Positions 1-64,000 of a stretch of DNA of 64,000 nt are shown here, one piece after another. Each line of letters opens with the position of its first letter. Position 1 is the stretch's first letter. Source of the DNA: an uncultured Mycoplasmatota bacterium (lineage in GTDB: Bacteria; Bacillota_I; Bacilli_A; RF39; UBA660). Position numbers and translations under genes: made by a program. The stretch covers positions 4,332 to 68,331 of the forward strand of contig CAMMJA010000002.1 of assembly GCA_946497145.1 (NCBI GenBank). Direction: 5' to 3'. A model generated the notes under the pieces. The model did not search any database. It was not told the origin of the DNA and saw only the letters and a program-made list of their open reading frames with translations.

Positions 1-938
1 AAATAATAAAAGATGGAAAAAATAATCAAGTAGTAGTAGACCAACTAAAAAAGTTGGGGTACAAACACTTTGGCTTTACTAAAATGAACGAAACCCTACA
101 GCCAAGATGGATGTTTGTTCTAGACCTCAAAAATAAAGACAAAAATGAGATTCAAAAAAATTTTGACAGCAAAACCAAACGCATTTTAAAAAAGAATGCA
201 AAAATGTTGATCGAAGTAAGAGAACTAACCAAAGAAGAACTACCTATTTTCAAAGAAATTATGCAATCGACAAGTAATCGTAGAGAGTTCATCGATCGAC
301 CTTTATCTTACTATGAAAATATGTGGAACACATTTCATGATCAAGGATATTTAAAAATTATGGTAGCGCAACTTCCCGTTACCAAATATATCAAAACATT
401 GAAACAAGAAAAAAAGCAAATCAAACAGGAAATAGAAGAAAGAAAAGAGCGTAAAGAACACGAATCAGTCAACGAGGCCAAGTATGAATTGAAACAAAAA
501 GAAGCAACGGAAAAATGTCAGAAAATTGAAAAGCAATTAGAAGAAATGCAAGAATTAGAAAAAGAATATGGCCAAACGATCATCTTAGGCGGTATGCTTT
601 TCTTACTGTACGGAAAGGAAATTGTTTTCTTGATGGGTGGATCGTTTGAACAGTTCCTACACTTCCAATCCTCTTACAGCATTCATGAAGCCATGATCGA
701 CTATGCAATCGAAAATCATTACGACATCTACAACTTTTATGGTATTACCGGAATATTTGATGAAAGCAATCCAATGTATGGCATCTATTTTGCAAAAAAA
801 GGGTTCGGTGGCAACGTCGTAGAATTGATTGGAGAATTCGATCTTATTGTTTCTAAACCATATTATTGTCTTTATAAAGTTCTGTTTTCCCTTTACCATA
901 CCACTAAAAATTTTCTTCATCACATAAAAAAGAAATAG
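1..938 (+). CDS. FemAB-family aminoacyltransferase (peptidoglycan interpeptide bridge), 5' end outside window
   Basis: Frame of ORF 54..938 stays open to base 1. Central coiled-coil insert and C-terminal region resemble FemX/FemAB. The TTG at 54 is probably an ORF-caller artefact. Confidence 0.75.
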   Translation, partial: IIKDGKNNQVVVDQLKKLGYKHFGFTKMNETLQPRWMFVLDLKNKDKNEIQKNFDSKTKRILKKNAKMLIEVRELTKEELPIFKEIMQSTSNRREFIDRPLSYYENMWNTFHDQGYLKIMVAQLPVTKYIKTLKQEKKQIKQEIEERKERKEHESVNEAKYELKQKEATEKCQKIEKQLEEMQELEKEYGQTIILGGMLFLLYGKEIVFLMGGSFEQFLHFQSSYSIHEAMIDYAIENHYDIYNFYGITGIFDESNPMYGIYFAKKGFGGNVVELIGEFDLIVSKPYYCLYKVLFSLYHTTKNFLHHIKKK

Positions 939-943
939 AGATT

Positions 944-2623
944 CTATTTCTTTTTCTTTTTAAAACGAGCCAATACTTTGTTGATCATCTCGGCTCCAAA
1001 AACAGATTGTAACGTTTTCGATTTCATCGTCAACAACAGATAGACAATAGCGCCAATTGCTGTATACATGATTACGATTGGAATATTCATAAGTCGACTA
1101 GATGATACTGTTGGCAACACATATTGCAACAATAAAATGACAATGGCCATAACAATCGTTGCCCCCACAATATTCACAAGTTGTTTAATAGTATTTTCAT
1201 AATGTACCCCATACTTGCTCTTTAAACAGATTAAACAGATTACCAAAGATAACAAATAACCCAAAATGGAAGCCGTAATAGCACCATAGTAAGCAGGTAA
1301 ACCCATCTTGTGGAATCCATAAATAAGTGGCACATTCAAAACAATCTTTAACACAAAACCAGAAAACAAACTAATAAATACTTCCTTATAATATTTTAAA
1401 ACTTGAATGATCGTAATGGCTGCAGTAAACAAGCAAAGTACTAAAGCAACAAATACAAAATAACAAAAGGTCGATGCACCATATTCACTAGCGCCATAGA
1501 AAATCATCCAAACTGGTTTCGAAAGTAAACTAAGTCCTACTGTCATAGGAGTCGTCAAATATAACAATACTTGAAACGTCTGATTGATCTTATGATCCAC
1601 ATCTTTTTTATCTTTGGATACAAAACTTGCAGTCAAATTAGGAACCAAACTAACAATGACACCAGTTCCAATGGATGCGATGATCATATTTAATTTCAGT
1701 CCCCAAGTTGAAATCACACTCATGATACTTTCAGCATCTTTTACATCATATCCAATTCCATTCACCAAAGTTTTCACAAGAGTCACCATATCGACAGAAT
1801 TATAAAGTGTTTTAAAAATATCGATCATAATCAAAGGAAGTGCATACCAAAATAATTTATGTAAAATGGCTTTGTTAGAAATTTTTGGTTCCTTAATATC
1901 CGTATTGGATTGTTCAAATTGCTTTTTGTTATGCATTCTTTTCTCTACTAAATAAAAATACGAAACCAACGCACCGATGGTAGCGCCAAATACCGCAACA
2001 CCGACCGCCGTCGTCAACGACAAATGAAATACTTCTAGTGCTAGAAAACTACCACAAATGATGATTGCCACTCGAACCAATTGCTCTAACACTTGACTAA
2101 ATGAAGTGGGTGCAATAAATTTATGACCTTCAAAATAACCACGATAAATACTTAAAATAGGTACGATCAAAATGGCAGAAGCAATAACCCGAATGACGAA
2201 AGTAATTTGCTCTAGTGAATTTCCCCCTTGAATATCACCAATGATCAACTCAGCAATATTAGGGGCAAAAATCAATAAGATGATAAAACACAAAACCCCT
2301 AAAATAAGCGAAATTCGTTTACCCAACTGAAAAGCCCTCTTCTTAGCATTTTCGTATCCTAAAGTATGATATTCACTAATCAGTTTACTGATGGCCATAG
2401 GAATACCTGCTGAACTAATACTCAAAAATATTGCATAAATGTTGTAGGCGTACCCATACAAGGCCCCACCTTGTTCACCTATGATTTGATAAAAAGGGAT
2501 TACGTAAAGAATTCCAATTACTTTGGTTAAAACAATTCCAAGCGTAGCAATAAACGCTCCTTGCATAAAATTATTCTTTTTCATCGCTCTTTTTTTCTTC
2601 ACCACATTCACTTCCATATCCAT
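944..2623 (-). CDS. MOP-superfamily flippase (MurJ/SpoVB-like polysaccharide biosynthesis protein)
   Basis: 559 aa with about 14 predicted TM helices and a family-typical N-terminus (FMQGAFIATLGIVLTKVIG). The true start is more likely M14 at 2584. Confidence 0.8.
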   Translation of the reverse strand: MDMEVNVVKKKRAMKKNNFMQGAFIATLGIVLTKVIGILYVIPFYQIIGEQGGALYGYAYNIYAIFLSISSAGIPMAISKLISEYHTLGYENAKKRAFQLGKRISLILGVLCFIILLIFAPNIAELIIGDIQGGNSLEQITFVIRVIASAILIVPILSIYRGYFEGHKFIAPTSFSQVLEQLVRVAIIICGSFLALEVFHLSLTTAVGVAVFGATIGALVSYFYLVEKRMHNKKQFEQSNTDIKEPKISNKAILHKLFWYALPLIMIDIFKTLYNSVDMVTLVKTLVNGIGYDVKDAESIMSVISTWGLKLNMIIASIGTGVIVSLVPNLTASFVSKDKKDVDHKINQTFQVLLYLTTPMTVGLSLLSKPVWMIFYGASEYGASTFCYFVFVALVLCLFTAAITIIQVLKYYKEVFISLFSGFVLKIVLNVPLIYGFHKMGLPAYYGAITASILGYLLSLVICLICLKSKYGVHYENTIKQLVNIVGATIVMAIVILLLQYVLPTVSSSRLMNIPIVIMYTAIGAIVYLLLTMKSKTLQSVFGAEMINKVLARFKKKKK

Positions 2624-2675
2624 AATTCCGTAAACTAATCATATCATAGATTTTCTGATTTGAAAACTTTGTTTT

Positions 2676-3635
2676 TTAACCCATAATTTGTCCGCCGTTG
2701 TTGTGGATTACTTGTCCTGTTACATAACTAGAATCATCTGATGCCAAAAAAACAAAAGTAGGCGCCAACTCGTATGGCATGGCTCCACGTCGCATTGCGG
2801 CATCAGCCCCAAGAGATGGAATTTTTTCTTTTTGCCAACAAGCAGGTTGTAACGGAGTCCAAAAAAAGCCCGGAGCAATGGCATTGACTCTAATTTTTTT
2901 CTCAGCTAAATTTCGTGCCAAAGCACGCGTAAACCCTACGATTGCTCCTTTGGTAGCAACATAATCAATTAATTGCGGATCTCCAAAAAAAGTTGTGACC
3001 GACGTCATATTAATAATAGAACTATTCTCACTCATAAAAGGCAACGCTGCTTTTGTCAAATAGAACATTCCATAAACATTAACTTTCATCGTACGATCAA
3101 ACTGCTCATTGCTAATATCAGTCAATGTATCTTGTTGATATTGAACACCAGCATTATTCACCAAAACATCAATTTTTCCAAAGTTTCGAATCGTTTCTTG
3201 CACGATGTAAGAACAAAAAGCAGGATCTGTAATATCCCCAGATAAAAGCAAACAAGTTCCACCCAATTGTTCAATATACTTTTTTGTTTCCAGTGCATCG
3301 CGATGTTCATTTAAATAAGGAATGACTAAGGTTGCACCTTCTTTGGCAAAACAGATGGCTGCTGCTCTACCCAAACCACTATCTCCTCCTGTAATGATAG
3401 CCACTTTATTTTTTAGCTTACCACTTCCGATATAATTCGGATTATCAAAAACCGGTCTTGGCGTCATCAAATATTCCAAACCCGGTTGATTGGACTGTGA
3501 TTGTTCTGGTGCCATAATACGATACTTAGAATGTTTTACCCCATCCGAAAAACAGTACGTATAGCAATCAGAACCAAAGCAATAATCATATTTCATAGTT
3601 GTCCTCCTTTTCTCTATACTATATGCATAGACCAA
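2676..3635 (-). CDS. SDR-family oxidoreductase (YghA/YhdF-like)
   Basis: TGGDSGLGRA NAD(P)-binding motif, NNAG, and the QPGxExxMxPxP N-terminal signature of this subfamily. Start is uncertain and probably internal. Confidence 0.85.
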   Translation of the reverse strand: MVYAYSIEKRRTTMKYDYCFGSDCYTYCFSDGVKHSKYRIMAPEQSQSNQPGLEYLMTPRPVFDNPNYIGSGKLKNKVAIITGGDSGLGRAAAICFAKEGATLVIPYLNEHRDALETKKYIEQLGGTCLLLSGDITDPAFCSYIVQETIRNFGKIDVLVNNAGVQYQQDTLTDISNEQFDRTMKVNVYGMFYLTKAALPFMSENSSIINMTSVTTFFGDPQLIDYVATKGAIVGFTRALARNLAEKKIRVNAIAPGFFWTPLQPACWQKEKIPSLGADAAMRRGAMPYELAPTFVFLASDDSSYVTGQVIHNNGGQIMG

Positions 3636-3650
3636 AAGACGGGATAAACT

Positions 3651-3824
3651 TTATTGATGATAAATGATCATAGCAGAAAAGCAATAGATTTGCTCTTCCG
3701 AAAATACTGCTGTACTCACTTGAAATTTAATATCAATCACGTCCCCTTCTAATTCTTCTAGAAAATCGTTCACACTTTTTTCTAAATCTTTTTCATGATT
3801 TTCATCAAATACTTTTACTTTCAT
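3651..3824 (-). CDS. Cse60-family small protein
   Basis: MKVKVFDENHEKDLEKSVNDFLEE... resembles sporulation protein Cse60. Start moved to the M preceded by an SD. Confidence 0.55.
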   Translation of the reverse strand: MKVKVFDENHEKDLEKSVNDFLEELEGDVIDIKFQVSTAVFSEEQIYCFSAMIIYHQ

Positions 3825-3891
3825 TCTATCACCCACTACACTATAACCAGCCATCCATAAAAACAATGACGAAAAAAGGAAGCACGCTTCC

Positions 3892-6282
3892 TTATTTTAC
3901 TACTATATTAACAATTTTTCCTTTGATAACAATAACTTTGACAATTTGTTTTCCTTCGATATGTCTTACAACATTATCAGCTTTCAAGGCCACTTCCTTA
4001 ATTGCTTCTTCATTATCACCTAAATGTACAAGAATCGTCGCACGTACTTTTCCATTCACTTGAACCGCAATCTCTTTTTCCGTTTCCACCAATTTACTTT
4101 CATCATAACTTGGCCATGGCGCATATGCCATCGTACCATCATGCTCTAACACTGTATTCCAAAGTTCTTCACTAATATGAGGTGCAAGTGGATAAAATAA
4201 TTTTAAAAATCCCTCTAAATAAAGACGTGGTATTTTGGTTTCTTTATACATCGCATTTACCAAAATCATCATTTGACTAATAGCCGTATTAAAGTTCATA
4301 CTTTCATAATCATCAGTTACTTTCTTAACTGTCGCATGATAGATTTTTTCCAAATTTTTATTTTCTTGATCCGTAATTTCTTTTTCTTCAAACAAACGAA
4401 CGACACGATCTACAAACCGTTTTGATCCTTCTATTCCATTCGGGTCCCATGGCTTTGCTGCTTCGATTGGTCCCATAAACATCTCGTATACACGAAGGGA
4501 ATCTGCACCATACTTTTTAATCATATCATCTGGATTTACCACGTTGCCACGAGATTTGCTCATCTTTTCCCCGTTAGAGCCCAATATCATACCAGGATGA
4601 CGCAATTTGTAAAATGGTTCTTTGACTGGAACAATACCCTTATCATATAAATAATTGTTCCAAAATCTAGAATAAAGCAAATGCCCTACCGTATGTTCTG
4701 GTCCACCCATATACAAATCGACTGGCAACCAATGTTTCAACAGTTCATAGTTGGCAAGAACATCATCGTTATGAGGATCAATATAGCGTAAGAAGTACCA
4801 ACTAGATCCAGCAGACCCTGGCATTGTCGAAGTTTCTCTTTTTCCCTTCTTCCCGTTTCTTACCACGTTTACCCAATCAACTGCCTTCTCTAATGGAGCA
4901 TCGCCATTTTTACTTGGGCTATAATCTTTTAATTTTGGTAGCACCAAAGGAAGTTCAGAATCATCTAGCACCTCCATGCCATCTTCGTAGTGGATGATCG
5001 GAATTGGTTCTCCCCAATATCTTTGTCTTGCAAAGATCCACTCGCGCAATCGATAGTTGATTCTTTTTTCTCCACAATGGTTTTCTTCCAACCAAGCAAG
5101 CATCTTATCGATGGCATCTTGCTTATTAAGGCCATCTAAGAACGAAGAATTGATATGAACACCATCACCAACATATGCTTCTTGACTAATGTCGCCACCT
5201 TCTAAAACCGGAATAATTTCCAAGTTGAACTTTTTCGCAAACGCATAATCTCGTTCATCATGAGCAGGGACAGCCATAATAGCACCCGTTCCATACGTAA
5301 CCAAAACATAATCCGAAATCCAAATCGGAATTTTTTTCTGGTTGACAGGATTGATGACATAGGCACCTGTAAAGACACCTGTTTTATCTTTGTTAAGTTC
5401 TGTTCGCTCCAAATCAGATTTTGTCGCACAAAATCGAATGTATTCCTCTACTTCTTCTTTTTGTTCCTCCGTTGTGATTTTACGAACTAATTCATGTTCT
5501 GGTGACAACACACAATACGTTGCCCCAAACAAAGTGTCACATCGCGTGGTAAATACTGTAAACGTTTCTGGTGAATCAGCAACTTGAAATTTTACTTGCG
5601 CTCCAACAGATTTTCCGATCCAATTTTTCTGCATCTCCTTAGTCGATTCTGGCCAATCCAAATCTACAAGTCCATCGATTAATTTTTCGGCATAAGATGG
5701 AATATCCATAACCCATTGTTTCAGGTTTTTACGAACAACCGGATATCCACCACGTTCACTTTTTCCATCGATAATTTCATCGTTGGCAAGAACCGTTCCC
5801 AATTCTTCACACCAGTTTACCGGCATGTCAATTAATTTTGCATAACCATCTTGATAAAGTCGTTTGAAGATCCATTGGGTCCATTTATAGTATTTAGGAT
5901 CAGCAGTAGAAATTTCTTTCGTCCAATCGAATGTCAATCCAAGCATCTTCAATTGACGTTTAAACGTCTTAATGTTTTGTTCTGTAAAACCATCCGGATG
6001 ATTTCCAGTCTTAATCGCATATTGTTCCGCAGGAAGACCAAACGCATCCCATCCCATCGGATGAAGTACATTGTACCCTTGCATTCTCTTCATTCTCGCA
6101 ATCACATCGGTTGCTGTATATCCTTCAACATGCCCTACGTGAAGTCCATTGCCAGATGGATAAGGAAACATATCTAGAACATAATACTTCGGTTTCGAAA
6201 AATCCCAAACATCTGTCTCAAACGTCTTGTTTTCTTCCCAATAGTTTTGCCACTTTTCTTCTATTTTTTTAAAATCATACAT
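3892..6282 (-). CDS. leuS: leucine--tRNA ligase
   Basis: 796 aa with HVGH and KMSKS class-I motifs and a full-length LeuRS-like sequence. Confidence 0.97.
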
Positions 6283-6676
6283 CGATAACCATTCCCTTCT
6301 TTTTATAATGTAATCCTATAAAATGATACGACAACAACAAAACAGGTATCAACAACACAAAGCCCACCAACAGTTGAAGACCAGTTCCTGTCACAAAACT
6401 AACGACAGTTACGACCAAAGCCAAATCAAATGACGTAACCACCCCCATTAATTGTAACAACTTCCAATAAGTAATCTTCCCCAAATCTAGTTTGTACCGT
6501 AAAACCAAATATTGAATTTCCACAGGAAGTTTGGCTTCATCCACTTTTTTCTTGCGTTTTTTAACTTTTCCTTTGCGTTTTCTTTCTATTTTATTCAACT
6601 CTTTACGAATTGTAAAGAGGTAATAAAGCATATAAATCAAAATAAACGTAAAAACAAAGACCATCAGTTCTTTCAT
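6275..6676 (-). CDS. small lysine-rich membrane protein, function unknown
   Basis: 133 aa with an SD (AGGAGG) 5 nt upstream, an N-terminal TM, a K-rich linker and 2 C-terminal TMs. Overlaps the leuS start by 8 nt. Confidence 0.55.
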
Positions 6677-6688
6677 AAATCCTCCTAT

Positions 6689-6865
6689 AAAAAAGCCCTT
6701 ATATCAAAATATAAGGACGAATCATCGCGGTACCACCTTACTTCATAATCAATTATGCAGCTTTTCGTGATAACGGTACGACCACAATGTCTTTCTAACA
6801 ATCAAGTTCATAAATTCTCATTGTTTGTTTTCACCAACCACAAACTCTCTTCTAAATGAGAAAAT
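6689..6865 (-). promoter_or_regulatory. T-box leader RNA (Leu specifier candidate) with terminator
   Basis: Minus-sense AGAGAG stem-I start. Candidate specifier CUU (6806-6804) or UUG. T-box core AAGGUGGUACCGCG at 6739-6726. Terminator hairpin 6718-6695 followed by a U-tract. Confidence 0.8.
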
Positions 6866-6909
6866 TACTACTACTATTGTCAACATTTCACAAATATAAC
6901 ACTAGTATA

Positions 6910-9336
6910 TTAAATTTGTTCAATATATTCAAGTAATTTTAAGAACAATTTCATATGTTGTCTACTTAATCCCTGTCTACGTAACTTGCGAATTTGAATT
7001 CTTTTCTTTTTGATCGGTAAATCACCAAAAATAATTGCTGCAATCTTTTCTTTTAAATACGTTTCAATCTGCAAGTCCATAAGAATGCTGTTAATATCTT
7101 CGTTGATCAAACGAACAGCATCGATTTCTACATTTTTTCCACGACACTCCATCATCAACTTACCAATCGTAGGAATATTTTTCACTTCTACAATAGAATC
7201 GTTATCTTCTATATAAAAGTTCACATCTTCTATCAATTGATCGTTAAATGAAACGGTAACTTCTTCAAACATTTTCGTGTTACGAAAACGTATTTTATAA
7301 TCACGCGTATCTGGAACAATACCTCTTTTCCCTTCGATTGATTGAATAATCACTTTATAACTATTTTTGGTATATTGAGAATTTAACACCGTTTTTAAGT
7401 AAAAACCATCTTGGTAAAGAGAGCTTTCTCCATCGTCTTCGTACAAGATATACTGATCATTTTTCCCCGGAAAAAACATGATTTCTAACTGCTTCGGATT
7501 TCCCTTTAAATTCCACGTTGGATCATTCACAAGAGGAATAATCGCTCCACCTTGAACGAAAACTGGATAATCCTCTTCTTTAAAAAAGGAAATATATTTA
7601 TTAGGACCCGGAAATTTTTTTCCTGTTTTAAGATCGTACCAAATTCCCTTTGGAATATAAAAGGAATGTACCGTTCGATTCATGATCGGATCCTTTTTAG
7701 ACAAAATAGGGGCGACTAACATTTTACTACCAAAGTAATATTGATTGCGATATTGATTGTCATCATACACCCAAGGATTGTCGTAATAAAATGGGCGAAT
7801 GATCGGTGTTCCATTTTTATGATACAAATAACTTTCTGTGTAGAGATATGGAATCAAGCGATGACGCAAACGCAAATAATCTTCGACGACATACTGTGTT
7901 TTAATATCCCATAACCACGGCTCTTTTTTATAATAGTTTCCTCTTGCAGCATGAAATCTTAAAATAGGACTAAATACGCCTAATTGAATATAACGAATAT
8001 AAAGTTCACTTTCCTCAATTCCACCATGGTTTCCACCAATGTCATGGCTTACCCAGGAAACCCCACTATTGGCAGCCATAATATTGTAAGCAGGAAGCTT
8101 TCGAAGTGTCTGCCAACCAATTTCTGTTTTCCCTGAATACAAAACAGGATAACGGTGTGCTGCCAAATGCGCGTTGCGCGATAATAACATGCTTCGTTTG
8201 CTTCTGTTTCTACCCGAATCTAAAAATTGATAATGATTTAAAAGCCATAATGGCATACCATCTGATTCATCATAATCGTTCCAAAAGAAATCGACGCCGA
8301 GAGATTCCAAAGGATGTAAAAACAATTTCATATAAACATCTAAAAATTTAGGGTTTAGTGGATCGAACATGATGATTTTATTATCTGTAATTCCTAAGTA
8401 TTGACAAGCCATACTATAAAACTGTTCATGAGGAAACAATCCCTGTTTCGGGTTTACTTGCAAGCCCACACGAATGTTTTTATCGTGCAACTTTTGAATG
8501 GTATCTTGTGGATTGGGAAACAAAGTCGGTTGAAACGTAAAACCGGTCTTCAATTCTTTCTGATTACTTCCTTCTCGAATGTGCCAATCTTTATCTAATA
8601 AGATGACTGAAAGAGGAATATTGTGTTTTTGAAAATGATTCACGGTATCCAACAAGGTATTTTGATCATATTTTGTATTACGACTCCACCAATTACCAAG
8701 TGCGTATCTTGGAATTAAAGGAGGATAACCTGTCAATTTATAATAATCTTCTAGTGCCTGCAAGAAATCATTTTTATAACAAAAAACATAAACATCAAAA
8801 GAACCCGGCTCTCGATCTTGTAGTGTTCCATCTTCTAAAATAATCTTTTGAGGACTATCATCAAAACTAACAAAACCATCAATCGAATAAAGTCCGCGTG
8901 ACACGTCACTTTTTTTTCCCTTAGAAAGATCAAACGCACTCCCTGCTCCACCAAAGTTTCGAACTTCTGGATGACCATAGTACCAAACTTTTTCCACATC
9001 TTTATTGGTATCGTTTAACGTAATCTTAAAATACTTCTTAGGATCTAAAGAAGGTCCCTTAAAAGGTTGCTCTTTTTCATACTCCAACTTAAAGTACTTG
9101 GTATTCACTTCCAAAAAACGATCGTCTTCTTTTACTGTAAACTGCGGAAGAGGAAAGTTACGAAAGACAACCAACTGTGTCGGTGCGTTAAAAAACGTTC
9201 CAGATGGATGATATTCAAGTCGCACCAAACGCTCTGTCAAAATAGAAATACGATATCTTTTTCCACGCAAAACTACTTGAGGATTCGGTTTGGCATTGGC
9301 GTAATCAAATTGAAATTGTTTTCCCAAAGGATACAT
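6910..9336 (-). CDS. glycoside hydrolase family 31 (alpha-glucosidase/xylosidase-like)
   Basis: 808 aa. The WNDYDE-type catalytic region (FFWNDYDESDG) and HDIGG are typical of GH31. Confidence 0.88.
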   Translation of the reverse strand: MYPLGKQFQFDYANAKPNPQVVLRGKRYRISILTERLVRLEYHPSGTFFNAPTQLVVFRNFPLPQFTVKEDDRFLEVNTKYFKLEYEKEQPFKGPSLDPKKYFKITLNDTNKDVEKVWYYGHPEVRNFGGAGSAFDLSKGKKSDVSRGLYSIDGFVSFDDSPQKIILEDGTLQDREPGSFDVYVFCYKNDFLQALEDYYKLTGYPPLIPRYALGNWWSRNTKYDQNTLLDTVNHFQKHNIPLSVILLDKDWHIREGSNQKELKTGFTFQPTLFPNPQDTIQKLHDKNIRVGLQVNPKQGLFPHEQFYSMACQYLGITDNKIIMFDPLNPKFLDVYMKLFLHPLESLGVDFFWNDYDESDGMPLWLLNHYQFLDSGRNRSKRSMLLSRNAHLAAHRYPVLYSGKTEIGWQTLRKLPAYNIMAANSGVSWVSHDIGGNHGGIEESELYIRYIQLGVFSPILRFHAARGNYYKKEPWLWDIKTQYVVEDYLRLRHRLIPYLYTESYLYHKNGTPIIRPFYYDNPWVYDDNQYRNQYYFGSKMLVAPILSKKDPIMNRTVHSFYIPKGIWYDLKTGKKFPGPNKYISFFKEEDYPVFVQGGAIIPLVNDPTWNLKGNPKQLEIMFFPGKNDQYILYEDDGESSLYQDGFYLKTVLNSQYTKNSYKVIIQSIEGKRGIVPDTRDYKIRFRNTKMFEEVTVSFNDQLIEDVNFYIEDNDSIVEVKNIPTIGKLMMECRGKNVEIDAVRLINEDINSILMDLQIETYLKEKIAAIIFGDLPIKKKRIQIRKLRRQGLSRQHMKLFLKLLEYIEQI

Positions 9337-9423
9337 CTTATCACCCTCTTATTCTAGTAATAGAATATCACAAAAGCATTTTTTTTGAAAGTTTTTTCCT
9401 TCTTTTCGACAAAAAAAGAGTGG

Positions 9424-10758
9424 TTACATTCCCACCCCATAAGGTTGCGTCGTGAACAAAGGAAGAAGCTGAACAAGTGGAATATTTAAAAAACTTTCTA
9501 ACAGAGCATCTTTCTCTTCTTCAGATAAAGATTCCTGGTCAATACTATTAGAAGTATCTACCCAATCTAAAGTATCCACTTTTTGATATTCGTTTTGTAC
9601 GTTGATGGCAAACTGCATTCCAGTAATCGTAACAGTCCCCTCCATTTCTTGTCGATAACGTTCTTCTGTCTTTTCTACATTACTATCTTTTAAATAAAGT
9701 GCAAAGACATCTTGACCGACACTAGAAGATACAGAAATATCTAATACTTTACTATCAGAAGCATTTTGATACGTTCCAGATATAGTATAAACTCCCATGA
9801 TCGATCCACTCAATCGATAGGTATCCTGATCTTTTTCTATAGTAAGACGCATCATATCATTATCTTGCATCGTATAGATCAAAGTAGCAATTTCTTCATA
9901 GTATTGATACGTAATTTTAGCATCGTCTTGCTCAAATACTTGCGAAATCACTTGATTGTTTTTAAGAGCAAACTCATAAGTAAGCAAAACTTCTGAAGTA
10001 TCACTCGTATCTTGCTTAATTTGTTCTAGATAGGAAGATAATTCATCTTTCATTTCTTGTGCTTCTTGTTGTGACAAATCGCTAACAATTTGCAATGCTT
10101 TCTCGTCATTGATTATAACGTCAAGATAATCTATCATGATCTGATTTAACAACTCTTGATCTACTTTTAAACGAATCTTCTTTACCTGTAGTTCTTCGTC
10201 ATTTATCTCTAACGTTCCTTTTATTTCCTCAAAAGAATCATTCGAAATATTTTTCTTTAAACAAGGTAGTAAAAGATCAAATAAATAGTGATAATCATCT
10301 ATCAAAGATTGGTTTTCTAATGATGATAAATCGAGCGTTGTAAAATAAAATTGTTCCATCGCGTCTTGAATACGGTAATAAAATTGATCATCCTCTACAT
10401 AAAAATCGAGCCCTAATAAACGTTCTGTGGCACCGGCCAAATCAAAATTCAATTGTTGTTTATTTTCCGTTTTATCTGTTTGATAAGCAGAATCAATAGT
10501 CAACGGTTCTAGTTGCAAACTTTCATCAAAGGTTAAAACCGTTTTGCTAGTCATTTTCCATTTATCTTGTTGATCTAAGAAAGTAGTTAGTTCATTTTCT
10601 CTATTTTCTAAAGTATCAAATACCACATTCGACATTTTTTGCAAATGATCGATAAAAATTCTCTTTGGTTGTTTAAAAAACAACAATACTGCGCCAACTA
10701 CAACACAGACAAGTGCCACCCCAAGTAACAAAAGCAAGATAATTTTTTTCTTTTTCAT
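9424..10758 (-). CDS. membrane-anchored hypothetical protein
   Basis: N-terminal MKKKKIILLLLLGVALVCVV anchor followed by an acidic extracellular region. No family recognised. Confidence 0.65.
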   Translation of the reverse strand: MKKKKIILLLLLGVALVCVVVGAVLLFFKQPKRIFIDHLQKMSNVVFDTLENRENELTTFLDQQDKWKMTSKTVLTFDESLQLEPLTIDSAYQTDKTENKQQLNFDLAGATERLLGLDFYVEDDQFYYRIQDAMEQFYFTTLDLSSLENQSLIDDYHYLFDLLLPCLKKNISNDSFEEIKGTLEINDEELQVKKIRLKVDQELLNQIMIDYLDVIINDEKALQIVSDLSQQEAQEMKDELSSYLEQIKQDTSDTSEVLLTYEFALKNNQVISQVFEQDDAKITYQYYEEIATLIYTMQDNDMMRLTIEKDQDTYRLSGSIMGVYTISGTYQNASDSKVLDISVSSSVGQDVFALYLKDSNVEKTEERYRQEMEGTVTITGMQFAINVQNEYQKVDTLDWVDTSNSIDQESLSEEEKDALLESFLNIPLVQLLPLFTTQPYGVGM

Positions 10759-10769
10759 ATTCTTACTCC

Positions 10770-11897
10770 TTATTTATCTAAAAATCTTGCATAGTATTCA
10801 TCATACGTTAAATCGTTTTCAAAAATATACTCTGCGATCTCTTTTCCTACATAACGATAATGCCATGATTCGTATTTATATCCGGTAATCCGTTCTTTAT
10901 CTTTTGGATAACGCATGATAAATCCATACTTATAACTGTTTTCAAGCATCCAAGTGTATTCTTCAGATTCAGCAAAAATATTGCTGTTTTTGGAAGCCAC
11001 ATCCAAGGCGAGTCCTGTTTGATGTTCTGAATATCCTGGTAGAGCAACGTAATTATCTACATAATTTTGACCATATGCCTCTTTGTAAGTATCATATGTT
11101 TCTTGTTGATCTTGATAACTACGATAAGCAGAATTAGCCAAAATATAATACCCTTCCTCTTCGGCTGCTTGTGCCATCTCTTCAAACGCTTCGGCCGCTA
11201 CCTTTGTAAGATACTGTTCATCGTCCACAGAATACTTTTCTTGTATTTTCATCAAATCATCAGGTACATATTTTTCTCCCAATTGTCGATACTTATTGGC
11301 AAGAACTGTCTCACTGTATTCTTCAATTAAAATAGAATCAGTATAAAACTCTTTATCCAAATTTAAATTGACATACGTTACCGTATCTTCCTCATCATCG
11401 CGCTCTTCCAACTGATACGCTACATAACGATCATAGTTTTCTAACTTTGCATAATCAAACTGCATGTAATCTAATACGTCATCTACCTTCTCACGCTCAG
11501 CAAAAGCACTTACCTCTTCGTTGTTTCCATGAGAAACGATGGCTGCCACTTCTTTTACACTATATTCTTTGTCTAACAACTTATTGATATTTTTGATCAA
11601 ATTTTTTTGATCTTGATAAGGAATTTCTTCATAATCTTTCAAGTATTTTTCTTGATAATCTTTACTTTGAAATGCAGCATTTAACGTTTTATTTTCTCCT
11701 ACTTCATAGATATAAGATTGTTTCCCCTTACTTAAAATACTACTGATGGCCGCTTTATCATAGTGCAATTTCCCCAAACGATTGCCATGATAAATACGAT
11801 ATCCTACGGGAATCGAAATGGCAATGACCAAAACTATAATCACACCAATCAAAATCTTAGCAGGCCTTTTTAACTTATGCTTTTTTACAGTCTTCAT
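10770..11897 (-). CDS. D-alanyl-D-alanine carboxypeptidase (VanY/M15B family)
   Basis: SEHQTGLALD and ESWHYRYVG zinc-peptidase motifs. Start set at the ATG with AGGAGG-N4 (MKTVKKH). Confidence 0.85.
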   Translation of the reverse strand: MKTVKKHKLKRPAKILIGVIIVLVIAISIPVGYRIYHGNRLGKLHYDKAAISSILSKGKQSYIYEVGENKTLNAAFQSKDYQEKYLKDYEEIPYQDQKNLIKNINKLLDKEYSVKEVAAIVSHGNNEEVSAFAEREKVDDVLDYMQFDYAKLENYDRYVAYQLEERDDEEDTVTYVNLNLDKEFYTDSILIEEYSETVLANKYRQLGEKYVPDDLMKIQEKYSVDDEQYLTKVAAEAFEEMAQAAEEEGYYILANSAYRSYQDQQETYDTYKEAYGQNYVDNYVALPGYSEHQTGLALDVASKNSNIFAESEEYTWMLENSYKYGFIMRYPKDKERITGYKYESWHYRYVGKEIAEYIFENDLTYDEYYARFLDK

Positions 11898-11989
11898 ATT
11901 TCCTCCTACTTTATATGAATAGTATAACATATTTTTTGTTTTATGATATACTAATTTTCAGAAAGAAAAATAAGAAAGAAAGTGATATT

Positions 11990-12934
11990 ATGAATCATTC
12001 TTTTCCCTATAGTGATAGTAACAAACGTTATCACACACTAGATTATTTTTATAAACATAAATTTGCTTCGAAAGTCTTCAAAGTAAGTTTAAATGCTGGT
12101 TTTACTTGTCCTAACATCGATGGAACAGTAGGGAAAGGTGGCTGCATTTATTGTTCCAAATTAGGAAGCGGAGACTATGCCGGAAATAAAGAAAAAGATC
12201 TTGTAACCCAATTTGAAGAAATCAAACAAATGCTTCTTAAAAAATGGCCACATAGCAAGTACATCGGTTACTTTCAATCCAATACCAATACGTATGCACC
12301 CGTTCCCGTTTTAAAAGAGAAATACGAAACCATCTTAAAGTTAGAAGACGTGGTCGGTTTAAATATTGCCACCAGACCAGATGCGATCAGTGAAGAATGT
12401 TTAAACTATCTAGAAGAATTATCGCAAAAAACATATCTTACGATTGAACTTGGCCTTCAGACCATTCACGAAAAAACTTCTCAACGAATCAACCGTTGTC
12501 ACACCCTAGAATGCTTTGTTGATATGGTAAAAAAACTACGCGAAAAAAAGATCAACGTCGTCGTTCACATCATCAACGGACTTCCTTATGAAACCAAACA
12601 AGATATGCTAGAAACCGTCTCTTTTCTCAATCGTTTAGACATTCAAGGAATTAAAATACACATGTTACACATCATAAAAAATACAGCCCTTGCCCAATGG
12701 TATCAAAAAGAAAAATTTCATGTTTTAACCAAAGAAGAATACGTTGATATCGTCTGCGATCAACTAGAACTACTAAGACCCGAAATTGTGATTCATCGAA
12801 TTACCGGTGATCCTAAAATCGATGATTTAATTGAACCAACTTGGCTAATCAAAAAATTTGGTGTTTTAAACGAAATAGATAAAGAATTAGTAAAACGAAA
12901 TACATTTCAAGGAAAGAAGATAAATTATGAATAA
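11990..12934 (+). CDS. radical SAM protein (TIGR01212-like)
   Basis: The CPNIDGTVGKGGCIYC cluster motif is typical of this family. Start set at MNHSFPY. Confidence 0.82.
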   Translation: MNHSFPYSDSNKRYHTLDYFYKHKFASKVFKVSLNAGFTCPNIDGTVGKGGCIYCSKLGSGDYAGNKEKDLVTQFEEIKQMLLKKWPHSKYIGYFQSNTNTYAPVPVLKEKYETILKLEDVVGLNIATRPDAISEECLNYLEELSQKTYLTIELGLQTIHEKTSQRINRCHTLECFVDMVKKLREKKINVVVHIINGLPYETKQDMLETVSFLNRLDIQGIKIHMLHIIKNTALAQWYQKEKFHVLTKEEYVDIVCDQLELLRPEIVIHRITGDPKIDDLIEPTWLIKKFGVLNEIDKELVKRNTFQGKKINYE

Positions 12935-13535
12935 AATAATAACATCATCCATGGGAAACACCTCAATGCCAGATATAAAATTCACAATTCAAAACAAACA
13001 TCAAAAATTTGAAATTTATTACTTAGACAATCAAGATTTATATTTTACAACTTATACCAATTTAGAAAAGACCTCTTTCCAAATCGAAAGAACTGATTTT
13101 GAACTTTATCGAACCTGCCAAAACTTATTCTATCATTTACAAACGAATGATTTATTTATTAAAAGAATGCAAGAAACAAATGATGAATTTCAAAGGGAGT
13201 ATCTTACTGAAATCAATAGAATAAAATCAACACTATATAACAAAGAAAAAAAGACGGTCACTCTCATCTCATGTGAACCAATAGACACAGAAACACAAGA
13301 ATACTGTTCTCTTTCAATCATAGAGCATCAAAAATCATATGAAATGGTTTTCCACAAACCAAAAAAAACAAAAAGTTGTTCTATCAGGGTCAACACAAAT
13401 CGTAGTATTTATAAACCATTGACTGCTTTATTTACTAATTTTTATCAAGATCTCATGTTCTACAACGATAATTATCAATATTCGATTGAAGATTATATAG
13501 ATGTAGAAAATATTAAGCAATATAAAAAACTCTAA
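12927..13535 (+). CDS. hypothetical protein
   Basis: 202-aa ORF overlapping the upstream stop by 8 nt. No family recognised. Confidence 0.55.
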   Translation: MNKIITSSMGNTSMPDIKFTIQNKHQKFEIYYLDNQDLYFTTYTNLEKTSFQIERTDFELYRTCQNLFYHLQTNDLFIKRMQETNDEFQREYLTEINRIKSTLYNKEKKTVTLISCEPIDTETQEYCSLSIIEHQKSYEMVFHKPKKTKSCSIRVNTNRSIYKPLTALFTNFYQDLMFYNDNYQYSIEDYIDVENIKQYKKL

Positions 13536-13544
13536 AATAAAATT

Positions 13545-14867
13545 TCATTTAGAGTTTTCTTTTTCAACAATTTTACCATCTTCTAAAAAGGATACATTGA
13601 TCGACCAATCAGTCATTTTTTGATAAAGATTTAACTGATCATCTTTCTCTAAAGATGAAGTATAACAGTTTTTTTGTAATGCCGGATAAAAATAAAATTC
13701 ACTTGAGCCATCATCATAAAGTTGAAAACTTAAAATTCCAGTGTCAACCGTCTGATCATTGAAAATAAAGTTTCCTAAATTATAGGCGATCAACTTACCT
13801 TTATAAAATTCCATTCCCTGTAAAACATGAGCATGCGTTCCAACTACCATGTCAGCACCACTATCGATATATAATCTTCCAGTTTCCATCTGTACATCTT
13901 CTAATTCGTGCGAATTTTCCGTCCCCCAGTGAATCAATACGACAACATAGTCACTGCGTTGTTTTTCTTCTTTGATTCTTTGAACCAAAAGTGATGGATC
14001 ATAGGCACGAAATACGCCTTCCGTCGTTTCAGTCGCACCAGGCGTCATGATATATTTTTCCGCCCTCGTTGCATTCAAAAAAGAAATTTTATATCCATTG
14101 ATAATCAAATAGTGTGCACTGGCCGCTTCTTCTATGTTATTTCCTGCCCCAATGTAAGGAAGAGAATTTTCTTTTAAAGTTTTCAAAGTACTAACAAAGG
14201 CATCATGACCATAATCGTAAACATGATTGTTGGCAAGTGTCACCATGTCAACACCCATTTCTTGATATATCGAAACATGATCGGGATCTGCCAAAAACGT
14301 ATAAAGTTTATTCGCCATAGGCGTTCCATTTGTTCCAAAAGCAAATTCACTATTGGCAATTAACCAATTTAAATCTTTCATATAAGAAACCATATTTTCA
14401 TCTAAAATACCATAAATTCCCTGGTTTCTACTTTCATAATATGGCATAATATCCCAGTTGTCCGCCAAAGAAACATCACCAATGTAACCAATGGTCACAA
14501 ATTCTTCATTTCCTTTCACCATCGTAACATCGTCACGATTATCATACTCATCCTGATATAAATCTTGTAAAACGATATAAGAGTTCCCTGTTACATCATG
14601 CCAAAGATCAACATCATATGTATCATTTTTCAATGCATTAGAAATTTCTTTTAATGCATCCACTCCATAACTATCTTGCACCCACTGCAAAAAAGAAACA
14701 TCTAAGTTTGCTTGATCATACGTTAAAATTGTCTCAATCAAATTCTCTTTTTTCGAATTAAGTAAAGTACGAGAAAAACCAAAAAGCAAACATCCTACCG
14801 TCAACAAAAAAAGAATAGTAAACAGCCAAACCGATTTTTTCAATTTTCGCTTTCGAACTACTTTCAT
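13545..14867 (-). CDS. CapA-family metallophosphatase-like protein (poly-gamma-glutamate synthesis family)
   Basis: N-terminal anchor. GDVSLADNW, NNHVYDYG and GTHAHVLQG motifs are typical of CapA/PGA_cap. Confidence 0.82.
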   Translation of the reverse strand: MKVVRKRKLKKSVWLFTILFLLTVGCLLFGFSRTLLNSKKENLIETILTYDQANLDVSFLQWVQDSYGVDALKEISNALKNDTYDVDLWHDVTGNSYIVLQDLYQDEYDNRDDVTMVKGNEEFVTIGYIGDVSLADNWDIMPYYESRNQGIYGILDENMVSYMKDLNWLIANSEFAFGTNGTPMANKLYTFLADPDHVSIYQEMGVDMVTLANNHVYDYGHDAFVSTLKTLKENSLPYIGAGNNIEEAASAHYLIINGYKISFLNATRAEKYIMTPGATETTEGVFRAYDPSLLVQRIKEEKQRSDYVVVLIHWGTENSHELEDVQMETGRLYIDSGADMVVGTHAHVLQGMEFYKGKLIAYNLGNFIFNDQTVDTGILSFQLYDDGSSEFYFYPALQKNCYTSSLEKDDQLNLYQKMTDWSINVSFLEDGKIVEKENSK

Positions 14868-15028
14868 ATTGCCACGCTACTTTCCTCTTCATTGTATCAT
14901 CAGTATTTTATTTTGTAAAACAAAAAACTAGGAACAAGTCCTAGTTTTCTATGTGTCACAATGGTAATTTCCTTGTGACATTATTATATTGTCCAAAAGA
15001 AAATTCTTTATACTATTTTTTTAAATTT

Positions 15029-15451
15029 TTATTCACTTTCTTTTTCTTCTACTAACAATTTGTCATCCAAAATTTCCAACACTTTAACTTCTTTGTCTTT
15101 TACGATCTTCTTTTTGCTCGTCGCCGGCCATCTTTTTCCATCGACAAAAACTTCTCCTACTTTACGAGAAGATACATCTTGTGTTATCAATCCAATCTTT
15201 CCTACTACTTCATCTAAATCAACTGGAATAAAAACGGCTTTAGTAAATCTTTTTACAAGTGGACGCATGATGAGCAAAACCAAAATGCTCATCAAAGCAA
15301 AACTAGCAATTTGAATGAAAATATTTTCTGTCAATAAACTGACGAATGCCGCCGTTAAAGATCCAAGCGCAAACCAAATAGAAACCAAATTGATTGTGGC
15401 AATTTCTAAACCAAGCAATAAAACAAATAAGCAAATCCATACTGTAAACAT
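15029..15451 (-). CDS. NfeD-family membrane protein
   Basis: Three to four TMs followed by a C-terminal OB-like soluble domain (GEVFVDGKRWPA). Start at the ATG with a GGAAGGTGA SD. Confidence 0.78.
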   Translation of the reverse strand: MFTVWICLFVLLLGLEIATINLVSIWFALGSLTAAFVSLLTENIFIQIASFALMSILVLLIMRPLVKRFTKAVFIPVDLDEVVGKIGLITQDVSSRKVGEVFVDGKRWPATSKKKIVKDKEVKVLEILDDKLLVEEKESE

Positions 15452-15557
15452 ACTGTCACCTTCCCTATTATTATTATATGTCAAAAAATGATAAAATTCA
15501 ACAAATATCTGTCAATCTAGACAAATCGTGTTGCCACAAATTTAAAAACATATTATA

Positions 15558-16322
15558 ATGAAAGTAAGAATAGAAAGTGGTGATAGTTTGAAACCTAAGT
15601 CACGAATCATTTTAGTTTCAAGTTTAACCGTTTTAGGACTTGGCATGATAGGTAGTGGTGCATACTTAGAACTAACAACGAAACAAGAAAACACCAACAT
15701 CGAAAATGTCAATCCAGACATTCCTCTTGAACAAGAATTGACACTTACGCTAAAAGATATTACATTGCCAGTCAACAGCGCACTAAACCTAGATGTTCAA
15801 AACTATATAGAAGAACCAGTCGCCGCCAATATCTTACAAAATCTTATCTTAGATACGACTAAAGTAGATGTCAGTACAGTTGGCACTTATGAATATACGA
15901 TTACATATAAAGACCAAACGTTTACAGGAAACATTACCATTCAAGAAGAAATCGTAGAGGAAACACCCACAGAACCAGTCACACAAAGCGACATCAAATT
16001 GACATTGAACACAATTTCTTTAAAATTAGGAGAATCACTTCCAACCGATCTTAGTTATTACGTCAGTGAAACATTAAGCGATGACATCAAACAGCAAATG
16101 AAACTAGATACCTCAGATGTCATAGTCAACAAAGCCGGTTCTTATCAGTACACCATCACTTATAATGGCATGTACTATACTGGAACTATTACGATTACAG
16201 AAGATCAGCCGATCAGAAACAATAAGCAAGAAGAAACAGAAGAAGAACAAGCAAAAGAAGAAACAGACGATAACGAACAAGCAAATCAAACAGACGATTC
16301 CAACACACAAAAACAAGGATAA
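15558..16322 (+). CDS. secreted/anchored protein with two ~70-aa tandem Ig-like repeats and an acidic tail
   Basis: Internal repeat (..VGTYEYTITYKDQTFTGNITIQEE / ..AGSYQYTITYNGMYYTGTITITED). Confidence 0.65.
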   Translation: MKVRIESGDSLKPKSRIILVSSLTVLGLGMIGSGAYLELTTKQENTNIENVNPDIPLEQELTLTLKDITLPVNSALNLDVQNYIEEPVAANILQNLILDTTKVDVSTVGTYEYTITYKDQTFTGNITIQEEIVEETPTEPVTQSDIKLTLNTISLKLGESLPTDLSYYVSETLSDDIKQQMKLDTSDVIVNKAGSYQYTITYNGMYYTGTITITEDQPIRNNKQEETEEEQAKEETDDNEQANQTDDSNTQKQG

Positions 16323-16335
16323 TCATCCTTGTTTT

Positions 16336-17277
16336 TTAAAGCATATCTTTCTTTTTTAGAATGTATGCCACAACCAAAGATAGCATGAATGCAATTAGTA
16401 CAAGTAAAACAAACGACATCGGATTATCAGTAAATGGTCCTAGTGGGACGTTCATTCCCATGAAAGATGCCACCATCGTAGGAATAGATAATACAATCGT
16501 AATTCCCGCTAAAAACTTCATGACAACGTTCAAATTATTCGAAATAATTGTCGCAAACGTATCCGTCATACTACTTAAAATCTCGCTATATAAATTAGAT
16601 GTTTCAATTCCTTGATTGTTCTCGATGATCGCGTCTTCTAACAACTCCTGATCATCCACATACAAATCAATGGTATTTCCTTTTAAAATTTTTTCTAATA
16701 CAATTCCATTTGATTTTAAAGAAGTCGTAATGTAAACCAAACTTTTTTCTAATCCCATCAACTTAACCAACTCTTTATTTTTGGTCGCCTTTACCATTGC
16801 ATCTTCCGCAAGTTCCATATTTTGATTGATCACATTCAAATATTTTAAATAAGAAGTCGCAATTTTATACAACAACTGAATCATAAAACGACTTTTTTTA
16901 TACGTATAAAAATCTTTTACTTTTCCCTCTTTAAACTCATCCAACACTTCGTTTTCCTTTAAAGAAAGCGTTACAAAATATTCATCTCTAACCAAAATAA
17001 TACAAAGAGGAATCGTTTTGACCGATGCATATTGTTTTCTAGTATGAACATATGGAACATCGACAACAAACATTTTACTGTCGCTTTCTACATCTACTCT
17101 TGGTTGCTCTTCTTTATCTAATCCACGTTGTAAAAATTCTTTCGAAACTTGTAATTGCTCTGATAGCTTAGTAAGTTCTTCATCTGTTGGCATAACCATA
17201 TCGATCCAACAACCTGGCTCGATATTCGAAATAACCGAAAGTTTCCCTTCAAGATCTGTTTTGTATATTTTTACCAT
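16336..17277 (-). CDS. corA: CorA-family magnesium/cobalt transporter
   Basis: GMN motif (FMGMNVP) between two C-terminal TMs, with a typical CorA cytoplasmic domain. Confidence 0.9.
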   Translation of the reverse strand: MVKIYKTDLEGKLSVISNIEPGCWIDMVMPTDEELTKLSEQLQVSKEFLQRGLDKEEQPRVDVESDSKMFVVDVPYVHTRKQYASVKTIPLCIILVRDEYFVTLSLKENEVLDEFKEGKVKDFYTYKKSRFMIQLLYKIATSYLKYLNVINQNMELAEDAMVKATKNKELVKLMGLEKSLVYITTSLKSNGIVLEKILKGNTIDLYVDDQELLEDAIIENNQGIETSNLYSEILSSMTDTFATIISNNLNVVMKFLAGITIVLSIPTMVASFMGMNVPLGPFTDNPMSFVLLVLIAFMLSLVVAYILKKKDML

Positions 17278-17365
17278 CTACATCACCTTTTTTACAGTAT
17301 AGTATACAAAGAACAAAGTTTCAAGATCATAAAGTAAAAAAACAGAACAAAAATTGCTCTATTTC

Positions 17366-18436
17366 TCAATATCTTTTTAATTTTTTTTGATAACTCTCTT
17401 CTTTACTAGAAGGATTTTCTTTTTGCATTTGTTCTTCGATGAATCGATCAATCTCTGTATAGTCGTATAAAGGTAAAGAAGCAACGGTCTTAACGTTCTT
17501 TAATTGTTTTTCCTTTTCATCACTTGTTTGTTTTTTTTCTTCTAGTTGATCTTCTGATCGGTTTCTTTCTTGCGCAGGTATCTTTGTTGTCAAAACTTGT
17601 TTTTCTTTGCTTTCTTCTTTTCTGATCGCTAGTACTTCTGGAACCACCATAGCAATAGCAGCACTCATCATCGATGGTGCCAAAAGTGAAATGCCGCCGA
17701 CAGCAACTCCAAGCGTCGCTACTAAAGCCGTTCCCACTAATTGAATCGCCTTTTTTACCTTAGACGAAACTGGAATCTTTTCAGGAATCAACATTGTCGC
17801 CGTCGATGCAGCCATAATTCCGGCAAGAAAAGGAATACTCATACTGCCAAAACCAAAAGCCAACGTCGCAATGCCACCTACCGATTGCAACGCCATCTTC
17901 ATTTTAGCAGGATACGTAGGATTAGGTGCTTCTCCACGTTTAAAATTATGATACATTTCTTTTGCTTTTTCTAACGAATTTTTCTTTTTATCTTTATTTT
18001 CTTCTTGCTTCTTTTCTTGCTCTAATTGAAGCTGTTTTTTTCCATCTTGGTATTTTTTCTTAGCCGTAAAAATACCAACAGATAGATCGCGTGCTCCGAT
18101 TGCAAGAACCCACGCCGGCATAATTCCTTGCACGATCAAAGACAAACCAATTCCCCAATTCAATATCTTATCAGCAATCGGATCCAAGGCCTGTCCCCAT
18201 TTAGATTGTTGATGGAGTTTTCTAGCCAAAGTACCATCCACAAAGTCCGTTACAGCAGTTCCAATCGCCCACGCTGGCAAAAGCCATGGAACAGAAGAAG
18301 CAGCAGCAAAACCACCAACACTCAAGTAAGTTACCAAACCACAAGCACTAGCAATTCGCAAAAGCGTAATGCCATTGGGAACGGTCCAAAACCGATGCCA
18401 ATATTTATTTTGATCTTTCCTCTCTTCTTTTTCCAT
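17366..18436 (-). CDS. CDP-alcohol phosphatidyltransferase-family protein with a long C-terminal extension
   Basis: D-x2-DG-x2-AR...G-x3-D-x3-D motif (DFVDGTLARK...GQALDPIADK). Start set at MEKEERK with a GAGGTG SD. Confidence 0.8.
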   Translation of the reverse strand: MEKEERKDQNKYWHRFWTVPNGITLLRIASACGLVTYLSVGGFAAASSVPWLLPAWAIGTAVTDFVDGTLARKLHQQSKWGQALDPIADKILNWGIGLSLIVQGIMPAWVLAIGARDLSVGIFTAKKKYQDGKKQLQLEQEKKQEENKDKKKNSLEKAKEMYHNFKRGEAPNPTYPAKMKMALQSVGGIATLAFGFGSMSIPFLAGIMAASTATMLIPEKIPVSSKVKKAIQLVGTALVATLGVAVGGISLLAPSMMSAAIAMVVPEVLAIRKEESKEKQVLTTKIPAQERNRSEDQLEEKKQTSDEKEKQLKNVKTVASLPLYDYTEIDRFIEEQMQKENPSSKEESYQKKLKRY

Positions 18437-18548
18437 GCTACACCTCATCATTTTAATTATAGTAATGATTTTTTTAGAAAATGTCAAGTTGTTTCAAAAG
18501 TATTGTAACGAAAAACACTTTGTAGTATTCTTAAAATAGGAGGAAAAT

Positions 18549-19625
18549 ATGAAGAAAAAAATTAGAGTATTTCAATATGGATGTGGAAAAATGTCCGTGT
18601 ACACCATGCGATATGTTTACGAAAAAGGTGGGGAGATCGTCGGCGCTGTCGATATTGATCCGAACGTGATCGGTAAAGACATCGGTACGATCATCGGCTG
18701 TGAAGACAAAGGAATCATCGTAAATCCAGTCGAAAAAGCAAAAGATTTATTAAGTAATTTAAAACCAGATATTTGTATCGTAACAACGATGAGTTTATTG
18801 AACGATGTCAAAGATAGTTTGCTTTTATGTGCACAATTAGGAATCAATGCCATTACAACATGCGAAGAAGCATTCTTCTCTTGGAATTCTAATCCTAATT
18901 TGACGAAAGAAATTGATACCCTTGCGAAAGAAAACAATTGTACCATTACAGGAAGTGGTTACCAAGACATGTACTGGGGAAATTTAATTTCTAATCTTGC
19001 GGCTTCTACACATAACATTACCAAAATTAAAGGTAGTTCTAGTTACAACGTCGAAGATTATGGTATTGCCCTTGCCAAAGCACACGGTGCAGGACTTGAT
19101 CTTGAAACGTTTGAAAAAGAAGTTGCAGCAAGCGATAACATCAGTGAGGAAGCACGGGAAGAATTGATTCAAAAAGGAACGTTTCTACCATCTTACATGT
19201 GGAACGTCAATGGTTGGTTGGCTGACAAATTAGGTCTTACCATCACTCATCAAAAACAAACTTGTATTCCCAAAACACATCATGAAGACATCGTTTCTTC
19301 TACCCTTGGTATGACAATCAAAAAAGGAATGGCCACAGGAATGAGCGCCGTTGTCACCAGTGAAACCAAAGAAGGAATCATCATCGAAACAGAATGTATT
19401 GGTAAAGTATATTCCAAAGATGACTTCGATAAAAATGAGTGGAGCATTTTAGGGGAACCAAATACAACCATGATCATCAATCGTCCATCTACAGTCGAAC
19501 TAACTTGTGCAAGTGTTGTAAACCGAATACCGGATGTCATTAACAGTAAGCCAGGATTTGTTCCAACAGCGGAAATGGACGAAGCCAAATATCGGGTAAA
19601 ACCATTAGAAGAATACATAAAATAA
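18549..19625 (+). CDS. NAD(P)-dependent dehydrogenase, DapB-N/amine-dehydrogenase-like
   Basis: N-terminal Rossmann segment (IRVFQYGCGKMS) and overall similarity to the 2,4-diaminopentanoate dehydrogenase-like family, judged from memory. Confidence 0.65.
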   Translation: MKKKIRVFQYGCGKMSVYTMRYVYEKGGEIVGAVDIDPNVIGKDIGTIIGCEDKGIIVNPVEKAKDLLSNLKPDICIVTTMSLLNDVKDSLLLCAQLGINAITTCEEAFFSWNSNPNLTKEIDTLAKENNCTITGSGYQDMYWGNLISNLAASTHNITKIKGSSSYNVEDYGIALAKAHGAGLDLETFEKEVAASDNISEEAREELIQKGTFLPSYMWNVNGWLADKLGLTITHQKQTCIPKTHHEDIVSSTLGMTIKKGMATGMSAVVTSETKEGIIIETECIGKVYSKDDFDKNEWSILGEPNTTMIINRPSTVELTCASVVNRIPDVINSKPGFVPTAEMDEAKYRVKPLEEYIK

Positions 19626-19649
19626 ATAGATCTTATGATCTATTTATTT

Positions 19650-20375
19650 TTATTCTAAAACATGTTTTGCTTCTACTTCTTTATTCTGTTCATAAATGGT
19701 AAGTTTCTCGTCGCTACTACAAATTACCAACAATAATTCTTCCAAATGTTGATATCCCATATTTTCCAAACGTTTTCTTAACCATTTTTCATCTTTTCCA
19801 ATTTCTTTCAAATTTTGATACATGATATTACCATCAATCACCAAATTTGCTGTCAATCCTTGATAAGGGACTTTCATCTTCATATCGTTTGGTGTCAATG
19901 GTTTAAATTTACTTTTCGGTAGAAAACTAATTTGTCCGTTCGATTCCATAATAGCATATTCGATTTCACTTAAATCAAAGTAACCGTTTACTCTACACTC
20001 TTCCAGTAAATCATTTACATCAAAGCGTATCTTGTCCAAACCATCTCTTAATAGCTTACCATCTTGGATCACCACAATAGGAGCGCCAGTAAAAAAGCGT
20101 CTTGCCTTAATACTTTTACTAGTCAAATAAGATACCAAGATAGAAAACATTGCATAAATAACAATTGCTACAACACCACTTAACAAACTAACCTCTTTAT
20201 TGACTGCCATCTCAGCAGAGATATTTCCAATCGTAATCCCAATAATAAAATCAAAAATATTCAATTGACTAATTTGCTTTCTCCCCGTTAATTTCGTAAC
20301 TCCGAATAATAAAACAACCGAAAGAATCGTTTCTAAAATCAAAACCCAAAGGTCACTTTTCATACGCTTCACCAA
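19650..20375 (-). CDS. DUF421 (YetF-like) membrane protein
   Basis: N-terminal TMs followed by the PIVVIQDGKLLRDGL...NGQISFLPK region typical of DUF421. Confidence 0.78.
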   Translation of the reverse strand: MVKRMKSDLWVLILETILSVVLLFGVTKLTGRKQISQLNIFDFIIGITIGNISAEMAVNKEVSLLSGVVAIVIYAMFSILVSYLTSKSIKARRFFTGAPIVVIQDGKLLRDGLDKIRFDVNDLLEECRVNGYFDLSEIEYAIMESNGQISFLPKSKFKPLTPNDMKMKVPYQGLTANLVIDGNIMYQNLKEIGKDEKWLRKRLENMGYQHLEELLLVICSSDEKLTIYEQNKEVEAKHVLE

Positions 20376-20408
20376 TCATAGTATGGTAATATTTTCTAAC
20401 TTTATACT

Positions 20409-22061
20409 TTAAAATATTCCGACGATAGATCCTTCTTCCGTCAAATCAATCGCTTCAAAATTGGCATGTTTTGGTAAACCAGGCATCGTCATGATATCAC
20501 CTAACAATACCGTAATAAATCCAGCGCCACGATAAAGATAGACATCTTTAACGGTAACAGCAAAATTAGATGGTGCACCTAATTTTTTCGGATCATCCGA
20601 AATGGAATATTGTGTTTTAGCCATGCAAATAGGAAAGTTGCTCAACTGTTTCTGTTCTAACTCTTTTATTTTTTGTTTCGCTAAATCAGAATAACAAACC
20701 TCTTGGGCATGATAAATTTCTTTTGCTATGGTCTCAATTTTATGCATGATCGTTTCTTGAATCGGATAAAGTGGTTTAAAGTAAGATGGCATTTCTACCA
20801 AACGAAGCACTTCTTCAGCAAGATCAAGAGCTCCTTTTCCACCTTCTTTATAAGCCCGACTAATGCAACAAGAGATTTCTTTTTTCGCACAATAATCCAA
20901 TACGAGTTGTTGTTCTTTTTTACAATCAGTATCGTATGCATTCAAACATACCACCAGTGGAACACCAAATTTTTTTAAATTTTTCATATGAACTTCCAAA
21001 TTAGCAAGTCCTTTGGTTACTGCTTCCACATTTTCTTCCAATATTGTTTCTTTAGAAACTCCAGCATTATACTTTAATGCCTTAAGGGTCGCAACTAACA
21101 CGACACAATTGGGAGTTAAATTTCCTTCTCGACATTTAATATCAAAAAATTTTTCAGCACCTAAATCGGCACCAAAACCGGTTTCGGTAACCACATAGTC
21201 AGCAAGCGTCAGTCCCAATTTTGTCGCTACAATACTGTTACAACCATGTGCGATGTTGGCAAAAGGGCCTCCGTGAATCAACGTCGGCGTATGTTCCAAA
21301 GTTTGAACTAAATTGGGTAAAAATGCATCTTTTAACAAAACTGTCATTGCCCCTTCTATTTTTAAATCTCGAGCAAAGACAAATGTTCCATCTTTACGAT
21401 AGGCAACAATAATATTCCCCAAACGTTTCTTTAAATCTTCTAAAGAGTGAGCTAGACAAAACAATGCCATGATTTCACTTGCAGCAGTGATTGTAAAACG
21501 TTCTTTACGAGCCGTACCATTGATACTTCCTCCTAAACCAATTTCCACTTCACGCAAAGCACGATCATTTACATCAAGACAACGATGAAATAAAATGCGA
21601 TCTGGATCAATGTTCAACTCATTTCCTTGTTTGATATGATTGTCAATTGCGGCACATAATAAATTGTTACAAGAAGTAATAGCATGAAAGTCACCTGTAA
21701 AGTGTAAGTTAATATCTTCCATTGGAACTACTTGTGAATAGCCACCACCCGTTGCACCACCTTTCATTCCAAAAACAGGTCCCATGGATGGTTGACGCAA
21801 AACCAACGCTACTTTCTTTTGCAATTGTTGCAAAGCATCAGCAAGTCCAATACTAACTGTCGTTTTCCCTTCCCCATAAGGAGTAGGATTCATCGCGGTT
21901 ACTAAAATTAGTTTGCTCATTTTATTTGGAGCAATTTCTTTTTTTATTTTTGCTTTATAAGATCCATAACATTCTAGTTCATCATCTGATAAATTTAAAG
22001 AAGAAGCCACTGTTTGAATTTTTTGTTTTACATTTTGATTTGCAATTTCTAAATCGGTCAT
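20409..22061 (-). CDS. fhs: formate--tetrahydrofolate ligase
   Basis: 550 aa. PTPYGEGKTT P-loop and full-length FTHFS similarity. Confidence 0.97.
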   Translation of the reverse strand: MTDLEIANQNVKQKIQTVASSLNLSDDELECYGSYKAKIKKEIAPNKMSKLILVTAMNPTPYGEGKTTVSIGLADALQQLQKKVALVLRQPSMGPVFGMKGGATGGGYSQVVPMEDINLHFTGDFHAITSCNNLLCAAIDNHIKQGNELNIDPDRILFHRCLDVNDRALREVEIGLGGSINGTARKERFTITAASEIMALFCLAHSLEDLKKRLGNIIVAYRKDGTFVFARDLKIEGAMTVLLKDAFLPNLVQTLEHTPTLIHGGPFANIAHGCNSIVATKLGLTLADYVVTETGFGADLGAEKFFDIKCREGNLTPNCVVLVATLKALKYNAGVSKETILEENVEAVTKGLANLEVHMKNLKKFGVPLVVCLNAYDTDCKKEQQLVLDYCAKKEISCCISRAYKEGGKGALDLAEEVLRLVEMPSYFKPLYPIQETIMHKIETIAKEIYHAQEVCYSDLAKQKIKELEQKQLSNFPICMAKTQYSISDDPKKLGAPSNFAVTVKDVYLYRGAGFITVLLGDIMTMPGLPKHANFEAIDLTEEGSIVGIF

Positions 22062-22117
22062 ATTCTCACCTCGCTTTCATTATACTACAAAAAAGAGGAA
22101 AATAGAAAACGTCCCCC

Positions 22118-23968
22118 TTATTTTTTGTAGTACCAAATACGCAAAGCATTAACGACAGCCAACACAGTAACGCCGACATCCGCAAAAACTGCTAACCAAA
22201 TACCAGTAATACCAAGTGCTCCTAGTATTAAGACCAACATTTTGACTCCGATGGCTAAAATGATATTTTGCCATACTATCTTGCGAGTACGTTTTGCAAT
22301 ACTAATGGCCTCTAAAATCTTCGATGGTTGATCGTTCATAATAACCATATCACTTGCTTCGATGGCAGCATCACTACCAATACCTCCCATTGATATTCCA
22401 AGATCCGAAAGCATCAATACCGGAGCATCGTTGATACCATCACCAACAAAAGCAACCAAGTGTTTTTCATCACGTCTATTGATCAATTCTTCTACCTTTT
22501 TTACTTTATCTTGTGGTAATAAAGAGGCAGAATAATGCTGAATCCCCAATTCACTACTTACTTTGCGTACTTCTTCTTCACGGTCACCAGACAACAAATA
22601 AATATTAGAAATACCTATCTTTTTCAAAGAAGAAACCGTCTTTTGAGCATCGCTTTTCAATTGATCAGCAATCACCAAATACCCTTTGTATTTTCCATCT
22701 ACAGCAAGATAGATAATCGTACCTACTTCTTTTGGTCGATCATACACGATATCATGTTGTTTCATTAAACGTTCATTTCCCACTAAAACGTCTTGCCCTT
22801 GATACGCAATTGAAACACCGTTACCTGCAAACTCTTCTAAATTGCTAATGTCTTCTCTTTTTAATGATTTTCCATATGCATTTCGTATCGATACCGCGAT
22901 TGGATGTGTCGAATAAAATTCTGCATGGGCGGCATACTTCAGCACTTTATGCTTCGTAAATTCATTAACAGCAACTACTTTTATTACTTCAAAAGTACCT
23001 TTGGTAAGAGTCCCAGTTTTATCGAAGACAAACGTATCGACGTTGATCAACCTTTCTAAACTCTCACTTCCTTTTAACAAAATACCTCTATGTGATGCAC
23101 TTCCAATGCCACAGAAGAAACCAAGCGGAACCGAAACTACTAAAGCACAAGGACAAGAGACAACCAAAAATACTAAAGACCGATAGAACCAATCGTAAAA
23201 TTCACCATGCAAAAATAAAACAGGAACAATACAAATCAAAATAGCAAGAATCACAACAACTGGCGTATATACTTTAGCAAACTTTGTAATAAATGCTTCC
23301 GTATGTGCCTTTTTTGCTGCCGCATTTTGAATTAAATCCAATAGTTTGGCTACTGTAGACTCTTGTGCTTCTTTTAATACTTTAATCGTAAGTACACTAT
23401 TTAATACAATACTTCCACTTAATATTTCTTCGTTTTTTTCTACAGCAACAGGAACCGATTCTCCCGTCAACATCACTCGATCCACATAACCATTGCCATC
23501 GATAACAACACCATCCAGAGGTACTTTTTCCCCCGGCTTAACGACGATGATATCGCCAACTTTTACATCAAGTGGATCTACTTTCTTCAATTGGCTATCA
23601 GTTAACAAGTTGGCATAGTCGGCCCTTAAGTCCATAAGTTCCACAATCTTTTCTTTCGAGCGATCCACCGCACGATCACCAATGTATTCTCCAATTTGAT
23701 AGAACAACATGACCGCTACCGCTTCCGGATATTCCCCGATCACAAAAGCACCTACTGTTGCTACAATCATCAAAAACTTTTCATCAAAAAGATGCCTCCA
23801 CGACAAATGCTTAAAAAAACTCAAATAAACTTCAGTTGCCACAATAACATAAGCCAAAATATAGCACCCAAAAGAAATCTTTTCATAAGAATGTAAAACG
23901 AGCCCTAAAACAAAAATCAACCCTCCAATGACAATTTGCCAAAGAGAAAAATCAATCTTCTTTTTCAT
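22118..23968 (-). CDS. heavy-metal translocating P-type ATPase (Cd/Zn/Co type)
   Basis: CPC (SCPCALVVS), DKTGT and VGDGINDAP motifs. No N-terminal metal-binding domain. Confidence 0.92.
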   Translation of the reverse strand: MKKKIDFSLWQIVIGGLIFVLGLVLHSYEKISFGCYILAYVIVATEVYLSFFKHLSWRHLFDEKFLMIVATVGAFVIGEYPEAVAVMLFYQIGEYIGDRAVDRSKEKIVELMDLRADYANLLTDSQLKKVDPLDVKVGDIIVVKPGEKVPLDGVVIDGNGYVDRVMLTGESVPVAVEKNEEILSGSIVLNSVLTIKVLKEAQESTVAKLLDLIQNAAAKKAHTEAFITKFAKVYTPVVVILAILICIVPVLFLHGEFYDWFYRSLVFLVVSCPCALVVSVPLGFFCGIGSASHRGILLKGSESLERLINVDTFVFDKTGTLTKGTFEVIKVVAVNEFTKHKVLKYAAHAEFYSTHPIAVSIRNAYGKSLKREDISNLEEFAGNGVSIAYQGQDVLVGNERLMKQHDIVYDRPKEVGTIIYLAVDGKYKGYLVIADQLKSDAQKTVSSLKKIGISNIYLLSGDREEEVRKVSSELGIQHYSASLLPQDKVKKVEELINRRDEKHLVAFVGDGINDAPVLMLSDLGISMGGIGSDAAIEASDMVIMNDQPSKILEAISIAKRTRKIVWQNIILAIGVKMLVLILGALGITGIWLAVFADVGVTVLAVVNALRIWYYKK

Positions 23969-24263
23969 TTTCTTTTCCCCTTTCGTTAATATGATTTAAG
24001 CCATACTCTAAAATAATAGCGATATGGTGATCCGATAATTGGTAGTACACCTCTTTCCCCTCTTTTTTCACCTTTACCAAATTAAGTTGTCGCAGTGTCC
24101 GTAATTGATGAGAAACTGCCGACTGAGAAACTTGCGTCTTTTCGACAATTTCTCCTACGCAATAAGCATGATCTAACAATACAAATAATATTTTCAAACG
24201 TGTTTCATCAGAAAACACTTTATAAAACGTAGCCAAATCAAATAAAATATCTTCTTTTATCAT
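23952..24263 (-). CDS. ArsR/SmtB-family metalloregulator
   Basis: Winged HTH (ETRLKILFVL...SAVSHQLRTLRQ). Overlaps the ATPase start, suggesting an operon. Confidence 0.9.
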   Translation of the reverse strand: MIKEDILFDLATFYKVFSDETRLKILFVLLDHAYCVGEIVEKTQVSQSAVSHQLRTLRQLNLVKVKKEGKEVYYQLSDHHIAIILEYGLNHINERGKENEKED

Positions 24264-24277
24264 CTTATCCCTCCTTT

Positions 24278-24305
24278 ATATGAACATTTATTCATATGTT
24301 CATAT
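24278..24305. promoter_or_regulatory. ArsR-type operator (10-bp perfect inverted repeat)
   Basis: ATATGAACAT-N8-ATGTTCATAT lies 15 nt upstream of the arsR start. The TGAACA/TGTTCA half-sites are typical of SmtB/CzrA operators. Confidence 0.6.
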
Positions 24306-24496
24306 TTATTATATGATATTTTAATAGAAATTTGCAATAAAAAACAAACAAAAGATTAAATAAATACAAATATCATAAAATTTATGCTGTAAAAACACAT
24401 TTTCGTGAACGAAAGAGACGGTAATTTGACAAAATGATCATTTGGTTCTTTTTCGCAGTTATGATAAAGTGATGAAAAAAAGAAAGAAGGAAGAAA

Positions 24497-25981
24497 ATGA
24501 AAAAAATATTTTGCGTTTTATTGTTGTTCATTGGTGGTATGTTATGTTTTATTCCACGAGCACATGCACTAGAAAAATTTTACGAAGGAGAGTACATCCA
24601 CGATATTTTTATGGTAAGGGAAAATAATCGTAGACATATCTATCAAGCAGCACGATTTATCAGAAGAAACAGCGACCATCAATTTGCCTACTGCATCGAA
24701 CCCTTTTCTTTTGTAGACACTACACAAGCATACGAAAGCATGGTAAATCCCGATACGATCCCCCTAGAAACTTGGGAAAGAATATCCTTAATTGCTTACT
24801 ACGGCTATGGATATCCCAATCATAGTTCTAATAAATGGTATCCTATTACACAAATTATGATATGGAAAGCAATCGATCCCGAAAGCGACTTTTACTTTAC
24901 AGATTCCTTAGACGGCAACAAAATCGATATTTTCCAAGAAGAAATGAAGGAAATTGAATCACTCATTCAAAAGCATCAACAAAAGCCAAGTTTCCATAAT
25001 CAAACCATTACCATGGTACTAGGTACCAAAAAGACCATAACAGATCAAAATTACGTATTATCTTCTTATCACAGCGACAATTTAGATCCATCTATTACAC
25101 AAAACGATAACACATTGACTATCTATGCAAACAAAGTAGGTGAAAAAGAAATCCATTGGAGAAAAAAAGAAACGCAATACACGGTTCCTCCCCTACTTTA
25201 CTACCACCCAACTAGTCAAAACTTAATGACCGTAGGAATGGCTCCTACCAATCAAACCAATCTCAAAGTAAAAGTTATCGAAACCAATCTTATCATCAAT
25301 AAAATAGACAAAGACACCAAAACACAAGAAAGCCAAGGTGAGGCCCAATTAGAAGGAGCGATTTATGAATTATATGATCACAATCACAATCTCATCCAAA
25401 CTATAACCATACCAAAAACTAAAACCATAACCATTCCCAACTTAGATTTTGGAACCTATTATATCAAAGAAAAACAAGCAGGAATTGGTTACCAATTAGA
25501 TTCAAAACAATATTACTTTACCATAAATGAAAATACACACCATATAACTTTAAACATGGAAAACGCAGTAATCAAGAAAAAAATAGAACTATATAAAAAA
25601 TTTGGTGATCTTTCTCAAAATGAAATGCAACCGGAAGCAAACATTCCATTTGCTATTTACGATAAACAGGGAAATTTAATTACTACTCTTACTACCGATC
25701 AGAACGGCTATGCAACTACCATATTACCTTATGGGAAATATACAATAAAACAATTAAACAGCACCAACGGCTATCAAAAAGTCGACGACTTTGAAATTAT
25801 CGTCGATGAAAAGAGTGAGGATATTTTAACCTACACGTTGGATGATATCAAAATACCAGTGCCCAATACCAAAGAAAACCAAAATAATTTACAATCAGTT
25901 GTAATCATAAGTATAGCAATGACAGGACTTATTTATGCGAAAAAGAAAAAGCAAAATCGGATACACTTTATTACTCGGTAG
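24497..25981 (+). CDS. surface adhesin: putative thioester (TQxA-like) domain plus Cna-B/SpaA-type domains and a C-terminal sorting signal
   Basis: Signal peptide. AYCIEP and ITQIMIW motifs resemble the Cys-Gln thioester domain. Two GTYxIKExxAxxGY-type repeats. C-terminus is IPVPNTK followed by a hydrophobic stretch and KKKKQNR. Confidence 0.75.
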   Translation: MKKIFCVLLLFIGGMLCFIPRAHALEKFYEGEYIHDIFMVRENNRRHIYQAARFIRRNSDHQFAYCIEPFSFVDTTQAYESMVNPDTIPLETWERISLIAYYGYGYPNHSSNKWYPITQIMIWKAIDPESDFYFTDSLDGNKIDIFQEEMKEIESLIQKHQQKPSFHNQTITMVLGTKKTITDQNYVLSSYHSDNLDPSITQNDNTLTIYANKVGEKEIHWRKKETQYTVPPLLYYHPTSQNLMTVGMAPTNQTNLKVKVIETNLIINKIDKDTKTQESQGEAQLEGAIYELYDHNHNLIQTITIPKTKTITIPNLDFGTYYIKEKQAGIGYQLDSKQYYFTINENTHHITLNMENAVIKKKIELYKKFGDLSQNEMQPEANIPFAIYDKQGNLITTLTTDQNGYATTILPYGKYTIKQLNSTNGYQKVDDFEIIVDEKSEDILTYTLDDIKIPVPNTKENQNNLQSVVIISIAMTGLIYAKKKKQNRIHFITR

Positions 25982-26486
25982 TTATCTTATTATCTGCAAC
26001 ATTGTAAATCAATTTTATCCCGCCAAACAAGAAAGCATCGCAAAACAAACAGCGATCATTTCCCCAGAAAATGTGAAAACTTCTTATGCCATATTAGAAA
26101 TTCCAAAACTAGGACTTAAACAAACTTTGTTTTCTCAAGATGATCCACGTAATCATGTCGATCGAAGCGTGACCATATTAAAAGAATCTCAGTTACCCAA
26201 TCAAAAAAATTCTACTTTCATTCTAGCTGCTCATTCGGGAACAGGACCTCATGCCTATTTCAACGACATTCATAAATTACAAATAAAAGACGATATCATT
26301 GTTCATTATCAAGCAATGAAATATACCTATCAAATACAAACAAAATATGACGAAGATAAAACTGGATACATTCACTTGCCACAAACTACCAATCAAAGTC
26401 GTATTGTCCTTACCACTTGTAGTCAAAACAATCAAAAACAACTCGTCATAATTGGCGTTTTAACAAAAAAAGAAAGAGAAACTTAA
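25935..26486 (+). CDS. sortase-family transpeptidase
   Basis: LAAHSG (His) and VLTTC (Cys) motifs plus an N-terminal anchor. Overlaps the adhesin gene end. Confidence 0.8.
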
Positions 26487-28591
26487 CGTCTCTCTTTTTG
26501 TGTAAGAAATAATTGATCGTCTTTTACATCGACAACAATATCTTTTCCATAGGAAATATGGTCCATCAATATTTCTTTTGCAAGCATACTTTCTAAACTT
26601 CTACTTACAAAACGCTTTAATGGTCTTGCCCCATAATTTGGATCGTAACCGCGATTCAAAATATAATCTTTGGCTTTATCAGTTAAGATAATATGAAGAT
26701 CACGATCTTCCAAACGGTGTTCAATATCGCGAATAATCTTATCCAAAATTTTACGTACAACATCTTTGGTCAATGGTTTAAACACGATAATTTCATCGAT
26801 TCGGTTAATAAATTCCGGCCGGAATGTTTGTTGTAATTCCTTCATAACCAAATCCTTATTTCCCTCTAAGATATGATCGCTTCCTAAATTAGAAGTCATG
26901 ATGATAATGGTATTTTTAAAGTCAACCGTACGACCATTGGAATCCGTTACACGTCCATCGTCCAAAATCTGTAACAACAAATTCAAAACTTCAGGATGGG
27001 CTTTTTCAATTTCATCAAACAAAACGATACTATAAGGATTTCGACGAACCGCCTCCGTTAATTGTCCACCTTCTTCATATCCTACATATCCAGGAGGAGA
27101 TCCAATCAAACGAGAAACACTGAATTTTTCCATGTATTCGCTCATATCAATACGTACCATATGTTTTTCATCGTCGAACAATTCATAAGCCAAACTGCGG
27201 GCTACTTCCGTTTTTCCAACACCGGTTGGTCCTAAGAAAATGAAAGAGCCGATTGGTCTATTTGGATCTTTGATACCACTACGTGCTTTCATAATAGCAT
27301 CGCTTACTAAATGAAGTGCCTCTTCTTGTCCAATGACACGTTTTCCCAAATTTTCTTCGAGATGTAACAGCTTTTCCCGCTCTCCACTCATCAACTTACT
27401 AAGTGGAATATTGGTCCATTTCGAAATGATATTGGCAATTGATTCTTCCGTAACCGTATCACTCAAGATTTTGTTCTTCTCAATGGCTTGTAATTCTTGC
27501 AATTCCTTTTCTAACTTTGGAATATCACCGTGACGAAGTTTTGCAGCTCTCTCTAAATCATAGACATTTTCGGCTTGTTCCAATTGAAATCTGGCCTTTT
27601 CAATGTCTTGCTTTTTCGATTTAATTTGATCGTTCACTTGTTTTTCTTTTTCCCAAGCATCTTTTAAGATCTTTTCTTGTTCTTTTAACTTTTGTAGCGA
27701 TTCATCGATTTCTTCTTTACGTTTCTTCGATAATTGATCGGTTTCTTTCTTGATTGCTTGTCTTTCGATTTCTAGTTGCATAATCTCGCGAGTCAACGTA
27801 TCAAGTTCAATTGGAACGGAGTCCATTTGTACTCGAATCGTAGCGCAGGCCTCATCGACCAAGTCGATGGCCTTATCTGGCAAATAACGATCTGTAATAT
27901 AACGATTTGATAATGTTGCAGCTGCAATTAACGCTTTATCTTGAATTGATACTCCATGATGAATTTCAAAACGCTCTTTCAAGCCACGTAAAATGGTCAC
28001 CGTATCCATAACTGTTGGTTCGCTAACTTTAATCTTTTGAAATCTTCGCTCCAGTGCACCATCTTTTTCGATATACTTACGATATTCATTCAGTGTCGTC
28101 GCACCGATCACATGGATCTCACCACGCGCTAACATCGGTTTCAAAATATTGGATGTATCCATTGCTCCTTCCATATTTCCTGATCCAACAATGGTATGAA
28201 TTTCATCAATAAACATGATGATTTCGCCTTCACTTTTCTTAATTTCGTTCAATACGTTCTTCAACCGTTCCTCGAATTCACCACGATACTTAGCACCAGC
28301 AATCAAACTAGCCATATCAAGTTCCCATATCTCTTTATTTTTTAAACTGTTAGGAACATCACCTTTCACAATACGCTGCGCCAAGCCCTCGACAATGGCT
28401 GTTTTACCAACACCTGGTTCTCCGATTAACACCGGATTATTCTTCGTTTTACGCGATAAAATTCTGGTAATACTACGAATTTCTTCATCGCGCCCAATGA
28501 CCGGATCAATTTTTCCATTTTTTACGGCCTCGTTGATGTTGCGACCATATTTTTCTAACACATTTTCTTCTTCTTGATTATTTTGATACAT
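26483..28591 (-). CDS. clpB: ClpB-type AAA+ disaggregase lacking the N-terminal domain
   Basis: 702 aa starting at the position equivalent to about residue 150 of full-length ClpB. Two Walker A motifs ([16 protein letters not shown]) and a coiled-coil M-domain. Confidence 0.92.
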
Positions 28592-28635
28592 ACTATCACC
28601 TCTTTCTCTAAATCATTTCTTATTATACTCCTTTT

Positions 28636-28662
28636 TTAGCACTTGTCAATAAGGAGTGCTAA
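28636..28662. promoter_or_regulatory. CIRCE (HrcA operator) upstream of clpB
   Basis: TTAGCACTT-N9-GAGTGCTAA against the consensus TTAGCACTC-N9-GAGTGCTAA, located 45 nt upstream of the clpB ATG. Confidence 0.8.
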
Positions 28663-28697
28663 AATTTGCTAGAAAAAACAGTATTCTACCATACTGC

Positions 28698-30005
28698 CTA
28701 TTTTTCTTGTAACAATTCTAATGCTTGCTGCAATTGATTATCAGTATCATCCATCGGATTATCATAATAAGCATCAGCCATTTCTACTTCTGCATCTGGC
28801 TCGACACCCACTTCGTCAATACAAGTTCCATTTGGTGTCAACCATCTTTGCGTCGTATATTTAATCGTTGCTCCACTTTTTAATTCAAATGCTTGCTGAA
28901 CAGTTCCTTTTCCATATGTTGTTTCTCCTACTAAAGTAGCCCCATAGACCTCTTTCATAGCAGCAGCCAAGATCTCAGAAGCAGAAGCGCTAGTATGATT
29001 CATGAGAACAACAACCGGATAAGTTCTTTTTTCTTTCGTCCAATCATAAGTCGGTTCTTTGATTCCTTTGGTTTCAATCTGATACAAAACCTTTCCCTTC
29101 TCAATCATGAGCGAAAGCATTTCTGATACTTGTGTCAAATGCCCCCCTGGATTGTCCCTCACATCAATAATCAACGAATCGATCTTCTCTTTTTCTAGAT
29201 TTTCCAAAGCCGTTTTAAATTGTTTCGATGTATTGGCCGCAAAAATGTCAATATCCAAATAACCAATTTTTTTGTTATTACGCTCATAAACATGTGAATT
29301 AACCGAAGTGAGTTCTACTTTTTCTCGAACGACAACAACATCTTTAATTTCCTCATTTCGTTTTACTTGAATCGTAACATTCGTATTGGCCTTTCCCTTA
29401 ATCAAACCAGAAATATCAGAAAGTGATAAACCAGATACAGATTTTCCATCCACTTGTTGGATAACATCTCCTACCACAAGTCCTGCCTTCATCGCTGGAG
29501 AATCTTCAAACAAATACGATACACTTGCCTGATTATCTTTTAAAGTAATTTCAGCACCAATACCAACATAACTACCTTCTACTTTTTCGTTGAATGCTTC
29601 ACTTTCTACTTCATCCATATAGACAGAATGACTATCGTTTAAATATTCGATCATACCTTTAATACCAGCATCCAATAACTCTTCTTTGTCAAGATCTTGA
29701 TAATAATTTTCTGAAATATCGTAGTATGTCTGCACAAATTCTTGTAAATCTTCCGGAACAGCATCGCTTATCGAGTCATCATTTCGTGCTTCTTTTGTAT
29801 AAGTAACTGCACTTCCAATCAATGCACCAAACAAGATGGCAATCACCATGATGATAATAACTTCTAAAACGTTGAAGCCAGCACGTTTTTCGACAATTAC
29901 TTCACGAATCGTTTCCTCATCTTGTTTTTTCTCTTCTTGTTTCTCTTGATTAGAAGAATTTACTCGTTTTCTTTTTGTTTTTTTTTCTTCATCGATCTCT
30001 TTCAT
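28698..30005 (-). CDS. S41-family C-terminal processing peptidase
   Basis: TM anchor, PDZ region (GLVVGDVIQQVDG), and catalytic TSASASEI and GKGTVQ motifs. Confidence 0.9.
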   Translation of the reverse strand: MKEIDEEKKTKRKRVNSSNQEKQEEKKQDEETIREVIVEKRAGFNVLEVIIIMVIAILFGALIGSAVTYTKEARNDDSISDAVPEDLQEFVQTYYDISENYYQDLDKEELLDAGIKGMIEYLNDSHSVYMDEVESEAFNEKVEGSYVGIGAEITLKDNQASVSYLFEDSPAMKAGLVVGDVIQQVDGKSVSGLSLSDISGLIKGKANTNVTIQVKRNEEIKDVVVVREKVELTSVNSHVYERNNKKIGYLDIDIFAANTSKQFKTALENLEKEKIDSLIIDVRDNPGGHLTQVSEMLSLMIEKGKVLYQIETKGIKEPTYDWTKEKRTYPVVVLMNHTSASASEILAAAMKEVYGATLVGETTYGKGTVQQAFELKSGATIKYTTQRWLTPNGTCIDEVGVEPDAEVEMADAYYDNPMDDTDNQLQQALELLQEK

Positions 30006-30105
30006 ATTACACCTCGATTATGATATCATTATAATCATATCATAATTCGACTAAAAATAGAATGCAAAATAACAAAACCAGGACATTTTATCACAAAATT
30101 GTCAC

Positions 30106-30132
30106 TAAAAAAGCACTTGCTTTTCAAGTACT
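30106..30132 (-). terminator. rho-independent terminator downstream of tRNA-Asn
   Basis: Minus sense AGUACUUG-AAAAG-CAAGUGCU followed by a U6 tract. Confidence 0.55.
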
Positions 30133-30185
30133 CTTTTCTCAACAAGCATTCCTTATCAATCAAGAACTTTGCTGTTAATTCAACA

Positions 30186-30262
30186 TGGCGCCTCAACTAG
30201 GACTTGAACCTAGGACCCCTTGATTAACAGTCAAGTGCTCTAACCAACTGAGCTATTAAGGC
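30186..30262 (-). tRNA. tRNA-Asn (GUU)
   Basis: Minus-sense cloverleaf GCCTTAA...CTGTTAA...GGTTCAAGTCC...TTGAGGCGCCA with anticodon loop CU-GUU-AA and an encoded CCA. Confidence 0.9.
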
Positions 30263-30285
30263 AAATCTCAAATGAGATATTTTTA

Positions 30286-30840
30286 TTATTGCCCAAATTG
30301 ATTAAAATATTCTGTGATTGCCTCTTTTCCTTCATAAACAACAGAAACTTGATGATTAACAAAGTGAATCAAAGCCGGTTCACTAATTTTTAAATCAAGT
30401 GCACGAGATACGTATAAATTGCTTCCTTCTGTTGCACGATACATTTGATTAAGTGCATTTGTCATATCAACACGATAGTATGGTAGTGCATTTTCTTTAC
30501 TTTGATAAACGCTAAGTAACGTATCGTAAAGTCCTGCATCTACTCCATCTGTATAATAAAACAACACCAAATAAGATTCTTCTGCTTGATCAAAACTCTC
30601 TCCTGCCAAAATTTCTTCATACTGAATCGTCGTTTCTGTTTCATCTTGATCGTCTTTTCCAAATTGAATCTTGCCTGTTGCAAGTGCTGTAAAGAAATAA
30701 ACGGCTGCTAAAACAAACAAGACAATTACCGTAATCAAAATCACATTTTTCAATTCAGGTGAGTACGCTGTTGTAATTTTTGGTTGTTTCTTTTTGTTTA
30801 CTTTTTTCTTTTGTATCTGTTTTTTTGCCATTACATTCAC
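30286..30840 (-). CDS. membrane-anchored hypothetical protein
   Basis: K-rich N-terminus, one TM, then a soluble domain. No family recognised. Start may be M4. Confidence 0.6.
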   Translation of the reverse strand: MNVMAKKQIQKKKVNKKKQPKITTAYSPELKNVILITVIVLFVLAAVYFFTALATGKIQFGKDDQDETETTIQYEEILAGESFDQAEESYLVLFYYTDGVDAGLYDTLLSVYQSKENALPYYRVDMTNALNQMYRATEGSNLYVSRALDLKISEPALIHFVNHQVSVVYEGKEAITEYFNQFGQ

Positions 30841-30887
30841 CGCCTAATTAAAATTATAGCATACAAAAAAAATAAACACAACCGTGT

Positions 30888-31886
30888 TTATTTCATCGTC
30901 GGTATTACGTTGATAGATTGTGCGATTTCGATTAACTCTAGTTGATTCATCACATCACTCACCAAATAATATTCAATTCCATTGGAAGTCCAAGTAAGAG
31001 AATTATCTGTCAACGCACCGACTGTATCTACTAACATGTATGGTTCACCATAAGTTGGGATAATCGTAAATTCATCTTCTTTGCTTACTGTCTCTTCCAC
31101 CAATAAAAATGGTTTTTCTCCGTCAAATGACATAATCACTCTTTCTCCATCTGTTTTTTCTACCACATCTTGATCTGCTAATTTGGTTCCACTAGGAATA
31201 TATAATGGATAAATTACATCTTCAATACTGCTCGTTTCTTTCACTTCTTCTTCAATGGAAGCCGACTTCATAATTTCATCTAATATAAAATAGTTATCAT
31301 CAAAACTTGGATTCATGTCAATACTATGAAAGGTCATCTTCATTTGTGGAACATCCGTATCATCTAACACTTCAATCGTTTGAAACTTCAAATCTTTATC
31401 CATCGTAATTTTTTGTTTTACTAACTTACGATTATTTGGGTAATTGACGCTGGTAACAAAGGTATACGTTTTGCCTTCTTCTTTAAATGTTCTACTATCG
31501 TCGTTTTTAATATCATTTAATATTGATTGTAACAAATAAATTTGTGAATTATTGTATGGCCAATCACTTTGAAATTTAAAACTTTTGTTTAATGATGGTG
31601 TCAAAACATAAACTCCGTCACTATTTTTCAAAATAATTTGTTCATGGTTATTGGCTTTATTTTTTAAACTTACTTTATACATATCTTTTTGTTTATAGGC
31701 AACTGTCACATCATAATGATAACTATCATCGTTATTGATGATTTCTAGTTCGCCTTCTAACTGATATGCTTTCGCATTTTCGATATTTTTCGTCAAATCT
31801 TTGACAATATCACTTTCTGAATACTTGCCACATCCTGTAAAGCAACAGACCAATAATAGTATACCCAAAATTAGATATTTTTTCAT
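30888..31886 (-). CDS. lipoprotein (LolA-like/DUF4367-like fold suspected)
   Basis: Lipobox LLVCCFTGCG. Start set at MKKYLILG. Confidence 0.7.
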   Translation of the reverse strand: MKKYLILGILLLVCCFTGCGKYSESDIVKDLTKNIENAKAYQLEGELEIINNDDSYHYDVTVAYKQKDMYKVSLKNKANNHEQIILKNSDGVYVLTPSLNKSFKFQSDWPYNNSQIYLLQSILNDIKNDDSRTFKEEGKTYTFVTSVNYPNNRKLVKQKITMDKDLKFQTIEVLDDTDVPQMKMTFHSIDMNPSFDDNYFILDEIMKSASIEEEVKETSSIEDVIYPLYIPSGTKLADQDVVEKTDGERVIMSFDGEKPFLLVEETVSKEDEFTIIPTYGEPYMLVDTVGALTDNSLTWTSNGIEYYLVSDVMNQLELIEIAQSINVIPTMK

Positions 31887-32005
31887 TCTTTCACCCCATA
31901 AATTTATTTTCATTTAATTATATGGTTACAATAATTGAATATTCATGAATAATTTACATAAATTTGTTTATCCTATTAGTGAGTAGAAAAAAAGGAGGAA
32001 TAAGA

Positions 32006-32209
32006 ATGCAAACTTTACAAAAGATCGCATTGATTTTAGTAATCATTGGAGCAATCAACTGGGGACTTGTTGGTCTATTTAAATTTGACTTAGTCGCAGC
32101 CCTATTTGGTGATGCAGAAAACATTGTTGCTAGAGTAATCTATGTCTTAATTGGTATTTGCGGTATCATCAACGTTGGCTTACTATTTGATGATTTAGAT
32201 GGCAAATAA
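32006..32209 (+). CDS. DUF378-family small membrane protein
   Basis: GAINWGLVG motif. SD is AAAGGAGG-N7-ATG. Confidence 0.8.
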   Translation: MQTLQKIALILVIIGAINWGLVGLFKFDLVAALFGDAENIVARVIYVLIGICGIINVGLLFDDLDGK

Positions 32210-32289
32210 AAACATGCACTTAGCTCCTCCTAGGAGCTTTTGTTTTGCCAAAGAAAAACCAATTGATAAACATTCAATTGGTTTTTTGT

Positions 32290-33648
32290 TTATTTTTCAA
32301 CAATACGAATTTTAACTTTTTTGGTCTTTGGTGTGTAAGTCAGGCGAAGATCATTTCCTTCTACTTGAACTTCCACTTCGTATTCACCAACACCATAATC
32401 TTTCAAGTCAATAAACGCTTTAATCGTCGAAACATCTAAAGCATCAATAACACTTTGACTTCCATTTACGATGACATCGATCATACTATCGTTTTCTGTC
32501 AAGGCCTGTACTTTCAAATTGCTATCTAAGTTTTCTGTACTAATGTTGATATCTGTAAATTCTTTAGTAGATAATGTATCAACAGTAAGTTTTACGACGA
32601 TCGTCTTTGTACTAATATCGCGAATACCTTTTGGCTTGTCAATATTGATATGGAATTCTTTGTCTTCCTCTAAACCTTGGACATCAATTTCTACTGGAAT
32701 GTATTCTAGTGCATTAACCGTTTCCTCATCACCATAAACAACGACACTTGAAACATTGGTTGTCAATGATTTAATGGACTTACCAAAGGCAAGTTCTCCT
32801 TGCGGAACTACTTTGATTGGAACTTCTTTGTTTGGTGATGTAATCACAATCTTCGCTTCAACCGTACCTGGTACAATTTCTACATCGACTACTTTTCCTT
32901 CTGTATCATATGCTACAAGTGGCACATCTTTTAATGTTAATTCCCCGGCTTTTGGATTGCTGATATTATTAACATCAACCAATGCTTTGACGGTTGCTAC
33001 CTGTTTTAACTTATAATCAGCACCTTTAATAATCGCATCTGTACGATCTAGTTCAACACTCTTAATATAAAGTTTAGAATCCAAACTATCTCGATGTAAA
33101 ACATCAACATCCAACGTTCTCGTCTCTGAAACTTTCTCATAAATCGTAATGGACGCCGTAGATGGATCCAACTTATAATCTAAAGACGTAATTTGTTGCG
33201 AATACTTTAAATCAACTTGATGATGACCTGGTTTCAATCCCGTAAGATCGACAGAAACTGATTTATCCGGTGCTTGTTTGGCTAAGAAAATATGTCTTTT
33301 CTTACCAATCAGCGTAATATCCACCGTTTCTGGAAGTCCTTCTACTACGTACGCTTCTTCGTTGTAAATCGCTGTTACTTTCTGATTGTACAACACTTCT
33401 GCATATTGATCCACCAACATGTTCGACTCATTATCGATGATAAAAAACACTGCAAAAGCAAAAATTAACGACAATACAATCAAACTTTGTTTTTTACTGA
33501 TAAACTTTTCAATTCCTCTTCCGTTGTTATGGAAGAAATCCGTTATCTTTAAAATACCTTTGGTAATTGGTGTAATCAACCACTTGTCAAAGAACGAAAG
33601 TATACTTTGAAATATCTTAATTATTTTCTTCATATATCTCTTCCTCAT
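32290..33648 (-). CDS. cdaR: YbbR-domain protein (CdaR-like regulator of CdaA)
   Basis: N-terminal TM plus repeated YbbR-like beta domains. Overlaps the cdaA end. Confidence 0.82.
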   Translation of the reverse strand: MRKRYMKKIIKIFQSILSFFDKWLITPITKGILKITDFFHNNGRGIEKFISKKQSLIVLSLIFAFAVFFIIDNESNMLVDQYAEVLYNQKVTAIYNEEAYVVEGLPETVDITLIGKKRHIFLAKQAPDKSVSVDLTGLKPGHHQVDLKYSQQITSLDYKLDPSTASITIYEKVSETRTLDVDVLHRDSLDSKLYIKSVELDRTDAIIKGADYKLKQVATVKALVDVNNISNPKAGELTLKDVPLVAYDTEGKVVDVEIVPGTVEAKIVITSPNKEVPIKVVPQGELAFGKSIKSLTTNVSSVVVYGDEETVNALEYIPVEIDVQGLEEDKEFHINIDKPKGIRDISTKTIVVKLTVDTLSTKEFTDINISTENLDSNLKVQALTENDSMIDVIVNGSQSVIDALDVSTIKAFIDLKDYGVGEYEVEVQVEGNDLRLTYTPKTKKVKIRIVEK

Positions 33649-34447
33649 CTATTTCATCTTCAAAATCGCTATCTTGTTTTGGTCGTAATTCATCAATTAA
33701 CATCATTCTAACGTCATCTAATGACAAGTTGTAGAACAATTCTCCCTTAACAGCAATGGAAATGCGTCCAGTTTCTTCTGATACCACCAAAGCAATCGCA
33801 TCCGATTCTTCCGCAATACCAAGGGCAGCACGATGACGTGTTCCCAAACGTCGATTGGCTTTTGCATTGTTGCTAGTTGGAAATACAGCCCCAGCACAAG
33901 TAATTCGATCGCCTTGAATGATCACACCTCCATCGTGAAGAGGATTTTTAGGAAAGAAGATAGAAATTAACAATTCACTAGATAAATCAGCATATAACTT
34001 CTTGGCTTTTTCAATATAATTGTTTAAACTTACATCACGTTCAATGACAATCAACGCACCAATTCTCGTTTTGCGTAAATAATCCATGGCTTGTACGATT
34101 TCATATACCAATCGCTCACGTTCATCAACAGTCAACACTTTGTGACGACCAAGCAACTGACTACGTCCCAGTTGCTCCAAAATCGAACGAATTTCGGGTT
34201 GAAAAATAATAATCAAAGCAAGTGGTCCCCACATGATGACATATTCTAACAGCAAACCAATTGTCACAAACCCAAACCAGTCACTTACCAATTTTAACAA
34301 TATAACAATTGCAACTCCCTTAAACAAAAGAGTCAGTTTTACATTATTACGAATATTTTTTAAAATATAGTAGAAAATTAACCAAACGAGCGATACGTCG
34401 ATCAATTTTTGAATAATCGAAATTACAGAACTTAAAGTTATGGTCAT
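33617..34447 (-). CDS. cdaA: diadenylate cyclase CdaA
   Basis: Three N-terminal TMs. DAC-domain motifs LHDGGVII and GTRHRAALG. Confidence 0.93.
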   Translation of the reverse strand: MTITLSSVISIIQKLIDVSLVWLIFYYILKNIRNNVKLTLLFKGVAIVILLKLVSDWFGFVTIGLLLEYVIMWGPLALIIIFQPEIRSILEQLGRSQLLGRHKVLTVDERERLVYEIVQAMDYLRKTRIGALIVIERDVSLNNYIEKAKKLYADLSSELLISIFFPKNPLHDGGVIIQGDRITCAGAVFPTSNNAKANRRLGTRHRAALGIAEESDAIALVVSEETGRISIAVKGELFYNLSLDDVRMMLIDELRPKQDSDFEDEIDEEEIYEENN

Positions 34448-34519
34448 ATCATATCTCCTTCAAATTTAAACTTGCATACTTATTAGTATATCAAAAAAAT
34501 AACATCATGGCAAATTACT

Positions 34520-35005
34520 TTATAAAACATCTGACTGATCAACACTTGGACTTGCTGGTGTAATTTCCGGAATAACTGGACTACTTGTAGTTGGTGTTAC
34601 AGGAGTATTTTGCACAGGTGGTGCTTGATTTACCACAGGCCTTACTTGACTAACTGGTGGTGGAGCCACAGTTGACGGTTGCATAACAGTAGCAGATACA
34701 TTAGGACTAGATACCCCTACCCTCATTTGTGGAGCCGAACTAGGTGATGCGGTTACATTCTGCGGTTGCGCTACACTTGGCTGTACCTGTGCCTGCACCT
34801 GTGGTGTTACCGGCTCTTTTACAGGTGATGTTTCCATATTAGTGTTTGCCTTCGCATATTGTTCCATTTTTTTCTTGCGTATAATTGATCTTTCAGCCAA
34901 AAAACCAATACACGCAAAAAATAGGATCACCGCTATTATCACAACGATAATATAAGTAGTTCCACTCAATGTCTCTGTAAAAAACGTTAGTACTTTTTCC
35001 ATCAC
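34520..35005 (-). CDS. membrane-anchored proline/valine-rich protein
   Basis: One TM followed by a low-complexity P/V/Q/S-rich tail. Confidence 0.55.
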   Translation of the reverse strand: MMEKVLTFFTETLSGTTYIIVVIIAVILFFACIGFLAERSIIRKKKMEQYAKANTNMETSPVKEPVTPQVQAQVQPSVAQPQNVTASPSSAPQMRVGVSSPNVSATVMQPSTVAPPPVSQVRPVVNQAPPVQNTPVTPTTSSPVIPEITPASPSVDQSDVL

Positions 35006-35100
35006 AACACCTTCTATTCTATGCTACTATCATAACATTTTCACCACTAGATTTCAATAAAATTTTATGTAAATATATCTCACACACTTTCTTACATCAT

Positions 35101-35946
35101 TTATAAAAGACAATACTTGATTATTTTCAATACCGTTTCTACGATAAACATAATCGGCAAAATTTGGAAAACGCCATAGCAGAAATATTTCACCATCTTT
35201 TTATTCTTAAAAGTGGTAAAAAACAACTTTCTAATTTTACTTATCATATCAAAGCGTGTAATAAAAATAGTAAATAATATTACACCCAATAAATTCAATA
35301 GAATATCATCTATATCAAATGAGCCAACCCAAGTAATTTCTTGCAACAATTCAATGATCAAAACCATAGGAGCAATAGCCAATAATTGTTTTCCAATATG
35401 ATCATATTTTTTGTTTTTAAGCATTAACAAAAAAGACAATGGAACTAACATAACAATATTTCCAAAAATATTATATATAATACTTCTTAGGGAAGCATGA
35501 TTGGTAAAATATAACGATATGGTATGAAAGGGAATAAAAGAATCACGATAAATACTAAAAATTCTCTTAAAATCAAAAGATAAACTTGGTCTGCCAATGA
35601 AAAAAGTAATACTAATCAATAAAAGTATATATAAACCTATATAAATATCGATATTGCGTCTATAAGTTTTTTCATGATCGTCAATCAAACCAAAACTAAA
35701 GCATAAAAAAGACAAAGAAAGTATTAATATAACGGCTTTCATCGAACTCATACTATATCGAAAAAGAGGATTGGCAATCGATAAAACAAAAAGGAACAGC
35801 AATACGGTCAAACCAACTAAAAATTCAGTGTAAATTTTAAGTTTATTATGCTGCTTCTTGATTAGTTGAAAAACACAATAAACAAATAGTAGCAAAACTC
35901 CTAAGCACAAAAAATAAAAATTCATCTTTTTCTTCCTTTCATACAA
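35101..35946 (-). CDS. VanZ-like polytopic membrane protein
   Basis: A C-terminal VanZ-like segment (NIFGNIVMLVPLSFLL...DIDDILLNLLGVILF) follows additional N-terminal TMs. Confidence 0.68.
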   Translation of the reverse strand: MYERKKKMNFYFLCLGVLLLFVYCVFQLIKKQHNKLKIYTEFLVGLTVLLFLFVLSIANPLFRYSMSSMKAVILILSLSFLCFSFGLIDDHEKTYRRNIDIYIGLYILLLISITFFIGRPSLSFDFKRIFSIYRDSFIPFHTISLYFTNHASLRSIIYNIFGNIVMLVPLSFLLMLKNKKYDHIGKQLLAIAPMVLIIELLQEITWVGSFDIDDILLNLLGVILFTIFITRFDMISKIRKLFFTTFKNKKMVKYFCYGVFQILPIMFIVETVLKIIKYCLL

Positions 35947-36041
35947 TCATTACTTCTATCGATTATTATAACACAATAAAACACCAACATTTCTGTTAGT
36001 GTTATCATTTCACGAAAATAAATTTCGAGTAATAATCAAAC

Positions 36042-36117
36042 TGGTGCTGGAAACAAGACTTGAACTTGCGACCTATCGCTTACGAGACGATTGCTCTACC
36101 GACTGAGCTATTCCAGC
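36042..36117 (-). tRNA. tRNA-Thr (CGU)
   Basis: Minus sense GCTGGAATAGCTCAGTCGGTAGAGC...CT-CGT-AA...GGTCGCAAGTTCAAGTCTTGTTTCCAGCACCA. Confidence 0.9.
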
Positions 36118-36171
36118 AATAATAATTTCACCAATGTAAAATTATTATACCATATTTTTTTATTTTCGCAA

Positions 36172-36783
36172 TTATTTTATTACATTATTAAAAATTTGAC
36201 TTGCATTTGTAAAATCTGCGATCATCTTAAAATTATCAAGATACAATCCCTTTTCATTTTTATAGTTCAAATAATAAGCATGCTCCCACATATCAATATT
36301 AAAAAGTGGAACATATCCCAAAGATAGTGGTGTATCTTGATTTGCTACATTGATAACATCTAACACACCATTGTTTTTCAATACCAAGAAAGTATAACCA
36401 GATCCCTTCAATTTCATAGCGTGCTCTTTCAATACATTCCAAAACTGATCATAACTACCAAATGTTGCTTCCAAATGATTTTTTAAAGCACCCATAGGTT
36501 TCTGCCCTTGTTTAGGATTCATACTCTTCCAATACAAATTGTGATTTAAAACCCCACCTAAATTATATCGAATATCTTCTTGATCTTCGATCGGAAATTC
36601 GTTAATATGATAAAGCAATTCCCCCAAACTATAACGATAGTCATAATGATTTTTTTGAAGCAATGCATTTAATTGATTCAAATAATTTTGCTCATGCTTA
36701 TGATAGTGTAACCCCATAGTATGTGTATCAATATAGGGCTCTAAATCTTGAAATAAATAAGGTAATGTTGGTAATTGATACAT
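36172..36783 (-). CDS. sodA: Fe/Mn superoxide dismutase
   Basis: HYHKHEQNY and DMWEHAYY metal-ligand motifs. Confidence 0.93.
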   Translation of the reverse strand: MYQLPTLPYLFQDLEPYIDTHTMGLHYHKHEQNYLNQLNALLQKNHYDYRYSLGELLYHINEFPIEDQEDIRYNLGGVLNHNLYWKSMNPKQGQKPMGALKNHLEATFGSYDQFWNVLKEHAMKLKGSGYTFLVLKNNGVLDVINVANQDTPLSLGYVPLFNIDMWEHAYYLNYKNEKGLYLDNFKMIADFTNASQIFNNVIK

Positions 36784-36822
36784 AATATTCCTCCCTTATC
36801 ATGTTATGACAAAGAGAAAAGA

Positions 36823-37770
36823 TTATGATTTCTTAGTCATTCCCTTCTTGGCTTTACGAAGACCATAGACAAGGGCCTTCTGAACCCCAACCGTTTGAAT
36901 CCCTTTCCATATTTGTTTTAAATTTTCTTTCTTGCTAGCAGCAATAAAATATTGTTCAAGCGCTTCCGTAACTTCTAAAGAACTATTCTCATCTAACGTA
37001 TAACTTTCTAACAACTTTTGTATGTCCAAAGGCAAAATAGAAAAATCTTTTTGAATCTGTTCATAATTTACCCCAAACGAAGAAGACATCCCACGTTGAT
37101 AATAGTTGTAATTCACTTCTTCATAATCTTGATAGAAATATTCCAATTGTCCATCGACAATATTTTTAATTTTATTAGGATCTTCACAATGCAATTTCAT
37201 ACGCAAATCCCCCAAATAAGAAAAGGAACAAATACGCATCATCAAATCGTATAAATTATGTTTCTCTTTGGGTAACATCAATAATGCCTCCATCAATGTT
37301 TTTTGGTGTTCATAGACCAAAGCCCGGTAAATTTCATCGTCCCTACATTGTACAAGTTCCACCACTTTTTGAAGACGAAAAGGTACAAAAAGAGACTTGT
37401 TTTCATAAATAGATTTTAAAAATTGTTGCTTAGAAATAAAGCCCCGTTTGATCGTCTCTCCTTGAAAAGAATCGTTCGTAAAATAGACGATCGGAGCACC
37501 TCTTTCTAACTGTTTTAAGGAAGCATTTCGAAAAAAGCGCAACGTAGATGGAGTAAAATTTTCAGGGTGTTGAATCATATGTTCCACAATCGTTTCTTCC
37601 AAATCGTCTACTACTTCAATCAAATCAATTTGTTTTTTATCTTTACAACTACTGTTCTGTTGAGGAATGGCACCAGAGCCGTAAGCAATAGTAGCCAAAA
37701 CTGTAGGATGACAATTTTCATATTCTAAAATCAAGTTTCTCTTTTCAACAGGCATTCTCCCTTGAAACAT
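36823..37770 (-). CDS. Tam41/Mmp37-like protein (mitochondrial-type phosphatidate cytidylyltransferase family)
   Basis: AYGSGAIPQQ...IDLIEVVDD...HPENF resembles the Tam41 N-terminal nucleotidyltransferase region, recognised from memory. Confidence 0.6.
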   Translation of the reverse strand: MFQGRMPVEKRNLILEYENCHPTVLATIAYGSGAIPQQNSSCKDKKQIDLIEVVDDLEETIVEHMIQHPENFTPSTLRFFRNASLKQLERGAPIVYFTNDSFQGETIKRGFISKQQFLKSIYENKSLFVPFRLQKVVELVQCRDDEIYRALVYEHQKTLMEALLMLPKEKHNLYDLMMRICSFSYLGDLRMKLHCEDPNKIKNIVDGQLEYFYQDYEEVNYNYYQRGMSSSFGVNYEQIQKDFSILPLDIQKLLESYTLDENSSLEVTEALEQYFIAASKKENLKQIWKGIQTVGVQKALVYGLRKAKKGMTKKS

Positions 37771-37960
37771 TTTAACACCCCCATATTTATTATTATAACA
37801 TACGCTAGTTTGGTAAAAAATAATATTGACACTTTTATAACAGATGAAGCAAAATTTTACTAATTAGTATACTCAACTTATCGTTGAGTTGCATTCAACT
37901 GCTTCTCTCTTGTTTTTTCAAATGATCCACGCTAAAATAATATTAGAAAGAAGGAAGTAT

Positions 37961-38662
37961 ATGAAAAAAAACAAAGCAAATACTATTTATAAAATAACAA
38001 TTGTGATACTAGCAATTGCACTAACAGGAAGTATAATATGGAATATTACAACGTTGCAAAGTAAAGAAAAGAAACTACCTACACCAGAAGTATCAGAAGG
38101 ACTCAGAGGAACCTTTGGAATCGATAAAAATATCAACGAAGCAACCATTGATGATTATCTTAACCGTGAAGATTCCGTTTATCGCGACATGCGTATGTTG
38201 AAAGATCCGGGCAATTACGAAGCCATTGGAGGAGATTCTTACCTTTCTGGCTTTATCAAGGGCTTTGAAGTAATTCCATACCCTTTATTAGTCAATGTTA
38301 CAGGTCTTCCTGAAGAAGTGGGACAGACCTATACAGGAGAAACACTATTTACACAGACAGAAGACGGATCTTATCAAGCAAATTACGAGGAATCTTTAGA
38401 AATTTTAGAATACTATTTTCCGAAAGACAAAAACATCTTTTTAATGTGTGGCGGCGGTGGTTATGCCGGTATGACCAAAGACATGCTTGTATCTTTGGGC
38501 TGGGATGAAAATAAAATTTACAATGTTGGTGGCTATTGGTACTATGAAGGAACAAACCAAATAATCGTTAAAAACACTTCAAGAGAAGAAGTATCCTACG
38601 ATTTTTGGAAAGTACCATATCATAACATTGACTTTACTATTTTACACAAGGTGAACGCATGA
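37961..38662 (+). CDS. membrane-anchored rhodanese-like domain protein
   Basis: TM anchor. Rhodanese-like layout ending in IFLMCGGGGYAG...VGGYWYY. The active-site loop lacks the usual Arg. Confidence 0.55.
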   Translation: MKKNKANTIYKITIVILAIALTGSIIWNITTLQSKEKKLPTPEVSEGLRGTFGIDKNINEATIDDYLNREDSVYRDMRMLKDPGNYEAIGGDSYLSGFIKGFEVIPYPLLVNVTGLPEEVGQTYTGETLFTQTEDGSYQANYEESLEILEYYFPKDKNIFLMCGGGGYAGMTKDMLVSLGWDENKIYNVGGYWYYEGTNQIIVKNTSREEVSYDFWKVPYHNIDFTILHKVNA

Positions 38663-39135
38663 AACATAAGCCATTCCTTTTTCTATTCATTTTACTAATC
38701 ATTATTATTGTATCTTTCTTCTTTATTGTTCCAAAATTTATCAACAAACAAATCGATCCCTTTTATTTAGAGGAAGAATATTATAACTCAAGTTCTTTAG
38801 AGGAAATTGACATCGATTCGTTAAAAACCATGCTCGATGAGAAAAAAAATTTTGCTGTGTTTGTTTACCAACCTATGTGTGTCACGTCACAAGAATTTAA
38901 CGATGTACTAAATGAATTTCAACAAAAACACCAAATAACCTTTTATAAGATATCCTTTTCTGCTCTAACCAAAGCCAATATGGCTGATCCAATCAAATAC
39001 TATCCATCCTTTATTATTTATAAAGAAGGAAAATCAGTTGATTTTCTAGAAGCCGATAAAGAAGAGGATACCAAGTATTATCAAAACGTCGAGGACTTCG
39101 AAGATTGGTTCATGCAATATGTATTACTAAAATAA
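38659..39135 (+). CDS. membrane-anchored thioredoxin-fold protein (CxxS)
   Basis: ATGA overlap with the upstream gene. FAVFVYQPMCVTSQEF...YPSFIIYKEGK resembles a thioredoxin fold with a CVTS motif. Confidence 0.55.
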   Translation: MKHKPFLFLFILLIIIIVSFFFIVPKFINKQIDPFYLEEEYYNSSSLEEIDIDSLKTMLDEKKNFAVFVYQPMCVTSQEFNDVLNEFQQKHQITFYKISFSALTKANMADPIKYYPSFIIYKEGKSVDFLEADKEEDTKYYQNVEDFEDWFMQYVLLK

Positions 39136-39170
39136 ATCAAGATTATCAAATGGATAATCTTTTTTTATAC

Positions 39171-39208
39171 TTGACATTCTGTTATAACTGTTATAATATA
39201 ATTATAAC
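39171..39208 (+). promoter_or_regulatory. promoter with repeated GTTATAAC-type operator half-sites
   Basis: TTGACA at 39171-39176 and TATAAT at 39192-39197 (a short 15-nt spacer). Repeats GTTATAAC, GTTATAAT and ATTATAAC overlap the promoter. Confidence 0.5.
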
Positions 39209-39223
39209 AAGAGAGGCGATTTT

Positions 39224-39604
39224 ATGAACATCATTATTAGTAACAACAGTGATATTCCTATTTTTAAGCAATTAAAAAACGAAATAAAAGAGATTATCTT
39301 CCATAATGAATTGCAAGAACAAGATCCTCTTCCCTCTGTTAGAGTCCTAGCCAACGATTTAAAAATCAGTTTCTTAACTGTCAAAAGGGCTTACGACGAA
39401 CTAGAAGAAGAGGGCTTCATTCGAACCATTCCTGGGAAAGGTAGTTTTGTTGCTCCCAAAAACTTAAATTTAATCAAAGAAGAAAAATTAAAAGAAATTC
39501 AACAATTGATAGAAACCATTTACGACATTTCCAAAATATCCAACATTTCTAATCAAGAAATAAAGGAATTGTTTGAAATTATCTTTGAGGAGGAAAACAA
39601 ATGA
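39224..39604 (+). CDS. GntR-family (YtrA-subfamily) transcriptional regulator
   Basis: LPSVRVLANDLKISFLTVKRAYDELEEEGFI wHTH with a short C-terminus. Confidence 0.9.
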   Translation: MNIIISNNSDIPIFKQLKNEIKEIIFHNELQEQDPLPSVRVLANDLKISFLTVKRAYDELEEEGFIRTIPGKGSFVAPKNLNLIKEEKLKEIQQLIETIYDISKISNISNQEIKELFEIIFEEENK

Positions 39605-40461
39605 CAAATGCGATTGATTTAAAAAAAGTATCAAAATATTATCCGGATTTCAAGTTACAAAATATTAACTTTTCGGTTCCAAAAGGTGCGATCGTCGGTT
39701 TAATTGGCGAAAACGGCGCTGGAAAAACAACCACCATCAAATCCATTTTAAATATAATCAAAATAGAAGGTAACATTACTGTTTTAGGGAAAGATCACAA
39801 AGACAAAGAAAAGGAAATCAAACAAGAATTAGGCGTTGTTCTAGATGATAGTTTCTTATCCGAATATTTGACGGCCAAAGCAATCAATTCTATTATGAAA
39901 AAATTTTATCATAATTGGAAGGAAGATCAATACTATTCTTACTTGAAAAAATTTAAAATCCCACTACATAAGTTGATCAAAGATTTCTCTAGTGGTATGA
40001 AGATGAAATTAAAAATTATAACTGCCATCTCACATCAACCCCAAATTTTAATACTCGACGAACCAACCAGTGGCCTAGACCCGATTGTCCGAAATGAAAT
40101 CTTAGAAATGTTTAGAACGTATATTTTAGAAGATGAAACCCGTTCTATTTTGATCTCTTCTCACATTACAACCGATTTAGAACAAATTGCTGATTATATT
40201 GTTTTTATTCATGAAGGAAAAATTTTATTTGATCTTCCAACCTCACAATTACTCGAAAATTACGGAATCATAAAATGTAAAGAACAAGATTTTCATATGA
40301 TAGAAAAAAACGATTACCTTCATTACAAAAAAGAAAAGTATCAATATGAAGTGTTAGTAGACAATAAATATGAAATACAAAAAAAGTATAAACTCAAAAC
40401 AATCGATAAACCAACCATTGAAGAAATCATGTTGTTTTATGTGAAAGGAGAAAAAGAATGA
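39601..40461 (+). CDS. ABC transporter ATP-binding protein
   Basis: Walker A GENGAGKTT, signature SSGMKMK, Walker B ILILDEP. Confidence 0.92.
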   Translation: MTNAIDLKKVSKYYPDFKLQNINFSVPKGAIVGLIGENGAGKTTTIKSILNIIKIEGNITVLGKDHKDKEKEIKQELGVVLDDSFLSEYLTAKAINSIMKKFYHNWKEDQYYSYLKKFKIPLHKLIKDFSSGMKMKLKIITAISHQPQILILDEPTSGLDPIVRNEILEMFRTYILEDETRSILISSHITTDLEQIADYIVFIHEGKILFDLPTSQLLENYGIIKCKEQDFHMIEKNDYLHYKKEKYQYEVLVDNKYEIQKKYKLKTIDKPTIEEIMLFYVKGEKE

Positions 40462-41129
40462 AAGGTCTAATTAAAAAAGATTTACTCAATCTAGCAAGTT
40501 ATAAAACCACCCTGTTGATCCTTATTATCTTCTGTTCCATCGGCATTATCGGAACAGAATCGGTTACCATTGCTCCCATCGTAATTGCAACTATCATAGG
40601 TATGATTGCACTTTCTACCTTTAATTACGACGAATCATCAAAAGCCGATAAATTCATTCTAACTCTTCCTTTGACCAGAAAAGAAATTGTCACATCTAAA
40701 TACGTTTTAGCAATTGGATCTATCATTATAGGAGGCCTATTTGGAATTATTCTTACGATAATTCTAACAAATTTTATAAACATCATAAGACCAAATGACT
40801 TGATAACTATCGATTATAAAAGTTTATGCATTACAACATTATGTGGCATGTTTGGCATTGCGCTCATTCAATCAATCCAAATACCAAGCATTTATAAGTG
40901 GGGTGCTGAAAAAGGAAGAATTCAGATGTTTATCTTACTGTTTATCATTATTCTTGCTATTTTAGGAATTTCTTTTTTCTTTACCAAATTTGGTTTTCAA
41001 ATAGAAGAACAACAAATTGAATCTTTTCTAAATCAATTTGGAGTTTGGATCATAAGTATTTTAATGCTTCTAATGTATCTGATCTCTTATCATATTTCAT
41101 ATAAAATTTTTTCGAAAAAAGATTATTAA
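40458..41129 (+). CDS. ABC-2-type permease
   Basis: Six TMs. Translationally coupled to the ATPase gene. Confidence 0.75.
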   Translation: MKGLIKKDLLNLASYKTTLLILIIFCSIGIIGTESVTIAPIVIATIIGMIALSTFNYDESSKADKFILTLPLTRKEIVTSKYVLAIGSIIIGGLFGIILTIILTNFINIIRPNDLITIDYKSLCITTLCGMFGIALIQSIQIPSIYKWGAEKGRIQMFILLFIIILAILGISFFFTKFGFQIEEQQIESFLNQFGVWIISILMLLMYLISYHISYKIFSKKDY

Positions 41130-41230
41130 AAAGTATGTTTCTTGAGATATGTTCACAGAAACATACTTTTTTAGACAAAAAAACTAATATCTGTTTTTAT
41201 ATTTCTGTTTGGCAATAAGTGTATATCGAT

Positions 41231-41467
41231 TTATAAAATCACCTTTGGCTTGTGTATAAGCATCTCGATCATGTTATATTTTATTGGTTTTAAAAATGAA
41301 AAAGTCCTCTCCTTTTCCTCCAAATACCAAATATTCCAATCGTCATTATGACTAGTTAAATAAATGGGAAACAGTTGCCACAATTCTTGTAATGACAAAT
41401 TGGCATGTGCAAAAAATAGAATATTTGTTAAAATAAAATAGAAGGTAGGTAGTAGTATGAAGTACAA
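41231..41467 (-). pseudogene. possible GrpB-family gene fragment
   Basis: LQELWQLFPIYLTSHNDDWNIWYLEEKE resembles a GrpB N-terminus. Truncated after about 78 codons, with no credible native start. Overlaps the neighbouring gene start. Confidence 0.3.
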
Positions 41468-42086
41468 AGATTATTTAAACAAGGATCATAATTTTGATAA
41501 AAGCACGATGTTAGGTATATGTTGCTTAATTGTAGTAATAGCAGGAATGTTCGGCTGGCTGTATGAATTTATATTTTACTATTTTAATAGTGGAATGAAA
41601 GAATTTTATTGGCGTGGTGGAAACTTTCTACCTTGGATCAATATCTACGCCATAGGCGCAGTAATCATTTATCTTTTCACTTACAAAAAAAGAAAAAATC
41701 CTCTCTTTGTATTCTCTATTAGCGTCATTGCAAGTGGGATATTAGAATACATAGGGGGATGGTTCATGGAACACATCATGCATATAAAATGTTGGGACTA
41801 TTCGAAAGAGATCTTAAGTTTTGGTAATATTGATGGATACGTTTGTTTAAGAAGCGTCTTAATATTTGGACTATCTAGTTTGTTGCTTATGTATGTCATT
41901 GTTCCATTGTGTTTTAAACTTGCGAAAAAGATGAAAAAGAAACACTTTTTAATATTAAGTTATACGATTTGTGCAATCTTCTTACTCGATGAATTTTATA
42001 ATCTAATACTTGCACGTATTTTATCTTTACCTAGAGCATCCGAAATATATAAACAATTAGGATTTTCTTATCAATACTTTACATAG
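41457..42086 (+). CDS. polytopic membrane protein (DUF1113 / putative ABC-transporter type IV family)
   Basis: Five to six TMs. GWLYEFIFYYF and CWDYS motifs are reminiscent of this family. Confidence 0.65.
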   Translation: MKYKDYLNKDHNFDKSTMLGICCLIVVIAGMFGWLYEFIFYYFNSGMKEFYWRGGNFLPWINIYAIGAVIIYLFTYKKRKNPLFVFSISVIASGILEYIGGWFMEHIMHIKCWDYSKEILSFGNIDGYVCLRSVLIFGLSSLLLMYVIVPLCFKLAKKMKKKHFLILSYTICAIFLLDEFYNLILARILSLPRASEIYKQLGFSYQYFT

Positions 42087-42095
42087 TTTTTAAAT

Positions 42096-42767
42096 TTATT
42101 TCTCTAAAGATAATTCATAACTACGATCTATCAATTGATAAATTTTCTCTATCTTCACTGTATCATCTAGTTTTATGGTAATCCAACTATGTTTGTTCAT
42201 ATGGTATCCTGTAAAGATTTGTTCATGATCTACTATTTCCGTTATATGCTCTTTTGGATATCTCAAATCAATGATTTCAACAGTGTCATCAGATTCTATT
42301 CCTAATTTACTTTTGGGTATTACAAGCAACACACCATACCACTTATTATTACTCTTATTTCTCCAAATTGCATTATTCGGAAATTTCTTCCACAAATATT
42401 CTAAATCATCATTGTACTTTTCTTTCACATATTGAATGACTTTTTTCGCCTGATTACTTCTAAATACATCAATTATCGTACATGTTTCAATAATATCATG
42501 CAAAATAGTTTCGTATTCTTCTTTTATTTTACTAACAAAATCTCCTTTTGCATCTTCAATATCGGCAAGTATATACTCATCTTTCGTTGCTAGATCCAAC
42601 ACTTTAGATATCTGTTTTATTTTTGATATTTCTATTATAACTCTAAAATTATTCTCAACAATATCTTTTTCAAAAACATAGACATTCTTTTTGGATACAA
42701 AACCATATTTTAACAACTTATCATACTCTATTTTTCTGTTTTCAAACACTTTTTTAAGATTACGCAT
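42096..42767 (-). CDS. MmcQ/YjbR-family DNA-binding protein with an N-terminal extension
   Basis: The C-terminal region WRNKSNNKWYGVLLVI...GYHMNKHSWITIKLD is typical of YjbR. Confidence 0.78.
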   Translation of the reverse strand: MRNLKKVFENRKIEYDKLLKYGFVSKKNVYVFEKDIVENNFRVIIEISKIKQISKVLDLATKDEYILADIEDAKGDFVSKIKEEYETILHDIIETCTIIDVFRSNQAKKVIQYVKEKYNDDLEYLWKKFPNNAIWRNKSNNKWYGVLLVIPKSKLGIESDDTVEIIDLRYPKEHITEIVDHEQIFTGYHMNKHSWITIKLDDTVKIEKIYQLIDRSYELSLEK

Positions 42768-43252
42768 AAAAACACATCCTTATTGTACTTTTTAATAAAT
42801 ACTTAAATAATATGATATTTTGTTTATCTAAATTTAATCATATTATATCCTGTCATATAAAGTTATTCCATATTTTTTTAATAACTTTTAAAAAGTTAAT
42901 TCATGATTTTATATTTATTATATGAAAACTCAAAGTATCAAACAATTGATACCACTAAAAAAGTTATCTATAACTTTTACCAAAGATTATAATCTATCAC
43001 TGCTCACATTATAAAACTTTTGTTGCTATTTGTGAACAGATTTTATAAAATAATATAATGATCTGAACGAAAACTCGTAATTAAAAAACTAATATTAGTA
43101 TTTTTTTGAAGTTTTGTCTTTTTATTTACCATAAACCAAAAAGTACATTCTTCCAATTTTGAAATAATAAATTTATAATTGAAGTGTCAAAGAAAAAGAA
43201 CATTCACTCTTTGAATTTGGAAAAAGATTATGTGATATGAGGTGAAGAGAGT

Positions 43253-43699
43253 ATGCAAGAAATCAAAAAGGAAAAGAGAAATGAAAAGTTAATTCAAAAA
43301 CTATTAATTGTATGGGAAAGTTCTGTAAGAGCAACACATCAATTTCTATCAAATGAAGAAATTTTAGAAATTAAAAAATATGTACCTGAAGCATTAAACA
43401 GTATATCTCATTTAATTATCGAAACTGATGAAAATAGAAATCCTATTGCATTTATGGGGATTGAAGATAATAAACTTGAAATGTTATTTGTGACTTCTGA
43501 ATGCAGAGGGAAAGGTATTGGTAAAAACATGCTTTTACACGGAATAGAAATCTATGGTATAAATAATCTTTCCGTGAACGAAGATAATCCTCAAGCAAAG
43601 GGCTTTTATGAATACATGGGATTTAAGGTTTACGGAAGAAATGAATTGGATGATCAAGGAAAACCTTATCCAGTTTTATATATGAAATTAGAAAAGTAA
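43253..43699 (+). CDS. GNAT-family N-acetyltransferase
   Basis: The acetyl-CoA motif RGKGIGKNML is typical of GNAT. Confidence 0.88.
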   Translation: MQEIKKEKRNEKLIQKLLIVWESSVRATHQFLSNEEILEIKKYVPEALNSISHLIIETDENRNPIAFMGIEDNKLEMLFVTSECRGKGIGKNMLLHGIEIYGINNLSVNEDNPQAKGFYEYMGFKVYGRNELDDQGKPYPVLYMKLEK

Positions 43700-43958
43700 A
43701 TTACAATTTATAGAAGAAATCAACTTTAATTGGTTGATCTTTTTTATATAAAAAAATAAATACATTATCCAATGCATTTACTAGTTAAATAATCAAAAGA
43801 AATATTAATTTGTGAATTATGTATATAGTATTATAATCATTTCGTATATAAGATAATAAAATTATAAATTTAGATACTTTCATTTTTAAATCTTGATAGA
43901 TGAAAACAAAGTTCGCCTATTTTATATTTTTACCAAAAAGTGAAAATAACAATCAAAT

Positions 43959-43975
43959 TGGTGGAGCTGAGGAGA
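43959..43975 (-). other. tRNA 3'-end-like fragment (candidate att core)
   Basis: TGG-T-GGAGCTG-AGGAG has the CCA/discriminator/acceptor/T-stem layout seen in the two intact minus-strand tRNAs of the window. It lacks a T-loop and the rest of a tRNA. Confidence 0.3.
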
Positions 43976-44072
43976 AACAAAAGAACAATTTCTATTGTTA
44001 TTAAAACACTTGTAATATAAGAATTTATCGTTTTTTATTATCGCTCATAATTATATGTTTTTAAAAAAATCA

Positions 44073-44246
44073 CTAGTAATTATTGTCGTAAAAAAATAAT
44101 AAATCTTTGCTCAAAATAAAATTACTACCATCTATTGAATAAGAATATCGACCATCCCCTATCCTTATTATAATAGAACTACACTCTAAATCAAAATCTC
44201 TTTTAAACTGATCCAATTTTTTACCATACAAAATATATCCTTTCAT
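44073..44246 (-). CDS. small hypothetical protein (57 aa), below the ORF-track cutoff
   Basis: GAAAGGAGGAAACA-ATG then MKGYILYGKKLDQFKRDFDLECSSIIIRIGDGRYSYSIDGSNFILSKDLLFFYDNNY, translated by hand. Confidence 0.45.
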   Translation of the reverse strand: MKGYILYGKKLDQFKRDFDLECSSIIIRIGDGRYSYSIDGSNFILSKDLLFFYDNNY

Positions 44247-44428
44247 TGTTTCCTCCTTTCACCTAAAAAATAGCACAAAGAAAGAATGCATGCAAATAGG
44301 CATTTTTTTCAATTGTAGATATATATGTATTTAGTTTTTATGATTTGTTCGAAACAATTTTAAAAAATTCATAACTAAAATTACTTAAAAACAAAAAATG
44401 CTACCCGAAGGTAATTGTTTTTTTGAAT

Positions 44429-44533
44429 AAAAAAACGGGACTTAAAGTCCCTCAGGCATTAGTGCCTTAACACGGCAACTCAGTAATGAGGTACCGTGCC
44501 CGAAAACGAATCTAAAAATCTTTTAACGTTTTC
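44429..44533 (-). ncRNA. candidate ~105-nt sRNA with its own promoter and terminator
   Basis: Minus-sense promoter TTGACA (44567-44562), 16-nt spacer, TGaTACAAT (44548-44540). Four hairpins at 44533-44502, 44498-44471, 44466-44455 and 44451-44437, followed by a U7 tract. Confidence 0.4.
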
Positions 44534-44598
44534 AACACTATTGTATCAAAAATTAATAAAATGTCAATAAAAAATTTTTTTATTTTTTCAAAAAAGTA

Positions 44599-44628
44599 TT
44601 GACAACTACCTAGGTAGTATAGTATAAT
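44599..44628 (+). promoter_or_regulatory. sigma-A-type promoter with a palindromic spacer
   Basis: TTGACA at 44599-44604, 18-nt spacer, TATAAT at 44623-44628. The spacer contains the 14-bp palindrome ACTACCTAGGTAGT (44605-44618). Confidence 0.55.
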
Positions 44629-44657
44629 GAATGTGTAATTAAGGAAGGAGGCAATAA

Positions 44658-45152
44658 ATGGAGAAAAAGAAAAAATTGTCTGAGAAGTCGAAATACGATA
44701 TGAATTTAAGAAAGAAGCTAGAAAAAAAACAATTTAACACAGATTTAAGCAAAACAGATTATGAGGAATTAAATAATTTATTGAATAATTTCGAATTAAG
44801 TAAAGCGTTATTTATTAGAATTTCAACAAACAATTTAAAGAAAGGATTGATTAAAATGAGAAAATGTGATGAAATTAGAGACTACCTAAAAGGAAAAGAA
44901 ATAGAAATTGAATACGATGAGCGCGAAGATTTCGAATTGGGCAATTATTCTGCTCAATCCGAAGAGGATACGATCGAATTAGAAGACGGATATTTGTTTT
45001 ACATCGTAAATGCGGATGTAACTAAATGCCATATCGACATAGACAAAAGAACCGACCCAAACGACGTAGACGATAAATTTATAGATGACTCGTTTTTTGA
45101 TGGTTATTTTACTTATAACACGTTATGCAAATTGTTGGATTTAATTAAATAA
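44658..45152 (+). CDS. hypothetical protein with an N-terminal ribbon-helix-helix-like segment and an acidic C-terminal domain
   Basis: AAGGAAGGAGG SD. KKQFNTDLSKTDYEELNNLLNNFELSKALFIRISTNNL fits an RHH/MobC-like beta-alpha-alpha pattern. Opposite orientation to the late operon. Confidence 0.65.
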   Translation: MEKKKKLSEKSKYDMNLRKKLEKKQFNTDLSKTDYEELNNLLNNFELSKALFIRISTNNLKKGLIKMRKCDEIRDYLKGKEIEIEYDEREDFELGNYSAQSEEDTIELEDGYLFYIVNADVTKCHIDIDKRTDPNDVDDKFIDDSFFDGYFTYNTLCKLLDLIK

Positions 45153-45184
45153 AAAAAGGCGTTCCTTTTTGGGAACGCTTTTTA
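45151..45184. terminator. bidirectional rho-independent terminator
   Basis: A7-GCGTTCC-TTTTTG-GGAACGC-T5 between convergent genes. Confidence 0.7.
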
Positions 45185-46015
45185 ATTGCTTTCTAAATTG
45201 TCAATTCGAGATTTTAATTCATTGATGGCGTTTACCAATGACGTCTTGTCGGTTGTTTGCAAAGAACTTAATGCGGTTTTCCCTGTATATCCAGTAAGTT
45301 CCTTGTACATATTATTAGCGCCTTTACCATTGAATAAATTATTTGAGGCAATGGTATATACATCTGTACCGTCACCGATAGTGTTAATTTTCCAACTGCT
45401 ATATCGTGTGGCATTAAAGGCAGTTTCTCTGTGAATTATAGACATTTCTTGGTACTGCCCGTTAATCTGCGAACCGCTCGGCATAAATATGATTTGTGCA
45501 GGCATAATATTACTTGGATAACTTCTAGCACCATCATAAATAAATAATAAAAATTTTAAATATGCTAAGTTAGTTGGGTAATTTTTCAAATCTGATATTT
45601 TTGTTGCTTGAATAAAATAAATGCCTGGCTCTTTCAAATCGTCCAAATCAACAGGGGTTTCAGGAGTTGCGTTTATTACTGTAATACCACTTCCTCCAGT
45701 TGCTTGTAGAATACCAGTTAGAGGATCAATTTCTAATCCTTCGCCAACTTTAATTCCACCTAACACCTCAGAACTAGCAATTGGTAATTCATACGAAGCG
45801 CCTGGTTCACCTTGTGGACCTGGAGGACCGTCTTTGCCTTGTGGCCCCATAATGTTTCTTGTTTCTGGGTTTTCTAGCCCTTTATCGTTAGTCCACGAAA
45901 TGTTTCCTTCCAAATCGACATTTGGAATAAACGTTGCACCACTCAATAATTGAGTTGGCCCTGCGTTAATGCCTAACTTTTTTGGAACAGAAACATTTAA
46001 TTTAATTTCGCTCAT
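45182..46015 (-). CDS. tail-fibre-like protein with a short collagen-like repeat
   Basis: GPQGKDGPPGPQGEPG G-X-Y run. AAGGAGG-N9-ATG (MSEIKLNV). Confidence 0.78.
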   Translation of the reverse strand: MSEIKLNVSVPKKLGINAGPTQLLSGATFIPNVDLEGNISWTNDKGLENPETRNIMGPQGKDGPPGPQGEPGASYELPIASSEVLGGIKVGEGLEIDPLTGILQATGGSGITVINATPETPVDLDDLKEPGIYFIQATKISDLKNYPTNLAYLKFLLFIYDGARSYPSNIMPAQIIFMPSGSQINGQYQEMSIIHRETAFNATRYSSWKINTIGDGTDVYTIASNNLFNGKGANNMYKELTGYTGKTALSSLQTTDKTSLVNAINELKSRIDNLESN

Positions 46016-46319
46016 ATATTCCATCCTCCTTAATCGAAACGTCAAGTTGAGTGGTACTAACTACACCTAGATTTGTAGTTAACTCAAACTCTAAAATATA
46101 GTCGCCACTAGATAATTTCCCTGTTTTTTCTGGTGGAATCTCAACTTGAACTGTCGTTTGTTCCTGTGGAATAGTAATGATATTTTCATATATATATTCT
46201 CGATCATATACTGTTTTCATTAGTGCCACTTTTAACACATCATCTTTTTGAAACGAATACTCGCCCGCATCAATATTTAATAAGATTGTATCTCCTCTAA
46301 AATAATTAAAACCATCCAT
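46002..46319 (-). CDS. phage hypothetical protein
   Basis: 105 aa with SD AGAGAGG-N8-ATG. Lies immediately downstream of the endolysin. Confidence 0.68.
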   Translation of the reverse strand: MDGFNYFRGDTILLNIDAGEYSFQKDDVLKVALMKTVYDREYIYENIITIPQEQTTVQVEIPPEKTGKLSSGDYILEFELTTNLGVVSTTQLDVSIKEDGIYERN

Positions 46320-46321
46320 TT

Positions 46322-47326
46322 TTAATTACCTCTCTTCCAATATAATTTATCATTTTCAATTAAACCAACAATTTTATAATCTTTGGCCTCTTTGCATTCA
46401 AAGATCAATTTCGGTTGATCTTTCAACTGTTCTTCTAGATTCGTAATTTGACCTTGTAATGTTGCCTCATTCGCCTTAAACTGTTCGATTTGAGCATTTT
46501 GCTCTTGAATTTCTTTTTCTTTTTCCTCTAATTGTTTTTGCAGTTCTGCTATCATTACCGGATCTTCCTCCTCCTTTTTCGGATAATTGATTGTCCAATT
46601 TTCTGCTGTGGCTATCCACATTTTTTGGCCTATTTGCAACCATAAATATCCATCCTGCTCAGCAGTGTTTGTATAATTATAGATTCCCTTTTTTATATAC
46701 CCTAAAATTTCTCCATTTGGTGTCTTACGACATCTCAATTCATCGGCTATAACTTCTACTTGATTTACGTTTTCGTCTCTAGAAACAGGAGTTCCTACCG
46801 TTTTCGGAACATATTTCCAGTTCAAACCACCGTTATTGATTACGTGATACGTTTCATCTAGCCAAAGACAATCTTCTGGTTTTTTTCCATTATTGATTGT
46901 CCAAATCTGATTTGAATTTTGATACCACCCATTACCAGTAAATTTACCTTGTCCACATTCAATATGAACATGTGTAGCATATGTTCCTATTTTTCCAAGA
47001 CCTTTACTGCCTTCTTCATAAAACCGTTCTCCCTGCTTTATTTCTTTACCTACCCATAAGTCAGAGACGTCATTGTCATGAAGCAACATCATACACATAT
47101 AGTCTTGCGTTCCATCAGAATATAACACTGGGTTCAAAGACTCAATCCACACCTCGTTTGCGTCTAAAGTATATATTCTTTTGACAACACAATCGAACGG
47201 AGCGATAAGATAATCAATACCTGTATCGCTTCCTCCGTCATCAATGGCATACGTGCCAGCATGACTACCTGAACCATAACCTTGAGTAATCTTCATGTAA
47301 GGCATTGGGTACATCGCTCTTTGCAT
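46322..47326 (-). CDS. endolysin: M23 peptidase plus SH3-like domain plus C-terminal coiled coil
   Basis: M23-like GSHAGTYAIDDGG...ATHVHIE. SH3-like ELRCRKTPNGEILGYIKKG...WIA. Follows the holin gene. Confidence 0.85.
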   Translation of the reverse strand: MQRAMYPMPYMKITQGYGSGSHAGTYAIDDGGSDTGIDYLIAPFDCVVKRIYTLDANEVWIESLNPVLYSDGTQDYMCMMLLHDNDVSDLWVGKEIKQGERFYEEGSKGLGKIGTYATHVHIECGQGKFTGNGWYQNSNQIWTINNGKKPEDCLWLDETYHVINNGGLNWKYVPKTVGTPVSRDENVNQVEVIADELRCRKTPNGEILGYIKKGIYNYTNTAEQDGYLWLQIGQKMWIATAENWTINYPKKEEEDPVMIAELQKQLEEKEKEIQEQNAQIEQFKANEATLQGQITNLEEQLKDQPKLIFECKEAKDYKIVGLIENDKLYWKRGN

Positions 47327-47649
47327 TATCTTTTCACCACGATTTCTTCCAATTCTTCTTGCTTAGTGATCATTTCAGAGTATGGTTTTAGTTTACCCTC
47401 TAATGATTTATAAAGAGTATCTGCTCCAATAAAAGAAAACACTCCTACCCATAACGAATTAAACAAATTCACGTCTGTAAAAGCCAAACAAAAAAGGACT
47501 CCTAGTCCCATATTTACAATAAAACTGTATAACCCAATCCACTTGCTTGACTTGAACATCCCTTTTGTTTTTTGGACAAATGCACAAGTAACTACCCCTA
47601 GTGCTACTGCGACAATCAAAAGTTGTTGCAACAATTCTATATTTAACAT
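47326..47649 (-). CDS. holin
   Basis: 107 aa with three TMs and a charged C-terminus. AAGGAGG-N7-ATG. Its stop overlaps the endolysin start. Confidence 0.75.
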   Translation of the reverse strand: MLNIELLQQLLIVAVALGVVTCAFVQKTKGMFKSSKWIGLYSFIVNMGLGVLFCLAFTDVNLFNSLWVGVFSFIGADTLYKSLEGKLKPYSEMITKQEELEEIVVKR

Positions 47650-47661
47650 ATTTATTCCTCC

Positions 47662-48066
47662 TTAATTTAAACCAATTTTAGCTAAAACAAAAGCAATAAT
47701 TGCTCCCACAATGGCTGTTAAAACATAACTCGTAACTTTTTTCCACTTTTCTGAATTTGCGACAATCGTTTCTTGTTCGACTTTCGCGTCTAATTTTTCT
47801 AACTTTTTCTCGTTTTCGACCACTTTTTCTTTTAGTGCTAAGATCTCTTTTTCTTGAGCGTTGGTGCTTCTTATAATGGCTTCTTTGAAATTAGAAACGA
47901 CTGTTTTTAATTCTTCTGAGATGTTTTTCATTTCGTTAATGAAAACACTTAAAGATTTATCCAACTCATAAACTTGATTCTTATCTTTTTCCCTGTATTC
48001 CTCTAACAACGCAACTCTTTTTTCTAAACGCTTTATTTCATTTGAATTTACCTCACATTTTTCCAT
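47662..48066 (-). CDS. XhlA-like lysis-module protein (coiled coil plus C-terminal TM)
   Basis: Architecture and position match xhlA of PBSX-type lysis cassettes. AGGAG-N7-ATG (MEKCEV). Confidence 0.55.
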   Translation of the reverse strand: MEKCEVNSNEIKRLEKRVALLEEYREKDKNQVYELDKSLSVFINEMKNISEELKTVVSNFKEAIIRSTNAQEKEILALKEKVVENEKKLEKLDAKVEQETIVANSEKWKKVTSYVLTAIVGAIIAFVLAKIGLN

Positions 48067-48076
48067 ATTTCGACTC

Positions 48077-49225
48077 CTATTCATATATCGCTGTCACACT
48101 GACATTTGTCCAATAAGTGTCATGAACGATTGTTGCTGCGTTTGTGATCGCGTATATTGATAGATTAACCAATTCGTCCACTCCAGAACCCAAAAATGAA
48201 ACAGATTGATCCCAACGCGTTTGCCTTGCCGTCGCGTTGATGTTATGGTTTTCTTGATTGTAAGCCAAATAAGAACTAAATTCGGCATTATCAATTTGCA
48301 TGCCAATATTTATGATAAAAAATTTCACTCTTGAAGAAATTTTAATTTTACCACTTTCTAGAAACACCAATTCGTTTTCTTCATCGCTTTGGCTATCAAA
48401 AGTAATTGCGCTAGTTGCGTTTGCGTTACAAGTTTGATTTGATCCTTTAGTAAAAATGTTTTTTGTGAATTTATAATTGCCAATCAATTCAATTGCAGAA
48501 TTAACAGCGTCTACACTTGGGGCGTTTGTTGTTGATGAAGTCGCTAAACTATTTACAACTTCCCCGGTTTCTAACTCTGTTGATTTAACGGCCTTGATAA
48601 TATAATTAACTCCTATTGATGGTTGAGTTACATTAAACGGTTGGCTTCCTCCTTCATAAGCAACTAATAAATCGTTATACTCAGGAGATGCGTCAACACT
48701 CGTTCCTGCCATACCTCCATATCTACCGTTTGCACCTTCGCCAGTATATCTTACTTTATGACTATGGTTTGCCACCTCTTCAACTGTTTGCTCATGTTCA
48801 AACTCCCCGACAACATCGCCTAATGTTATCGTAACCTCTTTTTCATTTTTATCAGTATAAGTGCCTACACCGATGGCAACCAAGCCAGCTCTATTTGGTG
48901 TTCTGAAACTATTTGATGGTGTATCTTCTTTATTGAATCTATCACCACAAAATGTATATAAATCAGGATAATCCGCTTTTAAGTATTCATGATCAGTCCA
49001 TAGCCAAGTACCATCCGTTGGCAAAGTATCACTATGCCACTCGATCACGGTTCCGATGGGTATGCCAGATCCTTTACTACTTCCACCACCTGTAGAAATA
49101 CGTTCTGCTCCATAGTCCATATATGTATTGCCCGTTTCTTTTACATATAAAAGTTGGCCATCTTGAATTTGAACATTTTGTGCTTCTTCTTCTGTTGCTA
49201 CTCTTTTAAAAAAAACTTTTGCCCT
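48077..49225 (-). CDS. tail fibre with a phage tail-collar domain
   Basis: IGTVIEWHS...YPDLY...FRTPNRAG...GGSQPFNVTQPSIGVNYIIKA is typical of the tail-collar domain. Start uncertain: GGGAGG-N9-AGG at 49225, or upstream ATGs inside the preceding gene. Confidence 0.82.
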   Translation of the reverse strand, partial: RAKVFFKRVATEEEAQNVQIQDGQLLYVKETGNTYMDYGAERISTGGGSSKGSGIPIGTVIEWHSDTLPTDGTWLWTDHEYLKADYPDLYTFCGDRFNKEDTPSNSFRTPNRAGLVAIGVGTYTDKNEKEVTITLGDVVGEFEHEQTVEEVANHSHKVRYTGEGANGRYGGMAGTSVDASPEYNDLLVAYEGGSQPFNVTQPSIGVNYIIKAVKSTELETGEVVNSLATSSTTNAPSVDAVNSAIELIGNYKFTKNIFTKGSNQTCNANATSAITFDSQSDEENELVFLESGKIKISSRVKFFIINIGMQIDNAEFSSYLAYNQENHNINATARQTRWDQSVSFLGSGVDELVNLSIYAITNAATIVHDTYWTNVSVTAIYE

Positions 49226-49646
49226 AAATAAATTCCTCCCATTCTTCGTCACTTGTTTCATTCCAATTGATATTACTTTGAATATTCCACAAGTCGCCTT
49301 CATAATTCAAATTATTTTCTAATAAGGTTAAATTGTTAATCCATCGGTTTATATCTGAATAATCAAATGATTTTAACGGGTGATCAAATTCGTTTTTCAA
49401 CCAAATTTTATCAGGAATATATCCATTTGGTCGAAAAAAATAAAAGCTCATCGCGGAAATAGCTTTTTCAATATGATCAACCAACTGGATATAGACGAAA
49501 TCATTTAATGACCATGTATGTTTTTCATACACTGGTAATTCAGCAGTAATATCTCTAATTTGTTGGTTTAAAGTATCTATCTTGTTTTCGATAGTATTCA
49601 AATCTTGATAGCTCAAATAATTTGTTTCGTTATACTCTCTAATCAT
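49224..49646 (-). CDS. phage hypothetical protein
   Basis: 140 aa with AAAGGAG-N9-ATG. Lies between the tail-tip and fibre genes. Confidence 0.68.
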   Translation of the reverse strand: MIREYNETNYLSYQDLNTIENKIDTLNQQIRDITAELPVYEKHTWSLNDFVYIQLVDHIEKAISAMSFYFFRPNGYIPDKIWLKNEFDHPLKSFDYSDINRWINNLTLLENNLNYEGDLWNIQSNINWNETSDEEWEEFI

Positions 49647-52125
49647 TCAGAGTTACTCCTTTCAAACTTCCAGATAATCCTCCATCGAACTTCAACGTTT
49701 GTTCAGTAATTATAATATTACTAAAACCATATCTGGTCTCTAATTGTATTATATCTGTAATTTGTAGCGAAGGATCTCCGTTATACTCAATGTCGGCCAC
49801 ATAAAGACCATAGTAATCAAAAATAAATTTTGCAACTCTATTCATATCTGTTAAAGTTCTAATATACGGATTGCTAATAGAGATACTATCACCTTCAGCG
49901 ACTAAAGGATTACTTATAACCGTTTTTGTAGTCGTTTCTTCATATGTATAACCTTTTACAACCAATTCTATACTATCTTTCGTTGAAGAAAAGTATGTAA
50001 ATTTCAATCTATAGTAATTTTTTTCAATCAACGACAAATTACTTTCTGATATAACTGCTCCATCAATAGAAATTTGTAAGCTATTAAAATCGGTAGGTCT
50101 AGAATACGAGATATCAACATTATATTCATATCTGTATTCTTCTCCACTAGAAGTATATACAGTTACTTTTTTCCCTGATATAGTATCTTTAAAAACTTCT
50201 TCTTGTTCTGTTTTTTTGTTAGACATTGTTGTATTTTCAAAGACTACTTCCTTAACTAGATTTCTATTTGTCATCTTAGGATAATTCTTTTGACAGTTTA
50301 AATATAGTGTATCATATACTTCGGTTACAATATAATTTACAGAAACTGGCCCTTGAACCAAATTAGGAGTATACTTTCTTTCTGGATAAACCATAGAATT
50401 ACAAAAAATTGCCAATGACTGAATTTGCTCTGTATTGTTTTTAAAATTAGAATAACTATTATTAACCGTTCCATCGTATAATAAATTACATTTTGATTGT
50501 GCAAAAGACAATGACATTCTAGTCAAATCTTGCAACAAATCTTTAGCGTCATAGTTTCCGTTGTTAACTACTGTATATTGGCTACTATTTAATGGGCCAT
50601 CGGCTTTTAATCCAACAGTAGAATCGTTGCTGGTATAACTCGAGTAATTAAAAACTCCAAGCGGAACAAATTCATCGGCACAGTTTTTGAGCGAAATATA
50701 AGGTAAAAATTTTGTATTTTTATCTAACAATTTCAACAATGAATTTGGATTTATTTCATCAAACATACCATCGTAGTTGTTAAGATTCATTGAAAATGTG
50801 TTGTTTGGCATTTCTAAAGAAATGTTATCAACTTGTTCTGTTACAGAAAAATCTATAAGTCTTCGTCCTTCGTACAAGTAGGTAAAACCATTATCTATTT
50901 TATATATTTTTATTCTGTGGTCGTTACTCCATGACAATACATCGATTGTCATTTCTGCAATGTAATCATAGCCGTCACGAATATCTTCAAATTGAATATT
51001 ACAGATAGTTTCCGTATTGTTTCTTACTTTGATAGTTTCATCGTAATAATCTTCCAAACCATATTTTACATGTTTTATTACTACGTCAAAATTTTGGGCA
51101 TATCCATCTTGAAAATAAATAGTACACCCAAAAACACCATTATTACTAAAAATACCAATATCGTCACTTGCTGTTAATTTTTGTTTTATAACAACACTAT
51201 CCGTATCAAATGCTCCTATGTATCCTGCGTTTGGATTGACGAACGGAACGAATTTATAATTCAAATTCCCAACGACTGTTGCGTTTCTTCCATTAACAAT
51301 ATCTTCTATTTCGTTGCTTTCGGTTTGGAACAAATAATGTGAAACCAAGTTTTCTGTCATAACAATACCCGCACGTAGATATTCTTGATATATCATATTT
51401 GCAACTCCATAATATCGAGAATCGACAACATCATATACTGCCAACTCACTTATATTGAAATTGTTTGATACATCATTACCAAAAGTGATATTATTGATAT
51501 TCCCTGTATAATTACCGTTAACACAAACTGGTTGATTGACTCCTCCAACATTAACAGTAAAAATACTGTTTTCTGTTGTAGGATAGACACTAGCATACGC
51601 TCTATATCTAGTATTTAATTTTAAAATTTGAGGTTCGCCGTTTTGCATTTCATCTTCGCCATTAACAGTTGATTTGCTATATAAAGATCCATCCGTATTC
51701 ATTCCTACTTCAAATGAATAATTATCTCCACTAGCCGTAAAAAGAACGGACTGCTTGTAATCTGTAAACTCGATATCAAAAAGTAAGATCAACCCATCTT
51801 TTATATCAAGACTATATGAAATTTCCAAATGATTATTTCCAAAAACAAGAGCATAATTGTTATTTCTTGTTGGATCGTTTGGCAAAATAAAAGAACCATC
51901 TAATAAAAAACGTTGCGGTTCCAAAGTGGCATAATTTATAAAACACGGATCAGAAGAAAACACACTATCAGAATTAGTGATACTTGTTTCCTTTTCTCCA
52001 GTAATACCGACCAAGTTATTTCTGACATTGATTTCACTACCTCTATATAATGCTTTTACGCAACCTTTGATTTCACGATTTCTTGCTTTTATTGACTCTT
52101 TAAACTCTTTGCTTATATCGATCAT
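49639..52125 (-). CDS. tail-tip/baseplate structural protein (Tal position)
   Basis: About 828 aa, downstream of the tape measure and small tail protein. GAGGTG-N4-ATG (MIDISKEF). Confidence 0.78.
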   Translation of the reverse strand: MIDISKEFKESIKARNREIKGCVKALYRGSEINVRNNLVGITGEKETSITNSDSVFSSDPCFINYATLEPQRFLLDGSFILPNDPTRNNNYALVFGNNHLEISYSLDIKDGLILLFDIEFTDYKQSVLFTASGDNYSFEVGMNTDGSLYSKSTVNGEDEMQNGEPQILKLNTRYRAYASVYPTTENSIFTVNVGGVNQPVCVNGNYTGNINNITFGNDVSNNFNISELAVYDVVDSRYYGVANMIYQEYLRAGIVMTENLVSHYLFQTESNEIEDIVNGRNATVVGNLNYKFVPFVNPNAGYIGAFDTDSVVIKQKLTASDDIGIFSNNGVFGCTIYFQDGYAQNFDVVIKHVKYGLEDYYDETIKVRNNTETICNIQFEDIRDGYDYIAEMTIDVLSWSNDHRIKIYKIDNGFTYLYEGRRLIDFSVTEQVDNISLEMPNNTFSMNLNNYDGMFDEINPNSLLKLLDKNTKFLPYISLKNCADEFVPLGVFNYSSYTSNDSTVGLKADGPLNSSQYTVVNNGNYDAKDLLQDLTRMSLSFAQSKCNLLYDGTVNNSYSNFKNNTEQIQSLAIFCNSMVYPERKYTPNLVQGPVSVNYIVTEVYDTLYLNCQKNYPKMTNRNLVKEVVFENTTMSNKKTEQEEVFKDTISGKKVTVYTSSGEEYRYEYNVDISYSRPTDFNSLQISIDGAVISESNLSLIEKNYYRLKFTYFSSTKDSIELVVKGYTYEETTTKTVISNPLVAEGDSISISNPYIRTLTDMNRVAKFIFDYYGLYVADIEYNGDPSLQITDIIQLETRYGFSNIIITEQTLKFDGGLSGSLKGVTLND

Positions 52126-52126
52126 A

Positions 52127-52504
52127 TTACACCTCAATAAAATTCATGGTAACATCTGTTCTTAACACAATCTTATAAGTAACAGGATCCATCTTCTTAG
52201 ATTTACCATCTAAAGGACCACCATAAACTTCTTTTATTACTCGATTACCATAATTGTCTGTAAACTTTAATTGAAACGAATTTTGATCATACAACATTTG
52301 TAACAATGCCATTTCTTCATCGTTTAGCGCATTCCAACCGCATACAACCTTTGCACGGTTTCTTCTTACTATGTCTCGGTGTAGGTATCCTAATGAATCA
52401 ATAAAACTATTCTCTAAATGCGTGTAAGTTGGAGAATAATTTTCAGGAGAAGGAGTTGGTAAATTAAACCATCCTCCTCCAATATTTGCTTCTAATAATG
52501 CCCT
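52127..52504 (-). CDS. small tail protein (distal-tail-protein position); no canonical start
   Basis: Frame is open from 52516. Protein-like sequence runs 64 codons upstream of the first ATG (52312). AAGGAGG-N7-AGG at 52504. Confidence 0.65.
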   Translation of the reverse strand, partial: RALLEANIGGGWFNLPTPSPENYSPTYTHLENSFIDSLGYLHRDIVRRNRAKVVCGWNALNDEEMALLQMLYDQNSFQLKFTDNYGNRVIKEVYGGPLDGKSKKMDPVTYKIVLRTDVTMNFIEV

Positions 52505-52505
52505 A

Positions 52506-54467
52506 TTATACCCTCCTTATAACTGTTGATTTTCCAAGTCGATGACCTTCTTCTTCAAAATCTGGATACGTTGCTCTAGCAAATTCACGACCATTTATTT
52601 CTAAAATAATATCACCAGTATCACGACTTTCCGTTTGAATATATGGCAAAATATCCATCATAGCGTCAGTAAAAGTTTGACGCATAATATTTTGAGGAGA
52701 AACAATTTCAGGGTTACTAGAGGCACCCGGGTACTCTCCAAATTGTCCGAATGTAGGTTTATAAGCAACCGTTCCCGAAGCAAAACGTGCTCCACCACCA
52801 CCGCCACCAAATGAGCCACCAACAAATGTTTGTAATTTTCTCGTAAAAAGTCCAAGCCAATTATCAATCCTTTTTGTGCTTATTTCTGATGGAGTTATAT
52901 CCATCTCAGCTTCGATCTGTGTTCTAAATTTTTTCCCGCTTACACTTTCAATTCTGCTTACCATATCATCAATTTTATCCTTTTGTTCCTGAGTATAACG
53001 AGTTCCATCTTTCAAGTCATCTAAATAGTGATTGTATTCTTCTGCAGCTCTATCAGAAAGCCAATTTATTCTTTCTTGATTATCACCGGCTTCTTCCATT
53101 TGCGATAATATACTATCAAATGTTTTTTCTCTTATCGACATTCTTTCCTCATCCTGTTTGTTAATTTGATCCAATAATTCCTTATATTCTTTTATTTGTG
53201 ATACTAATTTGGCAATGCCGAGTGCCTCAATAAGTAACAAAGCAGTTACTATTCCATACAATCCATAACTTCCGCCTGATACACCTAAAAGACTTGCAAT
53301 TGATCCTATTGCACTTCCTACTTTCCAACCAACAAACACGGTAGCTCCTAAACCAGCAATAGTTAATAATACCTCTTTATTTTCTACACACCAATTCCAT
53401 AAATCTTTCAATTTAAGGGCTACATCTTCTATCCATTGTTTCACATTTGGATCTAATTCAATGTTTGCAAGATCAGAAAACGGATTATCTACTTTTTCAT
53501 CAGCGAAACCTCCTAAATTGTCCATTGATAAGTTAGTGATTTCATCTAATGACGTAAGTTGTTTATTTAATTCTTTTGTCGCTTGAGTCGTTCCTTTAAT
53601 ACTTTTAGTTGCCTTATTACTAGCTCTAGCAATATAGTCAATACCAGTAAATGCTTTGACAAAAACATTTACATAACCGATCAACTTCGAAATTAGGTTA
53701 GTAATAAATGTCAATACTGGCTCTAACATAGCACCGAAGCTTACCCAGTTGTTCGTTATTTTATTACTTAACTCTGTGTCATAACTTAAATAAGAACTTG
53801 CAGCTCTAGAAACAACTCTCCAAATGGACTGTATTCCAAACAAAGATAGTGCAAACCTTTTTACACTCGCTATGGATCTATCAAAACCATTTCTAATTCC
53901 TTCAGTCATATTTTGGAAAACGTTTTTTGTATCATTGGCAGACTTTTTAATATCTTTAATAGAAGACGATGCCTTTTTTATATATGTTTTATCTCCTACT
54001 TGGAATGGTTTCCCTTCGGGAATTTTTCCTATACTAGACCATGTATTGATGTATTCTTTGGTTTCATTTGCCACTTTTTTAGTTTCTTCTTTTGTTTTTG
54101 CTGTACTAGAATAAATTTTATTATATGCCTCTTGAACCTTTTGTAATGCAGTAGATAATTGGTCCATACGCTGACTTTCTTTTAAATACGTATCATCTGC
54201 GCCAGCATTATTGTAAATTTTAACTCCAGTATCGGTAGTCCATTGTCCACCTGTCGGCATTTTATACAAAACGTCTCTCTGTTCATCAATTTTTTTCTTT
54301 AAAAAAGAAAAGCTTTTTTGAAATCCAGAAGTATCTATTTTAGGTTTTATGACTGTAGAATCCTCTACCTCTTCTTTAACTCCCTTTACAATATTTTTTA
54401 CCTTATTAGCAGAGCTCTTCAATTTGGAGGTCAAATATTCTAATTCTATGCCATATTTCTCATTCCT
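52506..54467 (-). CDS. tape measure protein
   Basis: About 650 aa of coiled-coil, TM-like and G-rich segments, following the G/G-T chaperone genes. Start is either the TTG at 54434 (no SD) or GAGGG-N7-AGG at 54467. Confidence 0.85.
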   Translation of the reverse strand, partial: RNEKYGIELEYLTSKLKSSANKVKNIVKGVKEEVEDSTVIKPKIDTSGFQKSFSFLKKKIDEQRDVLYKMPTGGQWTTDTGVKIYNNAGADDTYLKESQRMDQLSTALQKVQEAYNKIYSSTAKTKEETKKVANETKEYINTWSSIGKIPEGKPFQVGDKTYIKKASSSIKDIKKSANDTKNVFQNMTEGIRNGFDRSIASVKRFALSLFGIQSIWRVVSRAASSYLSYDTELSNKITNNWVSFGAMLEPVLTFITNLISKLIGYVNVFVKAFTGIDYIARASNKATKSIKGTTQATKELNKQLTSLDEITNLSMDNLGGFADEKVDNPFSDLANIELDPNVKQWIEDVALKLKDLWNWCVENKEVLLTIAGLGATVFVGWKVGSAIGSIASLLGVSGGSYGLYGIVTALLLIEALGIAKLVSQIKEYKELLDQINKQDEERMSIREKTFDSILSQMEEAGDNQERINWLSDRAAEEYNHYLDDLKDGTRYTQEQKDKIDDMVSRIESVSGKKFRTQIEAEMDITPSEISTKRIDNWLGLFTRKLQTFVGGSFGGGGGGARFASGTVAYKPTFGQFGEYPGASSNPEIVSPQNIMRQTFTDAMMDILPYIQTESRDTGDIILEINGREFARATYPDFEEEGHRLGKSTVIRRV

Positions 54468-54834
54468 ATATTATCCCTCTCTTCTTTGCCTTTTCTATTA
54501 AAAAATCAGGCATTTTATATCTTTTTTTAGGCGGATACAGCTCAGGGCTTGCCTCTTCTGGAGTTTTAGGAAACTTATCACTAAATACTCTCCCTATTAA
54601 CACTGCATGCTTCCACAATTCGTAAGCCAATCCTTTGTTATAATTTTCTATGGTATTGATTAGTTCAAAAAGTGTCATATCATACATGTTTTCATACAAC
54701 AAACCTCTTTGCAACCCCAACTTATATAGTTGCTCTATAAAACTTCTAACGCCTCGTTCACTTTCGATAATATCTTCTCTTGAGCATGTTGTTTCATCTC
54801 TTTGGTCTGTTCTACATGCTCTTTTTTCAAAAAA
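54466..54834 (-). CDS. tail assembly chaperone T extension (-1 frameshift product G-T)
   Basis: The -1 frame is open from the slippery site through ORF 54466..54720. Confidence 0.7.
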   Translation of the reverse strand, partial: FFEKRACRTDQRDETTCSREDIIESERGVRSFIEQLYKLGLQRGLLYENMYDMTLFELINTIENYNKGLAYELWKHAVLIGRVFSDKFPKTPEEASPELYPPKKRYKMPDFLIEKAKKRGII

Positions 54835-55115
54835 CCCGAAATTACAAGCACCTCATAAATAATGTTGTTAATGATTTCATCTAGAGAATATTTTTCCAAT
54901 AAGTTATCCATTAAAGTAGTTGCTTCGTCTTTAGAAAATGTTTTGTTCGTTCCGCGAACACAATACATTAACAAAGTAGTAACAGATTTAATAGAATAAT
55001 CCTCAATAAAATCTAGTAACTTTGTATGATTTTTTTCCTCTAATTCAATAGCGTTACTTGTCGTTAATCTTAATTGATAACTTTTTTCAGCTATATCTAA
55101 TTCATAATATTTCAT
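54735..55115 (-). CDS. tail assembly chaperone G
   Basis: 126 aa between the major tail and tape measure genes. GAAGGAG-N7-ATG. Confidence 0.8.
   Translation of the reverse strand: MKYYELDIAEKSYQLRLTTSNAIELEEKNHTKLLDFIEDYSIKSVTTLLMYCVRGTNKTFSKDEATTLMDNLLEKYSLDEIINNIIYEVLVISGFLKKEHVEQTKEMKQHAQEKILSKVNEALEVL
54828..54834 (-). promoter_or_regulatory. -1 programmed frameshift slippery heptamer U_UUU_UUG
   Basis: Minus sense GGT_TTT_TTG_AAA_AAA in the 0-frame of gene G. The position near the 3' end of G is canonical for tail chaperone frameshifting. Confidence 0.65.
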
Positions 55116-55134
55116 ATTTCTTCTCCTTCATAAT

Positions 55135-55163
55135 AAAAAAGGGGCATAGTTGCCTATGACCCT
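55135..55163 (-). terminator. terminator after the major tail gene
   Basis: Minus sense GGG-U-CAUAG-GCAA-CUAUG-CCC(C) followed by U6. Overlaps the stop codon. Confidence 0.65.
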
Positions 55164-55615
55164 ATTGGTATTGTTTTTTCTGGTTCTCCAATTGGATTTA
55201 ACGTCATGCTAAATCCTAGCAAATCGCCAGTACTTCCACCTTTGATCATAGTAGTAACTTTACTTTTAAATGAAATTGTAATTCCGTTTGAGTAAGTTAA
55301 CTTCCAAAATACTGGTGTATCGTCATCTTCTAAATCACTGGCTAATTTAATGTTAGATTCAGCAGTCGGATCTTCCATGTTAAATTCAAAAGTATATTTT
55401 TGTACATCTTGTAAACCTGGAATGGAAGTTTTATATTTTTTGTTATCCATGGTTGTGGTTTCTATGTCCTCTGGTTCACTTCCGATGTCCGGAACCTGTG
55501 TGATTCCCTTTATTTGAGTATATTGTCCATCTGACGTTGAGCTATATTCTAGTTTAGTACCAGAAAATGAATGATAATTTAATTGTTCTTCCCTATTTGA
55601 TTCCTCCTTAAACAA
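55154..55615 (-). CDS. major tail protein (TP901-1/phi13-like)
   Basis: IKGITQVPDIGSEPEDIETTTMDNKKYKTSIPGL resembles this family. The TTG at 55615 lies upstream of the SD. The alternative start is AAGGAGG-N8-AGG at 55594. Confidence 0.85.
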   Translation of the reverse strand: MFKEESNREEQLNYHSFSGTKLEYSSTSDGQYTQIKGITQVPDIGSEPEDIETTTMDNKKYKTSIPGLQDVQKYTFEFNMEDPTAESNIKLASDLEDDDTPVFWKLTYSNGITISFKSKVTTMIKGGSTGDLLGFSMTLNPIGEPEKTIPIGS

Positions 55616-55979
55616 TAAAAGTATTATTTATTTGATTGTAAATTCCATAACCTGTAACACGAATCTTTCTAACACCATTATCTACAGAAACATCGTTATA
55701 ACTGGTTTTGAAATTTATTTCCTTTAATTTTTTTTGAATATCGTATCTTGCTTTATCAATAATAGATAAAGTATTCTCCTCTGATAATTCTTTTCTTTTT
55801 ACATATCCAATAATGCTAACTCGCATTGTGTAATTTTTATCAAGATCACTGTCTTGGTAATCTTCTTGTGTCGTAAAACTAAAGTAAGTTGTTTCTTCCT
55901 CAAGGATATCATCTGGCATTTCAGGGGTAACTTCGATATTCTCGATTTCTTCTAATTTTCCTTGAATAAATTCTCTCAT
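55608..55979 (-). CDS. tail completion/terminator-like protein
   Basis: Called from position and size (123 aa). AAGGAGG-N7-ATG. Confidence 0.65.
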   Translation of the reverse strand: MREFIQGKLEEIENIEVTPEMPDDILEEETTYFSFTTQEDYQDSDLDKNYTMRVSIIGYVKRKELSEENTLSIIDKARYDIQKKLKEINFKTSYNDVSVDNGVRKIRVTGYGIYNQINNTFIV

Positions 55980-56482
55980 TTTATTACCTCCTTTAACGCC
56001 TTACCTGTATTTTTTTTATAGTTGTTGATATTTTTATTTAGTGCTGGACGAAAATGTGGTTTAGCTGGTTGAGCGTAAGCGACATAGAACTCATTACCGT
56101 TTATTACTATTTTTCTCCCTATTGCACGATTTACAGATTTAACAGGCACAAACCAATACTGATACCCACTTTCGATAAACGTTTTAGTATGTCCAATATG
56201 TGGCTCTAAAGCATAAATACCTGTACCATTTTCTATCATGCGTCCAACAGCATATCCATCGCTAGTCAAATCAGTATATACCGAAGTTTTTATGCTATCA
56301 CTGTTCACTTCTGTGTCGCTTATTTTTATACTAGAGATATACTCACCACTTTTAGCAGGTGCATATTGTATAACATCCTCCCATATTTGTTTAGCTGTCT
56401 CTCGTTGAGATTCAACTAGTTGCTTTGGTAAGGTGTCAATTATTTTCGACACATCTATAACCATCTTTTCAAATGATTTCAT
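55976..56482 (-). CDS. HK97 gp10-family head-tail joining protein
   Basis: APAKSGEYISSIK...ENGTGIYA...KPHFRPAL is typical of HK97 gp10. Confidence 0.78.
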   Translation of the reverse strand: MKSFEKMVIDVSKIIDTLPKQLVESQRETAKQIWEDVIQYAPAKSGEYISSIKISDTEVNSDSIKTSVYTDLTSDGYAVGRMIENGTGIYALEPHIGHTKTFIESGYQYWFVPVKSVNRAIGRKIVINGNEFYVAYAQPAKPHFRPALNKNINNYKKNTGKALKEVIK

Positions 56483-56811
56483 ATTCGCTCGATATCCACT
56501 CTGCTATCTGTAACGGAAATGATTTTATAAATCACTCCATTAACAAATATAAAATACTTGCTAACATTATCTTTTTTGTTATTAACTTTGGTTAATAAAA
56601 ATTTTTCTAAATCTTTTAGTGGACTCGAAATGCGTTTTACATTAACCAAATTTGATCCATAAATACTCGCTGACACCTCATCGTTTAAATATTGCGACTG
56701 TACCTTATATTTTTGAATAAGAGTATATTCAGCAACAACTCTCGCGCCATTAGGATCTTTGGAATAATTGGCCTTTTTTAATTCTACGGTTTCTAAATAT
56801 CTAAGTAACCT
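56479..56811 (-). CDS. head closure/head-tail adaptor protein (SPP1 gp16-like); no canonical start
   Basis: Protein-like frame is open from 56817 and the only canonical start is a GTG at 56676. AGG at 56811 overlaps the upstream TAG. Confidence 0.6.
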   Translation of the reverse strand, partial: RLLRYLETVELKKANYSKDPNGARVVAEYTLIQKYKVQSQYLNDEVSASIYGSNLVNVKRISSPLKDLEKFLLTKVNNKKDNVSKYFIFVNGVIYKIISVTDSRVDIERI

Positions 56812-57124
56812 AAAAGATCACTCGCTTCCCATTTTTGATAATATTATTTCGCATTTTTTCTATGTTATCTTCAAAAGAAATACTATGACCACTTTCAGAA
56901 ATGGAACTGGAACCTTCAGCACCTCTTCGTAAATACTCAGCAATAACACATTGACTGATCTCTGGTTCTAAAGCAGATAAACTCTTTCTATTAGAAATAG
57001 ATAAAGCCACGCTAGATACGTTATCAATAATTTCTCGCAAAGTATCAACATCGTCTCGATAATTGTCGGCTAAATTACGAGTTACATTGTCTAAAATCTT
57101 TCTTTTGATTTCATCTTCTGTCAT
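56810..57124 (-). CDS. head-tail connector (gp6/gp15-like)
   Basis: 104 aa in the position after the capsid gene. DNVSSVALSIS...AEYLRRGAEG is connector-like. Confidence 0.72.
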   Translation of the reverse strand: MTEDEIKRKILDNVTRNLADNYRDDVDTLREIIDNVSSVALSISNRKSLSALEPEISQCVIAEYLRRGAEGSSSISESGHSISFEDNIEKMRNNIIKNGKRVIF

Positions 57125-57144
57125 ACAACACCTACTTTCTTACT

Positions 57145-57174
57145 AACAAAAGAAAGGATTACTATTAGTAATCC
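57145..57174 (-). terminator. terminator after the capsid unit
   Basis: Minus sense GGAUUACU-AAU-AGUAAUCC followed by UUUCUUUUGUU. Confidence 0.6.
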
Positions 57175-57315
57175 CTATTTCTTGTTAGTTTTTTTAGTCG
57201 AAACAACTTTCTCTACTATTTCTTGATAAGCATTGCTTTTGATCATTTGCTTTAAAGTGAATTGATTGGTTACAAATAAGATCGCACCAGTCTCAATACA
57301 TTTAAATTTTTTCAT
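57175..57315 (-). CDS. small phage ORF (46 aa), below the track cutoff
   Basis: AAGGAAG-N8-ATG then MKKFKCIETGAILFVTNQFTLKQMIKSNAYQEIVEKVVSTKKTNKK, translated by hand. Confidence 0.4.
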   Translation of the reverse strand: MKKFKCIETGAILFVTNQFTLKQMIKSNAYQEIVEKVVSTKKTNKK

Positions 57316-57339
57316 AGTTTGTTCTTCCTTTCGTCTTTA

Positions 57340-58329
57340 TTAAGCATCGGCTCTAGTATAGTATGTCTCAGTACTGTCAAACTCCGCGCTAGATGGAACT
57401 TGTGTATATACACCAAAATCATAAGTGTAATAAGTAGTTCCTGAAGCAAATTCTTCGATTTCCGCTTTGGTGTAAACATAATCACAGTCATACAAAATAA
57501 CTTCTGGAACTAATGCTTGACCGCCTGAGTATGCAAATAATTCAAGTGCAATAGCGTCGTCAAATGGAATTTTTTCAGCATCATATTCGCTTAAATAATT
57601 TGGCAATGCAATTGCTTCTTCTTTTAACATAACCATGGCTGGTACATCGCTAGGCATACGGTTTGATTCATATGTGATCACTGACTGATACATACCAATT
57701 GCTCCATTTGATGGTACAGTTCCGTTAGGTAGACTATCTAAATAATCTTTCAATTCAGTTTTGTAAGTAGTGTTAACTACTAATGCTAACAAATCTTCAT
57801 CTACGCCATCAATGAAATCGTTATTGGTCACTTTGGCTGTACTGATCAATCTGTCAACAATCTTTTTAACTGTATCTCCAGATCCTCTAGCAACTTGAAT
57901 ACCTGCATCACGTGCAATTCGAAAGAATTTTCTATCATAATAAGTTTTGATGACATCTTTGGCGTTTTTACTTCTCTTTTGTGCCATACCATCAATACCA
58001 TATAGTTTTAGATCCTTTTCTTGTAATTCTTCGATGATTTCTTTGTCATCATCAATATTTACAGTTACAGGTTTAGCTTTTACTTGGTTTCCTTTGCCTT
58101 GTGCTCTAGCCGTTCCCTTGTCTTGTAACTTAGCATTAGCAAATCTTTTATATTCTACACTACCAGTAGTAGGATCCCCGCTACCATTCTTCGCTTTCAA
58201 TGCCTCGCTAACACATCCTGATTGAATATTTTCAATCACTCCGTCTAATGTTTCTGCTAAATTATCCATAACATCTGGTGTTAGATAATCAGCAATGTTT
58301 AATGAACTTTGTCTTGCCCTATCAATCAT
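57340..58329 (-). CDS. major capsid protein
   Basis: 329 aa following the scaffold gene. The ATG at 58329 abuts the SD with zero spacing. In-frame AGG at 58320 sits 9 nt after the SD. Confidence 0.86.
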   Translation of the reverse strand: MIDRARQSSLNIADYLTPDVMDNLAETLDGVIENIQSGCVSEALKAKNGSGDPTTGSVEYKRFANAKLQDKGTARAQGKGNQVKAKPVTVNIDDDKEIIEELQEKDLKLYGIDGMAQKRSKNAKDVIKTYYDRKFFRIARDAGIQVARGSGDTVKKIVDRLISTAKVTNNDFIDGVDEDLLALVVNTTYKTELKDYLDSLPNGTVPSNGAIGMYQSVITYESNRMPSDVPAMVMLKEEAIALPNYLSEYDAEKIPFDDAIALELFAYSGGQALVPEVILYDCDYVYTKAEIEEFASGTTYYTYDFGVYTQVPSSAEFDSTETYYTRADA

Positions 58330-58348
58330 CTCCTTTTATTTTTGGCAA

Positions 58349-58864
58349 TTAAATACTTGTTCTTGATACTCGGTTTTTTGCACGAGTATTGTTCATTACA
58401 TTTTTAGGACTTGGTTCTTTTAATCGCTCGTTAACTCTTTTTTCTACTGCCTTATCAAAACTTGTTTTAATTGTTTTTAAAGAATTATTTAAGTCTTCGG
58501 CTGTAATAGATCTAAAGTTAATCAAGTCAACTAAAGAAACGTCCAATTCTGTTTCTTGTGCAATCTTAACTGCTTGCTCTTTCAATTCATAAGCATTCAA
58601 CTTAGCGATTGCTTCTTCTTTTTCTTTTCGATCTTTTTCGGCTTGATATTTTAGCTTTTCTTCCGCCTTCATATTAGCCATCTTTTCTGCTTCTGTTCTT
58701 TGCTCTTCTTGTTCTTTTAACAATTCTTCTCGAATCTTTTGCTTTTCAGAAGCCACTATCTTGTTCAATTCGTCACGAGTAAAAGTTTTTTCTTCTTTCT
58801 TCGTTTCTGTTTGAACATTTTCTGCTGTTGCGGTAGCAGTTACCATACTTTCGTTATTTTCCAT
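58349..58864 (-). CDS. scaffolding protein
   Basis: 171 aa, highly charged coiled coil (DUF4355-like). AAGGAGG-N6-ATG. Confidence 0.85.
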   Translation of the reverse strand: MENNESMVTATATAENVQTETKKEEKTFTRDELNKIVASEKQKIREELLKEQEEQRTEAEKMANMKAEEKLKYQAEKDRKEKEEAIAKLNAYELKEQAVKIAQETELDVSLVDLINFRSITAEDLNNSLKTIKTSFDKAVEKRVNERLKEPSPKNVMNNTRAKNRVSRTSI

Positions 58865-58928
58865 AACTTTCCTCCTTAACTTTTACGGTGTTATAACCAA
58901 ACATTCAATCCGTTACGGTGGATTAGAC

Positions 58929-59158
58929 CAAAATAAAAGAACGATTTCTCGCTCTGGTGCTATTTATAAGCACTGTACCAATAGCATACCGTTGACTGGT
59001 CGAATGGGGAGTTCCACTCGATTCCCATAGGATTCTATACTTAAAGCTCCACCTAACTTGCCTTTATATGTACACTTGGCGTTCTATCGTCATAGAACAG
59101 TTTAAGGTACCTATCCGGGCGTATATGCTATCAGTACACTACCTATAAAAGTAGTGTA
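58929..59158 (-). ncRNA. candidate structured RNA (~230 nt), class unknown
   Basis: ORF-free gap in a densely packed operon. My hand count gives about 40% GC. 5' hairpin at 59158-59135. A 15-bp helix pairs 59137-59123 with 58989-58975. Internal hairpins. The 3' GAAA-tetraloop stem (58955-58938) is followed by UUUAUUUU. Confidence 0.5.
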
Positions 59159-59170
59159 AACAAAAAGATA

Positions 59171-59332
59171 CTACTTATTTTTAGTATCTTTCTTTGCTTT
59201 TTCATCTATAAACTTTCTAAACTCCTCGATATTTTTTTTATCTTTTTCAGTGAAAGGAACTTTAATTTTCAGCGGTTTAACATCCTGATATTCTGTCCAT
59301 CGCGGATCTTGAAATAGTTCTTTTTCTTTCAT
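59171..59332 (-). CDS. small phage ORF (53 aa), below the track cutoff
   Basis: ATGA overlap with the minor head protein stop. MKEKELFQDPRWTEYQDVKPLKIKVPFTEKDKKNIEEFRKFIDEKAKKDTKNK, translated by hand. Confidence 0.5.
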   Translation of the reverse strand: MKEKELFQDPRWTEYQDVKPLKIKVPFTEKDKKNIEEFRKFIDEKAKKDTKNK

Positions 59333-60804
59333 TCTAACTCCTCTATCAGAAAATAATGTTTATCGCCTTTGGTATAATAATCTCTTGTAATAAACTTCAT
59401 ACCATATTGATATAGAACTTCTGCCTCATTTGACATTTGATTATATTCTAACATGTTTCTAGCTTTTTTGCTACCTTTTACATAAAAGAAAACATTTGCT
59501 TTGGAATTATATCCTGGTTTTAAAGAATACGCTTCAAAAGATTTTGCCTCATATACTTCTCCGACTGGATGTTGTGAAATAACAGTCTGTAATGCATGAT
59601 TATCTACCTGCAAAACTCTTGTGATAAATTCATCATTTTTGGAATTGTAGAAAGGTTGCTTATTTAGCGCTGTATATAAGTTTTTAACTAATCTTCTTTC
59701 TTTTCGATTTAATCTTTCTCCTCTATACATTTTTCTATTGATATCATAGAAATCGGCACTCTCCCATTTATTAATAGCGCTTTTTTCATTCCAATTCATA
59801 AGACTTTTATTTAACTTATCCCTAGTCATATCTAATTGATATGTTACTGTGCTTCTACACCAGTGAAAGTGATTGTTGATTGGTGGTAAATTCGCGCCTG
59901 CAACAAGACCAAATATTTTATAATTTACAATTCGTCCATCATCGTAACTATATCGTTGAAAAGTGTTCCAATCGTTCACAGAAAAAACTTGCTCGTCAAG
60001 CGATCTGCACATTTCCGTAGTTCTCTGATCTATTTCTGCTATAAATCTTACCTTGGCATTTTTGTCAACTTTTTTATAACCTTCCACCAAAGCATTGTTT
60101 ACTAATGATGTTACTTGTAGTTCTAAATCCCCACTAATTTTATCACCGTTAATATTCAAGTAACGTTTCCTTTGAGCATTTAAAATTGAGTCGTATATTG
60201 TTTTGTCGACAACCGGTTTACGGTCTTGTTGAATATCTATAACTGCTTGGCGATAAATTTGATCAGCATTGCTTAACATTGTAGCTTCAACATAATCATT
60301 CCAAATGTATCCCTTAGGATTAGGAAGTGCAAGCAACGATAACAACAAATAGTTAGGTAATCTACTAGGTTTCGATCTGTCGTTAGTTGCTCGATACACT
60401 TCTTCCTGCCCTTGTGCATATTTTGTATTTGCTACCTCATTAAACAATTTGTTTTCGTACTTATCTAGTTTAGAATGGTTTTTCACATAGGTTTTGTAAA
60501 TCAATAAGTGTAATATTTCAAAATTTTTTACTCTACTCCTATTATGAATAGAATTTGCTAAATACTTGAAATATCCACTTAACAATCCGTCATCAGACCA
60601 TTCTTCAATCAATAAATCGATTTTTTTCTTTTGTTCTGATGCGGCATATTGAAAAATATTATCTTTGTTTATATCCAGCGAATCAAAAATTGCTTGAATA
60701 TCATTTTTTAACCGTTGATTTAGTTTTATATATTTCGTTTTAAACTGTTTTAGTAACTTGTCAGTGTCATTCCATCTCGTTTGTAGTATCTGCTCTCTCG
60801 TCAT
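59329..60804 (-). CDS. minor head protein (SPP1 gp7/Mu F-like) fused to a C-terminal ADP-ribosyltransferase domain
   Basis: Central NxHxxCRS-type motif (PINNHFHWCRST). The C-terminus carries YDINRKMYRG, ITRV, SFEAYS and NEAEV, matching an R / S-x-S / E-x-E layout. Confidence 0.85.
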   Translation of the reverse strand: MTREQILQTRWNDTDKLLKQFKTKYIKLNQRLKNDIQAIFDSLDINKDNIFQYAASEQKKKIDLLIEEWSDDGLLSGYFKYLANSIHNRSRVKNFEILHLLIYKTYVKNHSKLDKYENKLFNEVANTKYAQGQEEVYRATNDRSKPSRLPNYLLLSLLALPNPKGYIWNDYVEATMLSNADQIYRQAVIDIQQDRKPVVDKTIYDSILNAQRKRYLNINGDKISGDLELQVTSLVNNALVEGYKKVDKNAKVRFIAEIDQRTTEMCRSLDEQVFSVNDWNTFQRYSYDDGRIVNYKIFGLVAGANLPPINNHFHWCRSTVTYQLDMTRDKLNKSLMNWNEKSAINKWESADFYDINRKMYRGERLNRKERRLVKNLYTALNKQPFYNSKNDEFITRVLQVDNHALQTVISQHPVGEVYEAKSFEAYSLKPGYNSKANVFFYVKGSKKARNMLEYNQMSNEAEVLYQYGMKFITRDYYTKGDKHYFLIEELE

Positions 60805-62284
60805 CTACTTCTTCCTCTTTTTCAGCATTTGTATTATCTCCAAACTTTTGAGTTCTTTCCAAGTTTTTATTAAAATTCTCGTCTGTTTCCTCGTCTCTTA
60901 ACGCTATTTCACTTTCGCTGTCCAGCTCGTACGGCAAATGATCAATCACTGTTTTATCGCTTAATAGGCCACGTAGTTTTAACCAGCCATCAATAATTTC
61001 TTGATTATTCTGTGGCAAATTACGAGTTAGGATAATTTCAATATCTCTAAAATCATACTTAGTATTCTTTTTAGTATTTATTCTATCTACAATATTTTCC
61101 CACATTCTTAACAATTCTTTTTTGAACAATTTATCTGCTTGAATCAATACTTGCTCTAAAGGGAAAAATTTCTTTTCTAAGGCGCTTGAATTATCGGCAT
61201 TAGTAAAACCTTGATCTGTTACGTTTGGTACCCCAGAAATCATAAGAGCCATATCTAAACACGTCTTTTTGTGATTTTCGCTGGCTGTATCATTGACATT
61301 CTTGATTATCCAGTCTATATCGCCATCACTTTTATCAGGTGTATAAAACACCTTTGCATTTAATATTAAATTATCTTCTTCTATTCTAGCGGGATTTTGA
61401 ATCATTTTTACATTTCCAAATTCGTCAACAACAATATTTCCGTTTTCGTCTCTTTCTTCTATCATCACTTCATTTTGAGGTTTATAACCGATTACTTTTA
61501 ATTTTGCATCGTCGTTGTATTGAAAAGTATTAGCGTTATTTCGAATAACTTGTTCGTACTTATCTATCAAAGTAATAACATTTTCAAATATTCCTATGTT
61601 ATCAGGGTTTTCAACTACTAAAGCAGGAATAAGCAACCATTTAACATCTTGCCTTTCGTCCTCTAATTCCTTAAAATTTTCCGATTGTAGTTTTTCATTA
61701 ACATAGTATCTTTTAAAATCTTCAGTAATCAATTCAACTTTATTCACAGCATTTCCGTTTGCATCAGTTTCTTCCCAACTTCTTAATACTCCAATCAATT
61801 GTCTTGGAGTTGAATAATCCCAAATACCAATCGTGTTCAATGCACTAGTATGTGCATATACGATCTCGTTGTCACTATTTTCATAAAGCAAACCATATCC
61901 TGCTCGCATTATTAAGTAATCCTTGGCTACATCATAAAAAAAACTAGAATTATCATTGTAGTCTTTAATATAATCTAAAATCACTTGAAATGAATCGGCG
62001 TCGTTATTTTCTCCAAATATTTTATCAAAAAATTTTTGTATAATATTTCTTTTTATCTCGTTTTCTTCTTTCTTTACTTTATAAACAGGATCTTTACCTG
62101 CAAAATAACCGCAGGCAATATTGGAAATGTAATATTCAAGAGCGATTTTAACGTCACTTAAATCTTTTTTTCTAGTATATCTGTTATATAATTCTTTTCG
62201 CTCATTCCATTCTTTTTCTGCTTCATTCAATAATTGAGAAATATTTTCTTCTTTTTCTATATATTCTTTTGTATATTGTAACCT
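60767..62284 (-). CDS. portal protein (SPP1 gp6-like); no canonical start near the SD
   Basis: Portal-like sequence. Frame is open from 62302. AAGGAGG (62299-62293)-N8-AGG at 62284. The first canonical start is a TTG at 62230 without an SD. Confidence 0.86.
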   Translation of the reverse strand, partial: RLQYTKEYIEKEENISQLLNEAEKEWNERKELYNRYTRKKDLSDVKIALEYYISNIACGYFAGKDPVYKVKKEENEIKRNIIQKFFDKIFGENNDADSFQVILDYIKDYNDNSSFFYDVAKDYLIMRAGYGLLYENSDNEIVYAHTSALNTIGIWDYSTPRQLIGVLRSWEETDANGNAVNKVELITEDFKRYYVNEKLQSENFKELEDERQDVKWLLIPALVVENPDNIGIFENVITLIDKYEQVIRNNANTFQYNDDAKLKVIGYKPQNEVMIEERDENGNIVVDEFGNVKMIQNPARIEEDNLILNAKVFYTPDKSDGDIDWIIKNVNDTASENHKKTCLDMALMISGVPNVTDQGFTNADNSSALEKKFFPLEQVLIQADKLFKKELLRMWENIVDRINTKKNTKYDFRDIEIILTRNLPQNNQEIIDGWLKLRGLLSDKTVIDHLPYELDSESEIALRDEETDENFNKNLERTQKFGDNTNAEKEEEVDDERADTTNEME

Positions 62285-62297
62285 ACTATTCTCCTCC

Positions 62298-63707
62298 TTA
62301 AATTATTTTGGTGTATCCAAAACTCATGGTATTAGGATTGCTATTTTCGTAAACGCCTGTTGTACAATCGGGTGCATCATCATGTTCATTTTTTCCTTCA
62401 CGTTGATATTTTTTCATCGACTTTGCATATTCAGGCCATCTCGTTTCCCAATCAATGGGGAAAAAAACATTGTTCATAACTCCTGTACTGTTGGACAAGA
62501 TTCTAGCTTGTTTATTTTCCGATTGATGAAACCAATCTATTTTTGTATGATGATTCTTCCTTTCTTTCAACTCTCTGGTAACATTCCTAGCAAATCCACG
62601 ACCGCCGTTATTAGATTCAATTTTTGCGTAACCAACACGATCTTTAGTTAACATATCAGCAACCGCTGGTTCTGTAATTTCCATTGGGTCCTTTGTAAAA
62701 ATAATATCTATAACGTATTTTTGATTATTAAAGGAAACTCCATAATTCATTGAACATAAATAATCATCTCCTTCATCAGCCGTATCTGTATAGTTCATTA
62801 TATATTTAAAAGGTGGAACTTTCTCATACTGATATGTCATAAATTTACTGTACAAACGTCCTTTTACGTCAATTGGCTCTTGTTGATAATTGGCTTCAAC
62901 AATATCCTTATTCATATTTTTTATTTTGATGTCATAATCTTTGCGTGATAAAATTTCTTCACATAACATAGTTCCGTCTTCTTGTAACGCTTTATGTTTA
63001 ATTATCCTGACTAAATCACCAAATTCTTCTATAATTTTTCCTGCCAAATCGTTTGTAGCCCATCGAGTCATAAAAACAATAACTTTCCAATTTCCTTCCA
63101 GACGAGAAAGCATAGTGTTATTAAACCAATCCCAAATTTTCTCTAATGTTCGCTCGTTGTATACTTCTTCAGCACTTTTAATAACATCATCAATTATCAA
63201 TATATTAGCACCAAATCCAGTAGCCGTTCCTCCCGGAGATGTAGCCAAATAATTTTTTTGTTTACTTCCTCTTAATGCCCATAAGTTAGCGCTTGCCTCT
63301 CCATACTTGATCATAGTTTCAGGAAATATATCGTTATACACCAATCTAGTTTTATCAATCTTTATTTCGGATATCGTATCTCTAACTTGCCTTGCAAACA
63401 TAGTAGACAAGATTTCATTATATGATCCCGTCATAATCTTTAATTCTTTATTTTTTCCAAATAACCATTCACAAGTATTTTTACTAGTAAAACTCTTCCC
63501 GTGACGTGGTGGCTCATTTAAAATTAAAAATTTATGATTCATATCATTTTCAATAAAATCTTGTATTTCTTCACATATATTTTTTAGATATATCCTGTCA
63601 TCTTTATAAAAAGTAGGATATCTTAATCGGCAATAGTCATATAAATTTCTTCGTGCTAATTCTTTTTTTGCTTCAATCTGTATATATTTAGGTATTTTAC
63701 TTTCCAT
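62298..63707 (-). CDS. terminase large subunit
   Basis: Walker-A-like PPRHGKS, IIDD Walker B and a C-terminal nuclease region, in the position between terS and portal. Confidence 0.92.
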   Translation of the reverse strand: MESKIPKYIQIEAKKELARRNLYDYCRLRYPTFYKDDRIYLKNICEEIQDFIENDMNHKFLILNEPPRHGKSFTSKNTCEWLFGKNKELKIMTGSYNEILSTMFARQVRDTISEIKIDKTRLVYNDIFPETMIKYGEASANLWALRGSKQKNYLATSPGGTATGFGANILIIDDVIKSAEEVYNERTLEKIWDWFNNTMLSRLEGNWKVIVFMTRWATNDLAGKIIEEFGDLVRIIKHKALQEDGTMLCEEILSRKDYDIKIKNMNKDIVEANYQQEPIDVKGRLYSKFMTYQYEKVPPFKYIMNYTDTADEGDDYLCSMNYGVSFNNQKYVIDIIFTKDPMEITEPAVADMLTKDRVGYAKIESNNGGRGFARNVTRELKERKNHHTKIDWFHQSENKQARILSNSTGVMNNVFFPIDWETRWPEYAKSMKKYQREGKNEHDDAPDCTTGVYENSNPNTMSFGYTKII

Positions 63708-64000
63708 TAGCCAATCTTCTCAATTCTTCCTCATTCAAATTAGCATATGGATTAGATATGTTCCCGCTATGACTAAATTCTTGTTTGTCTTCCCAACCGA
63801 AGTTATTTTTCAAATTAAAAATAACACCTGTTGCATTAGGAAAAAATAATCTTTCTTCTGCGAATTTTTCGACTCTATTGCGGGCTTTTTTTATCGTGAG
63901 GAAAAATTTATCATCTTTGGAATAATTTAATAACGATTTTCTGTCCATATCCAAAGCCAACGCTAAACCACTCATTGTATATGGCATATGTTTTTCGTCG
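63697..64000 (-). CDS. terminase small subunit (may extend beyond the window)
   Basis: The HTH-like GLALALDMDRKSLLNY...IKKARNRVEKFAEERL is typical of terS. The frame is open to the window end. Confidence 0.75.
   Translation of the reverse strand, partial: DEKHMPYTMSGLALALDMDRKSLLNYSKDDKFFLTIKKARNRVEKFAEERLFFPNATGVIFNLKNNFGWEDKQEFSHSGNISNPYANLNEEELRRLANGK

What the first reader, a model, noticed from the sequence alone, without database searches (positions are those of the whole stretch)
62230..62305. Portal gene: strong SD followed by 25 codons with no ATG/GTG/TTG
This is the clearest single case of the AGG pattern. The terminase stop (TAA, 62300-62298) is followed directly by AAGGAGG. The portal frame is closed by a TAA at 62305-62303 and then reads FKEENS-R(AGG)-LQYTKEYIEKEENISQLL before the first canonical start, a TTG at 62230 with no SD. 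With an AGG start, the conserved ELYNRY motif sits about 37 residues from the N-terminus, which is typical for portals. With the TTG start it sits at residue 13.
Basis: seen in the sequence. Interest (0 to 1): 0.7.

Follow-up and report, generated by a model that had tools for sequence, protein, structure and literature searches.

The report
Phage genes that start with AGG
The portal gene and five neighbouring virion genes of this prophage appear to begin at AGG, normally an arginine codon, and the closest related phages carry their own initiator tRNA whose anticodon has been changed to read AGG, which would be a natural "private start codon" that I could not find described anywhere.

Summary
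After the terminase stop there is AAGGAGG, then 8 nt, then AGG (62284), and no ATG/GTG/TTG until TTG 62230. The start-free stretch alone is not unusual (chance 0.2-0.3). The context is what matters.

- About 117 portal homologues and the Pfam portal profile align with the stretch upstream of the TTG, so it is coding.
- Six late-operon genes (portal, capsid, connector, tail tube, tape measure, Dit-like) show SD + 6-9 nt + AGG at their 5' boundary. The host part of the window has none.
- All six sites are conserved in diverged relatives.
- Internal AGGs align with Arg/Lys, so this is not AGG-to-Met recoding.

Relatives L001, L002 and L093/L094 (L093/L094 have the window's own terminase type) encode a tRNA(CCU) just upstream of terS. 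It is an initiator tRNA: C1xA72 mismatch, G2:C71, C3:G70, A73, and 65-84% identity to E. coli tRNA-fMet against 43-53% to tRNA-Arg(CCU). It is one base (A35 to C35) from a common phage initiator tRNA(CAU) family.

Orphan SD+AGG starts occur in 18/122 ORFs of tRNA(CCU)-bearing loci against 1/549 in controls.

The tRNA itself should lie about 110-190 nt beyond the window's end and was not seen. No experiment exists.

The parts
62293..62299 (-). Shine-Dalgarno AAGGAGG of the portal gene; its first two bases belong to the terL stop codon
   Evidence: It lies 8 nt upstream of the AGG. The equivalent SDs are GGAGGG in L002 and AAAGGAG in L093.
62282..62284 (-). AGG, inferred initiation codon of the portal gene
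   Evidence: It is the only SD-served codon between the in-frame stop (62305-62303) and TTG 62230. It is conserved in L001, L002 and L093. It aligns with the initiator Met of P0113/P0120 and of 10/12 control portals.
60767..62284 (-). SPP1-type portal gene, 505 codons from the AGG to the stop
   Evidence: Pfam PF05133, E = 5e-46, residues 7-470 matched to profile positions 3-413. 880 homologues were found.
62228..62230 (-). TTG used as the start in public gene calls (P0001, 487 aa); judged internal (Leu19)
   Evidence: No SD precedes it. Homologues align 18 residues further upstream.
62303..62305 (-). In-frame TAA that closes the portal reading frame upstream
62298..63707 (-). Large terminase gene (ATG start). 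Its five internal AGG codons serve as the test that AGG still means Arg.
   Evidence: AGG codon 374 aligns with R in 27/27 homologues; codons 38 and 106 align with R/K.
63697..64000 (-). Small terminase gene, cut by the window's end. Its true start is about 64080, and ATG 63987 is internal. The tRNA(UAU)+tRNA(CCU) pair is predicted at about 64111-64265, outside the window.
   Evidence: The window frame aligns from residue 27 of L093 terS. In L093 the tRNA(CCU) ends 30 nt before the terS ATG.
57340..58320 (-). Major capsid gene, probable AGG start at 58320. An in-frame ATG at 58329 directly abuts the SD and is the database start.
   Evidence: The context is AAAAGGAG-ATG-ATT-GAT-AGG. The Met of the L054 capsid protein aligns exactly with this AGG. 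The AGG is conserved in L002 and L093, where the upstream ATG is a GTG. This case is less certain than the others.
56479..56811 (-). Head-tail connector-like gene with an AGG start. The SD is weak, and the upstream gene's TGA lies 6 nt before the AGG.
   Evidence: There is no canonical start for 45 codons and no ATG in the ORF. The AGG is conserved in L001, L002 and L093. Gene callers leave a gap here.
55154..55594 (-). Tail tube gene with an AGG start (TAAGGAGG + AATCAAAT + AGG)
   Evidence: Pfam Phage_TTP_11. The next canonical start is 48 codons downstream. The AGG is conserved in L001, L002 and L093.
52506..54467 (-). Tape-measure gene with an AGG start, one codon after the in-frame stop (AGAGGGATAA-TAT-AGG)
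   Evidence: The AGG is conserved in L001 and L093. Homology to the L053/L054 tape-measure proteins begins at residue 8.
52127..52504 (-). Dit-like (DUF6711) gene with an AGG start (TAAGGAGGG + TATAAT + AGG)
   Evidence: The next canonical start is 64 codons downstream. There is a weak DUF6711 hit. The AGG is conserved in L001 and L093.

Best explanation
The portal gene starts at AGG 62284, not at TTG 62230. Five further genes of the same late operon also start at AGG: capsid (probable), connector, tail tube, tape measure and Dit-like.

These AGG codons are read in the ribosomal P site by a phage-encoded initiator tRNA whose anticodon is CCU instead of CAU. That is a single A35-to-C35 change from a common family of phage initiator tRNAs. 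The gene sits at the head of the late operon, just upstream of terS.

Internal AGG codons remain arginine and are read by the host elongator tRNA. The C1xA72 mismatch keeps the phage tRNA out of elongation. AGG therefore has a dual meaning, as GUG and UUG do.

Shown here:
- The N-terminal extension is coding.
- The SD+AGG sites are conserved.
- The tRNA's initiator features are present.
- The tRNA and orphan AGG starts co-occur in at least three phage lineages.

Inferred:
- The window's own prophage carries the tRNA, about 110-190 nt past the window's end.
- The tRNA is charged (probably with Met, given U20 rather than the Arg determinant A20) and formylated.
- The arrangement makes synthesis of virion proteins depend on the phage's own tRNA, either as a translational gate on late genes or as independence from the host initiator tRNA.
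For: (1) The extension is coding.
- 117 portal homologues align with it, and P0113/P0120 have Met on the AGG column.
- 10/12 portals from control loci have Met there.
- The Pfam profile starts at residue 7 of the AGG-started protein.

(2) SD spacing is 6-9 nt at all sites. At the tape-measure gene only one codon separates the in-frame stop from the AGG.

(3) Conservation. AGG is kept at portal, capsid, connector and tube in L002, and at all six genes in L093, while spacers and neighbouring codons change. Between the window and L002, internal AGG is kept in only 1 of 4 cases.

(4) The tRNA(CCU) in L001, L002, L003, L093 and L094.
- It has C1xA72, A73, G2:C71 and C3:G70.
- It is 65-84% identical to E. 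coli metZ, against 43-53% to argW.
- Its stems covary: 12 pairs with compensatory changes, and 93.8% of cells paired against 79% in shuffles.
- It is one base away from phage initiator tRNA(CAU) genes that share the same anticodon arm.

(5) Correlation. Orphan SD+AGG starts occur in 18/122 ORFs of tRNA(CCU)-bearing loci, 1/549 in controls, 6/27 in the window's phage part and 0/50 in its host part. Independent lineages L016/L007 and L011/L055 show the same, and in L016 Pfam profiles begin at the AGG for Phage_min_cap2 and the P22 coat protein.

(6) Internal AGG means Arg.

(7) L093, which has the window-type terS/terL (78% nt identity), has the tRNA 30 nt before terS.

(8) A normal initiator reads non-near-cognate codons at only 0.01-1% of AUG in E. 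coli.
Against: - The tRNA was not seen in the window. Its presence in this prophage is inferred from colinearity with L093, and the rest of the 76-kb contig could not be retrieved.
- The tRNA family lacks the canonical three G:C pairs of the anticodon stem; only G30:C40 is kept. In wild-type E. coli, initiators mutated in all three pairs do not initiate.
- Charging is untested. C35 and U36 are arginine identity elements, and CAU is the main MetRS determinant.
- In the large portal alignment the AGG column is mostly K/R. AGG could therefore descend from an ordinary Arg codon.
- At the capsid gene here, and at the portal and tape-measure genes of L093, an in-frame ATG or GTG lies 3 codons upstream, although it abuts or sits inside the SD.
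- There are no proteomic or ribosome-profiling data.
Confidence: 0.75

Rival explanations
1. AGG is the start codon but is read by the host's ordinary initiator tRNA(CAU) as a near-cognate codon (second-position mismatch). This would be helped by strong SDs and by termination-reinitiation coupling. The phage tRNA(CCU) would then be unrelated to initiation.
For: AGG differs from AUG at one position. Most sites lie directly after the upstream gene's stop, as TAA-GGAGG. The tRNA is not visible in the window itself.
Against: In E. coli such codons initiate at 0.01-1% of AUG, which is too low for capsid and tail-tube proteins. Host genes in the window never use AGG starts (0/50), and control phages almost never do (1/549). 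AGG starts occur where an initiator-type tRNA(CCU) is present.
Confidence: 0.08
2. The phage tRNA(CCU) is a codon-supplementing elongator tRNA-Arg for the rare AGG codon. The SD-proximal AGGs would be ordinary Arg codons, and the genes would start elsewhere: TTG 62230 for the portal, or the ATG/GTG that abuts the SD in other genes.
For: ARAGORN labels the tRNA as tRNA-Arg by its anticodon. AGG is the host's rarest Arg codon at 12 per 10,000, and is three times more frequent in the phage. The AGG column is K/R in most portal homologues.
Against: C1xA72 is unpaired in 13/13 family members, and the tRNA is far closer to initiator tRNA than to tRNA-Arg(CCU). It has U20, not A20. The homologous N-terminal sequence lies upstream of the TTG. 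Tube, Dit and connector have no canonical start for 45-64 codons. The tape-measure AGG is one codon after the in-frame stop.
Confidence: 0.06
3. The host uses an alternative genetic code in which AGG is a methionine sense codon, as in the UBA7642 Bacilli clade. AGG would then act as a start as well.
For: An AGG-to-Met reassignment exists in uncultivated gut Bacilli, and two phages are predicted to use that code.
Against: Internal AGG aligns with conserved Arg/Lys: terL codon 374 is R in 27/27 homologues. Usage here is AGG 12-38 and ATG 183-240 per 10,000, with AGA/CGT as the main Arg codons. The reassigned clade has AGG 209-235 against AUG 59-69. The tRNA is of initiator type, not an Arg-derived elongator.
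Confidence: 0.02
4. The prophage is decaying. The late genes have lost their ATG starts by mutation and are no longer expressed, or the AGGs are assembly errors.
For: It is a prophage in a metagenome-assembled genome, and the public gene calls are truncated or missing.
Against: The same ATG-to-AGG change would have had to occur at six genes. It is conserved across independent assemblies from different samples at 72-99% protein identity, with all ORFs intact. It recurs in unrelated phage lineages together with the tRNA.
Confidence: 0.03
5. The portal is made as a terminase-portal fusion by a +1 frameshift at ATT-TAA-G, so it needs no start codon of its own.
For: Skipping one base at the terL stop would enter the portal frame.
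Against: In L002/L003 a different terminase family with a different stop position precedes the same SD+AGG. The other five AGG genes have the same architecture with unrelated upstream genes. The SD lies downstream of the putative shift site, not upstream as in prfB (own knowledge).
Confidence: 0.01

Closest known systems
Bacterial initiator tRNA (tRNA-fMet, e.g. E. coli metZ/W/V) and phage-encoded copies of it
   Same: C1xA72 mismatch, G2:C71, C3:G70, A73, and 65-84% sequence identity. The D-arm and T-arm are near-identical, and the anticodon loop is CU-NNN-AA with A37. Phage tRNA(CAU) genes with the same acceptor stem and anticodon arm are common.
   Different: The anticodon is CCU instead of CAU. 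The anticodon stem is A:U / G:C / U.G instead of three G:C pairs. The 4:69 pair is A:U instead of G:C. I found no report of a natural initiator with a non-CAU anticodon.
Engineered orthogonal initiation: amber initiator tRNA(CUA) used for phage biocontainment (bioRxiv 10.1101/2024.07.29.605542) and i-tRNA(AAC) (10.1101/2021.05.25.445580)
   Same: An initiator tRNA with a changed anticodon starts translation at a matching non-AUG codon behind a normal SD. Essential phage genes are made dependent on that tRNA.
   Different: Those systems are man-made and the tRNA is supplied by the host strain. Here the system is natural, the phage encodes the tRNA, and the codon is a sense codon (AGG) that keeps its Arg meaning internally.
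Stop-codon recoding in phages with phage-encoded suppressor tRNAs (own knowledge: Borges et al. 2022; Peters et al. 2022)
   Same: A phage-encoded tRNA with an altered anticodon changes how a codon concentrated in late and structural genes is read. This plausibly ties late-gene translation to the phage's own tRNA.
   Different: That is reassignment of a stop codon during elongation. Here the change affects initiation only, and no sense or stop codon changes meaning inside genes.
AGG-to-Met reassignment in UBA7642 Bacilli (Shulgina & Eddy 2021, PMC8629427)
   Same: A tRNA(CCU) that lacks A20, has A73, G2:C71 and C3:G70, and is presumably charged by MetRS despite C35. It is found in gut Firmicutes.
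   Different: That is an elongator tRNA derived from tRNA-Arg, acting genome-wide with AGG as the dominant Met codon. Here internal AGG stays Arg, and the tRNA is initiator-derived and phage-borne.
Natural non-canonical starts read by the normal initiator (AUU of infC, own knowledge; GTC of sigR, listed among the hits as PMC5472188)
   Same: A non-AUG/GUG/UUG start codon behind an SD.
   Different: Those are single regulatory genes expressed weakly under IF3 control. Here six abundant virion proteins are involved, and a dedicated tRNA is present.

Membership tests
Bacterial initiator tRNA (for the tRNA(CCU) of relatives L001/L002/L093 and the wider family) | No Watson-Crick pair at 1:72 (C1xA72) | tested here: met
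   cmscan marks 1:72 as a non-pair. It is unpaired in 13/13 aligned family members.
Bacterial initiator tRNA (for the tRNA(CCU) of relatives L001/L002/L093 and the wider family) | G2:C71 and C3:G70 (formyltransferase determinants) and the A73 discriminator | tested here: met
   Invariant in 13/13. Their role is taken from PMC6393288.
Bacterial initiator tRNA (for the tRNA(CCU) of relatives L001/L002/L093 and the wider family) | Three consecutive G:C pairs in the anticodon stem (29:41, 30:40, 31:39) | tested here: not met
   Only G30:C40 is kept (13/13). 29:41 is mostly A:U and 31:39 mostly U.G. The phage CAU members share the same stem.
Bacterial initiator tRNA (for the tRNA(CCU) of relatives L001/L002/L093 and the wider family) | A11:U24 in the D stem | tested here: inconclusive
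   A:U in 9/13 members, including L001. It is U:A in L002/L093, L011 and L064, and G:C in L024.
Bacterial initiator tRNA (for the tRNA(CCU) of relatives L001/L002/L093 and the wider family) | CAU anticodon | tested here: not met
   The anticodon is CCU. This is the defining departure.
Bacterial initiator tRNA (for the tRNA(CCU) of relatives L001/L002/L093 and the wider family) | Charged with Met, formylated, and delivered by IF2 to the P site | not testable with these tools
   This needs charging and formylation assays.
Elongator tRNA-Arg(CCU) | Paired 1:72, A20 in the D loop, and overall similarity to tRNA-Arg | tested here: not met
   C1xA72. Position 20 is U in the D loop (A)GUGGUA. Identity to argW is 43-53%, against 65-84% to metZ.
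AGG-to-Met sense-codon reassignment (UBA7642-type code) | Internal AGG at Met/hydrophobic columns, and AGG more frequent than AUG | tested here: not met
   Internal AGG aligns with R/K. AGG is 12-38 and ATG 183-240 per 10,000, against the figures.
SPP1-type portal protein (PF05133) | Full-length match to the family profile above the gathering score | tested here: met
   157.9 bits against a cut-off of 25.5. Residues 7-470 match profile positions 3-413 of 416.
Translation start site (for AGG 62284) | SD at functional spacing, no alternative start, homologous N-terminus, and conservation | tested here: met
Translation start site (for AGG 62284) | Direct evidence of initiation (N-terminal peptide or initiating-ribosome footprint) | not testable with these tools
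   No proteomic or Ribo-seq data are available.
Phage code switch by a phage-encoded tRNA | The tRNA gene is present in the same phage genome as the recoded genes | tested here: inconclusive
   Met in L001, L002, L003, L093, L094, L007, L016 and L055. For the window itself, the predicted site (about 64111-64185) lies outside the window.

The most novel reading that the evidence does not exclude
This would be a natural orthogonal initiation system. A temperate phage of gut Firmicutes carries an initiator tRNA whose anticodon has mutated from CAU to CCU, and it has converted the start codons of its virion genes to AGG. Virion proteins could then be made only once the phage's own initiator tRNA is expressed. 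That would act as a translational developmental switch, and possibly as a way to keep initiating when the host initiator tRNA is depleted or attacked. It would be the first natural initiator tRNA with a non-CAU anticodon and the first dedicated addition to the bacterial start-codon set.
Probability: 0.6. Interest if true: 0.95.

Novelty: categorically new. Interest (0 to 1): 0.9.

Why it matters
If confirmed, this extends natural genetic-code variation to initiation. All known bacterial and phage code changes concern elongation or termination, and every known initiator tRNA reads AUG-like codons with a CAU anticodon. Several consequences would follow.

- It would show that nature already uses the trick that synthetic biologists built for orthogonal expression and phage biocontainment.
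- It would give a new mechanism for timing or insulating late-gene expression in temperate phages.
- It would offer a ready-made, evolved orthogonal initiator/start-codon pair for Gram-positive hosts.
- It would expose a systematic annotation error. Gene callers truncate or miss these genes: the portal is listed as 487 or 472 aa, the tube is called 60 codons late, and the connector is not called at all. tRNA finders label the tRNA as tRNA-Arg.

Tried and rejected
- BLAST of the 75-nt tRNA against E. coli genomes and the phage collection gave only T-arm fragments and was uninformative. It was replaced by alignment to annotated metZ, metU and argW.
- Look-ups of the window's own contig through five of its proteins (portal, terL, terS, MuF, LeuRS) all failed. 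The genome-collection scan did not return it either. The tRNA could therefore not be checked in this prophage.
- Promoter and terminator scans around the tRNA pair were at chance level.
- AGG-to-Met recoding was considered first and rejected on internal AGG columns and codon usage.
- A terL-portal frameshift fusion was rejected because the junction is not conserved while SD+AGG is.
- ATA or ATT inside the extension (62260, 62242) have no SD.
- ORF 54852..54466, which has a long start-free stretch, is most likely the frameshift extension of the tail-assembly chaperone, not an AGG gene.
- AGG 49225 and AGG 658, flagged by the scans, are judged internal or spurious.
- A search for the same tRNA scaffold with other anticodons found only CAU and CCU.
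Full report
**1. The observation**

All coordinates are on the minus strand.
- The large-terminase gene ends with TAA at 62300-62298.
- The portal frame is closed by TAA at 62305-62303.
- AAGGAGG lies at 62299-62293.
- After an 8-nt spacer comes AGG at 62284-62282.
- The frame then reads LQYTKEYIEKEENISQLL up to the first canonical start, TTG 62230, which has no SD. The first ATG is codon 131 of the open frame.

The description is accurate, with one small correction. ELYNRY begins at residue 31 counted from the AGG. It is 37 only when counted from the frame opening.

A run of 24 codons without ATG/GTG/TTG is not unusual in this AT-rich DNA (P = 0.18-0.31). The case therefore rests on the context.

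**2. The stretch upstream of the TTG is coding**

- Pfam SPP1_portal matches residues 7-470 of the AGG-started protein, beginning at profile position 3.
- Of 880 homologues, the best 117 non-trivial ones (about 60% identity) start 'M(svve)K/R-IQY-sdeFL-sEENI'. This aligns with the window's 'S-R(AGG)-LQY-tkeYI-ekEENI'.
- Some of them (P0113, P0120) start M-IQY, so their Met sits on the AGG column.
- In a second set of portals, taken from control phage loci, the AGG column is Met in 10/12.
- Public gene calls for this protein and its close relatives start at the TTG (P0001, P0002; 487 aa) or even later (P0003; 472 aa). These calls are truncated.

**3. The same pattern occurs in five more genes**

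In the whole window, on both strands, only seven sites combine all of these: an SD, an AGG 4-10 nt downstream, at most 20 codons to the upstream in-frame stop, and an ORF of at least 40 codons. Six of them lie on the coding strand of the late operon:

| Gene | AGG position |
|---|---|
| Portal | 62284 |
| Major capsid | 58320 |
| Connector-like | 56811 |
| Tail tube | 55594 |
| Tape measure | 54467 |
| Dit-like | 52504 |

- For tube, Dit-like and connector, the next canonical start is 45-64 codons downstream.
- For the tape measure, the AGG is one codon after the in-frame stop.
- The capsid case is less certain, because an in-frame ATG at 58329 directly abuts the SD. However, the Met of the L054 capsid protein aligns exactly with the AGG.
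- The first 45 kb of the window is host chromosome: LeuRS, ClpB, formate-THF ligase and a P-type ATPase. The host is an uncultured Clostridia-type MAG. This part has no such site (0/50 long ORFs).

**4. The sites are conserved**

Contigs of relatives were retrieved.

| Locus | Relation to the window |
|---|---|
| L001 | 92-97% nt identity over the structural module |
| L002/L003 | 82% portal identity, with a different terminase family |
| L093/L094 | Window-type terS/terL, 78% nt identity |

- The portal junction has diverged: TTAGGAGGG-ATATAT-AGG-ATA in L002 and AAAGGAG-TGATACAT-AGG-ATA in L093. The AGG and an SD at 6-9 nt remain.
- All AGG sites that fall within the retrieved DNA are conserved.
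- Between the window and L002, internal AGG is kept in only 1 of 4 cases. The others are AGA (twice) and CGC.

**5. AGG still means arginine inside genes**

- terL AGG codon 374 aligns with R in 27/27 homologues.
- terL codons 38 and 106, and MuF codon 89, align with R/K.
- Portal codon 211 aligns with N/S/R/K.
- AGG is rare: 12 per 10,000 in the host part and 38 in the phage part, against ATG at 183-240.

This is unlike the UBA7642 Bacilli, where AGG is the dominant Met codon (PMC8629427). Wholesale AGG-to-Met recoding is rejected.

**6. The mechanism suggested by the relatives**

L001, L002, L003, L093 and L094 carry two tRNA genes just upstream of terS: tRNA(UAU) and tRNA(CCU). ARAGORN names the second tRNA-Arg from its anticodon, but it is an initiator tRNA in every other respect.

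- Rfam's tRNA model marks 1:72 as a non-pair, C1xA72.
- The acceptor stem is CGCAGGG/CCCUGCA-A-CCA, against CGCGGGG/CCCCGCA-A-CCA in E. coli metZ.
- It is 71-73% identical to metZ, against 46-53% to argW and 47-48% to elongator metU.
- Family members from other phages and prophages reach 83-84% identity to metZ (L016, L023, L026).
- Position 20 is U, not the arginine determinant A20.
- In an alignment of 13 family members the cloverleaf stems covary. There are 12 pairs with compensatory changes. 93.8% of cells are paired, against 79% in shuffles and 39-48% in slid controls.
- In the same alignment, C1xA72 is unpaired in 13/13, and G2:C71, C3:G70 and G30:C40 are invariant.
- According to PMC6393288, the 1x72 mismatch together with 2:71 and 3:70 are the formyltransferase determinants. 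The mismatch also keeps the tRNA away from EF-Tu and peptidyl-tRNA hydrolase.
- The same acceptor stem and anticodon arm (CAGUCU-NNN-AAGCUG) occur in many phage tRNA(CAU) genes. In that scaffold only CAU and CCU anticodons were found. The CCU form is therefore a one-base (A35 to C35) derivative of a common phage initiator tRNA.
- L054, a relative with conventional starts, has an initiator-like tRNA(CAU) with A1xA72 at the same genomic position.

**7. The tRNA and AGG starts go together**

Three scans were made with a pattern for this tRNA: viral contigs, species-representative genomes and metagenomes. They returned bona fide tRNA(CCU) genes in at least three phage lineages, some on 144-778-kb low-GC bacterial contigs.

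| Sequence set | Long ORFs with an SD+AGG start and no SD+canonical start |
|---|---|
| tRNA(CCU)-bearing loci | 18/122 |
| 26 control phage loci (terL relatives, no tRNA(CCU)) | 1/549 (Fisher p = 2.6e-13) |
| Window, phage part | 6/27 (p = 4e-8 against controls) |
| Window, host part | 0/50 |

The loci are not all independent, but the window group, the L007/L016 group and the L011/L055 group are unrelated phages.

In L016 the AGG-start genes are again virion genes directly after terL. Pfam profiles begin at the AGG: Phage_min_cap2 position 1 at residue 2, P22 coat position 6 at residue 5, and Minor_capsid_2 position 10 at residue 11.

**8. Link to this window**

The tRNA is not in the window; only host tRNA-Asn and tRNA-Thr are present. 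L001 shares only the structural module with the window, and similarity starts at 62327. I therefore looked for relatives of the window's own terminase.

- L093/L094 (terL 83% identical) carry the tRNA pair, with tRNA(CCU) ending 30 nt before the terS ATG.
- The window's terS frame aligns from residue 27 of L093 terS.
- So terS itself runs off the window, with its true start at about 64080.
- The tRNA(CCU) is predicted at about 64111-64185.

This is an inference. The rest of the contig could not be retrieved.

**9. How it most likely works**

An SD positions the 30S subunit. The phage initiator tRNA(CCU) pairs with AGG in the P site. Internal AGGs are read as Arg by the host elongator tRNA, because an initiator-type tRNA is excluded from elongation.

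- With a normal initiator, non-near-cognate codons give only 0.01-1% of AUG in E. coli (bioRxiv 10.1101/063800). That is too little for capsid and tail-tube proteins, so a dedicated tRNA makes functional sense.
- The initiating residue is probably (formyl-)Met. The tRNA has U20, A73, G2:C71 and C3:G70. C35 is reported as the least critical anticodon base for MetRS (quoted in PMC8629427).
- Arg cannot be excluded, because C35 and U36 are ArgRS determinants.
- The biological purpose is inferred only. One possibility is a translational gate that makes virion synthesis depend on the phage tRNA. Another is independence from the host initiator tRNA.

**10. Weak points**

- The tRNA was not observed in this prophage.
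- The family lacks the three G:C pairs of the anticodon stem. In wild-type E. coli these are needed for initiation, although the phage CAU members share this stem.
- Charging is untested.
- The AGG column is K/R in most portal homologues.
- A few sites have an ATG or GTG abutting the SD three codons upstream.
- There are no experimental data.

**11. Novelty**

Eight full-text searches found no report of a natural AGG start codon or of an initiator tRNA with a non-CAU anticodon. They found only engineered analogues: the amber initiator used for phage biocontainment, and i-tRNA(AAC). The library is incomplete, so prior description cannot be excluded.

The closest natural analogue in concept is stop-codon recoding of phage late genes with phage-encoded suppressor tRNAs (own knowledge).

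Noticed in passing
window 63697-64000 (-): The small-terminase gene runs off the window's end. The ATG at 63987 listed as its start is internal. The frame aligns from residue 27 of the 128-aa terS of L093.
   Followed up: yes
window 54466-55127 (-): Two overlapping ORFs lie between the tail tube and the tape measure: 55127..54735 with an ATG start, and 54852..54466 with no start for 44 codons. They look like the usual tail-assembly-chaperone pair joined by a programmed frameshift. No slippery site was searched for.
   Followed up: no
window 62327 (-) / L001:5219: There is a mosaic breakpoint. L001 is 92-97% identical to the window from about 27 nt before the terL stop onward, but it has an unrelated terminase module (Terminase_3, 419 aa) upstream. 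The structural module with AGG starts is thus combined with different packaging modules.
   Followed up: partly
window 62285, 58321, 56812, 55595, 54468, 52505 (-): The base before the AGG is T at all six window sites, and at about 14 of 19 sites across lineages. The tRNA keeps A37. This fits the reported fourth base pair between initiator tRNA A37 and U(-1) (title and abstract of PMC10018350, listed; the detail of the pairing is own knowledge). It was counted by eye only and the sites are not independent.
   Followed up: partly
L001:3353-3428; L002:8150-8226; L093:9263-9339: A tRNA(UAU), reading AUA, always sits 3-4 nt before the tRNA(CCU). It has a U1:A72 pair and a variable acceptor stem, so it looks like an elongator tRNA-Ile. 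Whether it relates to AUA usage or to AUA starts was not examined.
   Followed up: no
L001:3463-3469: The tRNA(CCU) of L001 has an anticodon loop CCCCUAA, with C33 in place of the near-universal U33. L002, L093 and all other members have CUCCUAA.
   Followed up: no
L054:7345-7420: A relative with conventional start codons carries an initiator-like tRNA(CAU) with an A1xA72 mismatch and two G:C pairs in the anticodon stem. It sits at the same position upstream of terS. Phage-borne initiator tRNAs seem common in this phage group.
   Followed up: partly
L001:3320-3345; L002:8125-8150: A conserved AT-rich hairpin followed by a T run (GAACTAgaaaTAGTTCTTTTT) lies directly before the tRNA pair. It may be the terminator of the preceding operon. 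It is too GC-poor for the terminator scan, which found nothing above chance.
   Followed up: partly
window 58329 (-); L093:11238 and 19003: In several AGG genes an in-frame ATG or GTG lies exactly three codons upstream of the AGG and directly abuts or overlaps the SD (GGAG-ATG, GGAG-TG, GAG-GTG). Gene callers pick these. Whether they are relics of former starts or are used at a low level is unknown.
   Followed up: partly
window 1-45181: AGG is one of the two rarest Arg codons in the host part (12 per 10,000, similar to CGG at 13). It is three times more frequent in the prophage. TTG is unusually frequent as a Leu codon (338 per 10,000).
   Followed up: no
window 30186-30262 and 36042-36117 (-): Host tRNA-Asn(GUU) and tRNA-Thr(CGU) genes are the only tRNAs inside the window.
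   Followed up: no
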